Assembly: GCA_947366895.1 (NCBI GenBank)
Contig: CANBBP010000005.1
Span: forward strand, 1 to 64,000
Reading direction: 5' to 3'
Length of the DNA: 64,000 nucleotides
From: an uncultured Clostridia bacterium
GTDB taxonomy: Bacteria; Bacillota; Clostridia; Christensenellales; UBA1242
Position numbers and translations under genes: made by a program. Of this stretch, positions 1 to 64,000 are shown one piece after another. A model generated the notes under the pieces. That model had not been told where the DNA came from. It ran no database searches and was given only the letters and a program-made list of their open reading frames with translations. The first letter of the stretch is position 1, and every line of letters begins with the position of its first letter.

Positions 1-481
<481 letters not shown>

Positions 482-625
482 TAAAGAGAAGTGAAGTCGA
501 CGAAACCGATTGAAATATATCGGCAGGTACACAAGTTAGAAAGCAAACTAAATTAAAAAACTCTTGAATAAAAACAAGTAAAAATATAACCCAAAAACCT
601 TTACTATTAAAATGGAATTTAAAAA

Positions 626-656
626 GACTAACAAGAAATTGTTGGTCTTTTTTTTA
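626..656 (+). terminator. Rho-independent terminator ~145 nt after the 16S 3' end
   Basis: Stem gactaacaa / ttgttggtc (one G-U pair), loop gaaa, then a run of 9 T. Confidence 0.6.
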
Positions 657-882
657 TTTCTATAAAGAAAGATTTTAAACTAAAGGTTAATAATTAGGTA
701 AATAGTTTTAATAATATAAATAAAAATTAAATAGACATATAAAAAATATATTTATTAATTATATAATCAACAATTTAATTATTATATAAAATATTTTTGT
801 AGCAATATAAATATAGTTCTATTTAATTATATAATATATTGTAGAAATTTAAAGTTATAGTTACCTTTTTATAATGCTAATT

Positions 883-928
883 TAAATGAAATTTATTTTT
901 ATATTTAAATGAAATTTATTTTTATATT
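883..928. repeat. Perfect tandem duplication of a 23-bp unit (taaatgaaatttatttttatatt, two copies)
   Basis: The two copies are adjacent and identical in the sequence. Confidence 0.85.
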
Positions 929-1017
929 TAATTGGAGTTATTAATATAATAAAAATATTATAATGCTTATCGCGTTAGGCGAAGTTTTATAACGCACTAA
1001 GTGATAATATATTAATT

Positions 1018-1236
1018 ATGAATAAGTTTTGTTATATGCTAAGAGAATTAAGACAAGAGAGAAATCTTTCTCAAAGTCAATTTGCAAAAGAATTTAATGT
1101 TAGTCAAACAACTGTAAGTGGATGGGAAACTGGTTATAGAGAGCCTGATATTAATACATTAATTGAGTTAGCAAAATATTTTGGAGTTACTACTGATTCT
1201 CTTTTAGGAGTAGAAGATTGTTTAAAACAAAAATAA
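1018..1236 (+). CDS. XRE/Cro-CI family helix-turn-helix regulator, 72 aa (paralog 1 of 3)
   Basis: HTH_3 signature LSQSQFAKEFNVSQTTVSGWETGYREP and a C-terminal YFGVTTDSLLG. An ATG follows a short leader with homology to the gene-2 leader. Confidence 0.85.
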   Translation: MNKFCYMLRELRQERNLSQSQFAKEFNVSQTTVSGWETGYREPDINTLIELAKYFGVTTDSLLGVEDCLKQK

Positions 1237-1309
1237 TTTTAATTTAAACTTATTTAAGGAAGGGTTTAACAATATATAAAATTACCATTAATTTAACATT
1301 AAAAAAAAA

Positions 1310-1337
1310 GACTAACAATTTTTTGTTAGTTTTTTTA
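1310..1337 (+). terminator. Rho-independent terminator after XRE gene 1
   Basis: Stem actaacaa / ttgttagt, loop tttt, then a T-run. The stem sequence is nearly the same as the terminator at 626-656. Confidence 0.6.
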
Positions 1338-1399
1338 TTTATTATATGAACAAAAGAAAATATATTAAATATTTTTAAAAATTTGTAGTTTCAAAAGAT

Positions 1400-1597
1400 T
1401 TAAACTTCTTGCAATCTTTTTAAACTAACATTTAATCTTTTACAAATTTTATAGTAAGAAAAAAAACTAATGTGTTTTCCTGCTAAAACTTTTTCAAAAG
1501 TGGTTTTTGTAATTTTACAATGTTTGCAAAATGTAGGAATGTCTTTTTCATTAGAATTAATATATTTAATTATATAATTTATATTTTTTATAATCAT
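1400..1597 (-). CDS. Small HTH-like protein, 65 aa, divergent from XRE gene 2
   Basis: ORF whose C-terminal half (TKTTFEKVLAGKHISFFSYYKICKRLNVSLKRL) fits the XRE helix 3 plus C-terminal helix pattern. Shares a ~110-bp control region with the gene at 1710. Confidence 0.45.
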   Translation of the reverse strand: MIIKNINYIIKYINSNEKDIPTFCKHCKITKTTFEKVLAGKHISFFSYYKICKRLNVSLKRLQEV

Positions 1598-1633
1598 ATT
1601 TTCCTCTTTTAAACAAATAATAGATTTAATGCG

Positions 1634-1692
1634 ATATGCGTTAATTTATTATATAATGCATTTCGCGTTAAGTCAAGCAAATTAACGCATAT
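1634..1692. promoter_or_regulatory. Perfect 14-bp inverted repeat (atatgcgttaattt ... aaattaacgcatat) with a 31-bp spacer; candidate operator between divergent HTH genes
   Basis: Inverted repeat read directly. The spacer contains a tataat-like box and a tcgcgtta(a/g)g box that is also present upstream of gene 1 (969-978). Confidence 0.55.
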
Positions 1693-1709
1693 AGTGATAT
1701 TATCAATTT

Positions 1710-1913
1710 ATGAATAAGTTTAAATATATATTAAAAGAATTGAGAAAAGAAAAAAAACTTTCTCAAGCTGAATTTGCAAAGGAATTTAATATTGGTCAAA
1801 CAACTGTAAGCGGTTGGGAAACGGGTTATAGAGAACCTGATTTAGATACATTAATTAAGTTGTCAAAATATTTTGGAGTTACAACAGATTATCTATTAGG
1901 AATTGATTTTTGA
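1710..1913 (+). CDS. XRE/Cro-CI family HTH regulator, 67 aa (paralog 2)
   Basis: Close paralog of the 1018 ORF: MNKFKYILKELRKEKKLSQAEFAKEFNIGQTTVSGWETGYREPDLDTLIKLSKYFGVTTDYLLG. Confidence 0.85.
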   Translation: MNKFKYILKELRKEKKLSQAEFAKEFNIGQTTVSGWETGYREPDLDTLIKLSKYFGVTTDYLLGIDF

Positions 1914-2068
1914 TTTTTAAAATAAACTTATACAAATAAGTATAGGTTTTTTTATTTTAAAATTATTTATATATTAATAATTATTTATATTTATTTTTTG
2001 TATTACTCTTATTAGAGAGATTTGCTCTAAGATAAGTAAAGTTAATCAGATTGTGCTATTAAATTTAT

Positions 2069-2272
2069 ATGAATAAATTTAGCGAAAGATTAAAGGAATT
2101 GCGTGCTGAGAATAATATTTCACAAACAGAATTAGCGAAAGCTTTGAAAGTTGTTCAAAGATGTGTAAGTGGTTGGGAAAATCAGGGCAGGGAGCCAAAT
2201 TATGATGTTATTATAGAAATAGCAAAATATTTTAAAGTTACAACTGATTATCTCTTGGGTTTAGAAGATTAA
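2069..2272 (+). CDS. XRE/Cro-CI family HTH regulator, 67 aa (paralog 3)
   Basis: HTH_3 motif ISQTELAKALKVVQRCVSGWENQGREP and a C-terminal YFKVTTDYLLG. Its upstream region is different and contains the palindrome ttagag...ctctaa. Confidence 0.85.
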   Translation: MNKFSERLKELRAENNISQTELAKALKVVQRCVSGWENQGREPNYDVIIEIAKYFKVTTDYLLGLED

Positions 2273-2382
2273 TAATTTTATTAAAAAAGAGCTTTAAAAA
2301 AACTTATTTTAAAATATCTTTATTAAGTTAGAGTTTTTTTTGTAGTTGTAAATATAAAAATTATATGTTAATATAATTTATA

Positions 2383-3331
2383 TGGAAGAAGATAAAATAT
2401 CTGAAATTTTAGGCCAAGTGGCTCAATCAAAACCTTTTGCATGTGGTAATTCTAGAAAGTGTTATAATATATATGGTTTTGCTGTATTGCAGGAAAAGTC
2501 TGATGAAAAGGTTTCACTACTGCATTAAATTATCAAAGATTATCACAAATTTTTGTTCAACAAGGGGTTAATACTTCTTTAATTCATTTTGTGGATTTTC
2601 AAAATTGAAATTTAATTTATATTGAAGATTTAGTTAAGGGAAGTCCGGTTTATTATAGAGGTGCCAGTTCTTATTGTTTAGAGAATAATTTAAAAGAACC
2701 TAAAAGTTCAAGTAAATTATATGAAGAAATTAAAACAATGTTTATGCAGGAAAGGGGAATAGCTATTTCTGATTTTTTTGGATTTTCTAAAAATGAAAAG
2801 CGGGCTTTTTATAGCGAATTAGATAGTTATATTCAGCAACAAAGAGAACAAAACGCAGTTATAAGAGAAGAATATGAATATTGTAATAAGATAGATGAAG
2901 CAGTTAGGCAAGAAAATTTAAGCAAAGCCAAAACCTATGCAGGTTTGCAACAAGGTTTTTACGATAAATTTTTACAAGATTTAATGGTTGCTAGCAGGTA
3001 TAATCGAGGATTGGATTGTCATTCAGATAATTATTTATTTGATGAAGAAAGTGGATTTTCATTAATAGATTTAACAGTTTCTTTAAAAGAAGATAAAGAA
3101 CCTGAACCTATGTCTCAAGAAATTGTAGCTTTAGCAACAAGATATGCAAGCGACATATTAACTAGAGGTAGTGAAGATACTGCAGTTACAATGCAAATAC
3201 TTGAAAAAGTTGCAAACAGTGCAAAAACTTTTAATTTAGGTGATGAGCAAGATTTATGTTTACATTCTCCTAATGGTATGATTAACGTTAATGATATTTC
3301 TAGTTCATGTGATGACGGGCAAGAGCAATAA
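2383..3331 (+). pseudogene. Gene disrupted by about two frameshifts, possibly a kinase-like phosphotransferase of the CotS/APH fold; the intact 3' part is ORF 2738-3331
   Basis: Coding-like sequence is continuous across three frames (2383-2529, ~2517-2607, 2608-3331). The N-terminal fragment GNSRKCYNIYGFAVLQEK resembles a kinase-like nucleotide-binding loop. The 2738 ORF can be extended upstream in frame without an ATG. Confidence 0.35.
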
Positions 3332-3385
3332 ATTTTAAATAAGTTAATTAAAGATAATTAAAAAGGATAAAAAAGATAGATAAAA

Positions 3386-3416
3386 AAATAGTTGAAGTTA
3401 TCAACTATTTTTTTGA
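3386..3416. terminator. Bidirectional rho-independent terminator between convergent genes
   Basis: Stem atagttga / tcaactat, loop agtta, an A-run upstream and a T-run downstream. Confidence 0.6.
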
Positions 3417-3480
3417 TTTGTTGTTAAGTTACATTACTATCAAATTTTTAATTTATTAATAATGTTATGCTATTGATTTT

Positions 3481-4374
3481 TTATTTCATTGCTAAATCTA
3501 AATTACTATCAATAATAGGTTCAGGTTTTATTTCTACTAAAACAGGAAATTTAGGAGGTAAATTTTGTTCAGTTGATAAAGTATTTTCAGTAGTTCCTGC
3601 TTGAGGAAAAGTTTCCGCTTGTTGAATATCTATTAGTGTTGTAATATTTGTTTGCGGTATATCTGCTTGAGTAGTAACTTCATCTTGATTTGTGGTTTCT
3701 GCTTGAGGGGAAGGTTCTAAAATATCAACTTGTGAAGCAGGCTTATTAAAGGCATTGGTTAAATTGTATTCTTCAAGACTTCTTGATAGTGTAATTAAAC
3801 ATCTTCCAGTACCTTCACTATTATTATTTTTAGCATCTCTTATAGTTATGGTATCAGGATAACCATCAATAATTTCCTTATTTGCTTTTGGGGCAATAAA
3901 TACATTAGGAATGCCATTTGTATCGGCTTCTATCATAGCAAGGTCTTCTTTTGTATCTCCGCCTGTAATAAGTAAATTGGTTCCTTGTTCGCTAGGTAAG
4001 TTTAAAACAGCTTCAACACCATCTTTTTTAGATTGTGCTGGAGTTGTTAAAGGTTTTAAAGAGGCATCAGAGCAGTTATATATTTCTTTACATTTATCAC
4101 CAACTATGTAGTTAATTAAATTACCTGTATCACCTATGGCTAGTTTACAATACATATTGGCATAATAATTTATTATATTTACATCGTCTTTAATTCCTTC
4201 TACTTGGGCGGAACTTATGATTGCTATAGAAACTGTGCTTTTAGTAGCAAGAGCCATAGATAGTACACCTCTAAAGAAAGTAGGAAATCTTCCGCCATTT
4301 TCATGTTCTATACACTTTGGAATTAAATTATCTATTGTGTCATTATAATCTAAACACATTAAAATCTTATTCAT
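3481..4374 (-). CDS. HAD-superfamily hydrolase (Cof-like) with a C-terminal T/Q/P-rich low-complexity tail
   Basis: N-terminal DxD-like motif MCLDYNDTI and a distal GGDTKEDLAMIEADTNGI that resembles the HAD motif GDxxNDxxM. The C-terminal ~100 aa are T/Q/E/P-rich. Confidence 0.6.
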   Translation of the reverse strand: MNKILMCLDYNDTIDNLIPKCIEHENGGRFPTFFRGVLSMALATKSTVSIAIISSAQVEGIKDDVNIINYYANMYCKLAIGDTGNLINYIVGDKCKEIYNCSDASLKPLTTPAQSKKDGVEAVLNLPSEQGTNLLITGGDTKEDLAMIEADTNGIPNVFIAPKANKEIIDGYPDTITIRDAKNNNSEGTGRCLITLSRSLEEYNLTNAFNKPASQVDILEPSPQAETTNQDEVTTQADIPQTNITTLIDIQQAETFPQAGTTENTLSTEQNLPPKFPVLVEIKPEPIIDSNLDLAMK

Positions 4375-4430
4375 ATAATTATTTTATTATTCTTTTTAAA
4401 ATAAGTCAATACACAATTTTTTTTCCTATA

Positions 4431-5300
4431 AAAATCGAGTTTTTTATATATAAAACGATATAAACATATAAAACCTAAATCTTTTTTTATAATAAATCGA
4501 TATATTCATAATATATCTAATATAAACCTATAAAAAACGATATTTTATAAATTAATCTAAATTTATTTTAAATAAAACTCGATAATTTCATAAATAAAAT
4601 AAACTAATCTAAAAAAAATCGATATTTTCTAACAAAAACTTAAGTAATTCATTTAAAAAACTGATATATACATATAAAAACAAAATTAAACTAAAAAAAA
4701 TCGATATATTAATACAAAACTCGATATTTTCAATACTGCTTTTAAATATAAAAATCGATTTAATCTAAAATAATCTGATTTAATCTAAATAAACTCGATA
4801 TTTTCTAATAATACTTTAATTCCTTTTTTTAAAAAACGATATTTTTATAAATAAAATAATTCAATCTTATAAAAAACAATATATAAATAAAAAAAACGAT
4901 ATAATAATATATATATTTACAATAAAAAGCGATTTAATATAATAAAAGCTAAATAAATCTAACATAAACTAAAATAATCGTAAAAAACCTGATATATTCT
5001 AATACAACACGATATAATCTAATAAAACCTGTTAAAACATGTTTCAATTCTAAATAAATAGATATAATATAATAAAACTCGTTAAAACCTGATTTAATTA
5101 AAAATATATCGATATAAACTAATAAATCACGAAGTAATAATATAAAATCTTAATTATTCCAATAAAACCCGATATTTTTTAAATAAAGACTGAGTATTTC
5201 ATTTTAAAAAACTGATATATTCATAAAAAAACTGATATATTCTAAATAAAATCGATATATTAATATAAAATCCGATTTTTTACATTATTGGGTTTTTTCA
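4431..5300. repeat. ~0.9-kb AT-rich array of about 35-40 degenerate ~20-bp tandem repeats, consensus roughly AAAAYYGATATATTCTAATA
   Basis: Many spaced copies of aaaa(t/c)cgatat(a)tt, aaaactgatatattc, aaaacctgatatattctaat and similar at ~15-25-bp intervals. No ORF occupies the region. It lies between the HAD gene start and the rplJ promoter. Confidence 0.8.
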
Positions 5301-5383
5301 TTTTATATTTTAAAAATTCAAAAATATATTAAACTTAATTTACTAAATTGTTTATTTTCTTTTTAATTATACATAATAAAGTA

Positions 5384-5412
5384 TTGACAAAGCATAAGCA
5401 TTAATATATAAT
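5384..5412 (+). promoter_or_regulatory. Consensus sigma-A promoter of rplJ-rplL (TTGACA, 17-bp spacer, TATAAT)
   Basis: Exact -35 TTGACA at 5384-5389 and exact -10 TATAAT at 5407-5412. Confidence 0.75.
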
Positions 5413-5598
5413 TCTATTGTTTTAATAAATATCTTATTTATCAAAGACAGCAAGTGAAGGTAAACTTCGTAATTCTTTTTTAAAAAGTTCTTGCCGAGGT
5501 AAGTAATGAGGAAATTTTTTCTTTTAATTTAAGATAGTTTTACCTTGTACTTACTTTGAGTATAAGGTTTTTTTATTTTAACTTAAAAGGAGAAGTAG
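5413..5598 (+). promoter_or_regulatory. rplJ 5' leader, likely the autoregulatory L10 leader element
   Basis: ~185-nt untranslated leader between the consensus promoter and the rplJ ATG. Firmicute rplJ leaders are known L10(L12)4-binding regulatory RNAs, but the structure was not verified here. Confidence 0.45.
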
Positions 5599-6090
5599 AT
5601 GTCTAAAGAAGTTATAGAAGCTAAGAAAAAAGTTGTTGAAGAAATTAAAGAAAGATTTAACAATTCTAAAAGTGTAATTTTTGTAAATTATAAAGGTATT
5701 AATGTTGAACAAGATACTGCTCTTAGAAAATCTTTTAGAGAAAAAGATGTTCAATACAAAATTTATAAAAATAGACTTATTAAAATTGCTCTTGATGAAT
5801 TGGGTATCGCTAATTATGATGCTAAACATTTAGATGGTACAACTGCTATTGCTTTTGGTTCTGATGAGGTTGGGGCTGCTACTGTTTTATATAAAGCAAA
5901 AAAAGATTTTGGTGTTTTAGAAGCTAAGTTTGGTGTTATTGCTGGCGAAGTTGTTGATGAAGCAAAAATCGAAGCTCTTTCAAAAACTCCTACTAAAGAA
6001 GTTCTTATTGCAATGCTTCTTGGTATGCTTAATGCACCAGTTGCTGCTCTTGCAAGAGCTCTTGATGCTATCAGTAAAAAAGAGGCTTAA
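5599..6090 (+). CDS. rplJ: 50S ribosomal protein L10
   Basis: 163-aa ORF MSKEVIEAKKKVVEEIKERF... with RBS aaaaggag and rplL directly downstream. Confidence 0.93.
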   Translation: MSKEVIEAKKKVVEEIKERFNNSKSVIFVNYKGINVEQDTALRKSFREKDVQYKIYKNRLIKIALDELGIANYDAKHLDGTTAIAFGSDEVGAATVLYKAKKDFGVLEAKFGVIAGEVVDEAKIEALSKTPTKEVLIAMLLGMLNAPVAALARALDAISKKEA

Positions 6091-6210
6091 TTAAAATACT
6101 TATCCACTTTTTATTTTAAATTGTGTATAAGTTAAATTAAATTATTAAAAAATTATTTCTAAAAAATAATCAATTATAAAAAACAAAAATTTAAGGAGAA
6201 AAAAATTATT

Positions 6211-6582
6211 ATGGCAAATTTAGATAATATTGTTGAAGAAATTAAAAAATTATCACTTATTGAAGTAAGTGACCTTGTTAAAAAATTAGAAGAAGAATTT
6301 GGTGTTAGTGCAGCTGCTGCTGTTGCTGCTCCTGCTGCTGGTGCTGGTGCTCCTGCTGCTGCAGAAGAAAAAACAGAATTTACTATCGTTCTTAAAGAAG
6401 TTGGCCCAAATAAAATACCAGTTATTAAAGTAACTCGTGAAGCAACAGGCTTAGGCTTAAGCGAAGCAAAAGCATTAGTTGATGGTGCACCTTCAACAAT
6501 TAAAGAAAATGTTCCTACTGAACTTGCAAAAGAACTTGAAGCAAAATTCAAGGAAGCAGGTGCAACTGTTGAACTTAAGTAA
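6211..6582 (+). CDS. rplL: 50S ribosomal protein L7/L12
   Basis: 123 aa with an Ala/Pro-rich hinge ([21 protein letters not shown]) and the conserved C-terminal domain ...[10 protein letters not shown]. Confidence 0.95.
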
Positions 6583-6620
6583 TTTTTAAATTACAATTAT
6601 TTAAATATAAATTTAAAAAA

Positions 6621-6652
6621 AATCACAAAAATTAATTTGTGATTTTTTTTAT
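6621..6652 (+). terminator. Rho-independent terminator after rplL
   Basis: Stem aatcacaaa / tttgtgatt followed by 8 T. Confidence 0.7.
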
Positions 6653-6728
6653 AATTCAAAATATAATTTAAATAAGAAATTTAAAAATATTATTTATTAT
6701 TAAATATAAAATTATAATTTAAATATTA

Positions 6729-7046
6729 TTAAGGTTTTAAATATGTCATGCATTTTGGTTCGTTGGATAAAGCGGCATTTACTGTTATTCCATTTGAAAA
6801 GCATCTATTATCTTTATTAAATAAACAGTTAGCATTACAGGTTAAGCACATATCTTTTAAATGTCTATAGTCTGCCACTTTTGGTGGGTTTTCACTGAAA
6901 ATAAGGCTACTAAAATCTTTTGTGCCTTTTCCTTTTTCGTTTTGATATTCAAGACATTCCAATTTTTTGCTGATTGTTATTTTTTCGGCACAACATGTTA
7001 AATCTTTATTATATTTACAGTTTGTTTTTCTACATCTTAAATCCAT
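6729..7046 (-). CDS. Cysteine-rich DUF1540-like protein (two Cys-motif repeats)
   Basis: Two repeats of a C..C......C(C)...I.(I/V)......C motif in a 105-aa ORF. Confidence 0.5.
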   Translation of the reverse strand: MDLRCRKTNCKYNKDLTCCAEKITISKKLECLEYQNEKGKGTKDFSSLIFSENPPKVADYRHLKDMCLTCNANCLFNKDNRCFSNGITVNAALSNEPKCMTYLKP

Positions 7047-7244
7047 TTTTAATTTTTCCTTTTTTTGTTTTAATTATTATCTATTAAAATAAATTTAATC
7101 AAAATAATTTTAATAAGAAATTAAAAAATTGGTTTTTATTAAATTAAAAGATTTTTAAAATAAATTTTTAATTAATAAACCCGTTTGCATATTATTTCTT
7201 TTTGTGTTATCATAAAATTACTTAAAAAATAGGAGCATAAGAAA

Positions 7245-7682
7245 ATGAAAGTTTTATTATTACAAGATGTTAAGGGTACAGGAAAAAAAGGTGAAATTGT
7301 AAATGTTAATGATGGCTATGCTAACAATTTTTTAATTAAAAAGAATTTAGCAAAAACCGTTGATAATTCAGTTTTATTAGAAAAAGCAAGTAAGGAAGCT
7401 AGTGTTGAAAGAAATAAGGCATTAGATAAACAAGCTGCAGAAAAAAAAGCACAAGAATTAAAAGGGAAAACTTTTAAAATAAGTGCTAAATTAGGAGATA
7501 ATGGTAAAATGTTTGGTGCAATTACTTCTAAAGAAATTGCAGAAGCAGTAACCAATGCTGGAATAGATTTAGATAAAAAACAAATAGATTTAGAAAGTAA
7601 TATAAAAGCAACTGGGGAATATACTATAGAAGCAAAGTTATATACTGGAGTAATAGCAAGATTTAAAATTCTTGTTGGATAA
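7245..7682 (+). CDS. rplI: 50S ribosomal protein L9
   Basis: [37 protein letters not shown]... is the typical L9 N-terminus; 145 aa. Confidence 0.92.
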
Positions 7683-7797
7683 AAATAGAGTAAAACTATA
7701 TTTTAATTAGATAAAATAATTAATATTGATTATTTATTTAAATTAATAAATTAATTAAATATTACTAATATTAGTATTTAATATAAATTATAATATT

Positions 7798-7833
7798 AAA
7801 AAAACAGCAACATAATTATTGCTGTTTTTTTAT
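7798..7833. terminator. Bidirectional terminator between rplI and the convergent peptidase gene
   Basis: Stem acagca / tgctgt flanked by an A-run and a T-run. Confidence 0.55.
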
Positions 7834-8553
7834 TTAATCTCTTCTTGTTCTTGCAAGCACGACTAATAAAAATCTTAGTAGGTTTAAAATAGATACTACA
7901 AGTGCTGCTACATAGGTTAATGCTGCTGCGGTTAAAACTTTTTTTGTTCCATCAATTTCATCTTCGGTTAAAGTACCGCTTGCTTTTAATATTTTTACAG
8001 CCCTTCTTGAAGCATTAAATTCAACAGGTAATGTTGCTAGATTAAATAGTACTGATAAACCAAAAACTATAATACCACTCCAAAGAAATATATCACCAGT
8101 TATTCCGCCTGCTTCAACTCCAAAGTTAAATATTAATCCAATAACTACAAGTGGCCACAATAGGGTGGAAGCAAAATTTGTAATAGGTACAAGGATTCTT
8201 CTAATTTGATAAGGAAGATATTTTTCTTTTTTTTGTAGAGCATGTCCAAATTCGTGGCAGGCTATTCCCAAAGCGGCAACTGAAGATGAAGAATAAACAT
8301 CTTGTGATAAACAAATTTCTTCTTTAGAAGGATTGTAGTGATCAGTTAGGTGTCCATTTATGCATCTTATTTGCAAATAATTTGTATCGGTTGCGGACAT
8401 TAACCGTTTTATAAAATCGCATGCTGTAAGACCACATGATGAATAGATATTTCTATATTTACTATAAGTGCTTTTAACTTTAAATTGTGCAAAGGTTGCA
8501 AGTAGTAATCCTGGGAGTAAAATTATCCCCATTAAATAATATTGAAAATACAT
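7834..8553 (-). CDS. Membrane zinc metallopeptidase (YugP-like, HExxH)
   Basis: HEFGH zinc-binding motif, a hydrophobic N-terminal segment and C-terminal transmembrane segments. Confidence 0.65.
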   Translation of the reverse strand: MYFQYYLMGIILLPGLLLATFAQFKVKSTYSKYRNIYSSCGLTACDFIKRLMSATDTNYLQIRCINGHLTDHYNPSKEEICLSQDVYSSSSVAALGIACHEFGHALQKKEKYLPYQIRRILVPITNFASTLLWPLVVIGLIFNFGVEAGGITGDIFLWSGIIVFGLSVLFNLATLPVEFNASRRAVKILKASGTLTEDEIDGTKKVLTAAALTYVAALVVSILNLLRFLLVVLARTRRD

Positions 8554-8678
8554 TTTAATATTCCTTTTTATTAAGTGGAATTTTTTATTTTAAGTGAAGT
8601 TTAATGATATAACTATTTATAGTATAGAACATATAAATAGTATTTGCAAATTTTTTGTATTTACTTTTTTATGTAATA

Positions 8679-9668
8679 TTAACTTTCTTCTATATTTTCT
8701 ATCTTATTTTCATTATTAAATTTTATATTATAAACCTTTGCGTATTTTACTGGCTTTGAATAATAAATCAATGCTATTTCTTCTGGGTTGTATTCAGGTG
8801 ATAAGGTTTGATAAGGCTTTTCAAAATTTCCAAAAAACTTGTTTAGATGGTTGTTTGATAATTTACTTGATAGGGCAGGGGAAAGATAGTTTCTAGCTAG
8901 TTTAAAATTTTTATTTTTTAATGCTTCAAAAAAAGCAAAAGGAACAAACTCTTTAATTTTGGTTATTGTTGGTTTTTGGTTGTTGTATGCTAATTCTTTT
9001 GTTTTATTAAATGCATTTTCAAATGAGTATGTTGTAATTTCTCCGTGATTTGCGTAGTCATGTAAATTTTTATAAGTAGTTATTGTGTTTTCATTTCCTT
9101 CTAATAAATCAACTTCTTGCATTTCTTGTAAAAAGTATTTATTGTTTTCGTATAAAATATGACAAGTAACAAATTTTGAATTTTGAGTGCGAAAATATAT
9201 TAAAATATTACCATCTTTAATTTTTGCTTCCATATCTGTTACTTTACAATTATTTCTAAAATCTAAATAGTTTGTAGAATTTTCTATTCGACAATTAAGA
9301 TAATTATTACTAAACCAACTTATGGTATGAGGGGTGTTTTGAGAACGGATTACTTTTGTTTTAAGACCAAACCCAACTGGTGAATTTGCAAAGATAAAAG
9401 GATTAACTTCCAATAAAAAATTATTATTTGGAAAACGAGTTAATGTTAGGTTACTCATATTAGTTTGAAGTGAGTTTTCATTGAAAGGTTCTAAAATGCA
9501 CGAAAATGGCAAAGAGTTTAACTCTTCTGAAAATGATGGGTAAAAAGATAAGGCGGTTTTATCTTTTAAAATAAATGAATAGGTCTTATTTTTTATAAGA
9601 CTTTTTTGATTATCATAGTAGTTTAATACGCAATCAAAACTAGGCTTTATGTGTAAGTAGAAATCCAT
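8679..9668 (-). CDS. Hypothetical protein, N/Y/F-rich, 329 aa
   Basis: Long ORF with no recognisable motif. Confidence 0.5.
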   Translation of the reverse strand: MDFYLHIKPSFDCVLNYYDNQKSLIKNKTYSFILKDKTALSFYPSFSEELNSLPFSCILEPFNENSLQTNMSNLTLTRFPNNNFLLEVNPFIFANSPVGFGLKTKVIRSQNTPHTISWFSNNYLNCRIENSTNYLDFRNNCKVTDMEAKIKDGNILIYFRTQNSKFVTCHILYENNKYFLQEMQEVDLLEGNENTITTYKNLHDYANHGEITTYSFENAFNKTKELAYNNQKPTITKIKEFVPFAFFEALKNKNFKLARNYLSPALSSKLSNNHLNKFFGNFEKPYQTLSPEYNPEEIALIYYSKPVKYAKVYNIKFNNENKIENIEES

Positions 9669-9776
9669 ATATATCTCCTTATTAATATGAATATGACAAG
9701 CATTTATTGTTTTATGTATAGAAATAAATTTCTAGATAATAATTACTAAGAAGTTAAATTTATTTAAGGAGATTTT

Positions 9777-10559
9777 ATGAATAAAAAAGAGGACAGGCAA
9801 AGAAAGATGCTAGAAATTGTTAAAAAATGTATAGACAATAATTATAATCTTGACAAGACCTTTGATATGATTTCTAGTAAATTGAAACTTAAAAAAGGTA
9901 GTGCAAAAAATTATTATTATACTTTTATTAAGTCTATTAAAAATGACCCTAACAAATATCAAAAATTGGATATAGAAAAATTATCAAAAAATAATTTTAA
10001 TAGATTTGAAGAAACAGAAATTAATGAACTTGTAACTATAGTTGATAATAATTTAATGAAAGGTATCAGTGTAAGGCAAACATGTTTAGAACTTGCAAAT
10101 AATGATGCAAAGGTAATGTTAAGATTACAAAACAAATATAGAAATTGTAAGCATAATGGGAGCAAAAAAAATATGGGAAACAAAGAAAATATTATTAATA
10201 TAGATTTTGCAAAACAAAAGTTAAATAAAAAAATTAGTGATAGTGATATTAATGCCTTATTTATGGGACTTGTAAAAATAGTTAAAAAGAGTGCTTTAGA
10301 TAGTGCTAATCAAGAATTAAAAGTTGAATGTAATGAGGCAAATGAAAATTTTAGACAAACTTTAATAGATTTAAATAAAAAAGAAGAAGAACTTAAAATA
10401 ATGCAAGAAGTAAATAGAGAACTTAATTTAAAAGTAGAGGCACAAAAAGAACAAATTTGTTCGTTGTTGCAAAAACTTTCAAGTAGGAGGCTTAAAAGCT
10501 TAGAAAAGAAAAGCGATTATAAAACTATGAAATTAAAAAAGTTTGATTTAAGTAAATGA
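9777..10559 (+). CDS. Hypothetical coiled-coil protein, 260 aa
   Basis: K/E/N-rich with heptad-like segments in the C-terminal half. RBS ggagattttATG. Confidence 0.5.
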   Translation: MNKKEDRQRKMLEIVKKCIDNNYNLDKTFDMISSKLKLKKGSAKNYYYTFIKSIKNDPNKYQKLDIEKLSKNNFNRFEETEINELVTIVDNNLMKGISVRQTCLELANNDAKVMLRLQNKYRNCKHNGSKKNMGNKENIINIDFAKQKLNKKISDSDINALFMGLVKIVKKSALDSANQELKVECNEANENFRQTLIDLNKKEEELKIMQEVNRELNLKVEAQKEQICSLLQKLSSRRLKSLEKKSDYKTMKLKKFDLSK

Positions 10560-10651
10560 TTTATTAAATAATTAAATATATAATTGCTAGTAAGGATTTA
10601 AAAAAAATAAGGTTATAGTCACTAACATTTGAAACTAGCGGAATAATTAAA

Positions 10652-10681
10652 GAGAACTCTATAGTTTTAGAGTTCTTTTTC
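10652..10681. terminator. Hairpin with T-run just inside the left end of the island
   Basis: Stem gaactcta / tagagttc, loop tagttt, then ttttt. Confidence 0.45.
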
Positions 10682-10713
10682 TTGTGGCTTTATGCCGCGA
10701 AAGGTTCTTTACT

Positions 10714-10837
10714 CAGGGCTTAAGAATGGAACATAATAGACAAAAGGCAAAAAGAAAAAAGCGAAAGTATCTTCGCTTTAATAGCATAATGCTTGTTTCT
10801 TTGTCTTATTTGCAGAGATTATCATTCTAAGCCCTGT
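10714..10837. repeat. ~124-nt long imperfect palindrome (nested inverted repeats) downstream of the recombinase gene
   Basis: Outer arms cagggcttaagaatg / cattctaagccctg (15 bp, 1 indel). Inner arms aatagacaaa / tttgtcttatt. Central hairpin agcgaa-agtatc-ttcgct. Confidence 0.6.
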
Positions 10838-10871
10838 GTCAAGAACATCGTGGAATAAATTAGCCACAAGT

Positions 10872-12374
10872 CTAAATAACCACATAAATATCATAAGTAT
10901 TGGTTTTAGTTTTAATAATGCCACCTTTGAAGTGTCTTTCGGTTGTGTAAGTTTCTGTAAATACTTTTTGAGTTATCGGCTCATTACTTGCCATTTGGTT
11001 TATTGCGTAATTTATACCTATTTCAATTTTGTTCTCATAAACTTTCACAAACTTTATGAATAATTCAAACGCCATATTTGGACATTGTTTCATAGTGTAT
11101 TTGAAGAAGTTTTGTATATCTTCTTTTGTTAGTTCATATCTCTCTTTAGATTGCTCTATAATAACTTTCTCTTGCAAGTCTTTCTTTGCGTTTTCAAGTT
11201 CTTCTAATCTTGCTTTTGTTGTTTCGGTAAATATGCCTTTTTCAATAGCTGACATAATATTTGCAATGGATGTATTTACTCGTTGTAAATCGGTTTTTAA
11301 TGCGTTTAATGGTGTATTGCTACCAATCCTTTTCTTATGCACTTCAAATATCTTTTCAGTCAATATTTCAAGGTTTTTAGGTGTATTGAATTGTTCTATT
11401 AAGAATTTGTCTACAACACCCTCAATAAAGTCCTTATGCAATCTTTTATTATGACAGTTATCTTTCTTTGTTCCTATGCAATTATAGTATCTCAAATGTT
11501 CGCCATTAGAAGATATTGCAGATACTGGATACATTTTCTTATTGCAATAACCACAATATATTTTGTCTTTTAGTTTAAATATTTCATGATTATCTTTTCT
11601 GCAACCATATCTATTTTTATCCATTCTTTCTTTAACCTTTGTGAATAGTTCTTTTGTTATTATTTGTGGGTAGATATTGTCATATCGTTTGCCATTTATC
11701 TCATATTCGCCAGTGTATAGTTTTCTTTGTAGAAAATGTCTTATTGTTTGTGGTATAAACTTTTGACCTTTATTTGTAATGCTTTCATTCTCTAAATCTT
11801 TAGATATTTGCAATATTGTTTTGCCACTTGCATAATCTTTGTAAATTCTATTTAATATTTCACTTTCTTCTTGGTTTACTTTTAACATTTTGTTTTCTTT
11901 AATGTAGCCATAAGGAACACTGCCAATACAATGTCCTTTCATTCGTGATTCGTGTAGTCCACGACTTACTTTTTGTGCTAATTCTTCACTAAAGTATTGG
12001 TTCATTCCTTCTAGCAAACTTTCAAGTAAAACTCCTTCTGGTGTTTCTGGTATATTTTCCATTGCAGATAAAAGTTTAATTCCATTATCTTTTAAGTGTT
12101 TTCTATGAATTGCTGACTCGTATTTGTTTCTTGCAAATCTGTCTAGTTTGTAAACTAATACATAGTCCCATTTCTTGTTATTGCTATCTTTTAGCATTCT
12201 TTGAAAAGATTCTCTTTCATCTGTTGTTCCACTGATTGCTCGGTCAATGTATGAATCAACGATTATTATATCGTTTCTTTTCGCATAGTCTTGGCAGACA
12301 TGAACTTGTCCCTCTATGCTTTGTTCTGTTTGGTTTGTGCTAGAGTATCTAGCGTAGATTACTGCTGTTTTCAT
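10872..12374 (-). CDS. Large serine recombinase (resolvase catalytic domain + recombinase domain + zinc-ribbon region), 500 aa
   Basis: N-terminal MKTAVIYARYSSTNQ... carrying the catalytic Ser/Arg resolvase signature. Its length and the Cys-rich segment (CGYCNKKM ... YYNC ... C.N.K) fit large serine recombinases. Confidence 0.85.
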   Translation of the reverse strand: MKTAVIYARYSSTNQTEQSIEGQVHVCQDYAKRNDIIIVDSYIDRAISGTTDERESFQRMLKDSNNKKWDYVLVYKLDRFARNKYESAIHRKHLKDNGIKLLSAMENIPETPEGVLLESLLEGMNQYFSEELAQKVSRGLHESRMKGHCIGSVPYGYIKENKMLKVNQEESEILNRIYKDYASGKTILQISKDLENESITNKGQKFIPQTIRHFLQRKLYTGEYEINGKRYDNIYPQIITKELFTKVKERMDKNRYGCRKDNHEIFKLKDKIYCGYCNKKMYPVSAISSNGEHLRYYNCIGTKKDNCHNKRLHKDFIEGVVDKFLIEQFNTPKNLEILTEKIFEVHKKRIGSNTPLNALKTDLQRVNTSIANIMSAIEKGIFTETTKARLEELENAKKDLQEKVIIEQSKERYELTKEDIQNFFKYTMKQCPNMAFELFIKFVKVYENKIEIGINYAINQMASNEPITQKVFTETYTTERHFKGGIIKTKTNTYDIYVVI

Positions 12375-12554
12375 TTTTTCTAAACTCCTTTATATTTTTT
12401 ATTTGTCTTTCGACGGAGCGAAACTAAACGAAAGCGGATTCTTGTTTTAAACTTTTAAATATATATATTTTTTAGTCAAGGTTTGCGAAAAGCAATACAC
12501 TTTAACCTTGACTAAAAAGAGTTTTCGTTTACGCTCCACAAGGCGAAAGATAAA

Positions 12555-13442
12555 TTAGTTGGTTGTTCTCAACTGAGATATTGTTTCTTTACTTACTTTT
12601 CCCACCAAGACACCTTCATCCCAACAATTAAAGTCATCAAATAAAAGTAGTTTTCTATCTTCAATTCCAATAGTGCAAACAATATCACTATCCATAATGT
12701 CTGATATGAAATAGGTCGGTAGTCCTTTTGAGTAAACAATTTTTTCTTCGGTCTTTGCTAAATATTTCATTATATAGGCGATAGATTGTGCCAAAGAATT
12801 TGGGGCTATTGGCTCAAAGTCGTTCCTTCCAAATCTATCTAAAAAATATTGGTTTTGATATGTCGTTTGCATTTGATGTGTTTTTGTGCTGAAATCTCGT
12901 TTTTCTATAAACTCTAAATTGTTGTTTGGTATATACACAAGTGTGTGAAAGTGTAGCCTTTTATTTATTGGACTTCGTTCCCAAACACCTGCATATTTCC
13001 AACTTTTGCGATTAGATAAATGTTTTAGACAATTAGACAACTTCGTTTTAAATGACTCTTCGTTGTGCTTTTTGTCATCATAAGTAAATGTGCAAAAATA
13101 TGACCATTCTTGTAAGTAAACTTTTCTTACAAATCTTTTTCTTCTTTCAATTAAATTTCTTAACTTTCTGTCTAAATTAACTTTTACAAACTCTCTTAAT
13201 CTTTCTTCGTTCTTTATATATGGCTTTAAACTTTCAATAATTTCGATGTTTCTTTCTCGTGGCTTTTTATCTAAATTTTCTCTATATGTCTTTTCAAAAA
13301 GTTTGTTTAAATTTGTTGTCGATGTTTCTAAATTTTCTTTCTTAATAGTGTTAGTTTTCCGTTTTTTGTGTGGTTGTAATTCTTTGGGTATTGCAATGTA
13401 ATGGCTACCATCGAAATACACTTTTGTTTCTCCAAATGGCAT
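12555..13442 (-). CDS. Rolling-circle replication initiator of the HUH superfamily with a phiX174-type double-tyrosine motif
   Basis: Motif 1 FTFTYDD, motif 2 HFHTLVY (HUH), and motif 3 AYIMKYLAK, which is Y-x-x-K-Y-x-x-K as in phiX gpA (YVAKYVNK). Confidence 0.7.
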   Translation of the reverse strand: MPFGETKVYFDGSHYIAIPKELQPHKKRKTNTIKKENLETSTTNLNKLFEKTYRENLDKKPRERNIEIIESLKPYIKNEERLREFVKVNLDRKLRNLIERRKRFVRKVYLQEWSYFCTFTYDDKKHNEESFKTKLSNCLKHLSNRKSWKYAGVWERSPINKRLHFHTLVYIPNNNLEFIEKRDFSTKTHQMQTTYQNQYFLDRFGRNDFEPIAPNSLAQSIAYIMKYLAKTEEKIVYSKGLPTYFISDIMDSDIVCTIGIEDRKLLLFDDFNCWDEGVLVGKVSKETISQLRTTN

Positions 13443-13443
13443 A

Positions 13444-13599
13444 TTACACCTGCCTTTTGGATGGTTTCTCTTTTATTTTGCGGTGTTGCATAATGTGATC
13501 TAGTAGTGCAAGATAAAACGATTCATCTAAGCCACCAACATCAATTAAATTTTGAGAGAAATCCTTATTGTTTGATTTGTTTTTAAAAATGTTTTGCAT
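13444..13599 (-). CDS. Small 51-aa ORF immediately upstream of, and overlapping, the rep start
   Basis: RBS aaaggagg 9 nt before the ATG. Its stop overlaps the rep start region (translational coupling). No known motif. Confidence 0.3.
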   Translation of the reverse strand: MQNIFKNKSNNKDFSQNLIDVGGLDESFYLALLDHIMQHRKIKEKPSKRQV

Positions 13600-14107
13600 T
13601 TTTCATTGCCTCCTTTTAGTTTTTTGGCAATTAAAAAAGGCATAGAAAGAAAATACTTCTTCTACGCCTTTGAAATGCAACCACTGTTTCTTAAACGAAA
13701 ATCTCGGCTTGCCATTTTTGCGTGTCTTTTTCAATTACTTTTGTAAATGTATCACAAACAATTTCAAAATAAAATGATATTACTTGCCCCTTAGTAGTCA
13801 TCTTATTGATTTTGATTGCTAACACTTGACACTATGTTAGCAAGTTGTTCGTTAAAATACAACGAACTAACTTAAACAAAACTTCTAATAAATCCGTAGT
13901 AAACCCTAACTAAATTTAAACTGACTTAAAGTAAAACCCAAATTTTTTAAGTGTTTGTGAAATATTTACGAGTAGAATATCTCACAAAAATCTCGGAATT
14001 ACAAGATGGTTTACTGGTAGTTTACAAGTAATAAACAGGTATTTTGCGGACAAAATGCGAACTTTTGCAATGCATTTACACTTAATAGCCACAAAAACAT
14101 TAAAAAG

Positions 14108-14136
14108 TTGACGGTCTAACTGAAACTTTTTAATAT
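14108..14136 (+). promoter_or_regulatory. Candidate sigma-A promoter (TTGACG, 17-bp spacer, TAATAT) facing the hairpin cluster and R-M operon, bracketed by a 14-bp direct repeat
   Basis: -35 at 14108-14113 and -10 at 14131-14136. Direct repeats aatagccac(a/g)aaaa at 14084-14097 and 14146-14159. Confidence 0.4.
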
Positions 14137-14236
14137 CTTCTATATAATAGCCACGAAAAAGCCATTTTGAGCGGGTGTTTTTACAAAAAAATTTATAAAC
14201 TTAAAAATTTATGTTAAAAAGCAAAACAAAAGAGAA

Positions 14237-14398
14237 AGTGGGCGAAGAAAAAAGTGGAGGTGCGATAGCCTGCGGCACTCCACTTTTTGCCCACTTTCGT
14301 TTTGCGAAAGGTTTGTTTATATTTAGTTGTTTTAGTTTAGGCGTGTGCTTGTCTGCTGGAGCGAAGCGACAGCACTTGTATCAAGACAAGCACACGCC
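14237..14398. other. Cluster of three GC-rich stem-loops inside an AT-rich island; candidate rolling-circle origin (dso or sso)
   Basis: Nested hairpin with outer stem aagtgggc/gcccactt and inner stem aaaaagtggag/ctccacttttt (14249-14259 / 14278-14288). Hairpin ctttcg-ttttg-cgaaag (14294-14310). 15-bp perfect inverted repeat ggcgtgtgcttgtct / agacaagcacacgcc (14340-14354 / 14384-14398). Confidence 0.45.
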
Positions 14399-14514
14399 TG
14401 AGTGCCATTTTATTTAAAATTTTATAAAATAAGTCAACGATTGCTTGCAAAAATCATATCATTTATGTTATATTAAAAGTAAAGAAAGTAAAGATTTTTT
14501 AAGGAGCAAAAAAT

Positions 14515-14724
14515 ATGATAAAGCAAGCGAAGTTATCAAATAAATGCCAAATAACAGTTCCGAAAGAGGTTAGGAAATTGTTGGAGATTGATAAGGGAGA
14601 TGATGTCGTTTTTTATATTGAAGATAATGAGGTAAAACTAACCAGTATTAAAAACATTAATCTAAAACTAAAGAACCCAAAAAAGAAAACAACAATGAAA
14701 AAAGGAGAAAATAACAATGGATAA
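14515..14724 (+). CDS. AbrB/MazE/SpoVT-family small DNA-binding protein, 69 aa; first gene of the R-M operon
   Basis: Swapped-hairpin signature QITVPKEVRKLLEIDKGDDVVFYIEDNEVKL. RBS aaggagc. Overlaps the hsdM start by 8 nt. Confidence 0.7.
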   Translation: MIKQAKLSNKCQITVPKEVRKLLEIDKGDDVVFYIEDNEVKLTSIKNINLKLKNPKKKTTMKKGENNNG

Positions 14725-16444
14725 ACAAAAGATTGACAACAAGGCAAGTTTGATATGGAGCATCGCAGATAAACTTCAAGGAGATTATAAGCCTCATGAA
14801 TATGGAGATGTTATTCTTCCATTTACTGTGCTTAAAAGGTTTGATAGCGTCCTTGCCGACACTAAAGATAAGGTTATTAAAGTAGCATCTGAATATCCAG
14901 TTATTACTCCACCTGTTGACAAACTTCTTAAAAGTGTAGCAAAACAACAAATATACAATATAAGCAAATATAATTTTAAAAATTTGCTTGACGACCCTGA
15001 TAATATAAAAATCAACTTTAAAAAATATATTGCTGGCTTTTCTGAAGAAGTAAAAGATATCTTAAGTAAAGAGCATGGGTTTGAGTTTGATAGACAAATT
15101 GAAAAACTAGACAATGCGGGTTTGTTATATTTGATAATTGCCGAATTTAATACCGAAAAGGCAGATTTACACCCTAACAAAGTTAGCGATATTGAAATGG
15201 GGTATATTTTTGAGGAAGTAATTAGAAAATTTAGTGAAACATATCAGGCTGATGCTGGAGAATTCTACACCCCAAGAGAAATTATTGATTTAATGGTTAA
15301 TTTACTTTTAAATAATGAAGAATTAAGTGAAAACAATAAGGTAATACAAATATATGACGGAGCGTGTGGCACTGGTGGGATGTTGTCTATCGCCTACGAA
15401 CGAATCAAGGAACTAAATAGTACAAATGCCGTTTTTACAAATGGGCAAGAAATTAACCCTCAAACTTATGCTATTTGTAAAAGTGATATGCTACTTAAAG
15501 GTGGTAAAAATTCAACAATTAAATTTGGTAGTACCCTTTCGAACGATCAATTTTCTGAAGAACAATTTGATTATATTATTATGAATCCACCTTTTGGTAG
15601 AGAATGGAAAAAAGACAAGGAAGAAGTTGAAAAGGAATATAAGCGTGGTTTTGCTGGTAGATTTGGTGCAGGATTGCCTGCAGTTAGTGATAGTCAAATG
15701 TTATTTTTGCAAAATGCTATTTCAAAAATGAAACCAAGTGGAAGTAGAGTTGCAATAATACATAATGGTTCTGCTTTATTTGCTGGTGATGCAGAAAGTG
15801 GACCAAGTGAAATTAGAAGATATATAATTGAAAATGACTTGCTTGAAGCCATTATTCAATTACCAAACAACATCTTTTATAATACTGGAATAGCTACATA
15901 TATTTGGCTATTGTCAAATAAAAAATCAAAAGAAAGAGTTGGTAAAATTCAACTTATAAATGCAAATGAAATGTTTGTAAAGCGACGCAAGGTTTTAGGC
16001 GAAAAGCGAAATGACATTTCAAAGACGCAAATTGAGGATATAACCAAACTTTATGATGATTTTAAAGAAGCCGATAACAGCAAAATATTAGACAACGAAG
16101 ATTTTAAGTATTTTAAAGTTGTAGTTGAAACGCCGATTAAAGATGAAAAAAGCAACATTATATTAGATAAAAAAGGCAAAAAACAACCTGATATAAATTT
16201 AAGAGATTTTGAGATTATACCAGCGAAAGAAAATATTGAAGCATTTATGCAAAAAAATGTTTATCCTTTCAACCCTGATGCTTATATAGATAAAGACAAA
16301 ACTAAAGTTGGTTATGAAATTCCTTTTACAAGGTTATTTTATAAATTTATTCCACCTACTCCATCAAAGGCTATCTTTGCTGAAATTAAAGAGCTTGAAA
16401 AACAAGAAACCACTTTAATGAAGGAGTTATTTAGCAATGATTAA
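14717..16444 (+). CDS. hsdM: Type I restriction-modification system, methyltransferase subunit
   Basis: N6-adenine methyltransferase motif IV NPPFG (IIMNPPFGREW) and a SAM-binding region DGACGTGGML; 575 aa. Confidence 0.9.
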   Translation: MDKQKIDNKASLIWSIADKLQGDYKPHEYGDVILPFTVLKRFDSVLADTKDKVIKVASEYPVITPPVDKLLKSVAKQQIYNISKYNFKNLLDDPDNIKINFKKYIAGFSEEVKDILSKEHGFEFDRQIEKLDNAGLLYLIIAEFNTEKADLHPNKVSDIEMGYIFEEVIRKFSETYQADAGEFYTPREIIDLMVNLLLNNEELSENNKVIQIYDGACGTGGMLSIAYERIKELNSTNAVFTNGQEINPQTYAICKSDMLLKGGKNSTIKFGSTLSNDQFSEEQFDYIIMNPPFGREWKKDKEEVEKEYKRGFAGRFGAGLPAVSDSQMLFLQNAISKMKPSGSRVAIIHNGSALFAGDAESGPSEIRRYIIENDLLEAIIQLPNNIFYNTGIATYIWLLSNKKSKERVGKIQLINANEMFVKRRKVLGEKRNDISKTQIEDITKLYDDFKEADNSKILDNEDFKYFKVVVETPIKDEKSNIILDKKGKKQPDINLRDFEIIPAKENIEAFMQKNVYPFNPDAYIDKDKTKVGYEIPFTRLFYKFIPPTPSKAIFAEIKELEKQETTLMKELFSND

Positions 16445-17687
16445 GATGAAAGAAAGTGGTGTTGAATGGATTGGACAAATTCCTGAAGACTGGAAATTAA
16501 AAAGATTGAAAATAGTTTTACAGGAAAGAAATGAAAATAATAATCCTGTTAAAACAGATTATATATTGTCATTGACAAATGATAAAGGAGTTATTCCATA
16601 CTCTGAAAAAGGCGATATTGGTAATAAATCTAAAGATGATATTACTGGGTATAAGTTAGCTTATCCAAATGATATTGTGCTAAACAGCATGAATGTTGTT
16701 ATTGGTTCGGTCGGTATTTCCAACTATTTTGGAGCTGTAAGTCCAGTTTATTATATGTTAAGACCAAGAAATAAAAATGACGATGTAAGGTATTATAATT
16801 ATATTTTTCAGACAAAAGAATTTCAAAATAAGTTAAAGGGTTATGGGAATGGAATTCTAGAAATAAGAATGAGAATTCAGATGTTAAAATTAAACACTGT
16901 AGAGTTACCTGTTCCATCAAGTGAAGAGCAAGTAAAAATCGCTGATTTTCTTGATAAAAAATGTTCGCAAATTAATGCACTTATAAAAATTCAAGAAAAA
17001 GAAATTGAAAAGATTAAACAATATAAACAAGCCGTTATAAGCGAAGTTGTAACAAAAGGCTTAGACCGTAGTGTGAAAATGAAAGATAGTGGCGTTGAAT
17101 GGATAGGCGAAGTCCCTGTAGATTGGGAAGTAAAAAAATTAAAATTTTGTTATAAAAACAGAAATACTAAGTATACATTAGGAGAATTCCCATATATTGC
17201 ATTGGAAAATATAGAATCTTTTAGTGGGAAATATGTTTACACTGAGACAAATTCAAATTATTTACTTGAAGGTTCAATTATTGCGACTAAGGGAGATGTG
17301 ATATTTGGTAAGCTTAGACCGTATTTAACAAAAGCATTTCTAATTGAATCTGATTCTTGTGTATCTACAGAATTTGCAGTATTTTATTCAAATGAGAATA
17401 ATTCAGAATTTTTAAAATATTTATTTTTAAGCTATAGATTTATAGACATAATAAACTCTTCTACATATGGGACAAAGATGCCAAGAGCGAATATTGATTT
17501 TATAAATAATCTAGAGATAGCTTTACCAAATTTAAAAACCCAGCAAGAAATATCGGAGTATCTTGAAAAAAAATCAAATGAAATAGATAACTTAATACAA
17601 ATAAAGAAATTTAAAATTCAAAAACTTCAAGATTATCAAAAATCTTTAATATACGAATATGTAACAGGTAAAAAGAGGTGTATTTAA
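16437..17687 (+). CDS. hsdS: Type I restriction-modification system, specificity subunit
   Basis: Two target-recognition halves, each preceded by the conserved repeat MK(E/D)SGVEWIG(Q/E).P.DW. Overlaps hsdM by 8 nt and hsdR by 10 nt. Confidence 0.85.
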   Translation: MIKMKESGVEWIGQIPEDWKLKRLKIVLQERNENNNPVKTDYILSLTNDKGVIPYSEKGDIGNKSKDDITGYKLAYPNDIVLNSMNVVIGSVGISNYFGAVSPVYYMLRPRNKNDDVRYYNYIFQTKEFQNKLKGYGNGILEIRMRIQMLKLNTVELPVPSSEEQVKIADFLDKKCSQINALIKIQEKEIEKIKQYKQAVISEVVTKGLDRSVKMKDSGVEWIGEVPVDWEVKKLKFCYKNRNTKYTLGEFPYIALENIESFSGKYVYTETNSNYLLEGSIIATKGDVIFGKLRPYLTKAFLIESDSCVSTEFAVFYSNENNSEFLKYLFLSYRFIDIINSSTYGTKMPRANIDFINNLEIALPNLKTQQEISEYLEKKSNEIDNLIQIKKFKIQKLQDYQKSLIYEYVTGKKRCI

Positions 17688-20647
17688 TGGAAACAAAAGA
17701 AAAGAATTATGAAGCGTTCATTGAAAGATATTTAACCACTACAGGTGGCTATATAAAAGATAATGGTTCTGGTTATGACAATAAAATTGGAATAATTACA
17801 CCTGATTTATTTTCTTTTATTAAAACCACTCAACCTAAAGAATGGAAAAGGGTTCAGGATAGTCAAGGCTCTCAAGCAGAGATATATTTTATTGATAGAC
17901 TGAAGAAAAATATTGATGAATATGGATTTTTACATGTTTTACGCAACGGAATTAAACTGAATGGAGTTACAATAAAACTTATTTTCTTCAAGCCAGAGAC
18001 TGAAATCAATCCAGATAGTATCAAATTATATAATCAAAACATTTGCAAGCTTGTTCGTCAATTACACTATTCATATCTAAATAATAATAGTCTTGATACC
18101 GTGCTTTTTGTAAATGGTTTTCCAATTGCAACAATTGAATTGAAAAACGAGTTTACTGGACAAACTTGTCAAGATGCTATACGACAATACAAATACGATA
18201 GGGACCCAAATGAAGTTATATTTCAATTTAATAAAAGGTCTTTAGTGCATTTCGCAGTTGATTTGCAAGAAGTATATATGACAACAAAATTGAATAGTAC
18301 ATCAACAAAATTTTTGCCATTTAACCAAGGCTCAAATGGTGCAGGTAAAGTTGGTGGTAAGGGTAATCCAATAAATGAAAATGGTTTTGCAACTGCTTAT
18401 TTGTGGGAGAATGTTTTAAATAAAGATAGTCTTTTTGATATATTAAATAAATATATACAATTGGAAGTTAAGAAAAACAAAAAAACTGGCGAAATTAAAA
18501 AGACTTTGATTTTCCCTAGATATCATCAGTTGGATGTTGTAAGAAAGTTAATAGCAGATGCAAAAGCAAATGGTGCTGGAAAAAATTATTTAATTCAACA
18601 TAGTGCAGGAAGTGGAAAAAGTAATAGTATTGCATGGCTTGCTTATCGTCTTGCAACTTTACATGACAGTAATGATAATACAATTTTTGATAGCGTAGTG
18701 GTTATTACAGACAGAAGAGTTCTTGACCAACAACTTCAAGATAATATCTATCAGTTTGAGCATACTCTAGGCTTTATAGAAAAAATTGACAAGAACAAAA
18801 CCAGCCAAGATTTATTGAAAGCAATAAATGCGGGCAAAAAAATAATAATTACAACATTACAAAAATTTCCTATTATTTATAAAGACATTGAATCTCAACA
18901 TAAGCATTTTGCAGTTATAATAGATGAGGCTCATTCATCTCAGACTGGTAATAGTGCAAAAAAACTTAAAGCTGGTTTAGGAGATTTGGAAGAAGCAATA
19001 AAAATTGAGAATGAACTGGAACAAAAAACCTCTGAAGATGAAGATAAATTGCTTTTTGAACTTGCAAGTCAGGGAAAACAAAAAAATCTATCATTCTTTG
19101 CTTTTACTGCAACTCCAAAAGCCAAAACTCTTCAAATATTTGGAACAAAAACTGAAGAAGGTAAATTTGTTCCCTTCCATATATATTCAATGCAACAGGC
19201 AATTGAAGAAGGCTTTATTTTAGATGTTTTGCAAAATTATATGACTTATAGCACATTTTATAAGTTGGTTAAAAAGACAAATGAAGACCCTGAATTTGAT
19301 GCTAGTAAAGGAATTAAAGAACTTGTAAGGTTTGAGACTTTGCATCCTACCAACATATCTCAAAAAACAGCAATTATTATAGAGCAATTTTTAAACACAA
19401 CCGCCAACAAAATAAACGGAAAAGCAAAAGCTATGGTTGTTACTCCATCGAGATTGCATGCGGTAAAATATGTAAATGCTTTTAAAGAATATATTAAAAA
19501 GATATCTATGGAAGACAAAATTAAGGTGTTAGTTGCCTTTTCTGGCGAAGTTTTTGACCCTGACACAAAAGAGACTTATACGGAGCCAGGGATAAATAAG
19601 ATAAGCGAAAGCCAATTGCCTGAAGCTTTTGAAGAAGAATACAATGTATTAATAGTTGCTGAAAAATATCAAACAGGATTTGACCAACCATTGCTCCATA
19701 CGATGTTTGTTGATAAAAAACTTTCTGGAATAAAAGCTGTTCAAACTCTTTCACGACTTAATAGAATCTGTGAAGGTAAAACTGATACTTTCGTTTTGGA
19801 CTTTGTAAATAAAGCTGAAGATATACAAAATTCGTTCCAAGACTTTTACCAAGGCACTGTGTTGACAGAAGGTTTTGATGTTAATAATGTTTATGATATT
19901 TATGGCAGATTGGAGGCATATAAACTGGCTGATATAAATGACATAAATGGATTCGCTGAATTATATTATTCAAATTCTGAAGATATGGGTAAATTAAGCT
20001 CTTATTTGTATAGGGCAAAAGAAAAATATATTGTTCTTGAAAAGAATGATAAACACGAATTTAAATCTATTATGCAAGCATTTTTACGAAATTATAATTT
20101 CGTTACTCAAGTAACTCGTATGAATGATAAAGAATTGCAATCGGCATACATTTATTATAAATATCTAAATCAGTTTCTTCCAAAAGACAACGCCAAATCA
20201 GTAGATGTTAAAGATTTAGTCGAGTTAGAGTTCTATAAGCTTGAAAAGAAGTTTGAAGGAAGCATAACTCTTACAAAAGAACAAGCCGAAATTGAGCCTC
20301 CTACTGGAAATATCGGCAAAAAAGGTGAAACGGCAAAGAGTAAATTGAGCGAAATTATCAATAAAATTAATCAAAAGTATCAGACAAAGTTCACGAATAT
20401 GGATAAAGTCTTTGAGCAAATCGAAAACGATTATTTAAATGATGATAGAATGAAAGCATTTGCTAAAAACAACGAAGAAAAAGCATTTAAAAAAGTTTAT
20501 GATATCGAGTTTGAAAACAAAGCGATACAAAGATATGAGCAAAATAGCGAATTATTTAAGATTTTATTTACTGACGAAGAATTTATGAATGATATTAAAT
20601 CAGCTTTATTTAAAGCAATTTATAGTAAATTAAAACAATCTCAATAA
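17678..20647 (+). CDS. hsdR: Type I restriction enzyme, restriction (helicase-nuclease) subunit
   Basis: 989 aa. Helicase motif I AGSGKSNS and motif II DEAH (AVIIDEAHSSQTG). Size and operon context fit a type I R subunit. Confidence 0.85.
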   Translation: MYLMETKEKNYEAFIERYLTTTGGYIKDNGSGYDNKIGIITPDLFSFIKTTQPKEWKRVQDSQGSQAEIYFIDRLKKNIDEYGFLHVLRNGIKLNGVTIKLIFFKPETEINPDSIKLYNQNICKLVRQLHYSYLNNNSLDTVLFVNGFPIATIELKNEFTGQTCQDAIRQYKYDRDPNEVIFQFNKRSLVHFAVDLQEVYMTTKLNSTSTKFLPFNQGSNGAGKVGGKGNPINENGFATAYLWENVLNKDSLFDILNKYIQLEVKKNKKTGEIKKTLIFPRYHQLDVVRKLIADAKANGAGKNYLIQHSAGSGKSNSIAWLAYRLATLHDSNDNTIFDSVVVITDRRVLDQQLQDNIYQFEHTLGFIEKIDKNKTSQDLLKAINAGKKIIITTLQKFPIIYKDIESQHKHFAVIIDEAHSSQTGNSAKKLKAGLGDLEEAIKIENELEQKTSEDEDKLLFELASQGKQKNLSFFAFTATPKAKTLQIFGTKTEEGKFVPFHIYSMQQAIEEGFILDVLQNYMTYSTFYKLVKKTNEDPEFDASKGIKELVRFETLHPTNISQKTAIIIEQFLNTTANKINGKAKAMVVTPSRLHAVKYVNAFKEYIKKISMEDKIKVLVAFSGEVFDPDTKETYTEPGINKISESQLPEAFEEEYNVLIVAEKYQTGFDQPLLHTMFVDKKLSGIKAVQTLSRLNRICEGKTDTFVLDFVNKAEDIQNSFQDFYQGTVLTEGFDVNNVYDIYGRLEAYKLADINDINGFAELYYSNSEDMGKLSSYLYRAKEKYIVLEKNDKHEFKSIMQAFLRNYNFVTQVTRMNDKELQSAYIYYKYLNQFLPKDNAKSVDVKDLVELEFYKLEKKFEGSITLTKEQAEIEPPTGNIGKKGETAKSKLSEIINKINQKYQTKFTNMDKVFEQIENDYLNDDRMKAFAKNNEEKAFKKVYDIEFENKAIQRYEQNSELFKILFTDEEFMNDIKSALFKAIYSKLKQSQ

Positions 20648-20660
20648 ATCTTTTAATAAA

Positions 20661-20692
20661 AAAGACATACTAAATAAATAGTATGTCTTTTT
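20661..20692 (+). terminator. Rho-independent terminator after hsdR
   Basis: Stem gacatact / agtatgtc, loop aaataaat, then ttttt. Confidence 0.75.
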
Positions 20693-20805
20693 CGCTAGTT
20701 TCAAAGTTTATAACCTATATAACTTTATTTTTTTTGTTAAGTTTTATTTAATAAGTAAAGTTAAAAATAATTGAAAAATGCAAGAAGTTATGATATAGTT
20801 TTTAT

Positions 20806-23800
20806 ATGCAAAATATATTTATAGGAAAAACAAATATTGATTGTGTTACAAGTTTAATAGAAAAATTAAAACAAAATTATTTAACAAATAAAAATGCACA
20901 TCATATTTTTATAGTACCAGATAGAGTATCTGTTTTAACGGAGATTAAAATATTTGAAGCTCTTAATATTGAAAGTACTTGCTCAATAGAGGTTCAAACT
21001 TTATCAAGAATTGCTTCACAGGTTGTTGATAATGTAAGAGTTATTCCTAAAACTTCTAGTTGTATGCTTTTTCAAAAACTTTTAAAACAATATAGAAATG
21101 ATTTAAAATGTTTTAATAAAAAGATAGATATTGATTTAGCTTCAACATTATATAAAACAATCAGCCAGTTTAAGAGTTGTAAAATTGCTCCTGAGGAAGT
21201 AAATGTAACAACTCAAAATAAACTATTAGAAGATAAATTAAACGATATTGCTATTCTTTATTCTGCCTATCAAAGACACTTAAGAGAAAATGAATTGCTT
21301 GACAGCATGGATAGACTTGATTTTGTAATAGATAAAATTTCACAAAATGAAAAGATAAAAAATAGTTTTGTATATATAGGTTTTTTTGATGCTTTTACTT
21401 TGCAAGGTTATCAAATTATAAGTGGCATTATTAATAGTTGTATAGAATTTAATATAGGCTTAACCAGCACCGATAATAGTATTAATGAACATATTTATGA
21501 TAATGCTTTAAAAGATAATATTTTAAAAATTATGGAGGCACAAAATAAAGAACCTAATATAATTTTTTGTAAAGAAAATGTTAGCGGTCAATTTAAGTAT
21601 TTGCAAGATAATTTATATGGCTTTAATTATTATCCATTAAAGTTAAAAGAAAGTAATATTCGCTTATTTGAAGGAAAAACATTTGAAGAAGAAGTTTTAT
21701 TTTGTTGTAGTAATATCAAAAATTTAATTGAAAGTGGAAAATATAAGTTTAAAGATTTTGTTGTGGCTGTTCCTAATTTATTGGAAAAACATAATGAAAT
21801 AGAAAGAATTTTTAATTCTTATAATTTTAATTTTTATATAGATATTTCTGAAAATCTTGCTAATAGTATTCTTGTTAGATTTATTGACCAACTTGTTCAA
21901 GTTGTGTTAGAAAACTTTTCAAGGGTTAGTGTATTATCGTTTATAAAAAATAAATTATTAAATTTGGATTATAATGATATTGAAGATTTTGAAGATTACA
22001 TAATTAAATATAATTTAAATAATGGTTATCAAATAAAAAATAGTAAAATAGAAAACAGCAAATTTTATTCAGGTTTTAATAATTGTAGAAATGCTTTATT
22101 TGATATGACTAGCGAATTTATTGATGATATTAAAAATAGTAAAACCTATAATGATTTTATTTTGAGTTTAGAGAAAATTCTTTTAAAATTAAACATACCT
22201 GAAAAACTTGTTGATTATACTATTTATTACACAAGTATAAATAATATTAAACAGGCCAAATTATTTGAGCAATATTATAATAATTTAACAACCGTTTTAG
22301 ATTCATTGCGAGAAATTCTTGGCAATGAGGAATGTGATTTTAAATTGTTTTATTCCACTTTACTAAGTGGAATAAGTGAAACAAAAATTTCGACTCCACC
22401 TTTATCTACAAATGCTATATTTATAGGTGATGCAAGTACTAGCTTTTTTGATAATTCCAAAGTTTATTTTATTCTTAATGCTGATGAAAAAAGTTTTCCT
22501 TTTTCTATGAATGATTGTGGTATTATTAGTGATAAAGAGATAAATCAATTAAATGATTATTACAAACTTGAACCTAGTATACAAAGTATAAATAGCAAAG
22601 AAAGATTTAAAAGTTTTGAACTTATATTAAAAGCAAAAGAAAAGTTATTTATAAGTTATAATTTTAGTGTTTCACCAAAAAGTAAAATATTAGATGATAT
22701 ATCTAAAATGTTTATAATTGAAGAAAGCAATAATAAATTTAAAACTTTACAATTAGATAATTATAATAGACAAGATTTTTATGTTATTAATAACAATTTA
22801 TCTACTGCAAGTAATAATCTTATTTCTAAACTTCGTGAAGTTTATGATGGCAAAGGTGATGCAGATGAAAAGGTTGCTATTTTATTTAATGCTGTAAATA
22901 GAACTAAAAAGGTTGTTGACCTTAAAAAGTTTGACTTTAAAAATATTATAAATTTAAGTAATAATGTTTTTTTTACAAAAGATAGCATAAGTGTCTCACA
23001 GGTAGAAAATTATATGACCTGTCCGTTTATTCATTTTGTGCGATTTGGTTTAAATTTAAAAGAAAAAGATATAGGAGAATTGGATAACTTAAATATCGGA
23101 AATATATTACACAATGTAGCAAAGGTATTTATTGATAATAATTCTTTACCATTAAAATCTGAAAAAGAGATAGGCGTTAATGTTGAAAAAGCATTTAATG
23201 AAGTTATAAATAGAGATGTTTATGAAAGTGTAAAAAATAATTTATTAAATAAAGTATTAATAAAAAATCTTTTAAGTGAGGCTAAAAGATTTTGTAGTAT
23301 TTTAAATTATCAAGCAAAGTTTTCTTCCTTTAAATCTTTTAAAACGGAGATTAGATTTGATGATAATGGTATTATAAAAAGTTTAAAAATTAATTTGGGA
23401 AATCGTATATTAAAGTTAGTTGGACAAGTTGATAGAATTGATGTGTTTGAAGATTATTTTAGAATTATAGATTATAAAACAGGAAAGTGCGATACCTCTT
23501 TAAAAGAACTTTTCTTTGGTAAAAAAGTTCAGTTAGAAGCTTATTTAAAAGTAATAGAAAGTAGTTTAAAGTTAAAACCTGCAGGTGCTTATTATATGCC
23601 TGTAAAAAGTGGTATTGCAGATGAAAATAGTTCTTTGCAATTAAAGTATCAATTAAAAGGTAGAACCATTGATAATGAAAAAATAATTGTTGCTAGCGAT
23701 AATAGATTAGCAGGTGAAGAACTTACAAGCGACATTATAGACATAAAGTATAATAAAAAAGATGAAAAAGAAGAAAAAAAATTAAGTGCTTATTCTAAAG

Positions 23801-24057
23801 TTATAAATAGTAAGGATATTGAAACACTATCAAATTATGCCATAAATTTAATATCAAAAACCTGCAAAGATATTTTAGCTTTAAATATTACTCCGAGTCC
23901 TCTAGTTTTAGGAAGTGACAACCCATGTAAAAATTGCAGTTATATTGGCCTTTGTAGATTTGATGAAAAGTGTGGCAACATAAAAAGACAACCAACAGCA
24001 AAAATTTCAATACAAAATTTTATTAAACATAATGATGAAGAAATAGTAAAAGGATAA
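20806..24057 (+). CDS. addB: ATP-dependent helicase/nuclease subunit B (AddB/RexB-type)
   Basis: 1083 aa. C-terminal nuclease region with Fe-S-cluster-type cysteines (CPFIHFVRFGL ... CKNCSYIGLC). It immediately precedes addA. Confidence 0.8.
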   Translation: MQNIFIGKTNIDCVTSLIEKLKQNYLTNKNAHHIFIVPDRVSVLTEIKIFEALNIESTCSIEVQTLSRIASQVVDNVRVIPKTSSCMLFQKLLKQYRNDLKCFNKKIDIDLASTLYKTISQFKSCKIAPEEVNVTTQNKLLEDKLNDIAILYSAYQRHLRENELLDSMDRLDFVIDKISQNEKIKNSFVYIGFFDAFTLQGYQIISGIINSCIEFNIGLTSTDNSINEHIYDNALKDNILKIMEAQNKEPNIIFCKENVSGQFKYLQDNLYGFNYYPLKLKESNIRLFEGKTFEEEVLFCCSNIKNLIESGKYKFKDFVVAVPNLLEKHNEIERIFNSYNFNFYIDISENLANSILVRFIDQLVQVVLENFSRVSVLSFIKNKLLNLDYNDIEDFEDYIIKYNLNNGYQIKNSKIENSKFYSGFNNCRNALFDMTSEFIDDIKNSKTYNDFILSLEKILLKLNIPEKLVDYTIYYTSINNIKQAKLFEQYYNNLTTVLDSLREILGNEECDFKLFYSTLLSGISETKISTPPLSTNAIFIGDASTSFFDNSKVYFILNADEKSFPFSMNDCGIISDKEINQLNDYYKLEPSIQSINSKERFKSFELILKAKEKLFISYNFSVSPKSKILDDISKMFIIEESNNKFKTLQLDNYNRQDFYVINNNLSTASNNLISKLREVYDGKGDADEKVAILFNAVNRTKKVVDLKKFDFKNIINLSNNVFFTKDSISVSQVENYMTCPFIHFVRFGLNLKEKDIGELDNLNIGNILHNVAKVFIDNNSLPLKSEKEIGVNVEKAFNEVINRDVYESVKNNLLNKVLIKNLLSEAKRFCSILNYQAKFSSFKSFKTEIRFDDNGIIKSLKINLGNRILKLVGQVDRIDVFEDYFRIIDYKTGKCDTSLKELFFGKKVQLEAYLKVIESSLKLKPAGAYYMPVKSGIADENSSLQLKYQLKGRTIDNEKIIVASDNRLAGEELTSDIIDIKYNKKDEKEEKKLSAYSKVINSKDIETLSNYAINLISKTCKDILALNITPSPLVLGSDNPCKNCSYIGLCRFDEKCGNIKRQPTAKISIQNFIKHNDEEIVKG

Positions 24058-24061
24058 GTTT

Positions 24062-27000
24062 ATGGCAAGTAATTTCACCCCTACCAAACATCAACAAGAG
24101 GTTCTAGATAATAAAAGTAATAATTTACTTGTTTCTGCTTCTGCTGGTAGTGGAAAGACAGCAACTATTATACAAAAGATTTTAAATCTTATTACAAAAG
24201 ATCATATAGATATTCAGGAACTTTTAGTTATAACTTTTACTGAGGCTTCAAGTCTTGAAATGAAAATTAGGCTTAAAGAAAAACTTTTTGAGTATGCAGG
24301 TAAGAATATAGAACTTAGTAATCAAATAGATAAAATACCAACAAGTGATATTAGTACTATTCACTCATTTTGTTCTAAGTGTATAAGAAAGTATTTTTTT
24401 GAGTTAGGACTTAATCCTAATTTTATAGTTCTAGATGCTAATAATTCTAATTTTTTAAAAGGAACAGCAATTAATAGAGTTATTGAAGATTATTCTATTA
24501 AACAAGATGATGAATTTGTTTTGCTTTCTCAAATATTTGGTGGCGGAAGAAATTTTTCAGGGTTAAAAGAAAATGTTCTTAATCTTTATGAATTTTTTTG
24601 CTCTGTAGAAGATAGAGAAGATTATATAAAAAATATTGCAAAACTTTGTTATGAAGAAGATTTACATAAAAATAAAGCTTGTGAAATGTTAAATAGTTAT
24701 TTATTATCTAATATATATTTTATTACTTTGTCATTAAAAGATTATTGTATTCAAGCACAAGTAAATAACGCAGATTATTTTGTTCAATTTATAACCTTAT
24801 TACAAACACAATTTGAAGCCATTAGTTATAAGAAAGATTTTTTAAAAAATAGACAAGAGATATTAAAAACTGAATTACCTTTAATAACAAAGAAAAAATT
24901 ATCAGAGGATAATAATTCCTTTAAAGAACAATTTAAACCTTTTTATGATGATGTTAAAAAGATAGTTCAAGATTTAAAGAAAATTGTTATTGATAGACCA
25001 ATAGAAGATTTATCAAACGATTTAAAAAATACAAAAAAAGTAATTGATAAATTTTTAGAGATTGAAAATGAATTTGAAAAACATTATGATGATTTAAAAC
25101 AAAAGAGAAATGCTTTAGATTTTAACGACTTAGAAAAATATTTTTTAAGGTTATTAAAAAATGAAGATATTAGAAAGGCTATATCTGAAACTTATAAATA
25201 TATTTTTGTTGATGAGTATCAAGATATAAATAATATTCAAGAACTTATTCTTAGCAATTTAACTATGAACAATAATATGGTTATGGTGGGGGACATTAAA
25301 CAAAGTATTTATGGTTTTAGAAATAGTACTCCTACTATATTTGTAAATAAGAGTTTAGATTATTCTAATAATGCAGAAAGTGGAACATTAATAAACTTAA
25401 ATGAAAATTTTAGAAGTAATCCTAGTATATTATCGTTTGTAAATGAAATTTTTAATAAATGTATGTCACAAGATTTTGGCGGTGTTGATTATATTCAAAA
25501 TGGTCAATTACAAGGCATGACTGAATATAAGAAGGTAAACGATATTCCTATTATTAATTTACATTTAATTAATACTAAAAAAGATGATAGTGATTTAGAT
25601 GAATTAGAAGAAGAATATTCTTATCCATATAGTGTACTAGAAGATAAAAATTCATATTTTACTAAATTTACTATGGCAAGAAAAGAGGCAATGATTATTG
25701 CTAAGGAAATATTAAATATTGTTGGTAAAGACTATTATGATGCTAAGAGTGGTGAAACAAAAAAAATTACATTTGGTGATATTGCTATACTATCAAGAAA
25801 AAATGAGTTTTTAAAACAAGTGGCTAATGTTTTAATGGAATATAAAATACCTATCACTTTAAATAGTAATGATAATATTTATAAAGACAGTGATATTATT
25901 GCTATTCTTAGCATTTTAAAAATAGTAAATAATTTTCATGATGATTTGGCTTTAAGTACTTCTTTAACCAGTTTTATTGCTGAAGTTACTTTTGATGAAC
26001 TTGCAATTATAAGAAATAAGTATTCAGAATGTGACTTTTTTTATGAAAGTGTAAAACTTTATTTTGAAAATGAAAGTGATAAACTACAAAGTAAATTAAA
26101 GAGTTTTATTGAAATTATTAATTTATTAAGAGATAAATTGGTATATTGTTCGATATATGAAATCTTAAATTTTTTACAAACTAAATATGATTTTTTATCA
26201 GGTATCAAAATGTTGCCTAATGGTGAAGATAGATACAACACGGTTAAAAAATTTATTGATAGTTTTGAAAAAGCTGAATATAATTATGACCTTTCAAGAT
26301 ATTTAGATTTTGTTGAAAATTACGCAAAGGATACAGAAAGCCCTTCCACTTTAGCTACAAATCCAAACAGTATAAAGATGGGAACTATTCATTCATCAAA
26401 AGGGTTAGAGTATCCAGTTGTATTTTTGGTGGGTATTGGTAAAAGTTTTTCAAATACTACTTTTAGAAGTGAAATTTTAAAAGATAAAGATTATGGTTTG
26501 GGATTATATTATTATGACCTAGATAATAGTGAAAAATTTTCCACTCTTGCAAGAAATGCCATAACTATTAACTTAAAAAAACAGGAAAAAGCAGAAGAAT
26601 TAAGGTTACTGTATGTAGCATTAACTAGGGCTAAAAATCATTTAATTATTATTGGTAGTAAAAATTTAAATAATGTTATAAAAATAAATTCTATTAAAGA
26701 TGCACAGGCTGTTAATTCTTTTACTGAGTGGACTTTGGCTTCTCTTAGCGATTTGGCTTTTAACTCATTAAAACAGGGGAAAACTAATTTTACTGATAAA
26801 CATAAATTATTTAATATAGATGTTAATATTTATAATGATAGCTTTTTTGAAATGGGAAAAATAAATAAAGTAGATTTAAAATTAAATAATGTAACAGATA
26901 GCGATGTTAAAAAATTATTAAAATCGTTTGATTTTATTTTTGAAAAAAGCAACAATTTAGCTCTTAAAAATACAGTTTCAAGTATGTTACAAGAACATAA

Positions 27001-27562
27001 TGAAGAAGGTGTCTCATTAAATTTTGAGCCTAAGAAACTTGAAGTTAGTGAAAATAAAAAAGAGGGAATAGATGCCTCAAAACTTGGAACAATTTATCAT
27101 AACATTATGCAAAAGGTTGACTTTAATAACGTTCATGCAAGTAATAAAGATAATGTAGAAAAAATAATTGATAGTTTAAATATTGAACAAAAATATTTAA
27201 ATAAAGTTGATGTTAAAAAAATTATTAATTGTATAAATAAAATTCAAAATTTAAAAATTAAAAGTTCTTTAAAAGAACAACCTTTTTTAAGTTATTTACC
27301 TTATAATAAAATTTTTATTAAAAGTGATATTAAAGAAAAAATTATTATTCAAGGTGTAGCCGACTTAATAGTTGAAACAGAAGATGGTAAAATTCTTATA
27401 GACTACAAGACAACAAGAGCAAATACTAAAGACCAGTTGGTCGAAAAATATCAAGTTCAGTTAAAATTATATAAAGTATGCCTAGAAAAAGCCATGCAAA
27501 AAAATATTGATAAAGTTTATATTTATTCTTTTTGTTTTGATGATTTTATTGAAATTAAATAA
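24062..27562 (+). CDS. addA: ATP-dependent helicase/nuclease subunit A (UvrD-like helicase + C-terminal nuclease)
   Basis: Walker A SASAGSGKT near the N-terminus, UvrD-family motifs (VDEYQDIN), 1166 aa. Confidence 0.85.
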   Translation: MASNFTPTKHQQEVLDNKSNNLLVSASAGSGKTATIIQKILNLITKDHIDIQELLVITFTEASSLEMKIRLKEKLFEYAGKNIELSNQIDKIPTSDISTIHSFCSKCIRKYFFELGLNPNFIVLDANNSNFLKGTAINRVIEDYSIKQDDEFVLLSQIFGGGRNFSGLKENVLNLYEFFCSVEDREDYIKNIAKLCYEEDLHKNKACEMLNSYLLSNIYFITLSLKDYCIQAQVNNADYFVQFITLLQTQFEAISYKKDFLKNRQEILKTELPLITKKKLSEDNNSFKEQFKPFYDDVKKIVQDLKKIVIDRPIEDLSNDLKNTKKVIDKFLEIENEFEKHYDDLKQKRNALDFNDLEKYFLRLLKNEDIRKAISETYKYIFVDEYQDINNIQELILSNLTMNNNMVMVGDIKQSIYGFRNSTPTIFVNKSLDYSNNAESGTLINLNENFRSNPSILSFVNEIFNKCMSQDFGGVDYIQNGQLQGMTEYKKVNDIPIINLHLINTKKDDSDLDELEEEYSYPYSVLEDKNSYFTKFTMARKEAMIIAKEILNIVGKDYYDAKSGETKKITFGDIAILSRKNEFLKQVANVLMEYKIPITLNSNDNIYKDSDIIAILSILKIVNNFHDDLALSTSLTSFIAEVTFDELAIIRNKYSECDFFYESVKLYFENESDKLQSKLKSFIEIINLLRDKLVYCSIYEILNFLQTKYDFLSGIKMLPNGEDRYNTVKKFIDSFEKAEYNYDLSRYLDFVENYAKDTESPSTLATNPNSIKMGTIHSSKGLEYPVVFLVGIGKSFSNTTFRSEILKDKDYGLGLYYYDLDNSEKFSTLARNAITINLKKQEKAEELRLLYVALTRAKNHLIIIGSKNLNNVIKINSIKDAQAVNSFTEWTLASLSDLAFNSLKQGKTNFTDKHKLFNIDVNIYNDSFFEMGKINKVDLKLNNVTDSDVKKLLKSFDFIFEKSNNLALKNTVSSMLQEHNEEGVSLNFEPKKLEVSENKKEGIDASKLGTIYHNIMQKVDFNNVHASNKDNVEKIIDSLNIEQKYLNKVDVKKIINCINKIQNLKIKSSLKEQPFLSYLPYNKIFIKSDIKEKIIIQGVADLIVETEDGKILIDYKTTRANTKDQLVEKYQVQLKLYKVCLEKAMQKNIDKVYIYSFCFDDFIEIK

Positions 27563-27695
27563 ATTTAATTATAAATTTCAAAAAAAATAAATAAATTGTT
27601 TTTAAAATGTTTTTATTTATATTTTTTTCGTGATATACTACTTTAGTATTATTACTAAAACTATGTAATTTTTATCTTGGGTTAAGGAGAAAAGT

Positions 27696-29876
27696 ATGTA
27701 TCTACTAGGTGCTATTGAAGATGTTATAGTTTCTATAAGAGATTTTTTTCAACTTGTTTTTGTTGAAATTGCAGACCTAGCATTTTGGCCTTTTATTATT
27801 TTAGGTCTTATGCTTGCCTCCATTGCTGTTATGGGTGTTTTGATAGGTTTGTCTTATGAAAATAAAATTTTAAGAAGTGTAAACAAACTTAATTCTTACT
27901 TTTTATCAAAACCTTTTATTACTGAAGAAAATCTTGTTGAGTTTAATCTAAAAATGAAAAAAGTTCCTAAGGTTCTTCGTAATAACTGGCAAATATATAT
28001 GTTAAATCGTGAAGATTCTCCTACAACCTATATCAATACAAGTACTTGTATTGATAAACCATTAAGAACAAGTTCTATTGAAAAAAATATGAGTAACTTT
28101 ACTATCTTTACTATTTTCTTAGCTCTTGTTGCTTTATTCATTGGTTTACAATATGCACAATTAGATAGTACAACAAATGCAAATGTTGGTTCAATTTTAT
28201 TCTATGCAGGTCTTGTTCCATTAGGAGTGGCTTTCTTATATGTAATAGCAATATTCATTGCAAAAGCTGTAAAAGATGATATTTATTCTTCCTTATATGA
28301 TAATTTCCCTTTGTATGAAAGAAATTTAACCAAAGCTGTTTCAACCTTGCCTTCTTATGTAGATTATGAAATATTATTTACTAGAAAAGAAATTAAAGAA
28401 GGTATTCCTATTTTACAACAATATCTTGAAAAAAGAGCTCTTGTTGAACAACAAGAACTTGAAAGAGCAAGACAAGATTCTATGGCTACCGAAGAATATG
28501 ACTTTGCAGAGTTAGGAATAGATGGCTCACTTGTTTTAGAAAGAGCAATGAAGGAAAGTGAAACGTTTATAAGAACTCGTAACAGACTTCAAGAAGAGTG
28601 TGGTCAAATAGAGGCAGAAAAGGAAAATTATAAAAAGACCTTTGAAAATAATGAAAAGGATTTCCAAAGAAAACTTCAAGCTAGCAGAGAAAACTTAGAA
28701 AGTTTGAAAGCACAACAGGAAGCTTCTACAAACCGTATTGAAAGTAACTATATTAGAAAACAACAAAGCGATGAAATTAAAAAACAAGAACAACTTGAAA
28801 AAGACAATGAAGAAGCAAATGCAAAATTCAATGAAGAGCAAATTAATCTACAACAAGAAATAGATAAGAGAAAACAAGAAATTGAAGAGAAAAAAGCTTT
28901 CGTTGAACAAGCTATGTTACTTGAATTTAAACATTATGCAAATACTCTTTATAAAGCACTTACTCAAAAAGCAGCAGAAATAGGTAACCAAAAACTTATA
29001 ACCCTTGCACAAGAAAATAACGATTTAAAATCTATATTATCAGATATGCAAGGAGCTGAACAATTTTATGACCCAACAGCTGGTATGATTCAAAATGAAG
29101 AAATAACTGCAGAAAAATTATATGATATGACTAATGGCGAACTTAATCAACTTGAAGAAAATAGAAATTTAAGTCACCAAATGAATCAAGAAGAAGCAAA
29201 CAATCAAAATGTTCAAAATGAAAATAATCAAATAATTAATAACGTTAATGATAATCAAGATAGTAATGTAAATGGTGATGCTTCAAATAATGTGGGTGTA
29301 GATTCATCAAATATAGGTGGAGATGGGGGACAAATTCCTAATGCTCAAAGTGAAGAAGATTTGTTAGCACTTCAAAAACAAATTGAGGAAGAAAGTAATA
29401 AACTTCAACAGCAAAAGCAAGAACTAGAAAATGATATTAATTCTATTAATACTCAAATGAATAATCCTCAACCTCAACAGCCGGAAGTTCAAAGTGGCAA
29501 TGTAGAAACAGCACCTCAACCACAAACTATTCAACCTGTTGAACAACCACAAGTTGTACAACCAGTTGAACAACAACCACAAACTCAAGTTGTACAAGAA
29601 GTTCCAAATGTTCAACCTCAAGTACAACCACAACAAGAACAAGTTGTACAACCTCAAGTTGAACCTAATTATGAAAATGAATTAGAAAAATTAGAAGAAA
29701 CAACTGCCGCAACAACAAGAGGTAGAAGAACATCAAATGCTTCAAGCAATCCTAGAACAACTGCTAGAGGGGCAAAAACAAAGAGGGCAGGAAGAAACAC
29801 TGCAAGGTCAAATAGTGAAATAGATGCCTTGAATGCAGAAATGCAAAAACTTTTAGATTCCACAAAAAATAGTTAA
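27696..29876 (+). CDS. Membrane-anchored coiled-coil protein with a Q/N/P-rich low-complexity region, 726 aa
   Basis: 2-3 hydrophobic transmembrane segments in the first 200 aa, a long E/K/Q-rich coiled coil, then QPxVQP-type repeats and an RG/T-rich C-terminus. Confidence 0.55.
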   Translation: MYLLGAIEDVIVSIRDFFQLVFVEIADLAFWPFIILGLMLASIAVMGVLIGLSYENKILRSVNKLNSYFLSKPFITEENLVEFNLKMKKVPKVLRNNWQIYMLNREDSPTTYINTSTCIDKPLRTSSIEKNMSNFTIFTIFLALVALFIGLQYAQLDSTTNANVGSILFYAGLVPLGVAFLYVIAIFIAKAVKDDIYSSLYDNFPLYERNLTKAVSTLPSYVDYEILFTRKEIKEGIPILQQYLEKRALVEQQELERARQDSMATEEYDFAELGIDGSLVLERAMKESETFIRTRNRLQEECGQIEAEKENYKKTFENNEKDFQRKLQASRENLESLKAQQEASTNRIESNYIRKQQSDEIKKQEQLEKDNEEANAKFNEEQINLQQEIDKRKQEIEEKKAFVEQAMLLEFKHYANTLYKALTQKAAEIGNQKLITLAQENNDLKSILSDMQGAEQFYDPTAGMIQNEEITAEKLYDMTNGELNQLEENRNLSHQMNQEEANNQNVQNENNQIINNVNDNQDSNVNGDASNNVGVDSSNIGGDGGQIPNAQSEEDLLALQKQIEEESNKLQQQKQELENDINSINTQMNNPQPQQPEVQSGNVETAPQPQTIQPVEQPQVVQPVEQQPQTQVVQEVPNVQPQVQPQQEQVVQPQVEPNYENELEKLEETTAATTRGRRTSNASSNPRTTARGAKTKRAGRNTARSNSEIDALNAEMQKLLDSTKNS

Positions 29877-29949
29877 TATCAATAAAATGTATTTTTTAAT
29901 ATTAATAAATAACTAATATTAGATTACAAAAAAATTATATAAAATAATA

Positions 29950-29982
29950 AAAAACATAGATTTTTTAATCTATGTTTTTTTG
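29950..29982. terminator. Bidirectional rho-independent terminator
   Basis: Stem aacatagatt / aatctatgtt flanked by an A-run and a T-run, between convergent genes. Confidence 0.7.
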
Positions 29983-30039
29983 TTTTGTAGTAAAAGTGGT
30001 GTTTAAAAATTACTACAATAGGAAAATGTAAAATAAAGT

Positions 30040-30903
30040 TTAAGCTTTAATTTTGCTAAATACGGTTAGTTCCACAAGTTTACTATGTTTTTTAGCACTT
30101 TCTAAGTTCTTGCTATTTATAATATTATCTTTTTTAATAATAATTTCATTGTTAAGACCATAAATAGTTTTTATTGCTTTTCTGCCTATTAAAAAGTTTC
30201 CGTTACCTACAACTCTTTGTGGAGTAGGTTCGTTATTTATTTTAAAAGCATTTTTAGGTGGCTGAGGAAGGCTTATTTCGTTTTGCGTAATTTCAGTTTC
30301 TTGTGGTGGAGTTTGTATTTGTGAAGGTTCAAATAGTTGAGGTAATTGTTCTTGCTGTTGATTTGTATTATTGTCAGGCATCATATCATTAATAGTAGGC
30401 ATTATTTTGATTATATTATTAGATGTTGATTGTTTTGCTTTTTTTATTTTTGGTTTAAAATCGCTATATTTTACTTTTTTGTCTGAATTATTAATAATAA
30501 TAATTTTGCCTATATTAACAATGTTACGTGGTGTTATAACTAAATCTTTAGTAAGTAAATTTTTTACCTCAAAATTTTTTTCTATTTCTACATCACTTAG
30601 TACTCCTAAATTATCGCCATTTGAGGAATATATTTCTAAATTTATAGGATTGTTTTCTTGTATGGTTTTATCGGTGTTTTCTAATATTAAAGCTTCGCTA
30701 TTTTTAATAACTAAACAAGAACTTCCCACACTGTATATTTTATTTGTTGATAAAATATATTCTTCTTCCTCATCATCAAAAATTTTAAAGTATTGTATTT
30801 TCTTGTAGGTACTATCAAAGTATGCATCTTTTATAGTGCCTTCAATTTTTCCTGAATACAAATTAAGCACGGGTTTTGAAATAATTTCGCTTAATAAATT
30901 CAT
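30040..30903 (-). CDS. PRC-barrel-like domain protein (two putative PRC barrels) with a Q/P-rich linker
   Basis: N-terminal KPVLNLYSGKIEGTIKDAYFD and internal GDNLGVLSDVEIEK resemble PRC-barrel (YlmC/YmxH-type) cores. Assignment is tentative. Confidence 0.4.
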   Translation of the reverse strand: MNLLSEIISKPVLNLYSGKIEGTIKDAYFDSTYKKIQYFKIFDDEEEEYILSTNKIYSVGSSCLVIKNSEALILENTDKTIQENNPINLEIYSSNGDNLGVLSDVEIEKNFEVKNLLTKDLVITPRNIVNIGKIIIINNSDKKVKYSDFKPKIKKAKQSTSNNIIKIMPTINDMMPDNNTNQQQEQLPQLFEPSQIQTPPQETEITQNEISLPQPPKNAFKINNEPTPQRVVGNGNFLIGRKAIKTIYGLNNEIIIKKDNIINSKNLESAKKHSKLVELTVFSKIKA

Positions 30904-31097
30904 TTTGCCCTCTCTTTTTTGTAAAATGGTATATCACAATAAAATATATGTTTGTTTTTTAAAAAATATTATTTTTATTCGCTAGTAATAGTAACAATTT
31001 TATGATAATATATGTATATACAAATTTAGTTTTGCTTTATTTAAAAATTAATTTTATATTGGCTTTGTTATTAATGTTTTTATTAGGTTAATAAGAT

Positions 31098-32537
31098 ATG
31101 AAAATTTTTATGAAATTAAAAGCATTTTTTAATAAAAATATTTCCATCTTGCCATATCAAAAAGTTGATATGGTTTCTTTTGTTAGGTTAAGAAGTAACT
31201 CCATAAAAATTAATAGTTATGTTACAGTAGAGGAAAATTTTAATTTTGTATTGGTTTATTATAACAAGGTTTGCGATATTTTACCTGAAGGTAATCATAA
31301 ACTTAACGAGGATACTATACCTAAATTATATAGATTTTCTAAAACACCTTTTGGTTTAAAAGCTCTTACAACAAGAAGTATTGTTACTGATGCGTATTAT
31401 ATAAATTTGAAAGATTTTGATAATAACAATTTTAGAACTATTGATAGAGTTATTGCATTAAATGAAGGACAAAAAGTTAGAATTAAATTAAGTGGTAACT
31501 TTAGTATGAAAGTTGTTGATACATTAAAATTTATGAAAGCATTATGCAATGACTATGCTGTAATACGAAATAAAAAAACAATGAAAGAAATTTGTTCAAC
31601 TGTTGGCTATGAAGTTTCAAAAGCATTAAATTCAAAAAACTATTCTATTGATGATTATGTTTTTAATCAAGATAAAATTATTGCTACTATAGAAGAATAT
31701 GTTAATAATCATACAAAAACTTTTGGGATTGAAGTTAGTAAATTTTCGATAAATAATTTTGATGTAAATAAGAAATACTTAAATGAAGTTCAATTAACAG
31801 CCTTAGAGCAAGTACAGGGTATAAATGAAAATATTGTAAATGAAGAATTATCTAATTTAGTTAATTCTGAACAAGATTCTTTACAAAAAGAAGAGAGCAT
31901 AGTTTATGTGGGGGATTCTTGCGAAAAAAAGAAAAGCGGTAAAAATAAAGAAGGCATAAATGAAATTAAGATAATTAATGATAATTTTGTTACAAAAGAA
32001 GAATCTACAAATAATCAGCAAAAAACAAATAAAAACGATATAGATATAAATAAGGCTTTAGAAGAAACTGCCAATAAAATATTAGAAAATAACTGTAATA
32101 AAACTTTTAAAAATGAAGAAGATATTTTTATAAAAGACAATAATTCTAATTTAAATTTTGCAAAAAAAGAAGTTTCTTCTAATAAACCTAAAATAGATAA
32201 CGATGCTTTTTTAAAACAGCCTGAGCCTATGATTTTAGTAAGGAGTTTTGAAGAAGATATAATTATTAAAAAAACGAATGAGACACAAGATAAAATACCT
32301 TCTAAAAAAATAAAACCTGAAAAAGAAAAAAGTGAGTTAGTAACTAATAAAAATAATAAAGAAAAAGTTACAAGAAAAAAATGTAATAATTGTGGGCAAG
32401 AAACTATAGAGAATAATGCTAAATTTTGTAATAAGTGTGGTAATAATTTAAGCGATTACAAAATATGTGCATGTTGTGGTGCAAAAAATTTAATAGAGGA
32501 TAAAAAATGTTGTGTTTGTAAAAGTTTGCTTGATTAA
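31098..32537 (+). CDS. Hypothetical protein with a possible SPFH/band-7-like N-terminal domain and C-terminal double zinc-ribbon
   Basis: C-terminal CNNCGQET...CNKCGNNL...CACCGAKN...CCVCKSLL (two CxxC...CxxC ribbons). The N-terminal assignment is weak. Confidence 0.45.
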   Translation: MKIFMKLKAFFNKNISILPYQKVDMVSFVRLRSNSIKINSYVTVEENFNFVLVYYNKVCDILPEGNHKLNEDTIPKLYRFSKTPFGLKALTTRSIVTDAYYINLKDFDNNNFRTIDRVIALNEGQKVRIKLSGNFSMKVVDTLKFMKALCNDYAVIRNKKTMKEICSTVGYEVSKALNSKNYSIDDYVFNQDKIIATIEEYVNNHTKTFGIEVSKFSINNFDVNKKYLNEVQLTALEQVQGINENIVNEELSNLVNSEQDSLQKEESIVYVGDSCEKKKSGKNKEGINEIKIINDNFVTKEESTNNQQKTNKNDIDINKALEETANKILENNCNKTFKNEEDIFIKDNNSNLNFAKKEVSSNKPKIDNDAFLKQPEPMILVRSFEEDIIIKKTNETQDKIPSKKIKPEKEKSELVTNKNNKEKVTRKKCNNCGQETIENNAKFCNKCGNNLSDYKICACCGAKNLIEDKKCCVCKSLLD

Positions 32538-32668
32538 TTTTTAGAATAATTGTAAAATAAGTTGTAAAAAAATTAACTAAAAAATAGGTGGCACAATATT
32601 TTTAAAAATTTATTGAATAAATTATTTTTTTAACAAATTTTATATCTTTAATTAAGGAGAAGATTATT

Positions 32669-32917
32669 ATGTCAAAAATAACAAAGGAAACAACTTTAGG
32701 TGAAATTTTAAAAAATTATTCTAATGCAGAAGAAATATTAAAGGGTTTTGGAATGCATTGTTTTTCATGTCCTATGAGTCAAATGGAAACTGTTGAAGAG
32801 GCAGGTGCTGTTCATGGCTTGGATGCAGAGTTTATGGTAAAGAAATTACAAGAAGATTTAATTGAAAATAAACCAAAAAAATGTTGTTGCAAAAAATCAA
32901 ATAAAGAAAACGAATAA
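32669..32917 (+). CDS. DUF1858-type small redox protein (hybrid-cluster-protein-associated domain)
   Basis: TLGEILKNYSNAEEILKGFGMHCFSCPMSQMETVEEAGAVHGLD matches the DUF1858 core pattern GMHC.gCP. Confidence 0.55.
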   Translation: MSKITKETTLGEILKNYSNAEEILKGFGMHCFSCPMSQMETVEEAGAVHGLDAEFMVKKLQEDLIENKPKKCCCKKSNKENE

Positions 32918-33033
32918 AATTTATATTAAATAAAATTTAGTTTTTATAAGATTACTTATTTAATTTAATCTAAGTTGATAGGTATATTATTTAATTTTTC
33001 TAAACAAACTAATAAAAAGAGGGAGGATAGAAA

Positions 33034-33213
33034 ATGAAAGAACCTACAAAATTAAAAACTGATGTATGTTGTGATGTTTGTGCTTGTGTGCATAATATAG
33101 AAGGTTGTTTATGCGATAAAGATGCAATCAAAATTACAAAGGATACAAATGATAGTAATGCTCATTTTTGTAAAAGTTTTGAATGCAAAGATAGTTGCAA
33201 ATGTAACAAATAA
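33034..33213 (+). CDS. Small DUF1540-like cysteine-rich protein, 59 aa; not in the supplied ORF track (below 60 aa)
   Basis: RBS agagggagg 8 nt upstream. CDVCACVHNIEGCLCDKDAIKITK...HFCKSFEC repeats the motif of the 6729-7046 protein. Confidence 0.5.
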   Translation: MKEPTKLKTDVCCDVCACVHNIEGCLCDKDAIKITKDTNDSNAHFCKSFECKDSCKCNK

Positions 33214-33348
33214 AAAGATTTTATTATTTGAATTTATATTTTAACAATATAATAAATATCTAGAATTAAAAAAAAGAATGTTTTAAACATTCTTTTTTTT
33301 GTATTTATTAAATTATTTGTTGTATAGTAAATTTTTTTATTATATGGA

Positions 33349-34425
33349 CTATTGCTCTAAATTATCTTGGGGTGGAGTTATTTGTGGGTTTTGCATAGGT
33401 AAGTCTATTTGTTGATTTATTAAGGGGTCTAATTTTTGTTGAATTGACAAAGTTTCTGCCTCACTTAAGTCTTGCTCTTCTCCAAAGTGTAAGGGAGTAG
33501 ATAATTCATCTTCAAGTTTTACTTCCTCATTTTTTATATGAGTATTTAATATATCTTCTATAAGGTGAGGATTATCTTGTTGACTTTGATAAGAAGATAG
33601 AGAAGTGTCTAGTTGATTGAAAGGAAAACTATCTAAAGTTTCATGAATATTTTTATAACTTAATATGCCTCCCAAGATAGTTGAACTATCCATTGGAGAT
33701 TGTTCTCTTTTTATTCCTAAATATTGTTGCAAAGTGTCACGAGAATATTCAGAAAGATGTTCGGGAGCTTTAGCTGTTAAAAAGATATTATTTAAGTTGG
33801 GTAACCTATCCCCATTTTGAGTAGTTAAACTTTGCCATTGAGTAGTTTCAGTATTTGTAAACCCTAAGTAATTAAAACTATCTTCTAGTTGTTTGGAAGA
33901 AAATCCTCTTGCTCCTCCTCGTTTAACAAAGGGGTGTTTCTTTTCAAAAAAATGGAGTGCAAGGTATCCGTCTGGATTTACACTTTTTGCGATATTTAAA
34001 ATCATGTTTACATAATTAGCTTCAGGGCAGAATGGTAAAGCAGCAAAGGAATATATAAAATCAACTTTTGGCAGTCTTAAGTGTGCTAAATCCTGAGCTT
34101 GTGCGTGTAAGTTTTGTTTTACTGAATTATCACCTTGTAAGTAATGTTCGTTTAATATATTCCTATTAATACTTAAATCAATACCCATAACAGGAATTCC
34201 CTGTTTTGCTATATATACACTATCTGCAAAAGCTCCACAACCTAGGTCAAGAGCAGAGTTAAATTCTCCTTTATGTGAAGATAGAAATTCAACTAATACA
34301 TCTCTAGGTTCACGGCTTTTTGTATTATCATGATATACTTTCCAGATTCTACCGTTTTTTTCGCTAAGAGTTTCAAAGTTTTCTTTAGAAATTTTTTTAA
34401 TTTTATTTTGTTCACTTAAATTCAT
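33349..34425 (-). CDS. Class I SAM-dependent methyltransferase with a C-terminal Q/P-rich extension
   Basis: Motif I LDLGCGAF and motif-II-like VDFIYS. Confidence 0.65.
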   Translation of the reverse strand: MNLSEQNKIKKISKENFETLSEKNGRIWKVYHDNTKSREPRDVLVEFLSSHKGEFNSALDLGCGAFADSVYIAKQGIPVMGIDLSINRNILNEHYLQGDNSVKQNLHAQAQDLAHLRLPKVDFIYSFAALPFCPEANYVNMILNIAKSVNPDGYLALHFFEKKHPFVKRGGARGFSSKQLEDSFNYLGFTNTETTQWQSLTTQNGDRLPNLNNIFLTAKAPEHLSEYSRDTLQQYLGIKREQSPMDSSTILGGILSYKNIHETLDSFPFNQLDTSLSSYQSQQDNPHLIEDILNTHIKNEEVKLEDELSTPLHFGEEQDLSEAETLSIQQKLDPLINQQIDLPMQNPQITPPQDNLEQ

Positions 34426-34556
34426 TTTAATAATTTTCCTATTATTTATGCTACCATAATAATTGCTTATTGTAAAGATTTAATTGGTTTCTATTTGTGC
34501 AACTTGCACAAAATTTTTAAATTACTATTTTTAGCATTTTTTTCAAAAAAAAGGGG

Positions 34557-34585
34557 TTGACTATAGCCAGAAAGTGTTGTATTAT
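34557..34585 (+). promoter_or_regulatory. S10 operon promoter (TTGACT, 17-bp spacer, TATTAT), followed by a ~215-nt leader
   Basis: -35 at 34557-34562, -10 at 34580-34585; the long leader precedes rpsJ. Confidence 0.6.
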
Positions 34586-34800
34586 TATCTAACCGTGAAA
34601 AATGGGTTGATGCGTAAAGTTACTATTTTTAGCAGCAAAAATAGAGAATTTGCGTGGACAAGTTTGAATTAAATTCAAGCGAACTGGCATTTTAAAAAAA
34701 CTTTTAAAATCTTTACATAAAAGATTTTTTTAAAAAAAATTTAATGCGACACACACGGTAAAGTGTATTAAATTTTTGTCAGTATGGGAAAGGAGATTAT

Positions 34801-35109
34801 ATGGCAACACAAAAAATAAGAATTAAGTTAAAATCTTACGACCACTACTTGATAGACCTTGCTACTTCCAGAATTATGGATACTGCAATTAAGTCAGGTT
34901 CACAAGTTGCTGGTCCAATACCACTTCCAACAGAAAAGGAAGTTGTAACAATCATTAGAGCACCTCATAAATATAAAGATAGTCGTGAACAATTTGAGAT
35001 GCGTACACACAAAAGGATTATTGATATTTATACACCTTCAAGCAAAGCAGTTGATAGTTTAATGAAACTTGATTTGCCAGCAGGAGTTGATATCAATATT
35101 AAATTATAA
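34801..35109 (+). CDS. rpsJ: 30S ribosomal protein S10
   Basis: [15 protein letters not shown]... is the canonical S10; 102 aa. Confidence 0.97.
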
Positions 35110-35128
35110 GGTTGCGAGGTGAAAGAAA

Positions 35129-35761
35129 ATGAAAAAAGCAATTCTTGGTAAAAAATTAGGAATGACACAAGTTTTTGATGCAGACGGAAAAGTAACCCCA
35201 GTAACTGTTATACTTGCTGGTCCTTGCACCGTTGTTCAAAAGAAAACTGTCGAAAGTGATGGCTACGATGCTGTTGTTGTAGGTTTTGGACAAACAAAAG
35301 AAAAAAGTAAAAATAAAGCTGAATTAGGTTTGTTTAAAAAGGCACAAGTTGAAGTTAAAAAATATTTAAAAGAATTTAAACTTGATAACTTTGCTGACCT
35401 TCAAGTAGGAAGCGAAATTAAATGTTCAGTTTTTCAAGAAAACGATTTAGTTGATGTAACAGGAACAACAAAAGGTCATGGTTTTAGTGGAAACATTAAA
35501 AGATGGAATGCTCATAGATTAAAAATGACTCACGGTACTGGTCCCGTTCATAGAGAAGTTGGTTCATTAAGTGCTAACTCAACTCCTAGCAGAGTTTTTA
35601 AAAATCATAAAATGCCAGGTCAATATGGTAATGAACAAGTTACCAAACAAAACTTAAAAGTCGTTAAAGTTGATGAGGAAAGAAATCTTATCTTAGTTAA
35701 GGGTGGTATACCTGGAAGCAAGGACAGCCTCGTATCAATTTGCAGTGCTAAAAAAGCATAA
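35129..35761 (+). CDS. rplC: 50S ribosomal protein L3
   Basis: Operon position and sequence ([11 protein letters not shown]...). Confidence 0.95.
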
Positions 35762-35781
35762 GCGAGTAAGGAGAACACAAT

Positions 35782-36408
35782 ATGCCTAAGGTTAAAGTTT
35801 ATAACACAAAAGCAGAAGTTGTTGGTCAAGCAACCCTTAGTGAAGAAGTTTTTGGTTGTGAATACAAAGAAGCACTTATTCATCAAGTAGTTGTAGCCTA
35901 TAACAATAATCAAAGACAAGGTACAAAATCTACCCTTCTTCGTAGTGAAGTTAGAGGTCATGCAAAAAAACCTTGGAGACAAAAAGGCACAGGTAGAGCA
36001 AGACAAGGTTCAACCAAGAGTGCACAATGGAAAGGTGGCGGTATAATTTTTGCACCAAAACCTAGAGATTTTTCTCAAAAAATTAATAAATCAATGAAAG
36101 TTGCTGCATTCAAGAGTGCTATAAGTGCAAAACTTGCAGATGCTGAAATAGTTGTTTTAGAAAGTATTTCTCTTGAACAACCAAAAACAAAATTATTTCA
36201 AAACATATTAGATGCTTTTAAAGTAAACGGTAAAAATGTTATGTTTGTTTTAAAAGAAAAAGACGATACAATTCTTAGAGCTTCAGGAAATATTCCAAAT
36301 GTAAAAGTTACTTATGCTGATGTATTGGGAACATACGATATAGTTGCAAATTCCAAACTCTACATCACCAAAGATGCAATTAAAAAGTTAGAGGAGGCTT
36401 ATAAATAA
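35782..36408 (+). CDS. rplD: 50S ribosomal protein L4
   Basis: Operon position and sequence. Confidence 0.95.
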
Positions 36409-36710
36409 TGAGTGCCTATGACATTATTAAAAAACCACTTCTTTCAGAAAAGAGTTATGCAACAATCGCTGAAAAGAAGTATACTTTTGTTGTTGATTTG
36501 AATGCTAATAAAATTCAAATTAAACAAGCAGTTGAAGAAATTTTTAAAGTAAAAGTTAAACAAGTTAATACCTTAATAGTTAAAGGTAAAAAGAAAACCC
36601 AAAATACAAAACAAGGTAGAAGTGTTGGTAGAACTAGCGATTACAAAAAAGCTATTGTATGGCTTACTAAGGAAAGCAAACCTATTGAATTCTTCGAAAG
36701 TTTGAACTAA
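36408..36710 (+). CDS. rplW: 50S ribosomal protein L23
   Basis: Operon position and sequence. Confidence 0.95.
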
Positions 36711-36727
36711 GGTAGGAGGGAAGTAAA

Positions 36728-37552
36728 ATGGCAATTAAAAGACATAATCCAACCACTCCATCACAAAGATTTTTAACTACTTTAGATAATTCAGAGTTAA
36801 CAAAAAAGAAACCTGAAAAATCACTTCTTGCAGTTAAAAATAAAAATGGTGGTAGAAATGCTCAAGGCAAAATCACCGTTAGACACAAGGGTGGCGGAAA
36901 TAGACAAAAATATAGATTGATTGAATTTAAAAGAAATCACGATAATGTTCCTGCAAGAGTTGAAGCTATCGAATATGACCCTAATAGAACTGCTAATATT
37001 GCTCTTTTATATTATGCAGATGGAGCAAAATCTTACATTCTAGCACCTGTTGGCCTAAATGTTGGCGATAAGGTTATGAGTGGAGAAGAAGTTGAAGTAA
37101 AAGTCGGTAACTGCATGCCACTTAAAAATATCCCAGTTGGTAGTGTTGTTCATAATATTGAACTTCGTCCTAATCAAGGTGGTAAAATAGCAAGATCTGC
37201 TGGAATTGCTGCAAGACTTATGGCTAAAGAAGGCAAATATGCAACACTTAAAATGCCTAGTGGCGAAATGAGAGTTGTTAATATCAATTGTCGTGCTACA
37301 TTAGGTCAAGTTGGCAATATAGACCATGAAATTATGAACATTGGTAAAGCTGGAAGAAATAGACACATGGGAGTTAGACCTAGTGTTCGTGGTGTAGTTA
37401 TGAACCCATGCGATCACCCTCATGGTGGTGGTGAAGGTAAGTCACCAGTTGGTATGCCTAGCCCAGTTACACCTTGGGGTAAGCCTGCTCTTGGACTTAA
37501 AACAAGAAATAAGAAAAAGAACACTAATAAGTTTATTATTAGTAGGTCTTAA
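36728..37552 (+). CDS. rplB: 50S ribosomal protein L2
   Basis: [15 protein letters not shown]... with a conserved GGG-rich C-terminus. Confidence 0.97.
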
Positions 37553-37573
37553 TTTACAAGGAGTTGTTAGAAA

Positions 37574-37849
37574 ATGAGTAGATCATTAAAGAAAAAACCG
37601 TTCGTTGAAGAAAGATTGTTAGTTCGCATTAAACAAATGAACGAAACTAACTCTAAAAAACCTATTAAAACTTGGTCAAGAGCATCTGTTATTTATCCTG
37701 AATTTGTTGGTCACACAATAGCAGTTCATAATGGTAAAAAGCATATTCCAGTTTATTGTACAGCAGAAATGGTTGGTCATAAACTTGGCGAATTTGCTCC
37801 TACAAGAACTTATAGAGGCCATGGTGCAGATAAGGCAAAAGGTAAGTAA
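37574..37849 (+). CDS. rpsS: 30S ribosomal protein S19
   Basis: [13 protein letters not shown]... and [13 protein letters not shown]. Confidence 0.97.
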
Positions 37850-37863
37850 GGAGATAGGAAACA

Positions 37864-38253
37864 ATGGCAAAGAATATTAGAGAAAAAACCGAAAGAATTA
37901 ATAAAAATAGAGATACAAGACCTCATGCTAGTGCTAAATTCTTAAGAGTAAGTTCAAGTAAACTTGATATCATTATGGATTTAGTTCGTGGTAAAAGTTA
38001 TAATGAGGCTGTTGGTATACTTGCAAATACTCCAAACAAATCTGCTGAATATATTTTAGATGTTGTTAAATCTGCTGGTGCTAATGCAGAAAACAATATG
38101 GGCTTAAACAAGCAAGATTTATATGTTGCAGAAATTTATTCTGGTCAAGGTGCTACTTATAAACGCCAAAATATCCGTGGTCGTGGTAGAGTTGACCAAA
38201 TTTTAAAAAGAACAAGTCATATTACTGTAAAACTTGATACAGTGGTTAAATAA
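37864..38253 (+). CDS. rplV: 50S ribosomal protein L22 (N-terminally extended, 129 aa)
   Basis: Operon position and the L22 core LVRGKSYNEAVGILANTP. Confidence 0.93.
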   Translation: MAKNIREKTERINKNRDTRPHASAKFLRVSSSKLDIIMDLVRGKSYNEAVGILANTPNKSAEYILDVVKSAGANAENNMGLNKQDLYVAEIYSGQGATYKRQNIRGRGRVDQILKRTSHITVKLDTVVK

Positions 38254-38269
38254 GGGAAGGAGCAAAAAT

Positions 38270-38950
38270 ATGGGACAAAAAGTTAGTCCAAACGGACTTA
38301 GAATTGGAATCAATAAAGGTTGGAATTCTTTGTGGTATGTTGGCAAGGCCGATTTTGCTAAAAACCTTAAAGAAGACAATGTTATTAGGAAATTTATCAA
38401 ACAAAAATATTTTGCTTGTGCAATTTCCAAAGTAGTTATAGAAAGAACTGCAAAAAGAATTATAGTTAATGTTTATACTGCTCGTCCTGGTATATTAATC
38501 GGACAAAAAGGTGCAGGTGTTGAAACTTTAAAGAAAGAACTATTAAAACTTACTAAAGCAGAAACAATTTCTATCAATATTAAAGAAATAAAAAACCCAG
38601 ATACCGATGCAACTTTAATTGCTGAAAGCATTGCTGGTCAACTTGAAAAACGTGTTCACTTTAGAAGAGCTATGAAAACTGCTATGCAAAAAGCAATGAA
38701 AGCTGGTGTTAAAGGTATTAAAACTATGGTTGGTGGCAGACTTGATGGAGCAGATATTGCAAGAAGTGAAAAATATCATCAAGGTAGTTTACCTCTTCAA
38801 ACATTAAGAGCTGATATTGATTATGGTTTTGCTGAAGCAAAAACAACATTTGGTATTTTAGGAATTAAAGTTTGGGTATACAACGGCGAAATTTACTCTA
38901 AAAAAGCAAGTACTTCAAAAGAGGAGGTTCGTAGCAATGTTAATGCCTAA
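38270..38950 (+). CDS. rpsC: 30S ribosomal protein S3
   Basis: Start moved to the ATG at 38270 ([13 protein letters not shown]), which has RBS ggaaggag upstream. The track ORF at 38234 would overlap rplV. Confidence 0.93.
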
Positions 38951-39413
38951 GAAAACAAAAAGAAGAAAAGTTCATCGTGGAAGAATGAAAGGTGTTGCAA
39001 CAAGAGGCAACAAACTTGCATATGGCGATTATGGTTTAATTACAACAGAACCTTGCTGGATTACATCTAATCAAATAGAAGCTGCTCGTATCGCTATGAC
39101 TAGATACATTAAGAGAGGCGGAAAAGTTTGGATTGATATTTTCCCAGACAAGCCTATAACTAAAAAACCTGCTGAAACTCGTATGGGTAGCGGTAAAGGT
39201 AACCCAGAATACTGGGTAGCAGTTGTCAAACCTGGTAGAGTACTTTTTGAAATGAAAGGTGTAGCAGAAGAAGTTGCTAGAGAAGCTCTTCGTCTTGCAG
39301 GTCATAAATTACCTTGCGTTACAAAATTTATTAAAAGAGTTGAAGATACCCCTGTTGTAGGTGAAACTGAAGTTGCTAATGAGCAAAATGAAGTAGAAGG
39401 TGGTGCAGTTTAA
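38937..39413 (+). CDS. rplP: 50S ribosomal protein L16 (short C-terminal extension)
   Basis: [15 protein letters not shown]... Confidence 0.95.
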
Positions 39414-39637
39414 TGAAGATAAATGAAATAAGAAGTTTAACTAATGATGAATTAAACGCAAAATTAGTATCAGTTAAAGCAGAACTTTTTAATTTAAGAT
39501 TTCAACATGCAACTGGTAACTTAGCTAATCCAATGCTTCTAAACTCTTTAAAGAAAGATATTGCAAAAATTAAAACTGTTCTTACTGAAAGAGAATTAAA
39601 TATCAATACAACCTCTAGTAAAAAGGCTAAGGCATAG
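39413..39637 (+). CDS. rpmC: 50S ribosomal protein L29
   Basis: Operon position; 74 aa. Confidence 0.9.
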   Translation: MKINEIRSLTNDELNAKLVSVKAELFNLRFQHATGNLANPMLLNSLKKDIAKIKTVLTERELNINTTSSKKAKA

Positions 39638-39648
39638 GAGTGAGAAGT

Positions 39649-39906
39649 ATGGAAGAGAGAAATAATAGAAGAACAAAAATTGGTGTTGTTGTAAGTGACA
39701 AAATGCAAAAAACTTGTGTTGTTAGTGTTACTTCAAATGTTAAACACCCACTATATAAAAAAGTCGTTAAAATTACTAAAAAGTTTAAAGTACATGATGA
39801 AAACAATGAGTGTCATGTAGGCGATACCATTGAAATTATGGAAACCCGTCCTATAAGCAAAACAACTCACTTTAGACTTTTAAGAATTGTTGAAAGAGCA
39901 AAATAA
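39649..39906 (+). CDS. rpsQ: 30S ribosomal protein S17
   Basis: ATG at 39649 preferred, with RBS aggag at 39636-39640 (the track's GTG at 39640 lies inside that RBS); [19 protein letters not shown]... Confidence 0.9.
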
Positions 39907-39923
39907 TAGGAGGTAATAAGTTT

Positions 39924-40292
39924 ATGATTCAACCACAAACAAGATTAAAGGTTGCTGATAACACAGGTGCTAAAGTTATTATGTGCATTAGAGTACTCGG
40001 TGGTTCTTTTAGAAGAAGTGGAAATATCGGGGACGTTATTATTGCCTCTGTTAAAAAAGCTACTCCTGGTGGAGTTGTTAAAAAAGGCGATGTTGTTAAA
40101 GCTGTTATTGTTAGAACAAGTAAGGGTGTTCAAAGACAAGATGGTTCATCAATTAAGTTTGACGACAATGCTGCTGTTATTATAGACAATCAAAAACAAC
40201 CAAAAGGTACACGTATCTTTGGACCAGTTGCAAGGGAACTTAGAGAAAATGGTTATATGAAAATTGTTTCCTTAGCACCTGAGACATTATAA
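39924..40292 (+). CDS. rplN: 50S ribosomal protein L14
   Basis: [17 protein letters not shown]... is canonical. Confidence 0.97.
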
Positions 40293-40306
40293 GGAGTTTT
40301 AAGAGT

Positions 40307-40957
40307 ATGGCAAAAATGAATATTAAAAAGGGTGATAAAGTTTTAGTTATCACTGGTAAAGATACTGGTAAAACAGCCGAAGTATTGTCTTGCTTCCCAG
40401 AAGAAAACAAAGTTACTGTTAAAGGTTTAAATATTATTGTTAAACATAACAAACCAAAATCTGCACAAGACAAAGGTGGCATTGTTAAAAAAGAAGGTAA
40501 AATACCTGCCAGTAATGTAATGGTAGTTTGTCCATCTTGTGACAAAGCAACAAGAATTGCTCATGCAATTAGTGAAAATGGAAACAAGACAAGAACTTGT
40601 AAACATTGTGGAGCAAATTTAGATAATGCTAAAAAGGCAACAAAAAAATCTACTGCAAAAGCAGAAGCAAAACCTACTACTGCTAAAGTAGAAACAAAGA
40701 AAGCAGAAACTAAAACAACTGCTAAAAAAGAAACTGCAACTGAAACAAAAACTGTAAAATCAGCTGAAGTTAAAGCAGAAACAAAATCTACTGCAAAAGT
40801 AGAAAAAACTGATGCAAAAGCAGAAGTAAAAGAAGTTAAATCAACTTCAACAAAGAAAGTAGAAAAAGCCGAGCCTGCTAAGAAGGTAGAAGATAAAAAA
40901 ACAACTACTAAATCAGCAGATAAGAAAACAACTAGCACAGCAAAGAGTGCAAAGTAG
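40307..40957 (+). CDS. rplX: 50S ribosomal protein L24, with a zinc-ribbon substitution and a ~110-aa K/A/T/E-rich C-terminal tail (216 aa)
   Basis: KOW core KGDKVLVITGKDTGK. CPSC...CKHC replaces the usual non-Cys beta-hairpin. The tail is AKAEAKPTTAKVETKKAETK... repeats. Confidence 0.9.
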   Translation: MAKMNIKKGDKVLVITGKDTGKTAEVLSCFPEENKVTVKGLNIIVKHNKPKSAQDKGGIVKKEGKIPASNVMVVCPSCDKATRIAHAISENGNKTRTCKHCGANLDNAKKATKKSTAKAEAKPTTAKVETKKAETKTTAKKETATETKTVKSAEVKAETKSTAKVEKTDAKAEVKEVKSTSTKKVEKAEPAKKVEDKKTTTKSADKKTTSTAKSAK

Positions 40958-40966
40958 GAGGAAGAA

Positions 40967-41527
40967 ATGGCAAATAAAAAAGATAGTGCTAGACTACGTG
41001 ATTATTACAAAAAAACCGTTGTTCCAGCATTGAAGAAAGAATATTCTTATAAAAATGTTATGGAAATTCCTAAACTAGAAAAAATAGTTGTTTGTATGGG
41101 TTTAGGTGCTGTTAAAGATAATTCAAAAAGTTTTAATTTAGCACTTGATGAACTTACTGCAATTACTGGTCAAAAGGCAATTCCTACTTATGCAAAAAAA
41201 TCTATCTCAAACTTTAAAGTTAGAGAAAATCAAAAAATTGGTGCAAAAGTTACACTTCGTGGAAATATTATGTACGAATTTTTAGATAAATTAATTGCTA
41301 TTGCACTACCTAGAGTTAGAGACTTTAAGGGTGTTTCAACAAAAGCTTTTGATGGTAGAGGCAATTATGCTTTAGGAATTAAGGAACAACTTATATTCCC
41401 AGAGATTTCTTATGAAAAAGTCGAACAAATAAGAGGTATGGATGTTATCATTGTTACAACAGCCAAAACCGATAAAGAAGCATACACATTATTAAGTTTA
41501 TTTGGTATGCCTTTCAGTAAAAGATAA
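40967..41527 (+). CDS. rplE: 50S ribosomal protein L5
   Basis: Operon position and sequence. Confidence 0.95.
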
Positions 41528-41550
41528 TTTTAAGAGGTTTAAAAAATATT

Positions 41551-41736
41551 ATGGCAAAAAAATCAATGATAAATAAGCAACAAAAAAAGCAAAAGTATAC
41601 AACTCGTGAATACACAAGATGTTCAATTTGTGGCAGACCACACGCAGTTTTAAAAAAGTATGGCATTTGCAGAATTTGTTTTAGAAACTTAGCCTATAAA
41701 GGTGAAATACCTGGCGTTAAAAAGTCTAGTTGGTAA
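41551..41736 (+). CDS. rpsN: 30S ribosomal protein S14, zinc-binding type Z (61 aa)
   Basis: [25 protein letters not shown] carries the CxxC...CxxC of type-Z S14. Confidence 0.93.
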
Positions 41737-41754
41737 TAAAGGAGAAATAGGAAA

Positions 41755-42153
41755 ATGATAGTTACTGACCCAATCGCAGATATGCTTACAAGAGTTCGTA
41801 ATGCATTAACAATTAAGAAATCAGAAGTTGTTATCCCTGCTTCAAAAACAAAAAATGCCATTGCTGAAATTCTTTTTAACGAAGGCTATATTGAAAAATT
41901 TGAACTTGTAGATGATGGCAACTACAAATCAATTAAACTAACATTAAAGTATGGTCCTAATGGCGAAAAAGTTATTCAAGGATTAAAAAGAATATCTAAA
42001 CCTGGTCTTAGAGTTTATGCTGAATGCAACGATATTCCAAGAGTTCTTAATGGTTTAGGTATTGCTATTGTATCTACTAATAAAGGAATTATGACGGACA
42101 AAGAGGCTAGAAACCAAAACGTTGGTGGCGAAGTCTTAGCATTCGTTTGGTAA
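41755..42153 (+). CDS. rpsH: 30S ribosomal protein S8
   Basis: Operon position and sequence. Confidence 0.95.
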
Positions 42154-42168
42154 GGAGGAAATTAGAAT

Positions 42169-42714
42169 ATGTCAAGAATAGGAAGATTACCAGTTGAAAT
42201 ACCAAACGGTGTAAATATTACTATTGATGATAACAATCTTGTTACAGTTAATGGTAAGTTAGGTACATTATCTCAAAAAGTAGATAAAGTTATTAAAGTA
42301 GAAATAAAGGATAACCAAGTTGTTTTAACTCGTCCTAGTGATGAAAATACTGTTAAGGCAAAACATGGCTTATACAGAGTTTTAATAAACAATATGGTTA
42401 AAGGTGTTACTGACGGCTTTTCTAAAACTATTATTATAAATGGTGTTGGTTATAAAGCTACAAAACAAGGTAACAAAGTTGTTTTAAACATAGGGTTTTC
42501 TCACCCAGTAGAACTTATTGAAGAAGAAGGAATTACTCTTGAATGTCCTGATGCAACTACTTTAGTTGTTAAAGGCATATCAAAAGAACAAGTTGGTCAA
42601 TATGCAGCCAAAGTTAGAGGTATCAAACCTGTTGAACCATATCATGCTTATGGCTTAAGATATAGTGATGAAGTTGTTATTAGAAAAGTCGGCAAAGTTT
42701 CTGGTAAGAAATAA
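42169..42714 (+). CDS. rplF: 50S ribosomal protein L6
   Basis: Operon position and sequence. Confidence 0.95.
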   Translation: MSRIGRLPVEIPNGVNITIDDNNLVTVNGKLGTLSQKVDKVIKVEIKDNQVVLTRPSDENTVKAKHGLYRVLINNMVKGVTDGFSKTIIINGVGYKATKQGNKVVLNIGFSHPVELIEEEGITLECPDATTLVVKGISKEQVGQYAAKVRGIKPVEPYHAYGLRYSDEVVIRKVGKVSGKK

Positions 42715-42731
42715 TTAGAAAGGTGTAAAAT

Positions 42732-43100
42732 ATGATTAACAAAATTAATAAAAATGTTCAAAGAAAAAAGCGTCATCTAAGAGTTAGAAAACATATTTTT
42801 GGAACAAAAACATGTCCTAGACTTAATATCTATAGAAGTACATCAAATATTTATGCACAAGTTATTAATGATGAAAATGGCACAACTTTATGTAGTGCTT
42901 CCACTCTTTCAAAAGAACTTATCGAAACTTTAAAAGGTAAAACTAAAAGTGAACAAGCTTTTCTTGTTGGCGAATTAGTTGGCAAAGAAGCTGTTAAAAA
43001 AGGTATCAAAAATGTTGTTTTTGATAGAGGCGGATATCTTTACACTGGTAGAATTTTACAAGTAGCAGAAGGTGCAAGAAAGGCAGGTTTAGAGTTCTAA
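42732..43100 (+). CDS. rplR: 50S ribosomal protein L18
   Basis: Operon position and sequence. Confidence 0.93.
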
Positions 43101-43111
43101 TGGAGGAAAAT

Positions 43112-43813
43112 ATGAAAGACAATAATATAATTGAAGAAAATGTTGAAGCAGTTAATAATGTAGAAGTTGAAACTTCAAATGAAGTTGTTAATGAAACTCC
43201 TGTAACTGAAGAACCTAAAAAGAAATCAGGTAAAGTAGAAAAATCAACTGTTAAAACATATAGTCCAGCAGAAAAGTCAACTGGAAACAAAAAGTTTGAT
43301 AAAAAGAAAACTCCTGAAAGACCTACAACAAGAAGAGAAGAAAGTGAGTTTGATAAAAAACTTGTTGAAGTAAGGCGTGTTGCTAAAGTTGTTAAAGGCG
43401 GAAGAACAATGCGTTTTAGTGCTTTAGTTGTTGTTGGTAACCACAATGGTTTAGTTGGGGTTGGAAATGGCAAAGCTAACGAAGTTCCAGAGGCTATAGA
43501 AAAAGCAACTGCTGCTGCTAAGAGAAACTTAATTTCAGTTCCTATTGTTGGAACAACTATCCCTCACAATATTATTGGTAAATTTGGTGCTTCTAGTGTT
43601 CTTATGTTCCCTGCACCTCAAGGTACTGGTGTTATTGCTGGTGGTAGTGCTAGAGCAGTTGTAGAACTTGCAGGTATTAAAGATATTGTTACAAAATCTC
43701 ATGGTTCAAATAACAAAATTAATGGTGTTAAAGCAACAATTGAAGGACTTAAATTATTAAGAACTAAAGAAGAAGTTGCTGCACTACGCGGTAAATCTGT
43801 AGAAGAACTATAA
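43112..43813 (+). CDS. rpsE: 30S ribosomal protein S5 with a ~70-aa acidic/lysine-rich N-terminal extension
   Basis: ATG at 43112 preferred, with RBS ggagg 5 nt upstream; an alternative ATG lies at 43100. The conserved S5 core starts around [11 protein letters not shown]. Confidence 0.9.
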
Positions 43814-43831
43814 TATAGGAGAAATAAGTTT

Positions 43832-44044
43832 ATGGAAAAGAAAGAAACAAAAAAAGCAAAAAACACTGGCAAACTTAAAGTTACCTATGTTAAAAGTGTT
43901 ATAGGTTTTGATAAAAAACAAGTTAAAGTTATTGAAGCTTTAGGTTTTAAAAAACTTAACACCACTAAAATATTCCCAGATAATGAAAGTATTAGGGGAA
44001 GTATTTTTAAGGTAAAACATTTACTTAAAGTAGAAGAAATTTAA
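43832..44044 (+). CDS. rpmD: 50S ribosomal protein L30
   Basis: Operon position and KLKVTYVKSVIG. Confidence 0.9.
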   Translation: MEKKETKKAKNTGKLKVTYVKSVIGFDKKQVKVIEALGFKKLNTTKIFPDNESIRGSIFKVKHLLKVEEI

Positions 44045-44175
44045 TTTTTTTTAGTTTTTTATTTTAATAATGGCAATTATTTATCTTAAAGATAATTTCT
44101 GTTACTTTTGGTAAATAATTTAATGTAATTAAAATACTACATTTACAAATTTTAGTGAAAGGAGAGTAGTTTTAA

Positions 44176-44622
44176 ATGAACATTCAATCATTGAAACCTG
44201 CCGAAAATTCTAGATTTAAAGAAAAAAGACTTGGTCGTGGCATAGGTAGTGGACTTGGAAAAACAAGTGGTAAAGGTCACAAAGGACAAAATGCTAGAAG
44301 TGGTGGTGGTGTTCGTGTTGGTTTTGAAGGTGGACAAATGCCACTTGTAAGAAAATTACCACGAAGAGGCTTTAACAATGCTATTTTCAAAAAACAATAT
44401 TCTATTGTAAATATTTCAGACTTAAATAAGTTTGATGAAAATGCTATTGTAGATGCTAATGCACTTATAGAAAAAGGTATTCTTTCTAAAGTAGAAGAAT
44501 ATGGGGTTAAAATTCTTGGCAATGGTAAACTTGAAAAAGCATTGACCGTTAAGGCTAATAAATTTTCTGCAAGTGCTGTAAAGAAAATTAAAAAGTCTGG
44601 CGGAAAGATTGAGGAGGCATAA
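44176..44622 (+). CDS. rplO: 50S ribosomal protein L15
   Basis: Gly-rich N-terminus [19 protein letters not shown]. Confidence 0.95.
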
Positions 44623-45926
44623 TGTTTAAGACTCTTAGAGAAGCATTTAGAATTAAAGAGGTTAGAAAAAAAATCCTTCTTACTTTATTGCTACTTCTTA
44701 TTTATAGATTAGGTTGCTGGATACCAACTCCTGGTATTGCACTTTCCACCTTTCAAGGTGCTGTAAATAAAGATACTGGGTTCTTATCGATTATAAGTGC
44801 TGTAAGTGGTAACGCATTATCAAATGGTGCTTTACTTGCTTTAGGTGTTGTTCCTTATATTAATGCTTCAATTATTATTCAACTTTTAACAGTTGCAATT
44901 CCTGCTTTAGAAAGATTATCTAAGCAAGGAGAGGACGGTAAGAAAAAAATTTCTAAATACACAAGAATTTGTGCTTTAGTTTTAGCGATTGCTCAGTCTG
45001 TAGGTATTGTTGTTGGTTTTGGTACTAGCAGTTTAGATTCAAGCGTTTTCTTTGGGAATGCTTTCGTTACAGGTGCTATGGTTGTTTTAATTCTTGTTGC
45101 TGGCTCTATGTTTACTGTATGGCTAGGCGATAAGATAACAGCTCTTGGTGTTGGTAACGGATTATCACTTCTTATTTTTGTAGGCTTGCTATCAAGTGCA
45201 GGTACTGCAATATTCAGACAAATTACTGATATTTCAGTTGCTAGTTTAGATAAAGTTTGGACAATCCTTTTATTCTTTGTATTATTAATAGCTATATTTG
45301 CTTTTATCGTTTGGATTGATAGTGCTGAGAGAAGAGTTCCTGTTCAATATGCTAAACAAATTAAAGGTAGAAAAATGTATGGTGGTCAAAACACTAACAT
45401 TCCTATCAAAATTAATGCTTCTGGTGTTATGCCTATAATTTTTGCTACTGCTTTAATTAGTTTTCCACAATTAATTATGAGTATCTTTTGGTATAGCACT
45501 GAGGAAGGTAGTGCATACATGTGGTATGCAAAAAATTTAGGTTCAGGTACTTGGATTTACAGTTTGTTAGTTGCTATCTTAATTTTAGCTTTCTCATACT
45601 TTTATTCACAAATTAGTTTTAATCCAGAAGATGTATCTCGACAAATTCAACAAAATGGCGGTTTTATTCCAGGCTATCGTGCTGGTAAACCAACTGCCGA
45701 TTATCTTAAAAAAGTTTCTAATCGTATTACTTTGTGGGGTGCAATTTTCTTAGCTTTTATTGCTTTGATTCCTACTTACATCTTCACATTCGTTGGTACT
45801 CCAGGTTCGCTTATTAATGCTTTTAGTGCAACAGGACTTTTAATTGTAGTTTCCGTAGCACTTGAAATTGATAAACAACTTGAGGCACAACTTTTGATGA
45901 GAAATTATAAGGGCTTTCTAAAATAA
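44622..45926 (+). CDS. secY: Preprotein translocase subunit SecY
   Basis: 434 aa, ten hydrophobic segments, position after rplO. Confidence 0.95.
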   Translation: MFKTLREAFRIKEVRKKILLTLLLLLIYRLGCWIPTPGIALSTFQGAVNKDTGFLSIISAVSGNALSNGALLALGVVPYINASIIIQLLTVAIPALERLSKQGEDGKKKISKYTRICALVLAIAQSVGIVVGFGTSSLDSSVFFGNAFVTGAMVVLILVAGSMFTVWLGDKITALGVGNGLSLLIFVGLLSSAGTAIFRQITDISVASLDKVWTILLFFVLLIAIFAFIVWIDSAERRVPVQYAKQIKGRKMYGGQNTNIPIKINASGVMPIIFATALISFPQLIMSIFWYSTEEGSAYMWYAKNLGSGTWIYSLLVAILILAFSYFYSQISFNPEDVSRQIQQNGGFIPGYRAGKPTADYLKKVSNRITLWGAIFLAFIALIPTYIFTFVGTPGSLINAFSATGLLIVVSVALEIDKQLEAQLLMRNYKGFLK

Positions 45927-45989
45927 AACAATCTTTGAAAAATTAATTTAATATACAAAATTTTATTAAAAATTTGAGGAGAAAAAATT

Positions 45990-46610
45990 ATGAAAATCGT
46001 TTTATTAGGACCTCCAGGAAGTGGAAAGGGTACACAAGCCCATTTAATTTGTGAAAAATACAATTTACCTCACATATCAACTGGTGATATATTTAGAGCA
46101 AATCTTGCTCAAGGTACGGAACTTGGTAAGAAAGCAAAAGAATATATGGACAAGGGAGCTCTTGTTCCAGATGACCTTACAATTTCAATTGTTGTTGATA
46201 GATTGAGTAAGGATGATTGTAAAGATGGTTTTGTTTTTGATGGTTTTCCTAGAAATCTTGCACAAGCAAAAAAACTTGATGAAATGGTAACTTTAGACAA
46301 AGCAATAATGATTCATCTTGATGATGAAGAAATTATAAATAGATTGTCAAAAAGAAGAATGTGCAAAGGCTGTGGAAATCCTACTCACTTAGACTGGTTA
46401 GTAAATGGCAAGTGTGAAAAGTGTGGTGGTGATGTTTATCAAAGAGAAGATGATGAAGAAAGCACAATCAAATCAAGACTAGAAAAACAAAAATTACCTC
46501 AAGATGTTATAGATTTTTATAAACAAAAAGGTATTTATGAACAAATTACATCTACTGATACAAAAGAAAAAACTTTTATATTATTAGATGAGATTTTAAA
46601 GAAGATATAA
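45990..46610 (+). CDS. adk: Adenylate kinase (zinc-binding lid CxxC...CxxC)
   Basis: P-loop GPPGSGKGTQA and a lid with CKGCG...CEKCGG. Confidence 0.95.
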   Translation: MKIVLLGPPGSGKGTQAHLICEKYNLPHISTGDIFRANLAQGTELGKKAKEYMDKGALVPDDLTISIVVDRLSKDDCKDGFVFDGFPRNLAQAKKLDEMVTLDKAIMIHLDDEEIINRLSKRRMCKGCGNPTHLDWLVNGKCEKCGGDVYQREDDEESTIKSRLEKQKLPQDVIDFYKQKGIYEQITSTDTKEKTFILLDEILKKI

Positions 46611-46623
46611 TAGAAGGCGATTT

Positions 46624-47358
46624 ATGATTAAGATTAAAACCGATAAGGAAATTGAATTGCTGAGGATTGCAGGTGAAATAACAAAAAATACTTTATTAGA
46701 AGTAGAAAAACATATTAAACCTGGAGTTACAACAAAAGAACTTGATAAAATCGCTTACGACTATATTAAAAAAAATAACGCAACACCTTCGTTTTTGCAT
46801 TATGGTGGCTTTCCTGCAACCATTTGTGCTTCTGTTAATGAAGTTGTTGTTCACGGATTTCCTGATGATAAACCTCTTAAAGAGGGTGACATATTAAGTG
46901 TTGATGTGGGGGCTTGTTATAAGGGATATCATGGTGATAGTGCTAGAACATTTCCAGTAGGAAATATCTCAGTTGAAAATCAAAAATTAATTGATGTTAC
47001 AAAACAAAGTTTCTTTGAAGGAATTAAAAACATCAAGGCAGGAAATACAGTTGGAGACATATCGTCTCAAGTTCAACGATATGTTGAAAAACATGGGTTT
47101 GGCATTGTTAGAGAAATGGTTGGTCATGGTGTTGGAAAAGAACTTCATGAAGAACCAGCTGTACCAAATTATGGCTATGCAGGGCTAGGTCCAAAACTTA
47201 AAGAAAATATGGTTATTGCCATAGAACCTATGGTTACTGCGGGTGACTATCATGTTATAATTGATGGTTGGCTTTGCAAAACAAAAGATGGTTTGCCTTC
47301 TGCCCACTATGAAAACACTGTTCTAATAACAAGTGACGGCATTGAAATCTTAACTTAA
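46624..47358 (+). CDS. map: Methionine aminopeptidase type I
   Basis: Operon position and the pita-bread-fold metal ligands pattern (D...D...H...E...E). Confidence 0.9.
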   Translation: MIKIKTDKEIELLRIAGEITKNTLLEVEKHIKPGVTTKELDKIAYDYIKKNNATPSFLHYGGFPATICASVNEVVVHGFPDDKPLKEGDILSVDVGACYKGYHGDSARTFPVGNISVENQKLIDVTKQSFFEGIKNIKAGNTVGDISSQVQRYVEKHGFGIVREMVGHGVGKELHEEPAVPNYGYAGLGPKLKENMVIAIEPMVTAGDYHVIIDGWLCKTKDGLPSAHYENTVLITSDGIEILT

Positions 47359-47370
47359 AGGAGAAGTATT

Positions 47371-47631
47371 TTGATAGAACAAGGTTGTATAGTTACTTCT
47401 TTAAAAGGGCATGACACTGGTAGGATTTATGTTGTTGTAAAAGTTGATGGTGAATTTGCACAAGTAGTTGATGGAAAATATAGACTTTTACAAAATCCTA
47501 AAAAGAAGAGGATTAAACACTTACAAGATTTGCACGAAAAATATGATAGTTTTGAAGAAAAATTATTAACAAATAAGTTATACGATTTTGAAATCAAAAA
47601 GAAATTATCGGGCATTTTGCACAAAGATTGA
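47371..47631 (+). CDS. Small KOW-domain-like RNA-binding protein between map and infA
   Basis: KOW-like motif [25 protein letters not shown]; a small gene at this position is common in Clostridia. Confidence 0.55.
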
Positions 47632-47659
47632 AATTACTACTTTAAAAAAAGGAGATTTT

Positions 47660-47884
47660 ATGCCAAAATCAGATTGTTTGGAAACAGAAGGAGTTGTAAC
47701 TGAAGTTTTACCTAATGCAACTTTTAAAGTAAAACTACAAAATGGGGTTATAATTACTTGTTATATTTCTGGTAAACTTAGAATGAATTTTATTAAAATT
47801 CTAGTTGGCGATCAAGTTAAAGTTGAAATGAGCCCATATGATTTAACAAAGGGCAGAATTACTTGGAGAAGTAAATCAAATTAA
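47660..47884 (+). CDS. infA: Translation initiation factor IF-1
   Basis: Start moved to the ATG at 47660 (RBS aaaggag): [29 protein letters not shown]...[35 protein letters not shown]. Confidence 0.93.
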
Positions 47885-47912
47885 AATACACTATTATAGA
47901 GGAGTTAGAAAA

Positions 47913-48029
47913 ATGAAAGTTAGACCATCGGTTAAACCTATTTGCGATAAATGCAAGGTTATAAAAAGAGAAGGCAAAGTTATGGTTATTTGCTCTAAGA
48001 GTAAAAAACACAAACAAGTTCAAGGTTAA
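47913..48029 (+). CDS. rpmJ: 50S ribosomal protein L36 (38 aa); not in the supplied ORF track
   Basis: [38 protein letters not shown], with RBS ggag upstream. Confidence 0.92.
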
Positions 48030-48180
48030 TATATTTCTTTGAACTTTTAAATATTGAAAATAACATAATATGTGGGCGGCTGTTTAAAAAGAAGATTCTT
48101 TTTAAATCCACATTTATGTAGATATATATTTTTAAAATCAAATAATTTTAATTTTAGTTTATTATGGAGGAAAAAGGAAA

Positions 48181-48561
48181 ATGGCTCGTATTGCTGGTGT
48201 TGATTTACCAAACGAGAAAAGGCTTGAAATAGGTCTTACATACATAAAAGGTATTGGAAGACAAACAAGCAATAAAATTTTAGCTGACACAAAAATCAGC
48301 CCTGATATTCGTGTTAAAGATTTAACTGAAGCTCAGGTTGCAACATTAAGAAATTATATTGAAAAAAATCTTACTGTTGAGGGAGATTTAACTAGAGAAG
48401 TTTCTCTTAATATTAAGGCTTTAAGTGAAATTGGCTGTTACAGAGGAGTAAGACATCGTAAAGGCTTACCTGTTAGAGGTCAAAGTACAAAACAAAATGC
48501 TAGAACAAGAAAAGGTCCAAAGAAGACTGTTGCTAGAAAGAAAAGTGTAATAGGTAAATAA
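48181..48561 (+). CDS. rpsM: 30S ribosomal protein S13
   Basis: [14 protein letters not shown]... Confidence 0.97.
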
Positions 48562-48572
48562 GGAGTTAGACA

Positions 48573-48968
48573 ATGGCTGTTGATACTAAAAAAACTAGTA
48601 AAAAAAGAAAACAAACTAAAAATGTAGATAAAGGTGCAGTACATATTCAAGCATCTTTTAACAACACTGTTGTTACATTTACAGATATGGCTGGTAACAC
48701 TATTTCTTGGTCTAGTGCCGGCTCATTAGGTTTTAAAGGTGCTAGAAAAAGCACCCCATTTGCAGCTCAACAAGCAGTTGAAACTGCTGGAAAACTTGCA
48801 AAAGACCAGGGTTTAAAATCAGTAGAAGTTTATGTTAAAGGACCAGGCAATGGTAGGGAGGCTGCTATTAGAGCATTATCTACTTGTGAATTTAATGTTA
48901 CAAAGATTAGTGATGTTTCGCCAATCCCTCACAATGGTTGTCGTCCTCCTAAAAGAAGAAGAATTTAA
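48573..48968 (+). CDS. rpsK: 30S ribosomal protein S11
   Basis: Operon position and sequence. Confidence 0.95.
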
Positions 48969-48986
48969 GAGGAGAGAAATAGAGAA

Positions 48987-49607
48987 ATGGCAAAATATAC
49001 AGATGCAGATTGCAGACTTTGCAGAAGAGAAGGTTGTAAACTTTTCTTAAAGGGAGATAGATGTATTTCTCCTAAATGTGCAATAGAAAAAAGACCAGTA
49101 GTTCCTGGACAACATGGTATGGGTAGAAAGAAAACTACTGAGTATAGTTTACAATTAAGAGAAAAACAAAAAGTAAAAAGAGCATATGGCTTATTAGAAA
49201 AACAATTTAGACAATCTTATGAAAAAGCAACACGTATGAAAGGTGTTGTTGGCGAAAATATGCTTAGTTTATTAGAAAGAAGATTAGACAATGTTGTTTA
49301 CAGAATGGGTATAGGCGATTCAAGAAGTGAAAGCCGCCAAATTGTAAATCATGGTCATATTTGCGTAAATGGTAAAGTTGTAAATATTCCTTCTTATATG
49401 GTAAAAATAGGCGATGAAATTTCTATTAAAGAAAGCAAAAGAGATTTACCAAAGTTCAAACAACTTAAAGGTATCAAAATTGTTATGCCTAAATGGTTAG
49501 AATTTGATTCTAACAAACTTACTGGCAAAATTAATGCATTGCCAAAGAGAGATGATATAGACTTGAATATTCAAGAACATATGATTATTGAGTTATATTC
49601 AAGATAA
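48987..49607 (+). CDS. rpsD: 30S ribosomal protein S4
   Basis: [16 protein letters not shown]... (zinc-finger-type S4). Confidence 0.95.
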
Positions 49608-49621
49608 GGAGGATTTTTTCT

Positions 49622-50575
49622 ATGATGCAAATTGAAAAACCAAAAATTGTAGCAGAAGAAAAGGATAATGGTAGTTTTGCTAAATTTGTAGTAGAACCAC
49701 TTGAAAGAGGTTTTGGTATAACATTAGGTAATTGTCTTAGAAGAACTTTGTTAGGTTCAATGCCAGGGGCTGCTGCAGTTGCTATTAAAATTGATGGTAT
49801 TCAACATGAATTTTCTAGCATTCCTGGTATAACAGAAGATGTTACTGATATTATTTTAAATATTAAAAATCTTGCTGTTAAAACAAGTGTTTTAGATGAA
49901 GATTTTACAACAACTTTATACCTTAAGAAAAAAGGTTCAGGGGTTGTTTATGCTAGCGATATTGAAACTAATGACCAAGTAGAAATTTTAAATCCTGAAC
50001 TTAAAATTTGTACATTAGATGATGATGCAAATTTAAATATGGAAATTACTATCGGTCGTGGTAGAGGATATGTTCCAGCACAAAAAAATAAAAAAGAAGA
50101 TGACCCTATTGGTTGTATTGCTATAGATTCTATCTTTACACCTATTAAGGCTGTTAATTATAACGTTGAAAATACCCGTGTTGGTCAATCTATAGATTAT
50201 GATAAATTAACTCTTGAAGTTCAAACAAATGGTACAATGAGTGCTAAAGAAGTTATTAGTCTTGCAGCAAAAATTGTTCAAGACCATATTCAACTTTTTG
50301 TAAACCTTGTTGATTTTATGAGTGATGTTGATATTCTTGTTTCTACAGAAGTTGAAAAACCTGTAAAAGTAATGGAAATGTCTATTGAAGATATGGACCT
50401 TTCTGTTAGAAGTTACAACTGCTTAAAGAGAGCTAATATTAATACTATTGAAGATTTAACAAGAAAATCTAAGGATGATATGCTAAAAGTAAGAAACTTA
50501 GGTTTAAAATCTTTAGAAGAAGTTATTAATAAACTTGAAGCTATGGGTTTATCACTTAGAAACGATGAAGAATAA
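49622..50575 (+). CDS. rpoA: DNA-directed RNA polymerase subunit alpha
   Basis: 317 aa; N-terminal dimerisation region FVVEPLERGFGITLGNCLRR. Confidence 0.95.
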   Translation: MMQIEKPKIVAEEKDNGSFAKFVVEPLERGFGITLGNCLRRTLLGSMPGAAAVAIKIDGIQHEFSSIPGITEDVTDIILNIKNLAVKTSVLDEDFTTTLYLKKKGSGVVYASDIETNDQVEILNPELKICTLDDDANLNMEITIGRGRGYVPAQKNKKEDDPIGCIAIDSIFTPIKAVNYNVENTRVGQSIDYDKLTLEVQTNGTMSAKEVISLAAKIVQDHIQLFVNLVDFMSDVDILVSTEVEKPVKVMEMSIEDMDLSVRSYNCLKRANINTIEDLTRKSKDDMLKVRNLGLKSLEEVINKLEAMGLSLRNDEE

Positions 50576-50622
50576 TTTTAAACTAATAATTTAAGTTTTA
50601 CAAATTTTTAAAGGAGAAAATT

Positions 50623-51132
50623 ATGGCTATTGCTAAATTAAATAGACCTACAAAAGAAAGGGTAATTTTAATTCGTAATCAAGCAAGTTCGCTTTTATGG
50701 GACGGTAAAATTGAAACTACTTCTGCTAGAGCAAAAGCAGTTCAAAGATATGCTGAAAAGATTTTAACCATTGCTATTAATAATTATAAAGATACAGTTA
50801 AAGCTATTAAAAATGAAGTTGATAGTAAAGGCGTTAAAGTTAAAAGAGAAGTTATAAATGATGGTCCTAACAAACTTAATGCTAGAAGAAAAATTATGTC
50901 TAAACTTTTTGATAGGCAAGAAATAAGACAACCAAAAGAGTCTAAAGCAAGTTTTGATGAAAGAACAAAGGATATTAATCATCCACTTATTGAAAAAATC
51001 TTTAATGTTTATGCTCCTAAATATGCCGAAAGGAATAAACAAAATGGTCAAGGTGGCGGTTATACAAGAGTTCTTAAAACTGGTACAAGACGCGGTGATA
51101 ATGCTCAAATGTGTATTGTTGAATTAATATAA
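50623..51132 (+). CDS. rplQ: 50S ribosomal protein L17 with a ~50-aa internal/C-proximal insertion (169 aa)
   Basis: L17 core at the N-terminus (RPTKERVILIRNQASSLL) and the C-terminus. Confidence 0.88.
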   Translation: MAIAKLNRPTKERVILIRNQASSLLWDGKIETTSARAKAVQRYAEKILTIAINNYKDTVKAIKNEVDSKGVKVKREVINDGPNKLNARRKIMSKLFDRQEIRQPKESKASFDERTKDINHPLIEKIFNVYAPKYAERNKQNGQGGGYTRVLKTGTRRGDNAQMCIVELI

Positions 51133-51210
51133 TAATTTGATGTTACATTTTTGAATTATTAAGGTTATTCTTTTATAATTTTATATAATAAACTAAAATT
51201 TGTTTTATAT

Positions 51211-51243
51211 AAAGAACACTAAAAAATAGTGTTCTTTTTTTAT
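51211..51243 (+). terminator. Rho-independent terminator at the end of the alpha operon
   Basis: Stem agaacact / agtgttct followed by 8 T. Confidence 0.75.
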
Positions 51244-51489
51244 TTCTATTAAGACAATGATTAGTTTTATTTTAAAAATAATTTTTGATATTTTTATATT
51301 TTGTTTTTTTATTTTTGTTTTATACTTTTTACCTGTTATGAAGATATAACAAGTATTAAAATCGTTTGACTTTTTAAAGCCCTCACAGGTATAATTAAAA
51401 TTGTAGTAAAGTTGGGAATTTATAATAATTTTGTTTAATTTTGATTTAGTTTTTTTATTACTTACGCACATACTAAATTAGGAGAATTT

Positions 51490-54400
51490 ATGAAGAAGGT
51501 TTTTTTAATTATCTTAATATCCCTCCTTTGTGTTTTGGGAGCACTAGGTATTGCAATAGGTGGAATGTATCTTTTTGGCGGTTTTAATGAAAAATTAGTA
51601 TATGCTGAAGAGTTTCATTTTAACAAAACTGAAGTTGTATCTGCTGAAAATATGTATTTGAAAATTGATACTACGACTGAAGGTGTTAATAAAAAGAAAT
51701 TAAAGCTTATTGTTTCAATGGGTGGAGAAAGAATAATAAATTTTCCGCAAACAGTTTACATAGGTGAACCTTTTACAATTGTTCCTAAACAAGAAAAAGG
51801 TGTTAATATTGGAGGCAATGTTACTTTAACCGCTATATATGATGAACCTAATGCTAATGTAAATGTCCAAGCAAAATGTAATATTTTAGTTGATGTTCCT
51901 GTAAAATCGGTATCTATCAATTTGAGTTCTAATAAACTTACTCCTGACCAACAAATTTTTATTTGTAAAAAAGGATTTCCTGTAACTGATACTTTTAAAG
52001 TTGACCCTGTTAATTCACTTACTCCTTATGATAAGTCATGGCCTATTAGTGATGCAATAAAAGAAAATCTTATTGATAAAACTATGTATTTAGAACTTGC
52101 ACCTAATGGAAATGTACCTATAGATGATGTCGCTTTTTTTGTTGATGAAACAGGTAAAAAATATCCTGATAAAATTATACAAGTTAAATATAGTTATGAT
52201 GGCAATAATTTTGTTTTTGATGAAACAATTTGTTTAAAAGCTGGAAATATTTCTAGTGATGCAAAGTTAAATTTATATGTTTATCCTACTTATAAGGCTC
52301 AAAATAATAATATTTTGGGAAGTGATATTGAACTTAACAAAAAAGAAGCATTAAATAATATCACAGATTTTGTTGTGGGCAGTTATATTATTGATAATAT
52401 GACTATATTTGATAAAGATGATAATTATACCGTAAATAAAGATGTTTTATTAGACAAACAAATTAAAATATATATTAATAATCCAGATGCGAAAGGTGAT
52501 GATATTAATTTAAATTTAAATCTTGAAGCTACTAATTCACCTAGTTCTTTAATAGGTAAGTTAGAATATAAAGATAATGTTTATCTAAAAATATCATATC
52601 CTGAATTTATTACATTAACTAAAATGGATGGATCTTCTGATACCGAACAAATTGTTGGTGAAGATAGAGGTTTAAATATTAATTGCGAAAATCTTGGCGA
52701 CCAAGTTTCTACATGGTATTGGTTATTAAAAATAAATGATTTTCATGCGTATTATAATTATTTAAAAAATAATATTCCTTTAACTGCAACTTTAGGGTAC
52801 TATGGTGAAGGTACATCGGTCGCAAATAAAACATTTAATATTGTTCCAAAAATTAATGAAGTTGGTTCCTTAACACCTAAATATGAAGAAGGTAATTCAT
52901 TTAGAGTTAAAAGTGGAGAAACTTTTAATATAGGTCCAAATAATATAGTAATAAATCCTGCCACTGCTTTTGCTCCTACCTATACCGATTTAGCATTTTA
53001 TTTAGATTTTGCAGAAAATTCTATTAATAGTAAAACAACTATTTCAACTATTCCTACTCAGGCAGGAGATTATAAAGCAACCTTTAATTTTAAACTTAAA
53101 CAAAAATTGGAACCAAGCAAATTAAATAATTTAGCAATTTCATGTTTACCTTCATGGGCAACAATTAATCAGGAAAAGAATGTTTTTAGTTATCTTACTC
53201 AGATAGGTCAAGACTATTTATATTCTGGAGAAATATATCTTACTATTCATTCAACAATAAATGATGATACTTTGTTTAGTATTGATGAATTTAGTGTATC
53301 AATTTCTTCATTTATGGTAAAGTTCTATGAACAAATGGAAAACTCAACTAATTTTGAAGTTATTCCTTATCTTACTATAAATGGTATAAGATATTATACT
53401 GATTTTGATTTCTATCAAGATATTGAAAACACAACATCTAATAATAAGTATTTAAAAATAAATAATGAATATGATTTTGGCAATGCGTTTACCGTTTCGG
53501 GTATAGGAACATTTATTATTACTGCTCAACTTGTTTATATAGAAAATAAAGGAATTGAAGGGGAAGAAGTTATTTACTGGTTGGGTAAAAAAACCAATGT
53601 AAATATTGATGTTTATGAACAATTATCTTCACTTTATGTTTCTAGTTATTTAAGTGATGATGAATACAATATAGAGTTTGATAACACTACTTATGATGAA
53701 GATGATAGAAAAACTTACTATATATTTATTACAAGTAATGAAATGGAAGCTCTTAAAAATTATGTTGCTTATAATCAGGTTAATATTTCTTACAAACAAT
53801 ACTTTGCTGGAATTGATACAAGTAGATATATTGGAATAGATGAAATAAATATGGACGCAATTACATTTAGTAAAAACTTTATTGAAGTAAAGAAAAACAA
53901 TGTTGTTGTGGGATATAAACTTTCTTACACTATTAATCCTGTTAATACAATAGAAATTGATGGCAGATATTTAGATAATATTTTCCGTGTTGAAATGTGT
54001 ATAGAAGTTAATGGTGAAAAAGTTTATGCTGAATTTAAAATGAAAAATTCTAATGCAAATTATCTAGATATTAAAATTAATGATAAGATAATTAAAGAAG
54101 CTGTTTTAAATTACAATTCTTCAGGCAATAATGGGGTTTCACCTGAAAAAGCTATAGAACTTAGAGCAAACTATGTTAATGGGACATTTACTTATGGTGA
54201 TGGAATTGAAAATTATCTTAGATATTATTTCAAATATAATGCTGAGGATAGTTCAGGAATTACCGAGTCTCTTTCATATGGACTTAGAGTAGTTGATGAA
54301 TCTTTAGGCATCAGTCTTGCAAATCTTTATAGTTTTGAAAACAAATTTGATAAAGAAATTTCAATGGGAAAAGGTGGGCTAGTATTTAAAAACTTCCCAG

Positions 54401-55947
54401 TTGTTCTTGATGAAGATGGAAATAGTAAAGGGGTTTTGGTAGAATTTACGATTTTCTCTAACGATGCTGATTATGATTTTAATACTCACTATGAATATGT
54501 TAACAATATGTTTATTCAAACTCTTAATCATAACTTATCTGCAAGTATTTACTTTAAAATATTTGGTGCCGAAATAACCATTGAAGCAAAAAATGACATC
54601 GATTTTGTAGGTTATGAAGGAAATAAAGTTGATGTATTTGGAGATAGTTCTAATACGGGTTCTATATTTAATATTAATGTTAAATCTGGTTTAGGGGTTG
54701 ATATGACTGTAAATGATTATTCTCAATTATTTACTGCTATAGCAGCAAGTTCATATGCTTCATTTGAAGATGTTGATGGAAAAGAAAATTACTCTAAACT
54801 AGTTATGAATAAAGATTGTTTAAATAACAATATTGTTTCATTCTCTTTCTATATTGGTTCTCCTGCAGATGCAAATAAAATTAAAATTAAGGTCGGAGAA
54901 GATACAACATATAACTTTAGTCAAAACATTTCTTCTGCTTATATGATAGAATTTATAAATGAGTTTTCTTCACCTAGTGTTGATAATAAAGTAGTTGAAG
55001 TCACTTATAGAAAACCTGGAGGAAATAAAGATTTAAATGAATTTATTACCTTACCAGAATCTTTACCAACTTTTGATGGAATTACAAAACCTATAATAAC
55101 AAAATCGGAATCTGGAAACTTATTATCATTTGTTACTGTTCCTTCCGATTATTCAGTAACTTTAAAATTAGCTTTAACAAAGGTTTATACCGATGGAAGT
55201 TCTAGCAACTATGAAGAAAGTTTTGTTATAAATGTTACACCTAGATTTAAAGAGAATGACTTAACTTTAGGGGTAATAGAAGAAGGAAGTGAAGTAGGCT
55301 CTATTACTGCTGGAAGTATAGATAGTTATGCACAATTTAGTGGAGAACTTGAAAAAGTAAAAAATAATATAGTTTCAGTTTCGTTCATATTTAGTGATGT
55401 AGATAATGATACTTTTATTAAAGCTGAAAAACACATGTCAGGCAGTTTTACTAATGGTGAGTTAAAGATTTCTTCTACAAGTTTAAATTATGATAAACTA
55501 GTTAATGTAAAACTTTTATTAGGTTTTATAGATGGTGGAAATTATATTTATCAAAAAACAATAAAAGTACTTGGCAATATGACTTTAGAGTTTGCTGATG
55601 ATTATAAAGTTATAAATGTAAATGAGGGTAGTGGATATATTAATCTTATTGATGAATCAAAATACAAATTTACTGAAAATGGTGTAGAGAACCCTAATCA
55701 TAATGGATTTAGTGAAGCTCTTGCAGGTTTTGTATATAATAGTTCTACTGGGTATAATAAAAACAGTTTTGAATTTGATAGTAATGTTTTTGAAGATGTT
55801 ACAATAGATTATAATCTTTACCATTTGCGTATAAAGTATGCTGATTTTGAAAAGGGTAGCACATTTAATACAGTTATAAAATTTAAATATGATGTTGGAA
55901 ATTATATTCTAGTATTTGACCTTGTGTTAACCATAAATATAATTTAA
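51490..55947 (+). CDS. Giant (1485-aa) N-terminally membrane-anchored, probably surface-exposed protein of unknown function
   Basis: N-terminal hydrophobic segment VFLIILISLLCVLGALGIAIGGMYLF. The remainder is N/Y/D/T-rich and beta-rich, with no enzymatic motif recognised. Confidence 0.6.
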   Translation: MKKVFLIILISLLCVLGALGIAIGGMYLFGGFNEKLVYAEEFHFNKTEVVSAENMYLKIDTTTEGVNKKKLKLIVSMGGERIINFPQTVYIGEPFTIVPKQEKGVNIGGNVTLTAIYDEPNANVNVQAKCNILVDVPVKSVSINLSSNKLTPDQQIFICKKGFPVTDTFKVDPVNSLTPYDKSWPISDAIKENLIDKTMYLELAPNGNVPIDDVAFFVDETGKKYPDKIIQVKYSYDGNNFVFDETICLKAGNISSDAKLNLYVYPTYKAQNNNILGSDIELNKKEALNNITDFVVGSYIIDNMTIFDKDDNYTVNKDVLLDKQIKIYINNPDAKGDDINLNLNLEATNSPSSLIGKLEYKDNVYLKISYPEFITLTKMDGSSDTEQIVGEDRGLNINCENLGDQVSTWYWLLKINDFHAYYNYLKNNIPLTATLGYYGEGTSVANKTFNIVPKINEVGSLTPKYEEGNSFRVKSGETFNIGPNNIVINPATAFAPTYTDLAFYLDFAENSINSKTTISTIPTQAGDYKATFNFKLKQKLEPSKLNNLAISCLPSWATINQEKNVFSYLTQIGQDYLYSGEIYLTIHSTINDDTLFSIDEFSVSISSFMVKFYEQMENSTNFEVIPYLTINGIRYYTDFDFYQDIENTTSNNKYLKINNEYDFGNAFTVSGIGTFIITAQLVYIENKGIEGEEVIYWLGKKTNVNIDVYEQLSSLYVSSYLSDDEYNIEFDNTTYDEDDRKTYYIFITSNEMEALKNYVAYNQVNISYKQYFAGIDTSRYIGIDEINMDAITFSKNFIEVKKNNVVVGYKLSYTINPVNTIEIDGRYLDNIFRVEMCIEVNGEKVYAEFKMKNSNANYLDIKINDKIIKEAVLNYNSSGNNGVSPEKAIELRANYVNGTFTYGDGIENYLRYYFKYNAEDSSGITESLSYGLRVVDESLGISLANLYSFENKFDKEISMGKGGLVFKNFPVVLDEDGNSKGVLVEFTIFSNDADYDFNTHYEYVNNMFIQTLNHNLSASIYFKIFGAEITIEAKNDIDFVGYEGNKVDVFGDSSNTGSIFNINVKSGLGVDMTVNDYSQLFTAIAASSYASFEDVDGKENYSKLVMNKDCLNNNIVSFSFYIGSPADANKIKIKVGEDTTYNFSQNISSAYMIEFINEFSSPSVDNKVVEVTYRKPGGNKDLNEFITLPESLPTFDGITKPIITKSESGNLLSFVTVPSDYSVTLKLALTKVYTDGSSSNYEESFVINVTPRFKENDLTLGVIEEGSEVGSITAGSIDSYAQFSGELEKVKNNIVSVSFIFSDVDNDTFIKAEKHMSGSFTNGELKISSTSLNYDKLVNVKLLLGFIDGGNYIYQKTIKVLGNMTLEFADDYKVINVNEGSGYINLIDESKYKFTENGVENPNHNGFSEALAGFVYNSSTGYNKNSFEFDSNVFEDVTIDYNLYHLRIKYADFEKGSTFNTVIKFKYDVGNYILVFDLVLTINII

Positions 55948-56059
55948 TAATTAAATTGAATTTTTAATTAATATAGTGGTAAAATATCAAGTATTTTTAC
56001 TGCTATATTAATTTAAATTCTTTAAATATAATTATTAAATATTTTATAAAGGGGAAAAA

Positions 56060-56791
56060 ATGAATTTATTTGAAAATCCAAAATATTACAATAGGGAAGA
56101 TTTTGATAAATTAAGTTACGATGACCAAAAAGAATTGTTTTTGAGAATTAGGTCATGGGTGGCAACCGTTGATATGCAAACAAGATATATTAAAGATAAA
56201 TATAAAAATACTATTATTAAGCGAATAGAGCAAATTTGTGCTTATGCATGTTCGGGTCATGTTCCTTCACAGGATTATATGGGTTATATATATAAACGAG
56301 GATTTAGTGATTTTTTCCCTATAAATTATAAAAGGTCGGTTGAATGGAATATTATTGCTGCTTCTAGTGGCAGTAAGCTTGCTCCTCAAAAGATGAAAAC
56401 CTTTATGAATCCAGCTGTTGATATGATATTATTAAGTCCAAAGTGGGGACAAATAATTAAATATAATGATCTTAATCTTGCTAATTACTTTTGGTTTTTA
56501 AGCCAATATATTTGTGAAATATTATATAAAGAATTAAATCTTAATCCTGTTGAAATGTCAAAAAAAGAATTGATTGAAGAAGATATTAATGAAAATCGTA
56601 CAAGGGTTTTCCTTGATAGATTTAGAAATAAGAGTGTTGAACAGGCTTTAGAAATTCTTGTTCAACAATTGCCAGAAGATATGCCAGAAATTAAAAATAA
56701 TGGTGTGGGTGAGTCAATGCTTAAAGAAGAAGAAAATGCAAAATCAAATAATGATTTTGATGATATTAATATTGATATTGAGGATATATAA
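56060..56791 (+). CDS. Hypothetical acidic protein, 243 aa
   Basis: ORF with RBS aaagggg; acidic C-terminus. Confidence 0.5.
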   Translation: MNLFENPKYYNREDFDKLSYDDQKELFLRIRSWVATVDMQTRYIKDKYKNTIIKRIEQICAYACSGHVPSQDYMGYIYKRGFSDFFPINYKRSVEWNIIAASSGSKLAPQKMKTFMNPAVDMILLSPKWGQIIKYNDLNLANYFWFLSQYICEILYKELNLNPVEMSKKELIEEDINENRTRVFLDRFRNKSVEQALEILVQQLPEDMPEIKNNGVGESMLKEEENAKSNNDFDDINIDIEDI

Positions 56792-56846
56792 ACTAAAATT
56801 ATTTTTTTAAAAATTATTTGATAAACTCTATTTTAAATATTAGACA

Positions 56847-56875
56847 TTGACAAGACTTATAAAATATTATATCAT
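56847..56875 (+). promoter_or_regulatory. Consensus-like promoter (TTGACA, 17-bp spacer, TATCAT) driving the metK leader
   Basis: -35 at 56847-56852 and -10 at 56870-56875. Confidence 0.55.
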
Positions 56876-57018
56876 AAATTATACCTATAAAGAGTGTGTT
56901 AGGGACAAGCCCGATTGTAGCACACAGCAACCTGTTTATATTAACAAGGTGCTAATACTTGATTGATGGGATATTAATTTAATTATGAGAAAAATCCTAT
57001 CTATAAATCTAGATAGGG
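56876..57018 (+). ncRNA. SAM-I (S-box) riboswitch with intrinsic terminator upstream of metK
   Basis: Conserved S-box blocks tta.agggac.agcccgat..gcaacc and aaggtgctaa, followed by terminator cctatcta/tagatagg plus a T-run. Confidence 0.7.
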
Positions 57019-57088
57019 TTTTTTAGTTATAATACTTAAAATTAAACATCAATATGAAGAAAATTTTTACTAAAAAGAGGAAAAAATC

Positions 57089-58186
57089 ATGAAAAAAATA
57101 ATTACAAGTGAAAGTGTAAATTGTGGTCATCCTGATAAAACTTGCGATATTATTGCAGATAGTTTTTTAGATGAAGCATTAAGGCAAGATAAAAATAGTC
57201 AAATGGCTGTTGAATGTGCCATAAAAGATGATAGGTTAATGATTTACGGAGAAACTACAACAACTGCAAAAATTAATTATGAGGAAATTGCAAGAAAAGT
57301 TTTAAAAGATATAGGTTATACTAACGAATTTGATATAACAAAAATTTTATCGCAACAATCTCCAAATATTGCTAATGCTGTAAAAAAACAGGAACTTTGT
57401 GCAAACGACCAAGGAATTATGTTTGGATATGCAACTGATGAAAATAAATATTTTATGCCTTATCCTATTATTATTGCTCATAAGCTAGTTAAAGCTTATG
57501 ATGATTTTAGAAGAAAAAATTCTCAAAAATATTTTGCTGATGCAAAAAGTCAAGTATCAATTTGTTATGAAGATGGAGTTCCTGTTTCTATTGATACTAT
57601 CCTTATGTCGGTTTCTCATGTTAAAGGATTGGAGCATGAAACAATTATTAATGATATTAAGTTAGAGGTTATTAATCCTGTTTTAAAAGAATTTAGTCAA
57701 TTAAATACTGACAATATTAAATATATAATTAATCCTAGTGGAGAGTTTTACATTTGGGGAAGTTTTTCTGACAGTGGTTGTGTAGGAAGAAAAATTATTG
57801 TTGATACTTATGGCGGTGTAGCAAAAGTTGGAGGAGGCTGTTTTAGTTCAAAAAATGCTACTAAAGTTGATAGAAGTGGAGCTTATTATGCAAGATATGT
57901 AGCTAAAAGTATTGTTGCGAATGCTCTTGCAAAAAAGTGCGAAGTAGAACTTAGTTATGCTATAGGGTTAGCAAATCCTATAAGTGTAGAAGTTAATACT
58001 TTTGGTTCTGGCAAATTTAGTGATGATAAAATAAAAGAAATTGTTTTAAAAAATTTTGATTTTAGTGTAAGTAATATGATAAAAGAACTAGACCTATTAA
58101 ATCCTATTTATTCTAAAACCGCTTGTTATGGACATTTTGGTAGAGATGAGTTTAGTTGGGAAAAACCAAAAAAGATAAGTCTTTAA
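57089..58186 (+). CDS. metK: S-adenosylmethionine synthetase
   Basis: ITSESVNCGHPDK near the N-terminus (the MetK GHPDK motif); 365 aa. Confidence 0.9.
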   Translation: MKKIITSESVNCGHPDKTCDIIADSFLDEALRQDKNSQMAVECAIKDDRLMIYGETTTTAKINYEEIARKVLKDIGYTNEFDITKILSQQSPNIANAVKKQELCANDQGIMFGYATDENKYFMPYPIIIAHKLVKAYDDFRRKNSQKYFADAKSQVSICYEDGVPVSIDTILMSVSHVKGLEHETIINDIKLEVINPVLKEFSQLNTDNIKYIINPSGEFYIWGSFSDSGCVGRKIIVDTYGGVAKVGGGCFSSKNATKVDRSGAYYARYVAKSIVANALAKKCEVELSYAIGLANPISVEVNTFGSGKFSDDKIKEIVLKNFDFSVSNMIKELDLLNPIYSKTACYGHFGRDEFSWEKPKKISL

Positions 58187-58363
58187 ATATTTTTATATTA
58201 ATTAAAAAATAATTTTTGTTATTTTTTAAAAATAATTATTTAAAATATAAACGTTAAAAAATTTAATTATAAAAAAGTACTTCTTAAAAAATTTGCAAAA
58301 ATATGTAAATATTTGTATATATTTTTAAATGCTTGCAAACAATATTTTTAGGAGTATTTTTTT

Positions 58364-58882
58364 ATGGGTTGTGGAATGGTAAGAAAGGTAGATGAATTAG
58401 GTAGGGTAGTAATTCCAAAGGAAATGCGTAGAATTTTAAATATAAAATCGGGCAGTTCAATTGAGATGTCTATTAATGATAAAAATCAAGTGGTATTAGA
58501 AAAATTTTTTGAATTATCTAATGTGTTTAATTCTGCTGAAAATTTAGCGAATATAATTTTTGATGAACTTAATTTGCCATGTATTATTTGTGATGATGAA
58601 AAAGTTATTATTAGTAAGGGTGTTAATAAAAAAGAATATTTGAACAAAAAAATACTTTCAAATATTAAAATAAAAGATAATAAATGTGAAATGATTAAAG
58701 ATATGCCTTTTTTAGAAGAACAGTCTAATATCTCAAATTTTACATATATTTTTACTATTACAAGCGAGGGCTTTGAAAATGGTTTTTTGATTATCCTAAA
58801 AGATGAATCTGAACTTGATGATAATACAAAAAATAATATAATCTTATTAACTAAATTTTTATCAACATTATTAACCTTTTAA
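58364..58882 (+). CDS. spoVT: Stage V sporulation protein T-like regulator (AbrB N-terminal domain + GAF-like C-terminal domain)
   Basis: MVRKVDELGRVVIPKEMRRILNIKSGSSIEMSI is an AbrB/SpoVT swapped-hairpin domain. The 172-aa length matches SpoVT architecture. Confidence 0.7.
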   Translation: MGCGMVRKVDELGRVVIPKEMRRILNIKSGSSIEMSINDKNQVVLEKFFELSNVFNSAENLANIIFDELNLPCIICDDEKVIISKGVNKKEYLNKKILSNIKIKDNKCEMIKDMPFLEEQSNISNFTYIFTITSEGFENGFLIILKDESELDDNTKNNIILLTKFLSTLLTF

Positions 58883-58985
58883 TTTTATATTTTATATACA
58901 AAAGACTTCCTTTAAATAAAGCGCACTTCCCATAGGGAATTAAAAAACTAAATGATTAAGAGTTATACTTTCAAGCAAGGACAAA

Positions 58986-59017
58986 AGCTCTCGAACGATA
59001 TGTTCGAGAGCTTTTTA
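58986..59017. terminator. Bidirectional rho-independent terminator
   Basis: 11-bp stem agctctcgaac / gttcgagagct, loop gatat, with an A-run and a T-run. Confidence 0.7.
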
Positions 59018-59061
59018 CTACAAACCTTTTAGAAAGATAAATTGAAATTTATCGTTATATT

Positions 59062-59400
59062 TCACCAAATAATTTCACCATTATAGTAAATTGAGTTAAG
59101 ATCGGAAAAATAGGATTTTATTCCATAATATGGCGTAATCAACAAACCGATAAAACAACCCGTGCCGATATAAAACCCTAATTTTACGCTATATTCCAAA
59201 TCGGAATTTTTCATTTTATATGCGAAATATAAACCGGTAGGCGGCAAAAAGAATATCCAAATACCGCATACAACACAGGAAAGTATTTTTTCAAAACCCC
59301 ATTCTAATGATATATCTAAAAAGAACAATAGTATGAGAACGGCGACTAAAATAAAAGATATAACAAATGTAATGATTTTATATTTAATTTGATGTTTCAT
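59062..59400 (-). CDS. Small integral membrane protein, 112 aa, 3-4 transmembrane segments
   Basis: Hydrophobic segments IITFVISFILVAVLILLFFL, VVCGIWIFFL and GFYIGTGCFIGLLI. Confidence 0.5.
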   Translation of the reverse strand: MKHQIKYKIITFVISFILVAVLILLFFLDISLEWGFEKILSCVVCGIWIFFLPPTGLYFAYKMKNSDLEYSVKLGFYIGTGCFIGLLITPYYGIKSYFSDLNSIYYNGEIIW

Positions 59401-59707
59401 AACAACCCCTCATTAAATTACTGTTTATCTTACTGTCATTATATCACGAAAAATGAAAGAACGCAACCGATTGAATTTTGCGGGAAATATAAAACATATC
59501 TATATCTCACTAGGCTACGAGTAGCCTAGTTCGTCCACGAAAAAAAGTATAGAAAAGGCACAGCTTAACGCTATGCCTAAACCTTTTTATTTGCGTTTTA
59601 TTATATTCCCTATGGGAATTACGGTAATGGGGGAGTTTTTTTATTTAGTTTTAAATAAACAATAAAAAATTTTTAGTATAAGCAAATAAATTTTTATAAA
59701 AAAACAA

Positions 59708-61330
59708 ATGCTAAAATTAAATAGTTATTTAGGAGCAAAGATGAAAAAACAATCGTTTTTTGTAGGTGCCTTGCTTTTAGCAATTAGTGGTATTATATGT
59801 AAAATATTAGGTGCTATTTATAAGATACCGTTGACTAACATTCTAGGTAGTCAAGGTATGGGAGTGTATTATTTAATTTTTCCTATTTATGCTTTTTTAT
59901 TAACTTTAACTTCCTCAAGTTTTACAACTGCTATATCAAGACAAGTTTCTAATTTGGTTGCTGAAAAACAGACTTTACTTGCTTATAAAACATTTAAAGC
60001 TTCGTTATTATTACTTGCTTGTTTAGGCTCTGGAGCAGGGGTTTTACTTGCTTGTTTTTCTAGAGTTATAGCAACATTACAAGGACTAGAAAATGCCTTT
60101 ATTTGTTATCTTTCTGTTGCTCCTAGTATTTTTCTTGTGGCCATTTCTTGTGCGTTTAAAGGCTATTTTCAGGGTTTACAAAACATGACTCCAACCGCAA
60201 CTTCTCAGGTTGTAGGGCAATTATGTAAACTTTCTATGGGCTTTTTATTTGCTAAAATATTAAGTGCAAAAGGTGTTATTTTTGGAGCAATAGGTGCCTT
60301 GTTAGGAGTAACTATAGCAGAAGGGATAACTGCACTTTTTTTTGTTATTTATTTTTTTATTTTTAAGAAAAAAAATCAAACTTATTTTAATTTTTCTAAT
60401 GCTGAAGAAAAGGAAAAAGAAATTTCTCAGAAATATATTATTAAACATATTTTTAAAACGGCAATCCCTTTTACATTAAGTAGTGTAATTTTACCAATGT
60501 CTATGGTTATTGATAGTTTTTTAATTGTTAATATTTTAAAATCTATGCATTTTGATAAACTATTTGCAACTAGTTTATTAGGTTTAAATTCTGGTGTTGT
60601 AAATACTTTGGTAAGTTTGCCTTCAACTCTTTCGGTGGCAGTTTGTATGAGTATTGTACCTTATATTACTTTTAGTTTATCAAAAAAAGATTTTGAAGGA
60701 ATTAATAAAAAAACTTCTCTTGCTATAAAACTTACAATGCTTGTTTCTTTACCATGTGTGTTTATATTTGTTTTGTTTTCTCCCTATATTTTAAAAGTTT
60801 TATACTCTTCTACATTCTCTAGTATATATGAATTTAATGTGGCATCATCTCTTTTAACACTATCTAGTATAAATGTTTTGTATTTATCTTTTTTACAAAT
60901 TTCAACTGCACTTTTGCAAGCAATAAATAGATCTTATATACCTGTAATTAGCTTATCAATTTCTCTTGTAATAAAAGTTATTTGCGAAGTAATTTTGATA
61001 AATATTCCAAATATTAATATTGCAGGTGCTGTTATATCTAATGCTTTGTGTTATTTAATTTCTAGTTTAATAAATATCTATTACTTTAAAACTAAAATTA
61101 AAATTGAGTTTTCTTTTTATAGAACTATTGTAACACCATTTATATCAAGTTGTGTTATGTCTTTAGTTATTTTTATTCTATTAAATATTGTAGGAAGTAA
61201 AACTATTGGTGTAGTATTTTCATTTGTTTTAGGGGCAATAGTTTATGCTATTCTTATTTTTGTGTTAAGAACTTTTAATAAAGATGAAACATCATTTTTT
61301 AAATTAAAAAAACAAAGTCAAAAATCATAG
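59708..61330 (+). CDS. MOP-superfamily polysaccharide/lipid-II flippase (SpoVB/MurJ-like)
   Basis: 540 aa, ~14 transmembrane segments. The N-terminus resembles SpoVB (KKQSFFVGALLLAISGIICKILGAIYKIPLTNILGSQGMGVY). Confidence 0.7.
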   Translation: MLKLNSYLGAKMKKQSFFVGALLLAISGIICKILGAIYKIPLTNILGSQGMGVYYLIFPIYAFLLTLTSSSFTTAISRQVSNLVAEKQTLLAYKTFKASLLLLACLGSGAGVLLACFSRVIATLQGLENAFICYLSVAPSIFLVAISCAFKGYFQGLQNMTPTATSQVVGQLCKLSMGFLFAKILSAKGVIFGAIGALLGVTIAEGITALFFVIYFFIFKKKNQTYFNFSNAEEKEKEISQKYIIKHIFKTAIPFTLSSVILPMSMVIDSFLIVNILKSMHFDKLFATSLLGLNSGVVNTLVSLPSTLSVAVCMSIVPYITFSLSKKDFEGINKKTSLAIKLTMLVSLPCVFIFVLFSPYILKVLYSSTFSSIYEFNVASSLLTLSSINVLYLSFLQISTALLQAINRSYIPVISLSISLVIKVICEVILINIPNINIAGAVISNALCYLISSLINIYYFKTKIKIEFSFYRTIVTPFISSCVMSLVIFILLNIVGSKTIGVVFSFVLGAIVYAILIFVLRTFNKDETSFFKLKKQSQKS

Positions 61331-61363
61331 TTTAAAATTTAGAAAAATGTAAATCATTAAAAT

Positions 61364-61630
61364 ATGAACAAAACAGAATTTTTAAAAGTATTAAGTTTAA
61401 ATTCCAATTTGAGTGTTTCTTCCTGTAAGAGAGTTTTAGAAAACACTTATTCCTTAATTTGTGAAAGCCTTCGTAAAGGGCAAAGTGTAAACTTTTATGG
61501 GTTTGGAAAATTTTATGTGAAAAGCTATAAAGAAAGATGTATTAATAATGCAGGATTAAGAAAAATTATACCAGCAAAAAATATTCCATCATTTAAAACA
61601 GGAAAAATATTTAAAAATGTTGTTAATTAA
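61364..61630 (+). CDS. HU/IHF-family DNA-binding protein (divergent, Cys-containing)
   Basis: MNKTEFLKVLS...GQSVNFYGFGKFYVK...IPAKNIPSFKTGK follows the HU fold pattern (GFG.F, P...P.F.PG). Confidence 0.65.
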   Translation: MNKTEFLKVLSLNSNLSVSSCKRVLENTYSLICESLRKGQSVNFYGFGKFYVKSYKERCINNAGLRKIIPAKNIPSFKTGKIFKNVVN

Positions 61631-61791
61631 TTTAACAACATTTTTTGTTTATAAATTTTTAAGCTAAATGGGCATTTAAAAATTTTTAGTTAATTATTAT
61701 AGGCTTATAAAAGATGTTTTAAATAAGTAAGATCCTTTTTCTTTTACAAAAAGTTTTGCAAAAACTATAGATAATGTGTTAATATTGTTTT

Positions 61792-62853
61792 ATGAAAATA
61801 GCGAATATAGAAATTAAAAACGGATTATTTTTAGCCCCTATGGCAAGTGTTACAGATAAACCTTTTAGAACATTATGTAAAATGTTAGGAGTAGGATTAA
61901 CATATACTGAAATGGTTAGTGTTAAAGGACTATATTACAAAAGCAAAAAGACAGAACAACTACTTGATACTTCAGAAATAGAAAGACCTTGTGCTGTTCA
62001 ATTATTTGGACATGAACCTGAAATATTTAGAAGTGTACTTAAAGGCGGCGTTTTAGATAAGTTTGATATAATTGATATAAATATGGGTTGTCCTGCACCA
62101 AAGATTGTAAAAAATGGTGATGGAAGTGCCTTAATGAAAAACTTAGATTTGGCTAGGGATATCATAAAGGCTTGCGTAGAAAGTACTAATAAACCTGTAA
62201 CTGTAAAGTTTCGTAAGGGTTTTTATAAGTCAGATGATAAATTAGTTGAATTTGCAAAAATGTGTCAAGAAAGTGGAGCAAGTGCTATTACCATTCACCC
62301 TAGAACTAGGGAAGATATGTTTTCAGGTTCAGTAAATTTAGAGGACATAAAAAAGGTTAAACAAAATGTAAGTATACCTGTTATAGGTAATGGAGATGTA
62401 GTAGATTTAGAAACCTATTATAAAATGGCCAAGATTTGTGATGGAGTTATGATAGGTAGAGAGGCTTTAAAGAAACCAGAAATCTTTTTTGAAATAAATA
62501 ATAGTTTAAGTATTGCAAATAAAATTGTTCCTTCATTTTTTGATTTTTATAGACAACTTGTTGAAAATGAAAATAACAACAGTTTTAGTAATAAATTAAT
62601 AAAAAATGAAAAGATAAAAAAAGAAAATATATCATTTAATTTCCCAACAAAAGAACAAATTATTAAAATGCATTTAACTTTACTAAAAAAAGAATATTGT
62701 GATGAATTTATTGTAAAGATATTTAAAAAGTATATTTTATCATATTTAAGTGGTTTAAAAAATTCAACTGATTTAAAAAGAGAAATTGTTCTTATAAATG
62801 ATTTAAAAGTTATGGAAGAAATGATTTTTAATTATTTTAACAATATTGATTAG
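61792..62853 (+). CDS. dus: tRNA-dihydrouridine synthase
   Basis: LAPMASVTDKPFRTLC, DINMGCPAPKIVKNGDGSALM and FMN-binding TIM-barrel signatures. Confidence 0.85.
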   Translation: MKIANIEIKNGLFLAPMASVTDKPFRTLCKMLGVGLTYTEMVSVKGLYYKSKKTEQLLDTSEIERPCAVQLFGHEPEIFRSVLKGGVLDKFDIIDINMGCPAPKIVKNGDGSALMKNLDLARDIIKACVESTNKPVTVKFRKGFYKSDDKLVEFAKMCQESGASAITIHPRTREDMFSGSVNLEDIKKVKQNVSIPVIGNGDVVDLETYYKMAKICDGVMIGREALKKPEIFFEINNSLSIANKIVPSFFDFYRQLVENENNNSFSNKLIKNEKIKKENISFNFPTKEQIIKMHLTLLKKEYCDEFIVKIFKKYILSYLSGLKNSTDLKREIVLINDLKVMEEMIFNYFNNID

Positions 62854-63025
62854 GTTAAAGTTAATAATCTTTTTATTCTTAATAACAAACTTGTAAAAAT
62901 AAAACATATAAAACAAAAAAAGCAAAATTTTACTGTAAAATAAATATACAAAAAATAATAAAATTGCTAAAATAAAAGTACTATCATATATATTATTATA
63001 TTAATTAATAAATTAGCAGGAGAAG

Positions 63026-64000
63026 AAAATGAAAAAGACAATTAAAGATATTGAAGTTAAAGGTAAAAAAATTTTATTGCGTTTAGACCTTAATGTTCCT
63101 TTAAATAAAGAAACAGGAGAAATTAGTGATGATACTAGAATTATGGAATCTTTATCTACCATAAATTATTTATGCGAAAATGGAGCAAGGGTTCTTATAT
63201 GCTCTCATTTGGGCAGACCTGAAGGAATAGATAAAAAGTATTCATTAAAACCAGTTGCTGAAAAATTGGAAAAAATTTTAAAGCATAAAGTGTTTTTTGC
63301 AGAAGATACCGTTGGTAAAGATGCAAAGACAAAATCAAAGGAACTTTGTGATGGTGAAGTTTTAGTTTTAGAAAACTTGCGTTTTGACAAAAGAGAAGAA
63401 GAAAATGATGAAGGTTTTTGTAAAGAACTTGCTAGCCTTGCAGATATTTATGTTAATGATGCTTTTGGTACTGCTCATAGAAAACATGCATCTACTTATG
63501 GTGTTGCAAACCTTTTACCTAATGCAGTAGGTTTTTTAATGGGAAAAGAATTAAAAGTTATAAATGGAATTTTGGATAATCCTAAAAGACCTTTTGTTGC
63601 TATTTTAGGTGGTGCAAAAATTAAAGATAAGATACCTGTAATTGAAAACCTTATTTTAAAAGCAGATACCATTTTAATAGGTGGTGGTATGTCTTATACC
63701 TTTAAAAAAGCTTTGGGCGGAAATGTTGGTAAATCTCTTGTTGATGAAGAAAAACTAGAACTTGCAAAATCTTTAATTGAAAAAGCAAAAGCAAATAATG
63801 TAGAACTTGTTTTACCTGTTGATACTGTTTGTGCTTTAGATTTTTCAAGCGAAGCAAAATCTAAAAAATTTTCTGCTGAGCAAATTCCTGATGAATATAT
63901 GGGAATGGATATTGGTAAAAAAACAATTAAGATATTTAAAAAATATATTAAAAAAGCTGGGACCATAGTTTGGAATGGACCTTTAGGTGTTTTTGAATTT
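63026..64000 (+). CDS. pgk: Phosphoglycerate kinase (N-terminal ~325 aa; continues beyond the window)
   Basis: MKKTIKDIEVKGKKILLRLDLNVPL... and RVLICSHLGRPEG are canonical PGK N-terminal motifs. Confidence 0.92.

Follow-up and report, generated by a model that had tools for sequence, protein, structure and literature searches.

[quoted passage not shown] To our knowledge, dedicated controllers are almost exclusively the helix-turn-helix C proteins of type II systems, with a single type I example, HsdC of Mycoplasma. In Mycoplasma gallisepticum S6, HsdC is encoded by the first gene of a type I operon of the order C-M-S-R, and the protein binds direct repeats that overlap the -10 box and the start site of a single strong extended -10 promoter, as detected by EMSA; it appears to repress the whole operon instead of activating R (PMC5282649). 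In Mollicutes, HsdC and its homologs serve as controllers for R-M systems of both types, I and II (PMC5282649; reviewed in PMC12707154). The classical C proteins, e.g. C.PvuII, C.AhdI and C.Esp1396I, are also of the helix-turn-helix type, and almost all belong to type II systems (PMC12707154).

Proteins of the swapped-hairpin AbrB fold are known from other settings. AbrB and SpoVT multimerise through C-terminal domains and regulate genes globally or in sporulation, and Sso7c4 of Sulfolobus is chromatin-like; none of these three proteins is tied to R-M systems. MraZ is a pair of fused AbrB-like domains that assembles into large oligomers, and its example shows that direct repeats spaced by roughly one helical turn, placed at the front of a protein's own operon, can be recognised through a swapped hairpin (PMC5282649).

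The window analysed here, a stretch of DNA of 64,000 nucleotides, carries a type I R-M operon whose first gene encodes a 69-aa protein with a domain of this fold. Judging from the sequence and its conservation, this protein is probably a transcriptional autorepressor ('controller') of the R-M operon that its gene heads. The features on which the argument draws are the following, in coordinates of the window:

10596-20745, no strand assigned: mobile island of about 10 kb with the R-M operon (blastn against the related locus L003, which has different neighbouring genes)
10872-12374, minus strand: large serine recombinase (Pfam Resolvase, Recombinase and Zn_ribbon_recom)
12555-13442, minus strand: rolling-circle Rep-like gene (Pfam REP_ORF2-G2P)
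14445-14450, plus strand: -35-like hexamer TTGCAA (consensus match in a promoter scan)
14466-14474, plus strand: extended -10 box TGTTATATT (TGnTATAnT), with columns invariant in a 10-region alignment
14479-14493, plus strand: candidate operator GTAAAG-AAA-GTAAAG, a tandem direct repeat with a period of 9 nt (comparison of upstream regions)
14501-14506, plus strand: Shine-Dalgarno sequence AAGGAG of the small gene, ending 8 nt before the ATG at 14515 (read from the sequence)
14515-14724, plus strand: small gene, encoding a DNA-binding domain (residues about 1-46) and a basic, low-confidence tail (47-69)
14702-14707, plus strand: Shine-Dalgarno sequence AAGGAG of hsdM, ending 9 nt before the ATG at 14717 (read from the sequence)
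14717-16444, plus strand: hsdM, type I methyltransferase subunit, 575 aa (HsdM_N and N6_Mtase; PADLOC MTase_I, E 3.5e-236)
16437-17687, plus strand: hsdS, specificity subunit, 416 aa (Methylase_S, two stretches)
17678-20647, plus strand: hsdR, restriction subunit, 989 aa (HSDR_N, ResIII, SWI2_SNF2 and T1R_D3-like; TIGR00348 hsdR)

The small gene was read by program as an ORF with an ATG start. Its stop codon (14722-14724) lies 8 nt inside hsdM, the ATG of which is at 14717 (ATGGATAA), and the Shine-Dalgarno sequence of hsdM falls in the small-gene codons K63-G64-E65. Residues K62 and G64 are nearly invariant across the family, which may reflect the overlapping ribosome-binding site of hsdM as much as the function of the protein. 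Further downstream, the start of hsdR overlaps the end of hsdS, and as the genes for HsdM, HsdS and HsdR are all present and intact the type I system is complete. Coordinates and domains thus bear out the first-pass annotation, which had described a small gene overlapping hsdM by 8 nt and coupled to a type I R-M operon. The overlaps suggest that the small gene is co-transcribed with the R-M genes and that its translation is coupled to that of hsdM. Neither a toxin ORF nor any other ORF lies between the small gene and hsdM in the ORF list of the window, and the cryptic toxin gene that had been considered for this position is absent. On the minus strand, the ORFs 14613-14747 and 14657-14950 overlap coding genes.

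Pfam, NCBIfam and a fold model agree on the nature of the small protein. Its scores exceed the curated cutoffs of Pfam PF04014 MazE_antitoxin (E 2.2e-10; 40.7 bits, cutoff 24.7) and of the NCBIfam AbrB family TIGR01439 (E 1.9e-9; 37.1 bits, cutoff 28.3), and its Pfam and NCBIfam matches are of the AbrB/MazE type only, with no helix-turn-helix family among them. The profile of the family matches the AbrB-family PDB chains 5itj/2l66 and SpoVT 2ro5 at E about 1e-5. The AlphaFold2 monomer has a beta-alpha-beta-beta arrangement over residues 1-46 (pLDDT 75-88), followed by the basic tail, for which confidence is low. The best Foldseek matches of the model are the N-terminal domain of AbrB (1yfb), SpoVT (2w1t), Sso7c4 (5itm) and MazE (1mvf), at probabilities of 0.94-1.0 and with E-values (>= 8e-3) that are weak because a domain of the AbrB type is so small; considering sequence and fold together, the N-terminal domains of Bacillus subtilis AbrB and of SpoVT and the Sulfolobus protein Sso7c4 are the best matches among solved structures. 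By profiles and fold, then, the protein is a member of the AbrB/MazE/SpoVT swapped-hairpin superfamily, as its signature had first indicated, and from this membership it may be expected to form a homodimer with an interleaved beta-barrel that binds DNA. Pfam SymE_toxin, which we take to be PF08845, is absent from its Pfam matches at E <= 0.01, the protein matches no PADLOC model, and looking up its clusters yielded no names. Genes of this kind are labelled only 'AbrB/MazE/SpoVT family' in annotations and could pass for orphan antitoxins.

A very short ORF in AT-rich DNA might be a chance or decaying reading frame that carries an AbrB-like motif without any function. This idea is refuted by the conservation data and deserves practically no credence: the family matches lie above curated thresholds, the gene is under purifying selection (dN/dS about 0.08-0.09, for pairs with a computable dS), length and position are kept across hundreds of homolog clusters, and the family profile has 3157 protein matches at E <= 1e-5, long-form antitoxin relatives included. 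The family is large and is common among gut Clostridia and Bacilli; a plasmid collection yielded one distant relative, on a Lysinibacillus plasmid, and a phage collection four weak matches.

The gene neighbourhoods of the homologs are highly uniform in one respect. The short-form homologs sampled (66-77 aa, 35-100% identity) each lie directly 5' of an N6_Mtase gene, which they adjoin or overlap. Among about 50 loci, representing at least 10 different neighbourhoods, this holds for all those with available downstream sequence. A small first gene of an R-M operon, which is a trait of the C-protein kind, is present across several R-M types, the partners comprising three HsdM types and a BcgI-like (IIG) fused enzyme with an S subunit. 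Every short-form homolog sampled was linked to R-M, contrary to the possibility that the homologs are stand-alone regulators unrelated to such loci, and no toxin gene lies downstream of those sampled. The MazF/PemK toxin that an antitoxin ancestry had led the first-pass annotation to look for after the homologs did not appear; the short forms lead methyltransferase operons, and their longer relatives precede PIN toxins. Two pairs of small proteins that are 85% and 89% identical are accompanied by methyltransferases with identities of only 24% and 31%, from which it follows that promoter, operator and repressor travel as a unit; between the window and locus L007, DNA homology on the operon side is confined to 14374-14711.

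This exchange of partners bears directly on the possibility that the small protein is an antitoxin-like inhibitor which binds HsdM, HsdR or their complex, the R-M system being the toxin of the pair. The protein does belong to the MazE/VapB/PrlF antitoxin superfamily, its gene occupies the position of an antitoxin gene, 5' of the next gene and overlapping it, and the nearest relatives in its outgroup are genuine antitoxins paired with PIN toxins. However, with methyltransferases so dissimilar, and a fused BcgI-like enzyme besides, a specific protein-protein partner is hard to fit. The toxin-binding C-terminal extension of the PIN-paired relatives is missing, the protein having 69 aa where they have about 75-107. 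Its tail at residues 47-69 is basic, has low confidence in the model and owes part of its constraint to the ribosome-binding site of hsdM. Scores for the antitoxin equivalogs of NCBIfam fall far short of their cutoffs (PrlF NF007429, 26.9 bits, cutoff 125; MazE NF050106, 22.3 bits, cutoff 65; doc_partner TIGR02609, 23.7 bits, cutoff 55.9). We consider an inhibitor of this kind improbable, and nothing suggests that the 69-aa protein neutralises the restriction enzyme as a protein.

The region upstream of the small gene points instead to control of transcription. A promoter scan gave the hexamers TTGCAA and TATATT, separated by a spacer of 18 nt and with TG preceding the second, a consensus match of a kind that is common in such AT-rich DNA (49 found against 40 expected). 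TTGCA is retained in most relatives of the upstream alignment, the -10 columns do not vary in the alignment of 10 upstream regions while their flanks diverge, and a TGnTATA(A/C/T)T box is present in 18 of the 19 loci examined. The candidate operator begins 4 nt past the -10 box and therefore spans the expected transcription start. In its exact form, GTAAAG-AAA-GTAAAG occurs as a single copy within the 64-kb window; as GTAARG-AAA-GTAARG, exactly one copy is found at the same position in 23/23 R-M-linked loci, against 0/15 VapB-like loci, and the tandem repeat is also found in the loci that were checked later. It begins 3-7 nt past TGnTATAnT in 18/19 loci, and it is unvaried among aligned promoters whose flanks diverge. 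A near-copy with one mismatch at 28097-28111 (minus strand), inside a long ORF, was judged to be due to chance. Taken by itself, an 18-mer of the operator is unspecific and too simple for database mining, since a scan of IMG/VR returned at least 120 matching contigs and no AbrB-like ORF adjoined the 18-mer among the at least 120 matches listed.

A palindromic operator had been anticipated upstream of 14515, and its place is taken by this repeat, which is direct and tandem and lies where transcription is expected to begin. The aligned promoters of small-gene loci show no conserved inverted repeat. The inverted repeats considered were either AT-rich noise or two long GC-rich hairpins that are not conserved with the small gene; these hairpins (14221-14305 and 14339-14399) accompany the Rep module, and the relatives L001 and L012 have them only in part or lack them. 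A search of Rfam gave nothing significant within 13400-14800.

Both half-sites read GTAAGG in a clade of 73-aa proteins and GTAAAG in the 69-aa clade, an A-to-G switch that affects both copies together and amounts to one event in evolution. Rich in purines, the repeat looks like a Shine-Dalgarno sequence, and its second copy, which ends 9-11 nt before the ATG in the 73-aa clade, serves there as the ribosome-binding site; for these reasons a role at the level of RNA or translation is conceivable. The conserved repeat would then be a leader feature of the transcript (a ribosome standby site, a translational enhancer or an autoregulation site) and not a DNA operator, and the AbrB fold is able to act on RNA, as described for SymE (PMC1891008). 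Against this, the repeat of the 69-aa clade begins 3-6 nt past the -10 box, because of which the transcript would contain a truncated first copy or none at all, and the repeat is followed by an AAGGAG of its own standing. In addition, the reverse-complement hexamer CCTTAC, which is unable to be a Shine-Dalgarno sequence, is 31-fold enriched upstream of relatives and forms palindromes at promoter hexamers. A purely RNA-level feature thus seems very improbable.

For bacterial promoters it is established that a site between -10 and about +20 implies repression, and a direct repeat at the transcription start therefore suggests that the operon is repressed as a whole, not that R is activated in the manner of C proteins. 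We propose that the AbrB-type swapped-hairpin domain dimerises and that two dimers would occupy the two GTAAAG half-sites, 9 bp apart across the expected start, where they would stand in the way of RNA polymerase. On arrival of the island in a naive cell, its strong promoter would fire because the repressor is absent, and the small protein, HsdM, HsdS and HsdR would be made together from their overlapping genes; accumulating repressor would then keep the whole operon at a low level, independent of copy number. It would fall to the intrinsic properties of type I enzymes to protect the host ahead of restriction. A whole-operon repressor alone gives no delay of restriction relative to methylation, so that the term 'controller' in its classical sense is an analogy only. 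Promoter, candidate operator and probable repressor form a portable head that has become attached to unrelated R-M cargoes.

A bolder version of this scheme, which we think unlikely, would extend toxin-antitoxin logic to the level of transcription. Like the antitoxins from which it descends, the tail-bearing AbrB repressor would be short-lived, and the R-M operon (or R-M together with GmrSD) would be an inducible defence or addiction 'toxin', such that a halt in repressor synthesis, through phage shut-off, stress or loss of the island, would free the strong promoter from repression and lead to a burst of restriction enzyme. If true, the portable head would be a general plug-in that gives different restriction systems inducible behaviour.

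As the probable autorepressor of its own operon, the 69-aa protein is a functional analogue of HsdC: in both cases a small first-gene protein is associated with direct repeats at the promoter, inferred repression of the operon and horizontal acquisition, and homologs of both proteins are attached to type I and to other R-M types. A controller gene heading a type I operon thus has a precedent (PMC5282649), and the novelty lies in the fold. The description of HsdC, as a helix-turn-helix homolog of C proteins, sets it apart from a swapped-hairpin protein of the AbrB/MazE type. The repeats also differ, being (GTGTTAN5)2 with a period of 11 for HsdC and GTAAAG-N3-GTAAAG with a period of 9 here, and whereas binding by HsdC was detected by EMSA, the 69-aa protein is known here from its sequence and model. 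With the classical C proteins it would share the character of a small dedicated regulator inside the R-M cluster that acts on its own promoter and travels with the system. Those proteins, however, have an Xre-type helix-turn-helix and not an AbrB fold, and their C-boxes are inverted repeats (GACT...AGTC type) upstream of or within the promoter, in contrast to the direct repeat found here at the expected +1. At low concentration C proteins are activators and at high concentration repressors, whereas only repression is expected here, and they are usually co-transcribed with R, which delays R, whereas the order here is C-M-S-R.

An unconventional R-M controller of the AbrB type was one of two readings offered by the first-pass annotation, and the linkage of homologs to methyltransferases together with the conserved candidate operator favours it. 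No earlier description of such a controller was found in the literature searched, which covered part of the journals. The locus defines a large family whose members have an AbrB domain of antitoxin type in the position of an R-M controller and for which a precise operator can be predicted, and it could be relevant to the engineering or transformation of gut Firmicutes that carry such systems.

The second reading, that of an antitoxin remnant, stands in part. The closest relatives outside the clade are longer VapB-like antitoxins (about 75-107 aa), which precede PIN toxins and not MazF/PemK. The 69-aa protein resembles VapB of VapBC (PIN) systems in its homologous N-terminal domain, with the motif (T/S)xK(G/C)QIT(I/V)PK, in a GTA(A/G)GG half-site repeated in its own promoter, and in being encoded by a first gene that overlaps the next; it differs in having neither a toxin-binding extension nor a PIN toxin, its partner being an R-M methyltransferase. 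Within 110 nt upstream of 83 antitoxin-type relatives, GTAAGG is enriched 59-fold and CCTTAC 31-fold, an inverted pair of GTA(A/G)GG half-sites is present in 43 of these 83, and CCTTAC palindromes lie between or over the promoter hexamers, e.g. in L185 and L246. The half-sites are tandem direct repeats for the 69-aa family and mostly inverted for VapB. An 85-aa relative that has no methyltransferase downstream carries the identical tandem repeat past its -10 box. Half-site specificity accordingly appears to be a property of the protein family, shared with the antitoxin relatives, and the best reading of these sequences is that the 69-aa protein descends from VapB-like antitoxins, having retained their DNA-binding domain together with the half-site but shed the tail that binds the toxin. 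This supports the remnant as ancestry; as a recent remnant it fails, for the protein is a member of a large, conserved, tail-less family. A shared regulatory head on unrelated restriction enzymes would constitute an evolutionary link from toxin-antitoxin autoregulation to R-M control. SymE, an AbrB-fold toxin encoded near the E. coli hsd region (PMC1891008), is similar in its fold, in its derivation from antitoxins and in being found in R-M and mobile islands. It differs as a 113-aa toxin under LexA and antisense-RNA control whose gene is not the first of the hsd operon.

The mobile island suggested at first reading is upheld by comparison with L003, in which about 10596-20745 of the window recurs at 93-95% identity (blastn), in another genomic context and beside a serine recombinase. 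A large serine recombinase lies near many copies of the small gene, the promoter-operator-gene head is found joined to different cargoes, and extra host promoters are bound by HsdC (PMC5282649). These observations would suit a small protein that regulates genes of the island or of the host (excision, replication or exclusion of related elements), with the R-M system as cargo. We hold this to be quite unlikely: across loci no neighbour other than the methyltransferase operon is constant, the recombinase is missing near L016, L022/L023, L159, L250 and L256, and there is one copy of the repeat per locus, at the small gene's own promoter. In other loci, a tyrosine integrase or Fic/GmrSD genes are found in place of the recombinase. 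The two target-recognition regions of hsdS, at about 16444-16951 and 17147-17567, are not the same as in islands that are nearly identical elsewhere, as seen from gaps in blastn alignments with L001, L003 and L018.

The small gene at 14515-14724 (+) is a genuine ORF that starts with ATG and encodes 69 aa at the head of a type I restriction-modification (R-M) operon, in which neighbouring hsd genes overlap one another. The 8-nt overlap with hsdM reported by the first-pass annotation is confirmed by the position of the small-gene stop codon, and no ORF was found in the sequence between the two genes.

Features of the operon and its island in the window
10872-12374 (-), large serine recombinase, in the island
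12555-13442 (-), rolling-circle Rep-like gene, in the island
14445-14450, -35-like element
14466-14474, extended -10 box
14479-14493, tandem repeat GTAAAG-AAA-GTAAAG (candidate operator)
14501-14506 (+), AAGGAG, ribosome-binding site of the small gene, 8 nt before its ATG
14702-14707, AAGGAG, hsdM ribosome-binding site, within the small gene
14717, ATG of hsdM (intact), with the small-gene stop 8 nt inside
16437-17687, hsdS, intact
17678-20647, hsdR, intact

The AbrB/MazE-type DNA-binding signature noticed at first pass is upheld by matches above curated thresholds to Pfam MazE_antitoxin PF04014 (E 2.2e-10; 40.7 bits, cutoff 24.7) and to the 'AbrB family' TIGR01439 of NCBIfam (37.1 bits, cutoff 28.3). 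AlphaFold2 models residues 1-46 confidently as beta-alpha-beta-beta and the basic tail (47-69) poorly; the best Foldseek matches to this model are AbrB-N, SpoVT, Sso7c4 and MazE, and a profile of the protein's family retrieves the solved AbrB-family structures 5itj/2l66 (Sso7c4) and the SpoVT N-domain. Scores against the antitoxin equivalogs PrlF, MazE and doc_partner lie far under each cutoff. That the ORF is non-functional is next to inconceivable; its dN/dS is about 0.08-0.09 where synonymous divergence is unsaturated. Near the C-terminus, K62 and G64 are nearly invariant and coincide with the hsdM ribosome-binding site, so their conservation may be a dual-coding constraint from that overlapping site.

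A first homolog search returned 26 clusters at 71-100% identity to the 69-aa protein, and every context read from them starts an R-M operon of one of two forms. The first is hsdM (575 aa)-hsdS-hsdR, located beside a serine recombinase, beside a recombinase and Rep, or divergent from Fic and GmrSD genes; the second comprises an N6_Mtase of 610 aa and an S subunit, with no hsdR. PADLOC models of type IIG fused endonuclease-methyltransferases outscore type I models on the 610-aa protein (best E 2e-52), which suggests a BcgI-like enzyme. A genome scan of Bacilli MAGs revealed relatives at 37-40% identity, followed by genes for an HsdM of 696 aa, S and R. A search with a 73-aa protein from these MAGs gave at least 120 clusters, and a profile of the 69-aa and 73-aa clades collected 3157 proteins at E <= 1e-5, long-form antitoxin relatives included. 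In all sampled contexts of the 73-aa clade (family members P0126, P0132, P0100, P0086, P0158 and P0195; metagenome loci L173, L175-L178 and L187) a methyltransferase gene directly follows the small gene. It encodes an HsdM of 575, about 698 or 818 aa; S and R genes come next, and at some loci a GmrSD gene overlaps. Public annotation describes P0195 only as 'AbrB/MazE/SpoVT family DNA-binding domain-containing protein'. At all of about 50 sampled loci with a short-form protein (66-77 aa), a methyltransferase is directly downstream. Relatives at greater distance have about 75-107 aa, and the gene downstream of them, where identified, encodes a PIN-domain toxin, as in classical VapBC modules. Given this methyltransferase linkage, and PIN toxins seen only with longer relatives, the homologs sampled are not stand-alone regulators and no hidden toxin precedes hsdM, the two outcomes that the first-pass annotation had named as counting against its readings.

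Fic-domain and type IV GmrSD genes recur beside AbrB-headed R-M operons in unrelated neighbourhoods, with both divergent (L012/L013), Fic upstream (L159, L162, L166) or GmrSD overlapping the end of hsdR (L250, L251, L256). At some of these loci GmrSD seems to be part of the R-M operon, which would bring it under the same promoter. Many 73-aa-clade loci also carry a conserved acidic ORF of 107-108 aa, divergent and about 128 nt upstream of the small gene; it has no Pfam match and is absent from the window.

Acidic 107-108-aa ORF in 73-aa-clade loci
L159, 4546-4872 (-)
L250, 1225-1551 (-)
L253, 5546-5872 (-)
L256, 236-559 (-)

The small gene, with its promoter and candidate operator, looks portable between cargoes. 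Between the window and L019, a related locus, the small proteins are 85% identical and the methyltransferases 24% over 288 residues; between L159 and L187 the values are 89% and 31%. On the operon side, DNA homology between the window and the related contig L007 is confined to 14374-14711, that is, to promoter, candidate operator and small gene, and ends where the cargo begins. These patterns argue against a specific protein-protein partnership with HsdM and favour a self-contained cis/trans regulatory module. An inhibitor acting on the restriction enzyme itself is improbable, since small proteins 85-89% identical pair with methyltransferases of 24-31% identity.

Upstream regions of loci with different neighbours have very little in common beyond a TTGCA -35-like element, an extended -10 box (TGnTATAnT) and, 3-7 nt past this box, the block AGTAA(A/G)GAAAGTAA(A/G)GA. 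A single exact copy of the repeat occupies the same place in 23/23 R-M-linked loci then at hand, and none of 15 VapB-like loci has a copy. Throughout the 73-aa clade both half-sites are GTAAGG, not GTAAAG, and this concerted change accompanies a change in the DNA-binding loop, which reads LSNKCQITVPK for the 69-aa clade and LTSKGQITIPK for the 73-aa one; being a single evolutionary event, it is only suggestive. The antitoxin relatives give independent support for the candidate operator. Among 83 distinct VapB-like genes, many of them from GC-rich genomes, the 110 nt upstream show a 59-fold enrichment of GTAAGG compared with the remainder of the loci, and an inverted pair of GTA(A/G)GG half-sites is present in 43/83, often between or over the promoter hexamers. 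A role of the repeat at the RNA level is very unlikely, as the reverse complement CCTTAC, which cannot serve as a ribosome-binding site, is enriched 31-fold in the same regions. On the phage-like scaffold L249 (MT836742.1, 'Bacteriophage sp.'), an 85-aa long-form AbrB relative (1120-1438) is preceded by TGATATAAT and, after the -10 box, by the identical tandem repeat GTAAGGAAAGTAAGG; downstream there is neither a methyltransferase nor an obvious toxin. The hexamer thus tracks the protein family, not the R-M genes, as would be expected of the protein's own binding site. The L249 protein may stand between the antitoxins and the R-M controllers as an intermediate. The 18-mer alone is simple sequence: it also matches at least 120 viral contigs in which no AbrB gene is near, and the evidence for the operator is position and co-occurrence, not motif rarity. 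The exact 15-mer GTAAAG-AAA-GTAAAG occurs once in the 64-kb window. Regulation of island or host genes by the protein is regarded as unlikely.

A subgroup of roughly 90 aa from human-gut contigs (L193-L200, L204-L209, L216, L228, L233, L237, L240-L242, L247), with the motif NAKVM(S/A)KGQITIPKD, has a variant half-site palindrome, AGTAGGGA-N-TCCCTACT, right after the -10 box. Its downstream gene, where identified, is a PIN_3 toxin. The palindrome has the look of a natural variant, differing in specificity, within this operator family.

AbrB-type domains, as in AbrB, MazE and SpoVT, dimerise into one DNA-binding unit. Two dimers would bind the two half-sites, 9 bp apart and on roughly the same helix face. 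A site spanning about +1 to +15 could only repress, so the 69-aa protein is probably an autorepressor of the whole small gene-hsdM-hsdS-hsdR transcript; the remaining probability is assigned to some explanation outside autorepression and the four alternatives. On entry into a new host, such a repressor would allow a burst of operon expression and then hold it at a level that is low and independent of copy number. Getting methylation ahead of restriction would then depend on the known post-translational behaviour of type I enzymes (PMC12707154). If the repressor were labile, restriction would become inducible in the manner of a toxin.

Classical C proteins have an Xre-type helix-turn-helix (HTH), bind inverted C-boxes, both activate and repress, and mostly serve type II systems (PMC12707154); the 69-aa protein differs in fold and has no C-box. 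Functionally, the nearest precedent is Mycoplasma gallisepticum HsdC, whose architecture is the same: its gene comes first in a type I operon, the protein binds direct repeats, (GTGTTAN5)2, that overlap the -10 box and the start site, and it apparently acts as a repressor of the entire operon. HsdC homologs occur with both type I and type II systems (PMC5282649). HsdC is, however, a C-protein (HTH) homolog, so its resemblance to the AbrB-fold protein is analogy, not homology. SymE is an AbrB-fold protein near hsd genes, but it is a toxin (PMC1891008), and the Pfam search did not match the 69-aa protein to its family. Ancestry places the 69-aa protein among the AbrB-type VapB antitoxins, from which it differs in lacking the toxin-binding tail and a toxin. 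No description of an AbrB- or MazE-type R-M controller was found in the literature searched. Comparative evidence thus supports the 'unconventional controller' of the first-pass annotation with three corrections: repression is predicted to cover the whole operon, the candidate operator is a direct repeat at the expected start site in place of the palindrome looked for upstream, and a type I controller already has a precedent in HsdC. The 'antitoxin remnant' holds as evolutionary origin only, not as present role. What is new, on the same comparative grounds, is a probable R-M controller whose DNA-binding fold is of another kind and was drawn from toxin-antitoxin systems; its candidate operator is sharply defined, and its modular spread is clear.

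The proposed location on a mobile island is also borne out. By blastn against related contigs, about 10596-20745 behaves as a single unit containing the large serine recombinase, and it reappears at 93-95% identity with different neighbours in L003. These related contigs bear the label uncultured Clostridia; in one of them Spo0A is nearby. L001 and L018 carry a shorter form, from which the module 12555-14375 (a REP_ORF2-G2P rolling-circle Rep-like gene, small ORFs and hairpins), present in the window and L003, is precisely missing; islands with a replication module and islands lacking one therefore both occur. Relative to the window, hsdS in either form has its two target-recognition regions (16444-16951 and 17147-17567) replaced; the window's regions have no detectable DNA similarity to those of islands otherwise 90-95% identical, while the central and terminal conserved parts of hsdS align, the pattern that specificity-domain shuffling between island copies produces. 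Two long GC-rich hairpins (14221-14305 and 14339-14399) stand in otherwise AT-rich intergenic DNA; the second has perfect 16-nt arms and a T-rich stretch after it. The single-stranded DNA fold of 14215-14410 comes to -50.5 kcal/mol (z = -7.9), and the region has no Rfam match. L003 has both hairpins, L001 and L007 keep only the right arm of the second, and L016 has a related one. The hairpins might serve the neighbouring Rep as its rolling-circle origin, act as a recombinase site, or terminate transcription and so insulate the R-M promoter. A lysine-rich ORF of 260 aa with no Pfam match, 9777-10559 (+), lies immediately beyond the left edge of the island. The only near-copy of the 15-mer in the window, with one mismatch (GTAAAGATAGTAAAG; 28097-28111, -), lies inside a long ORF (27696-29876) and is taken as chance rather than a second operator.
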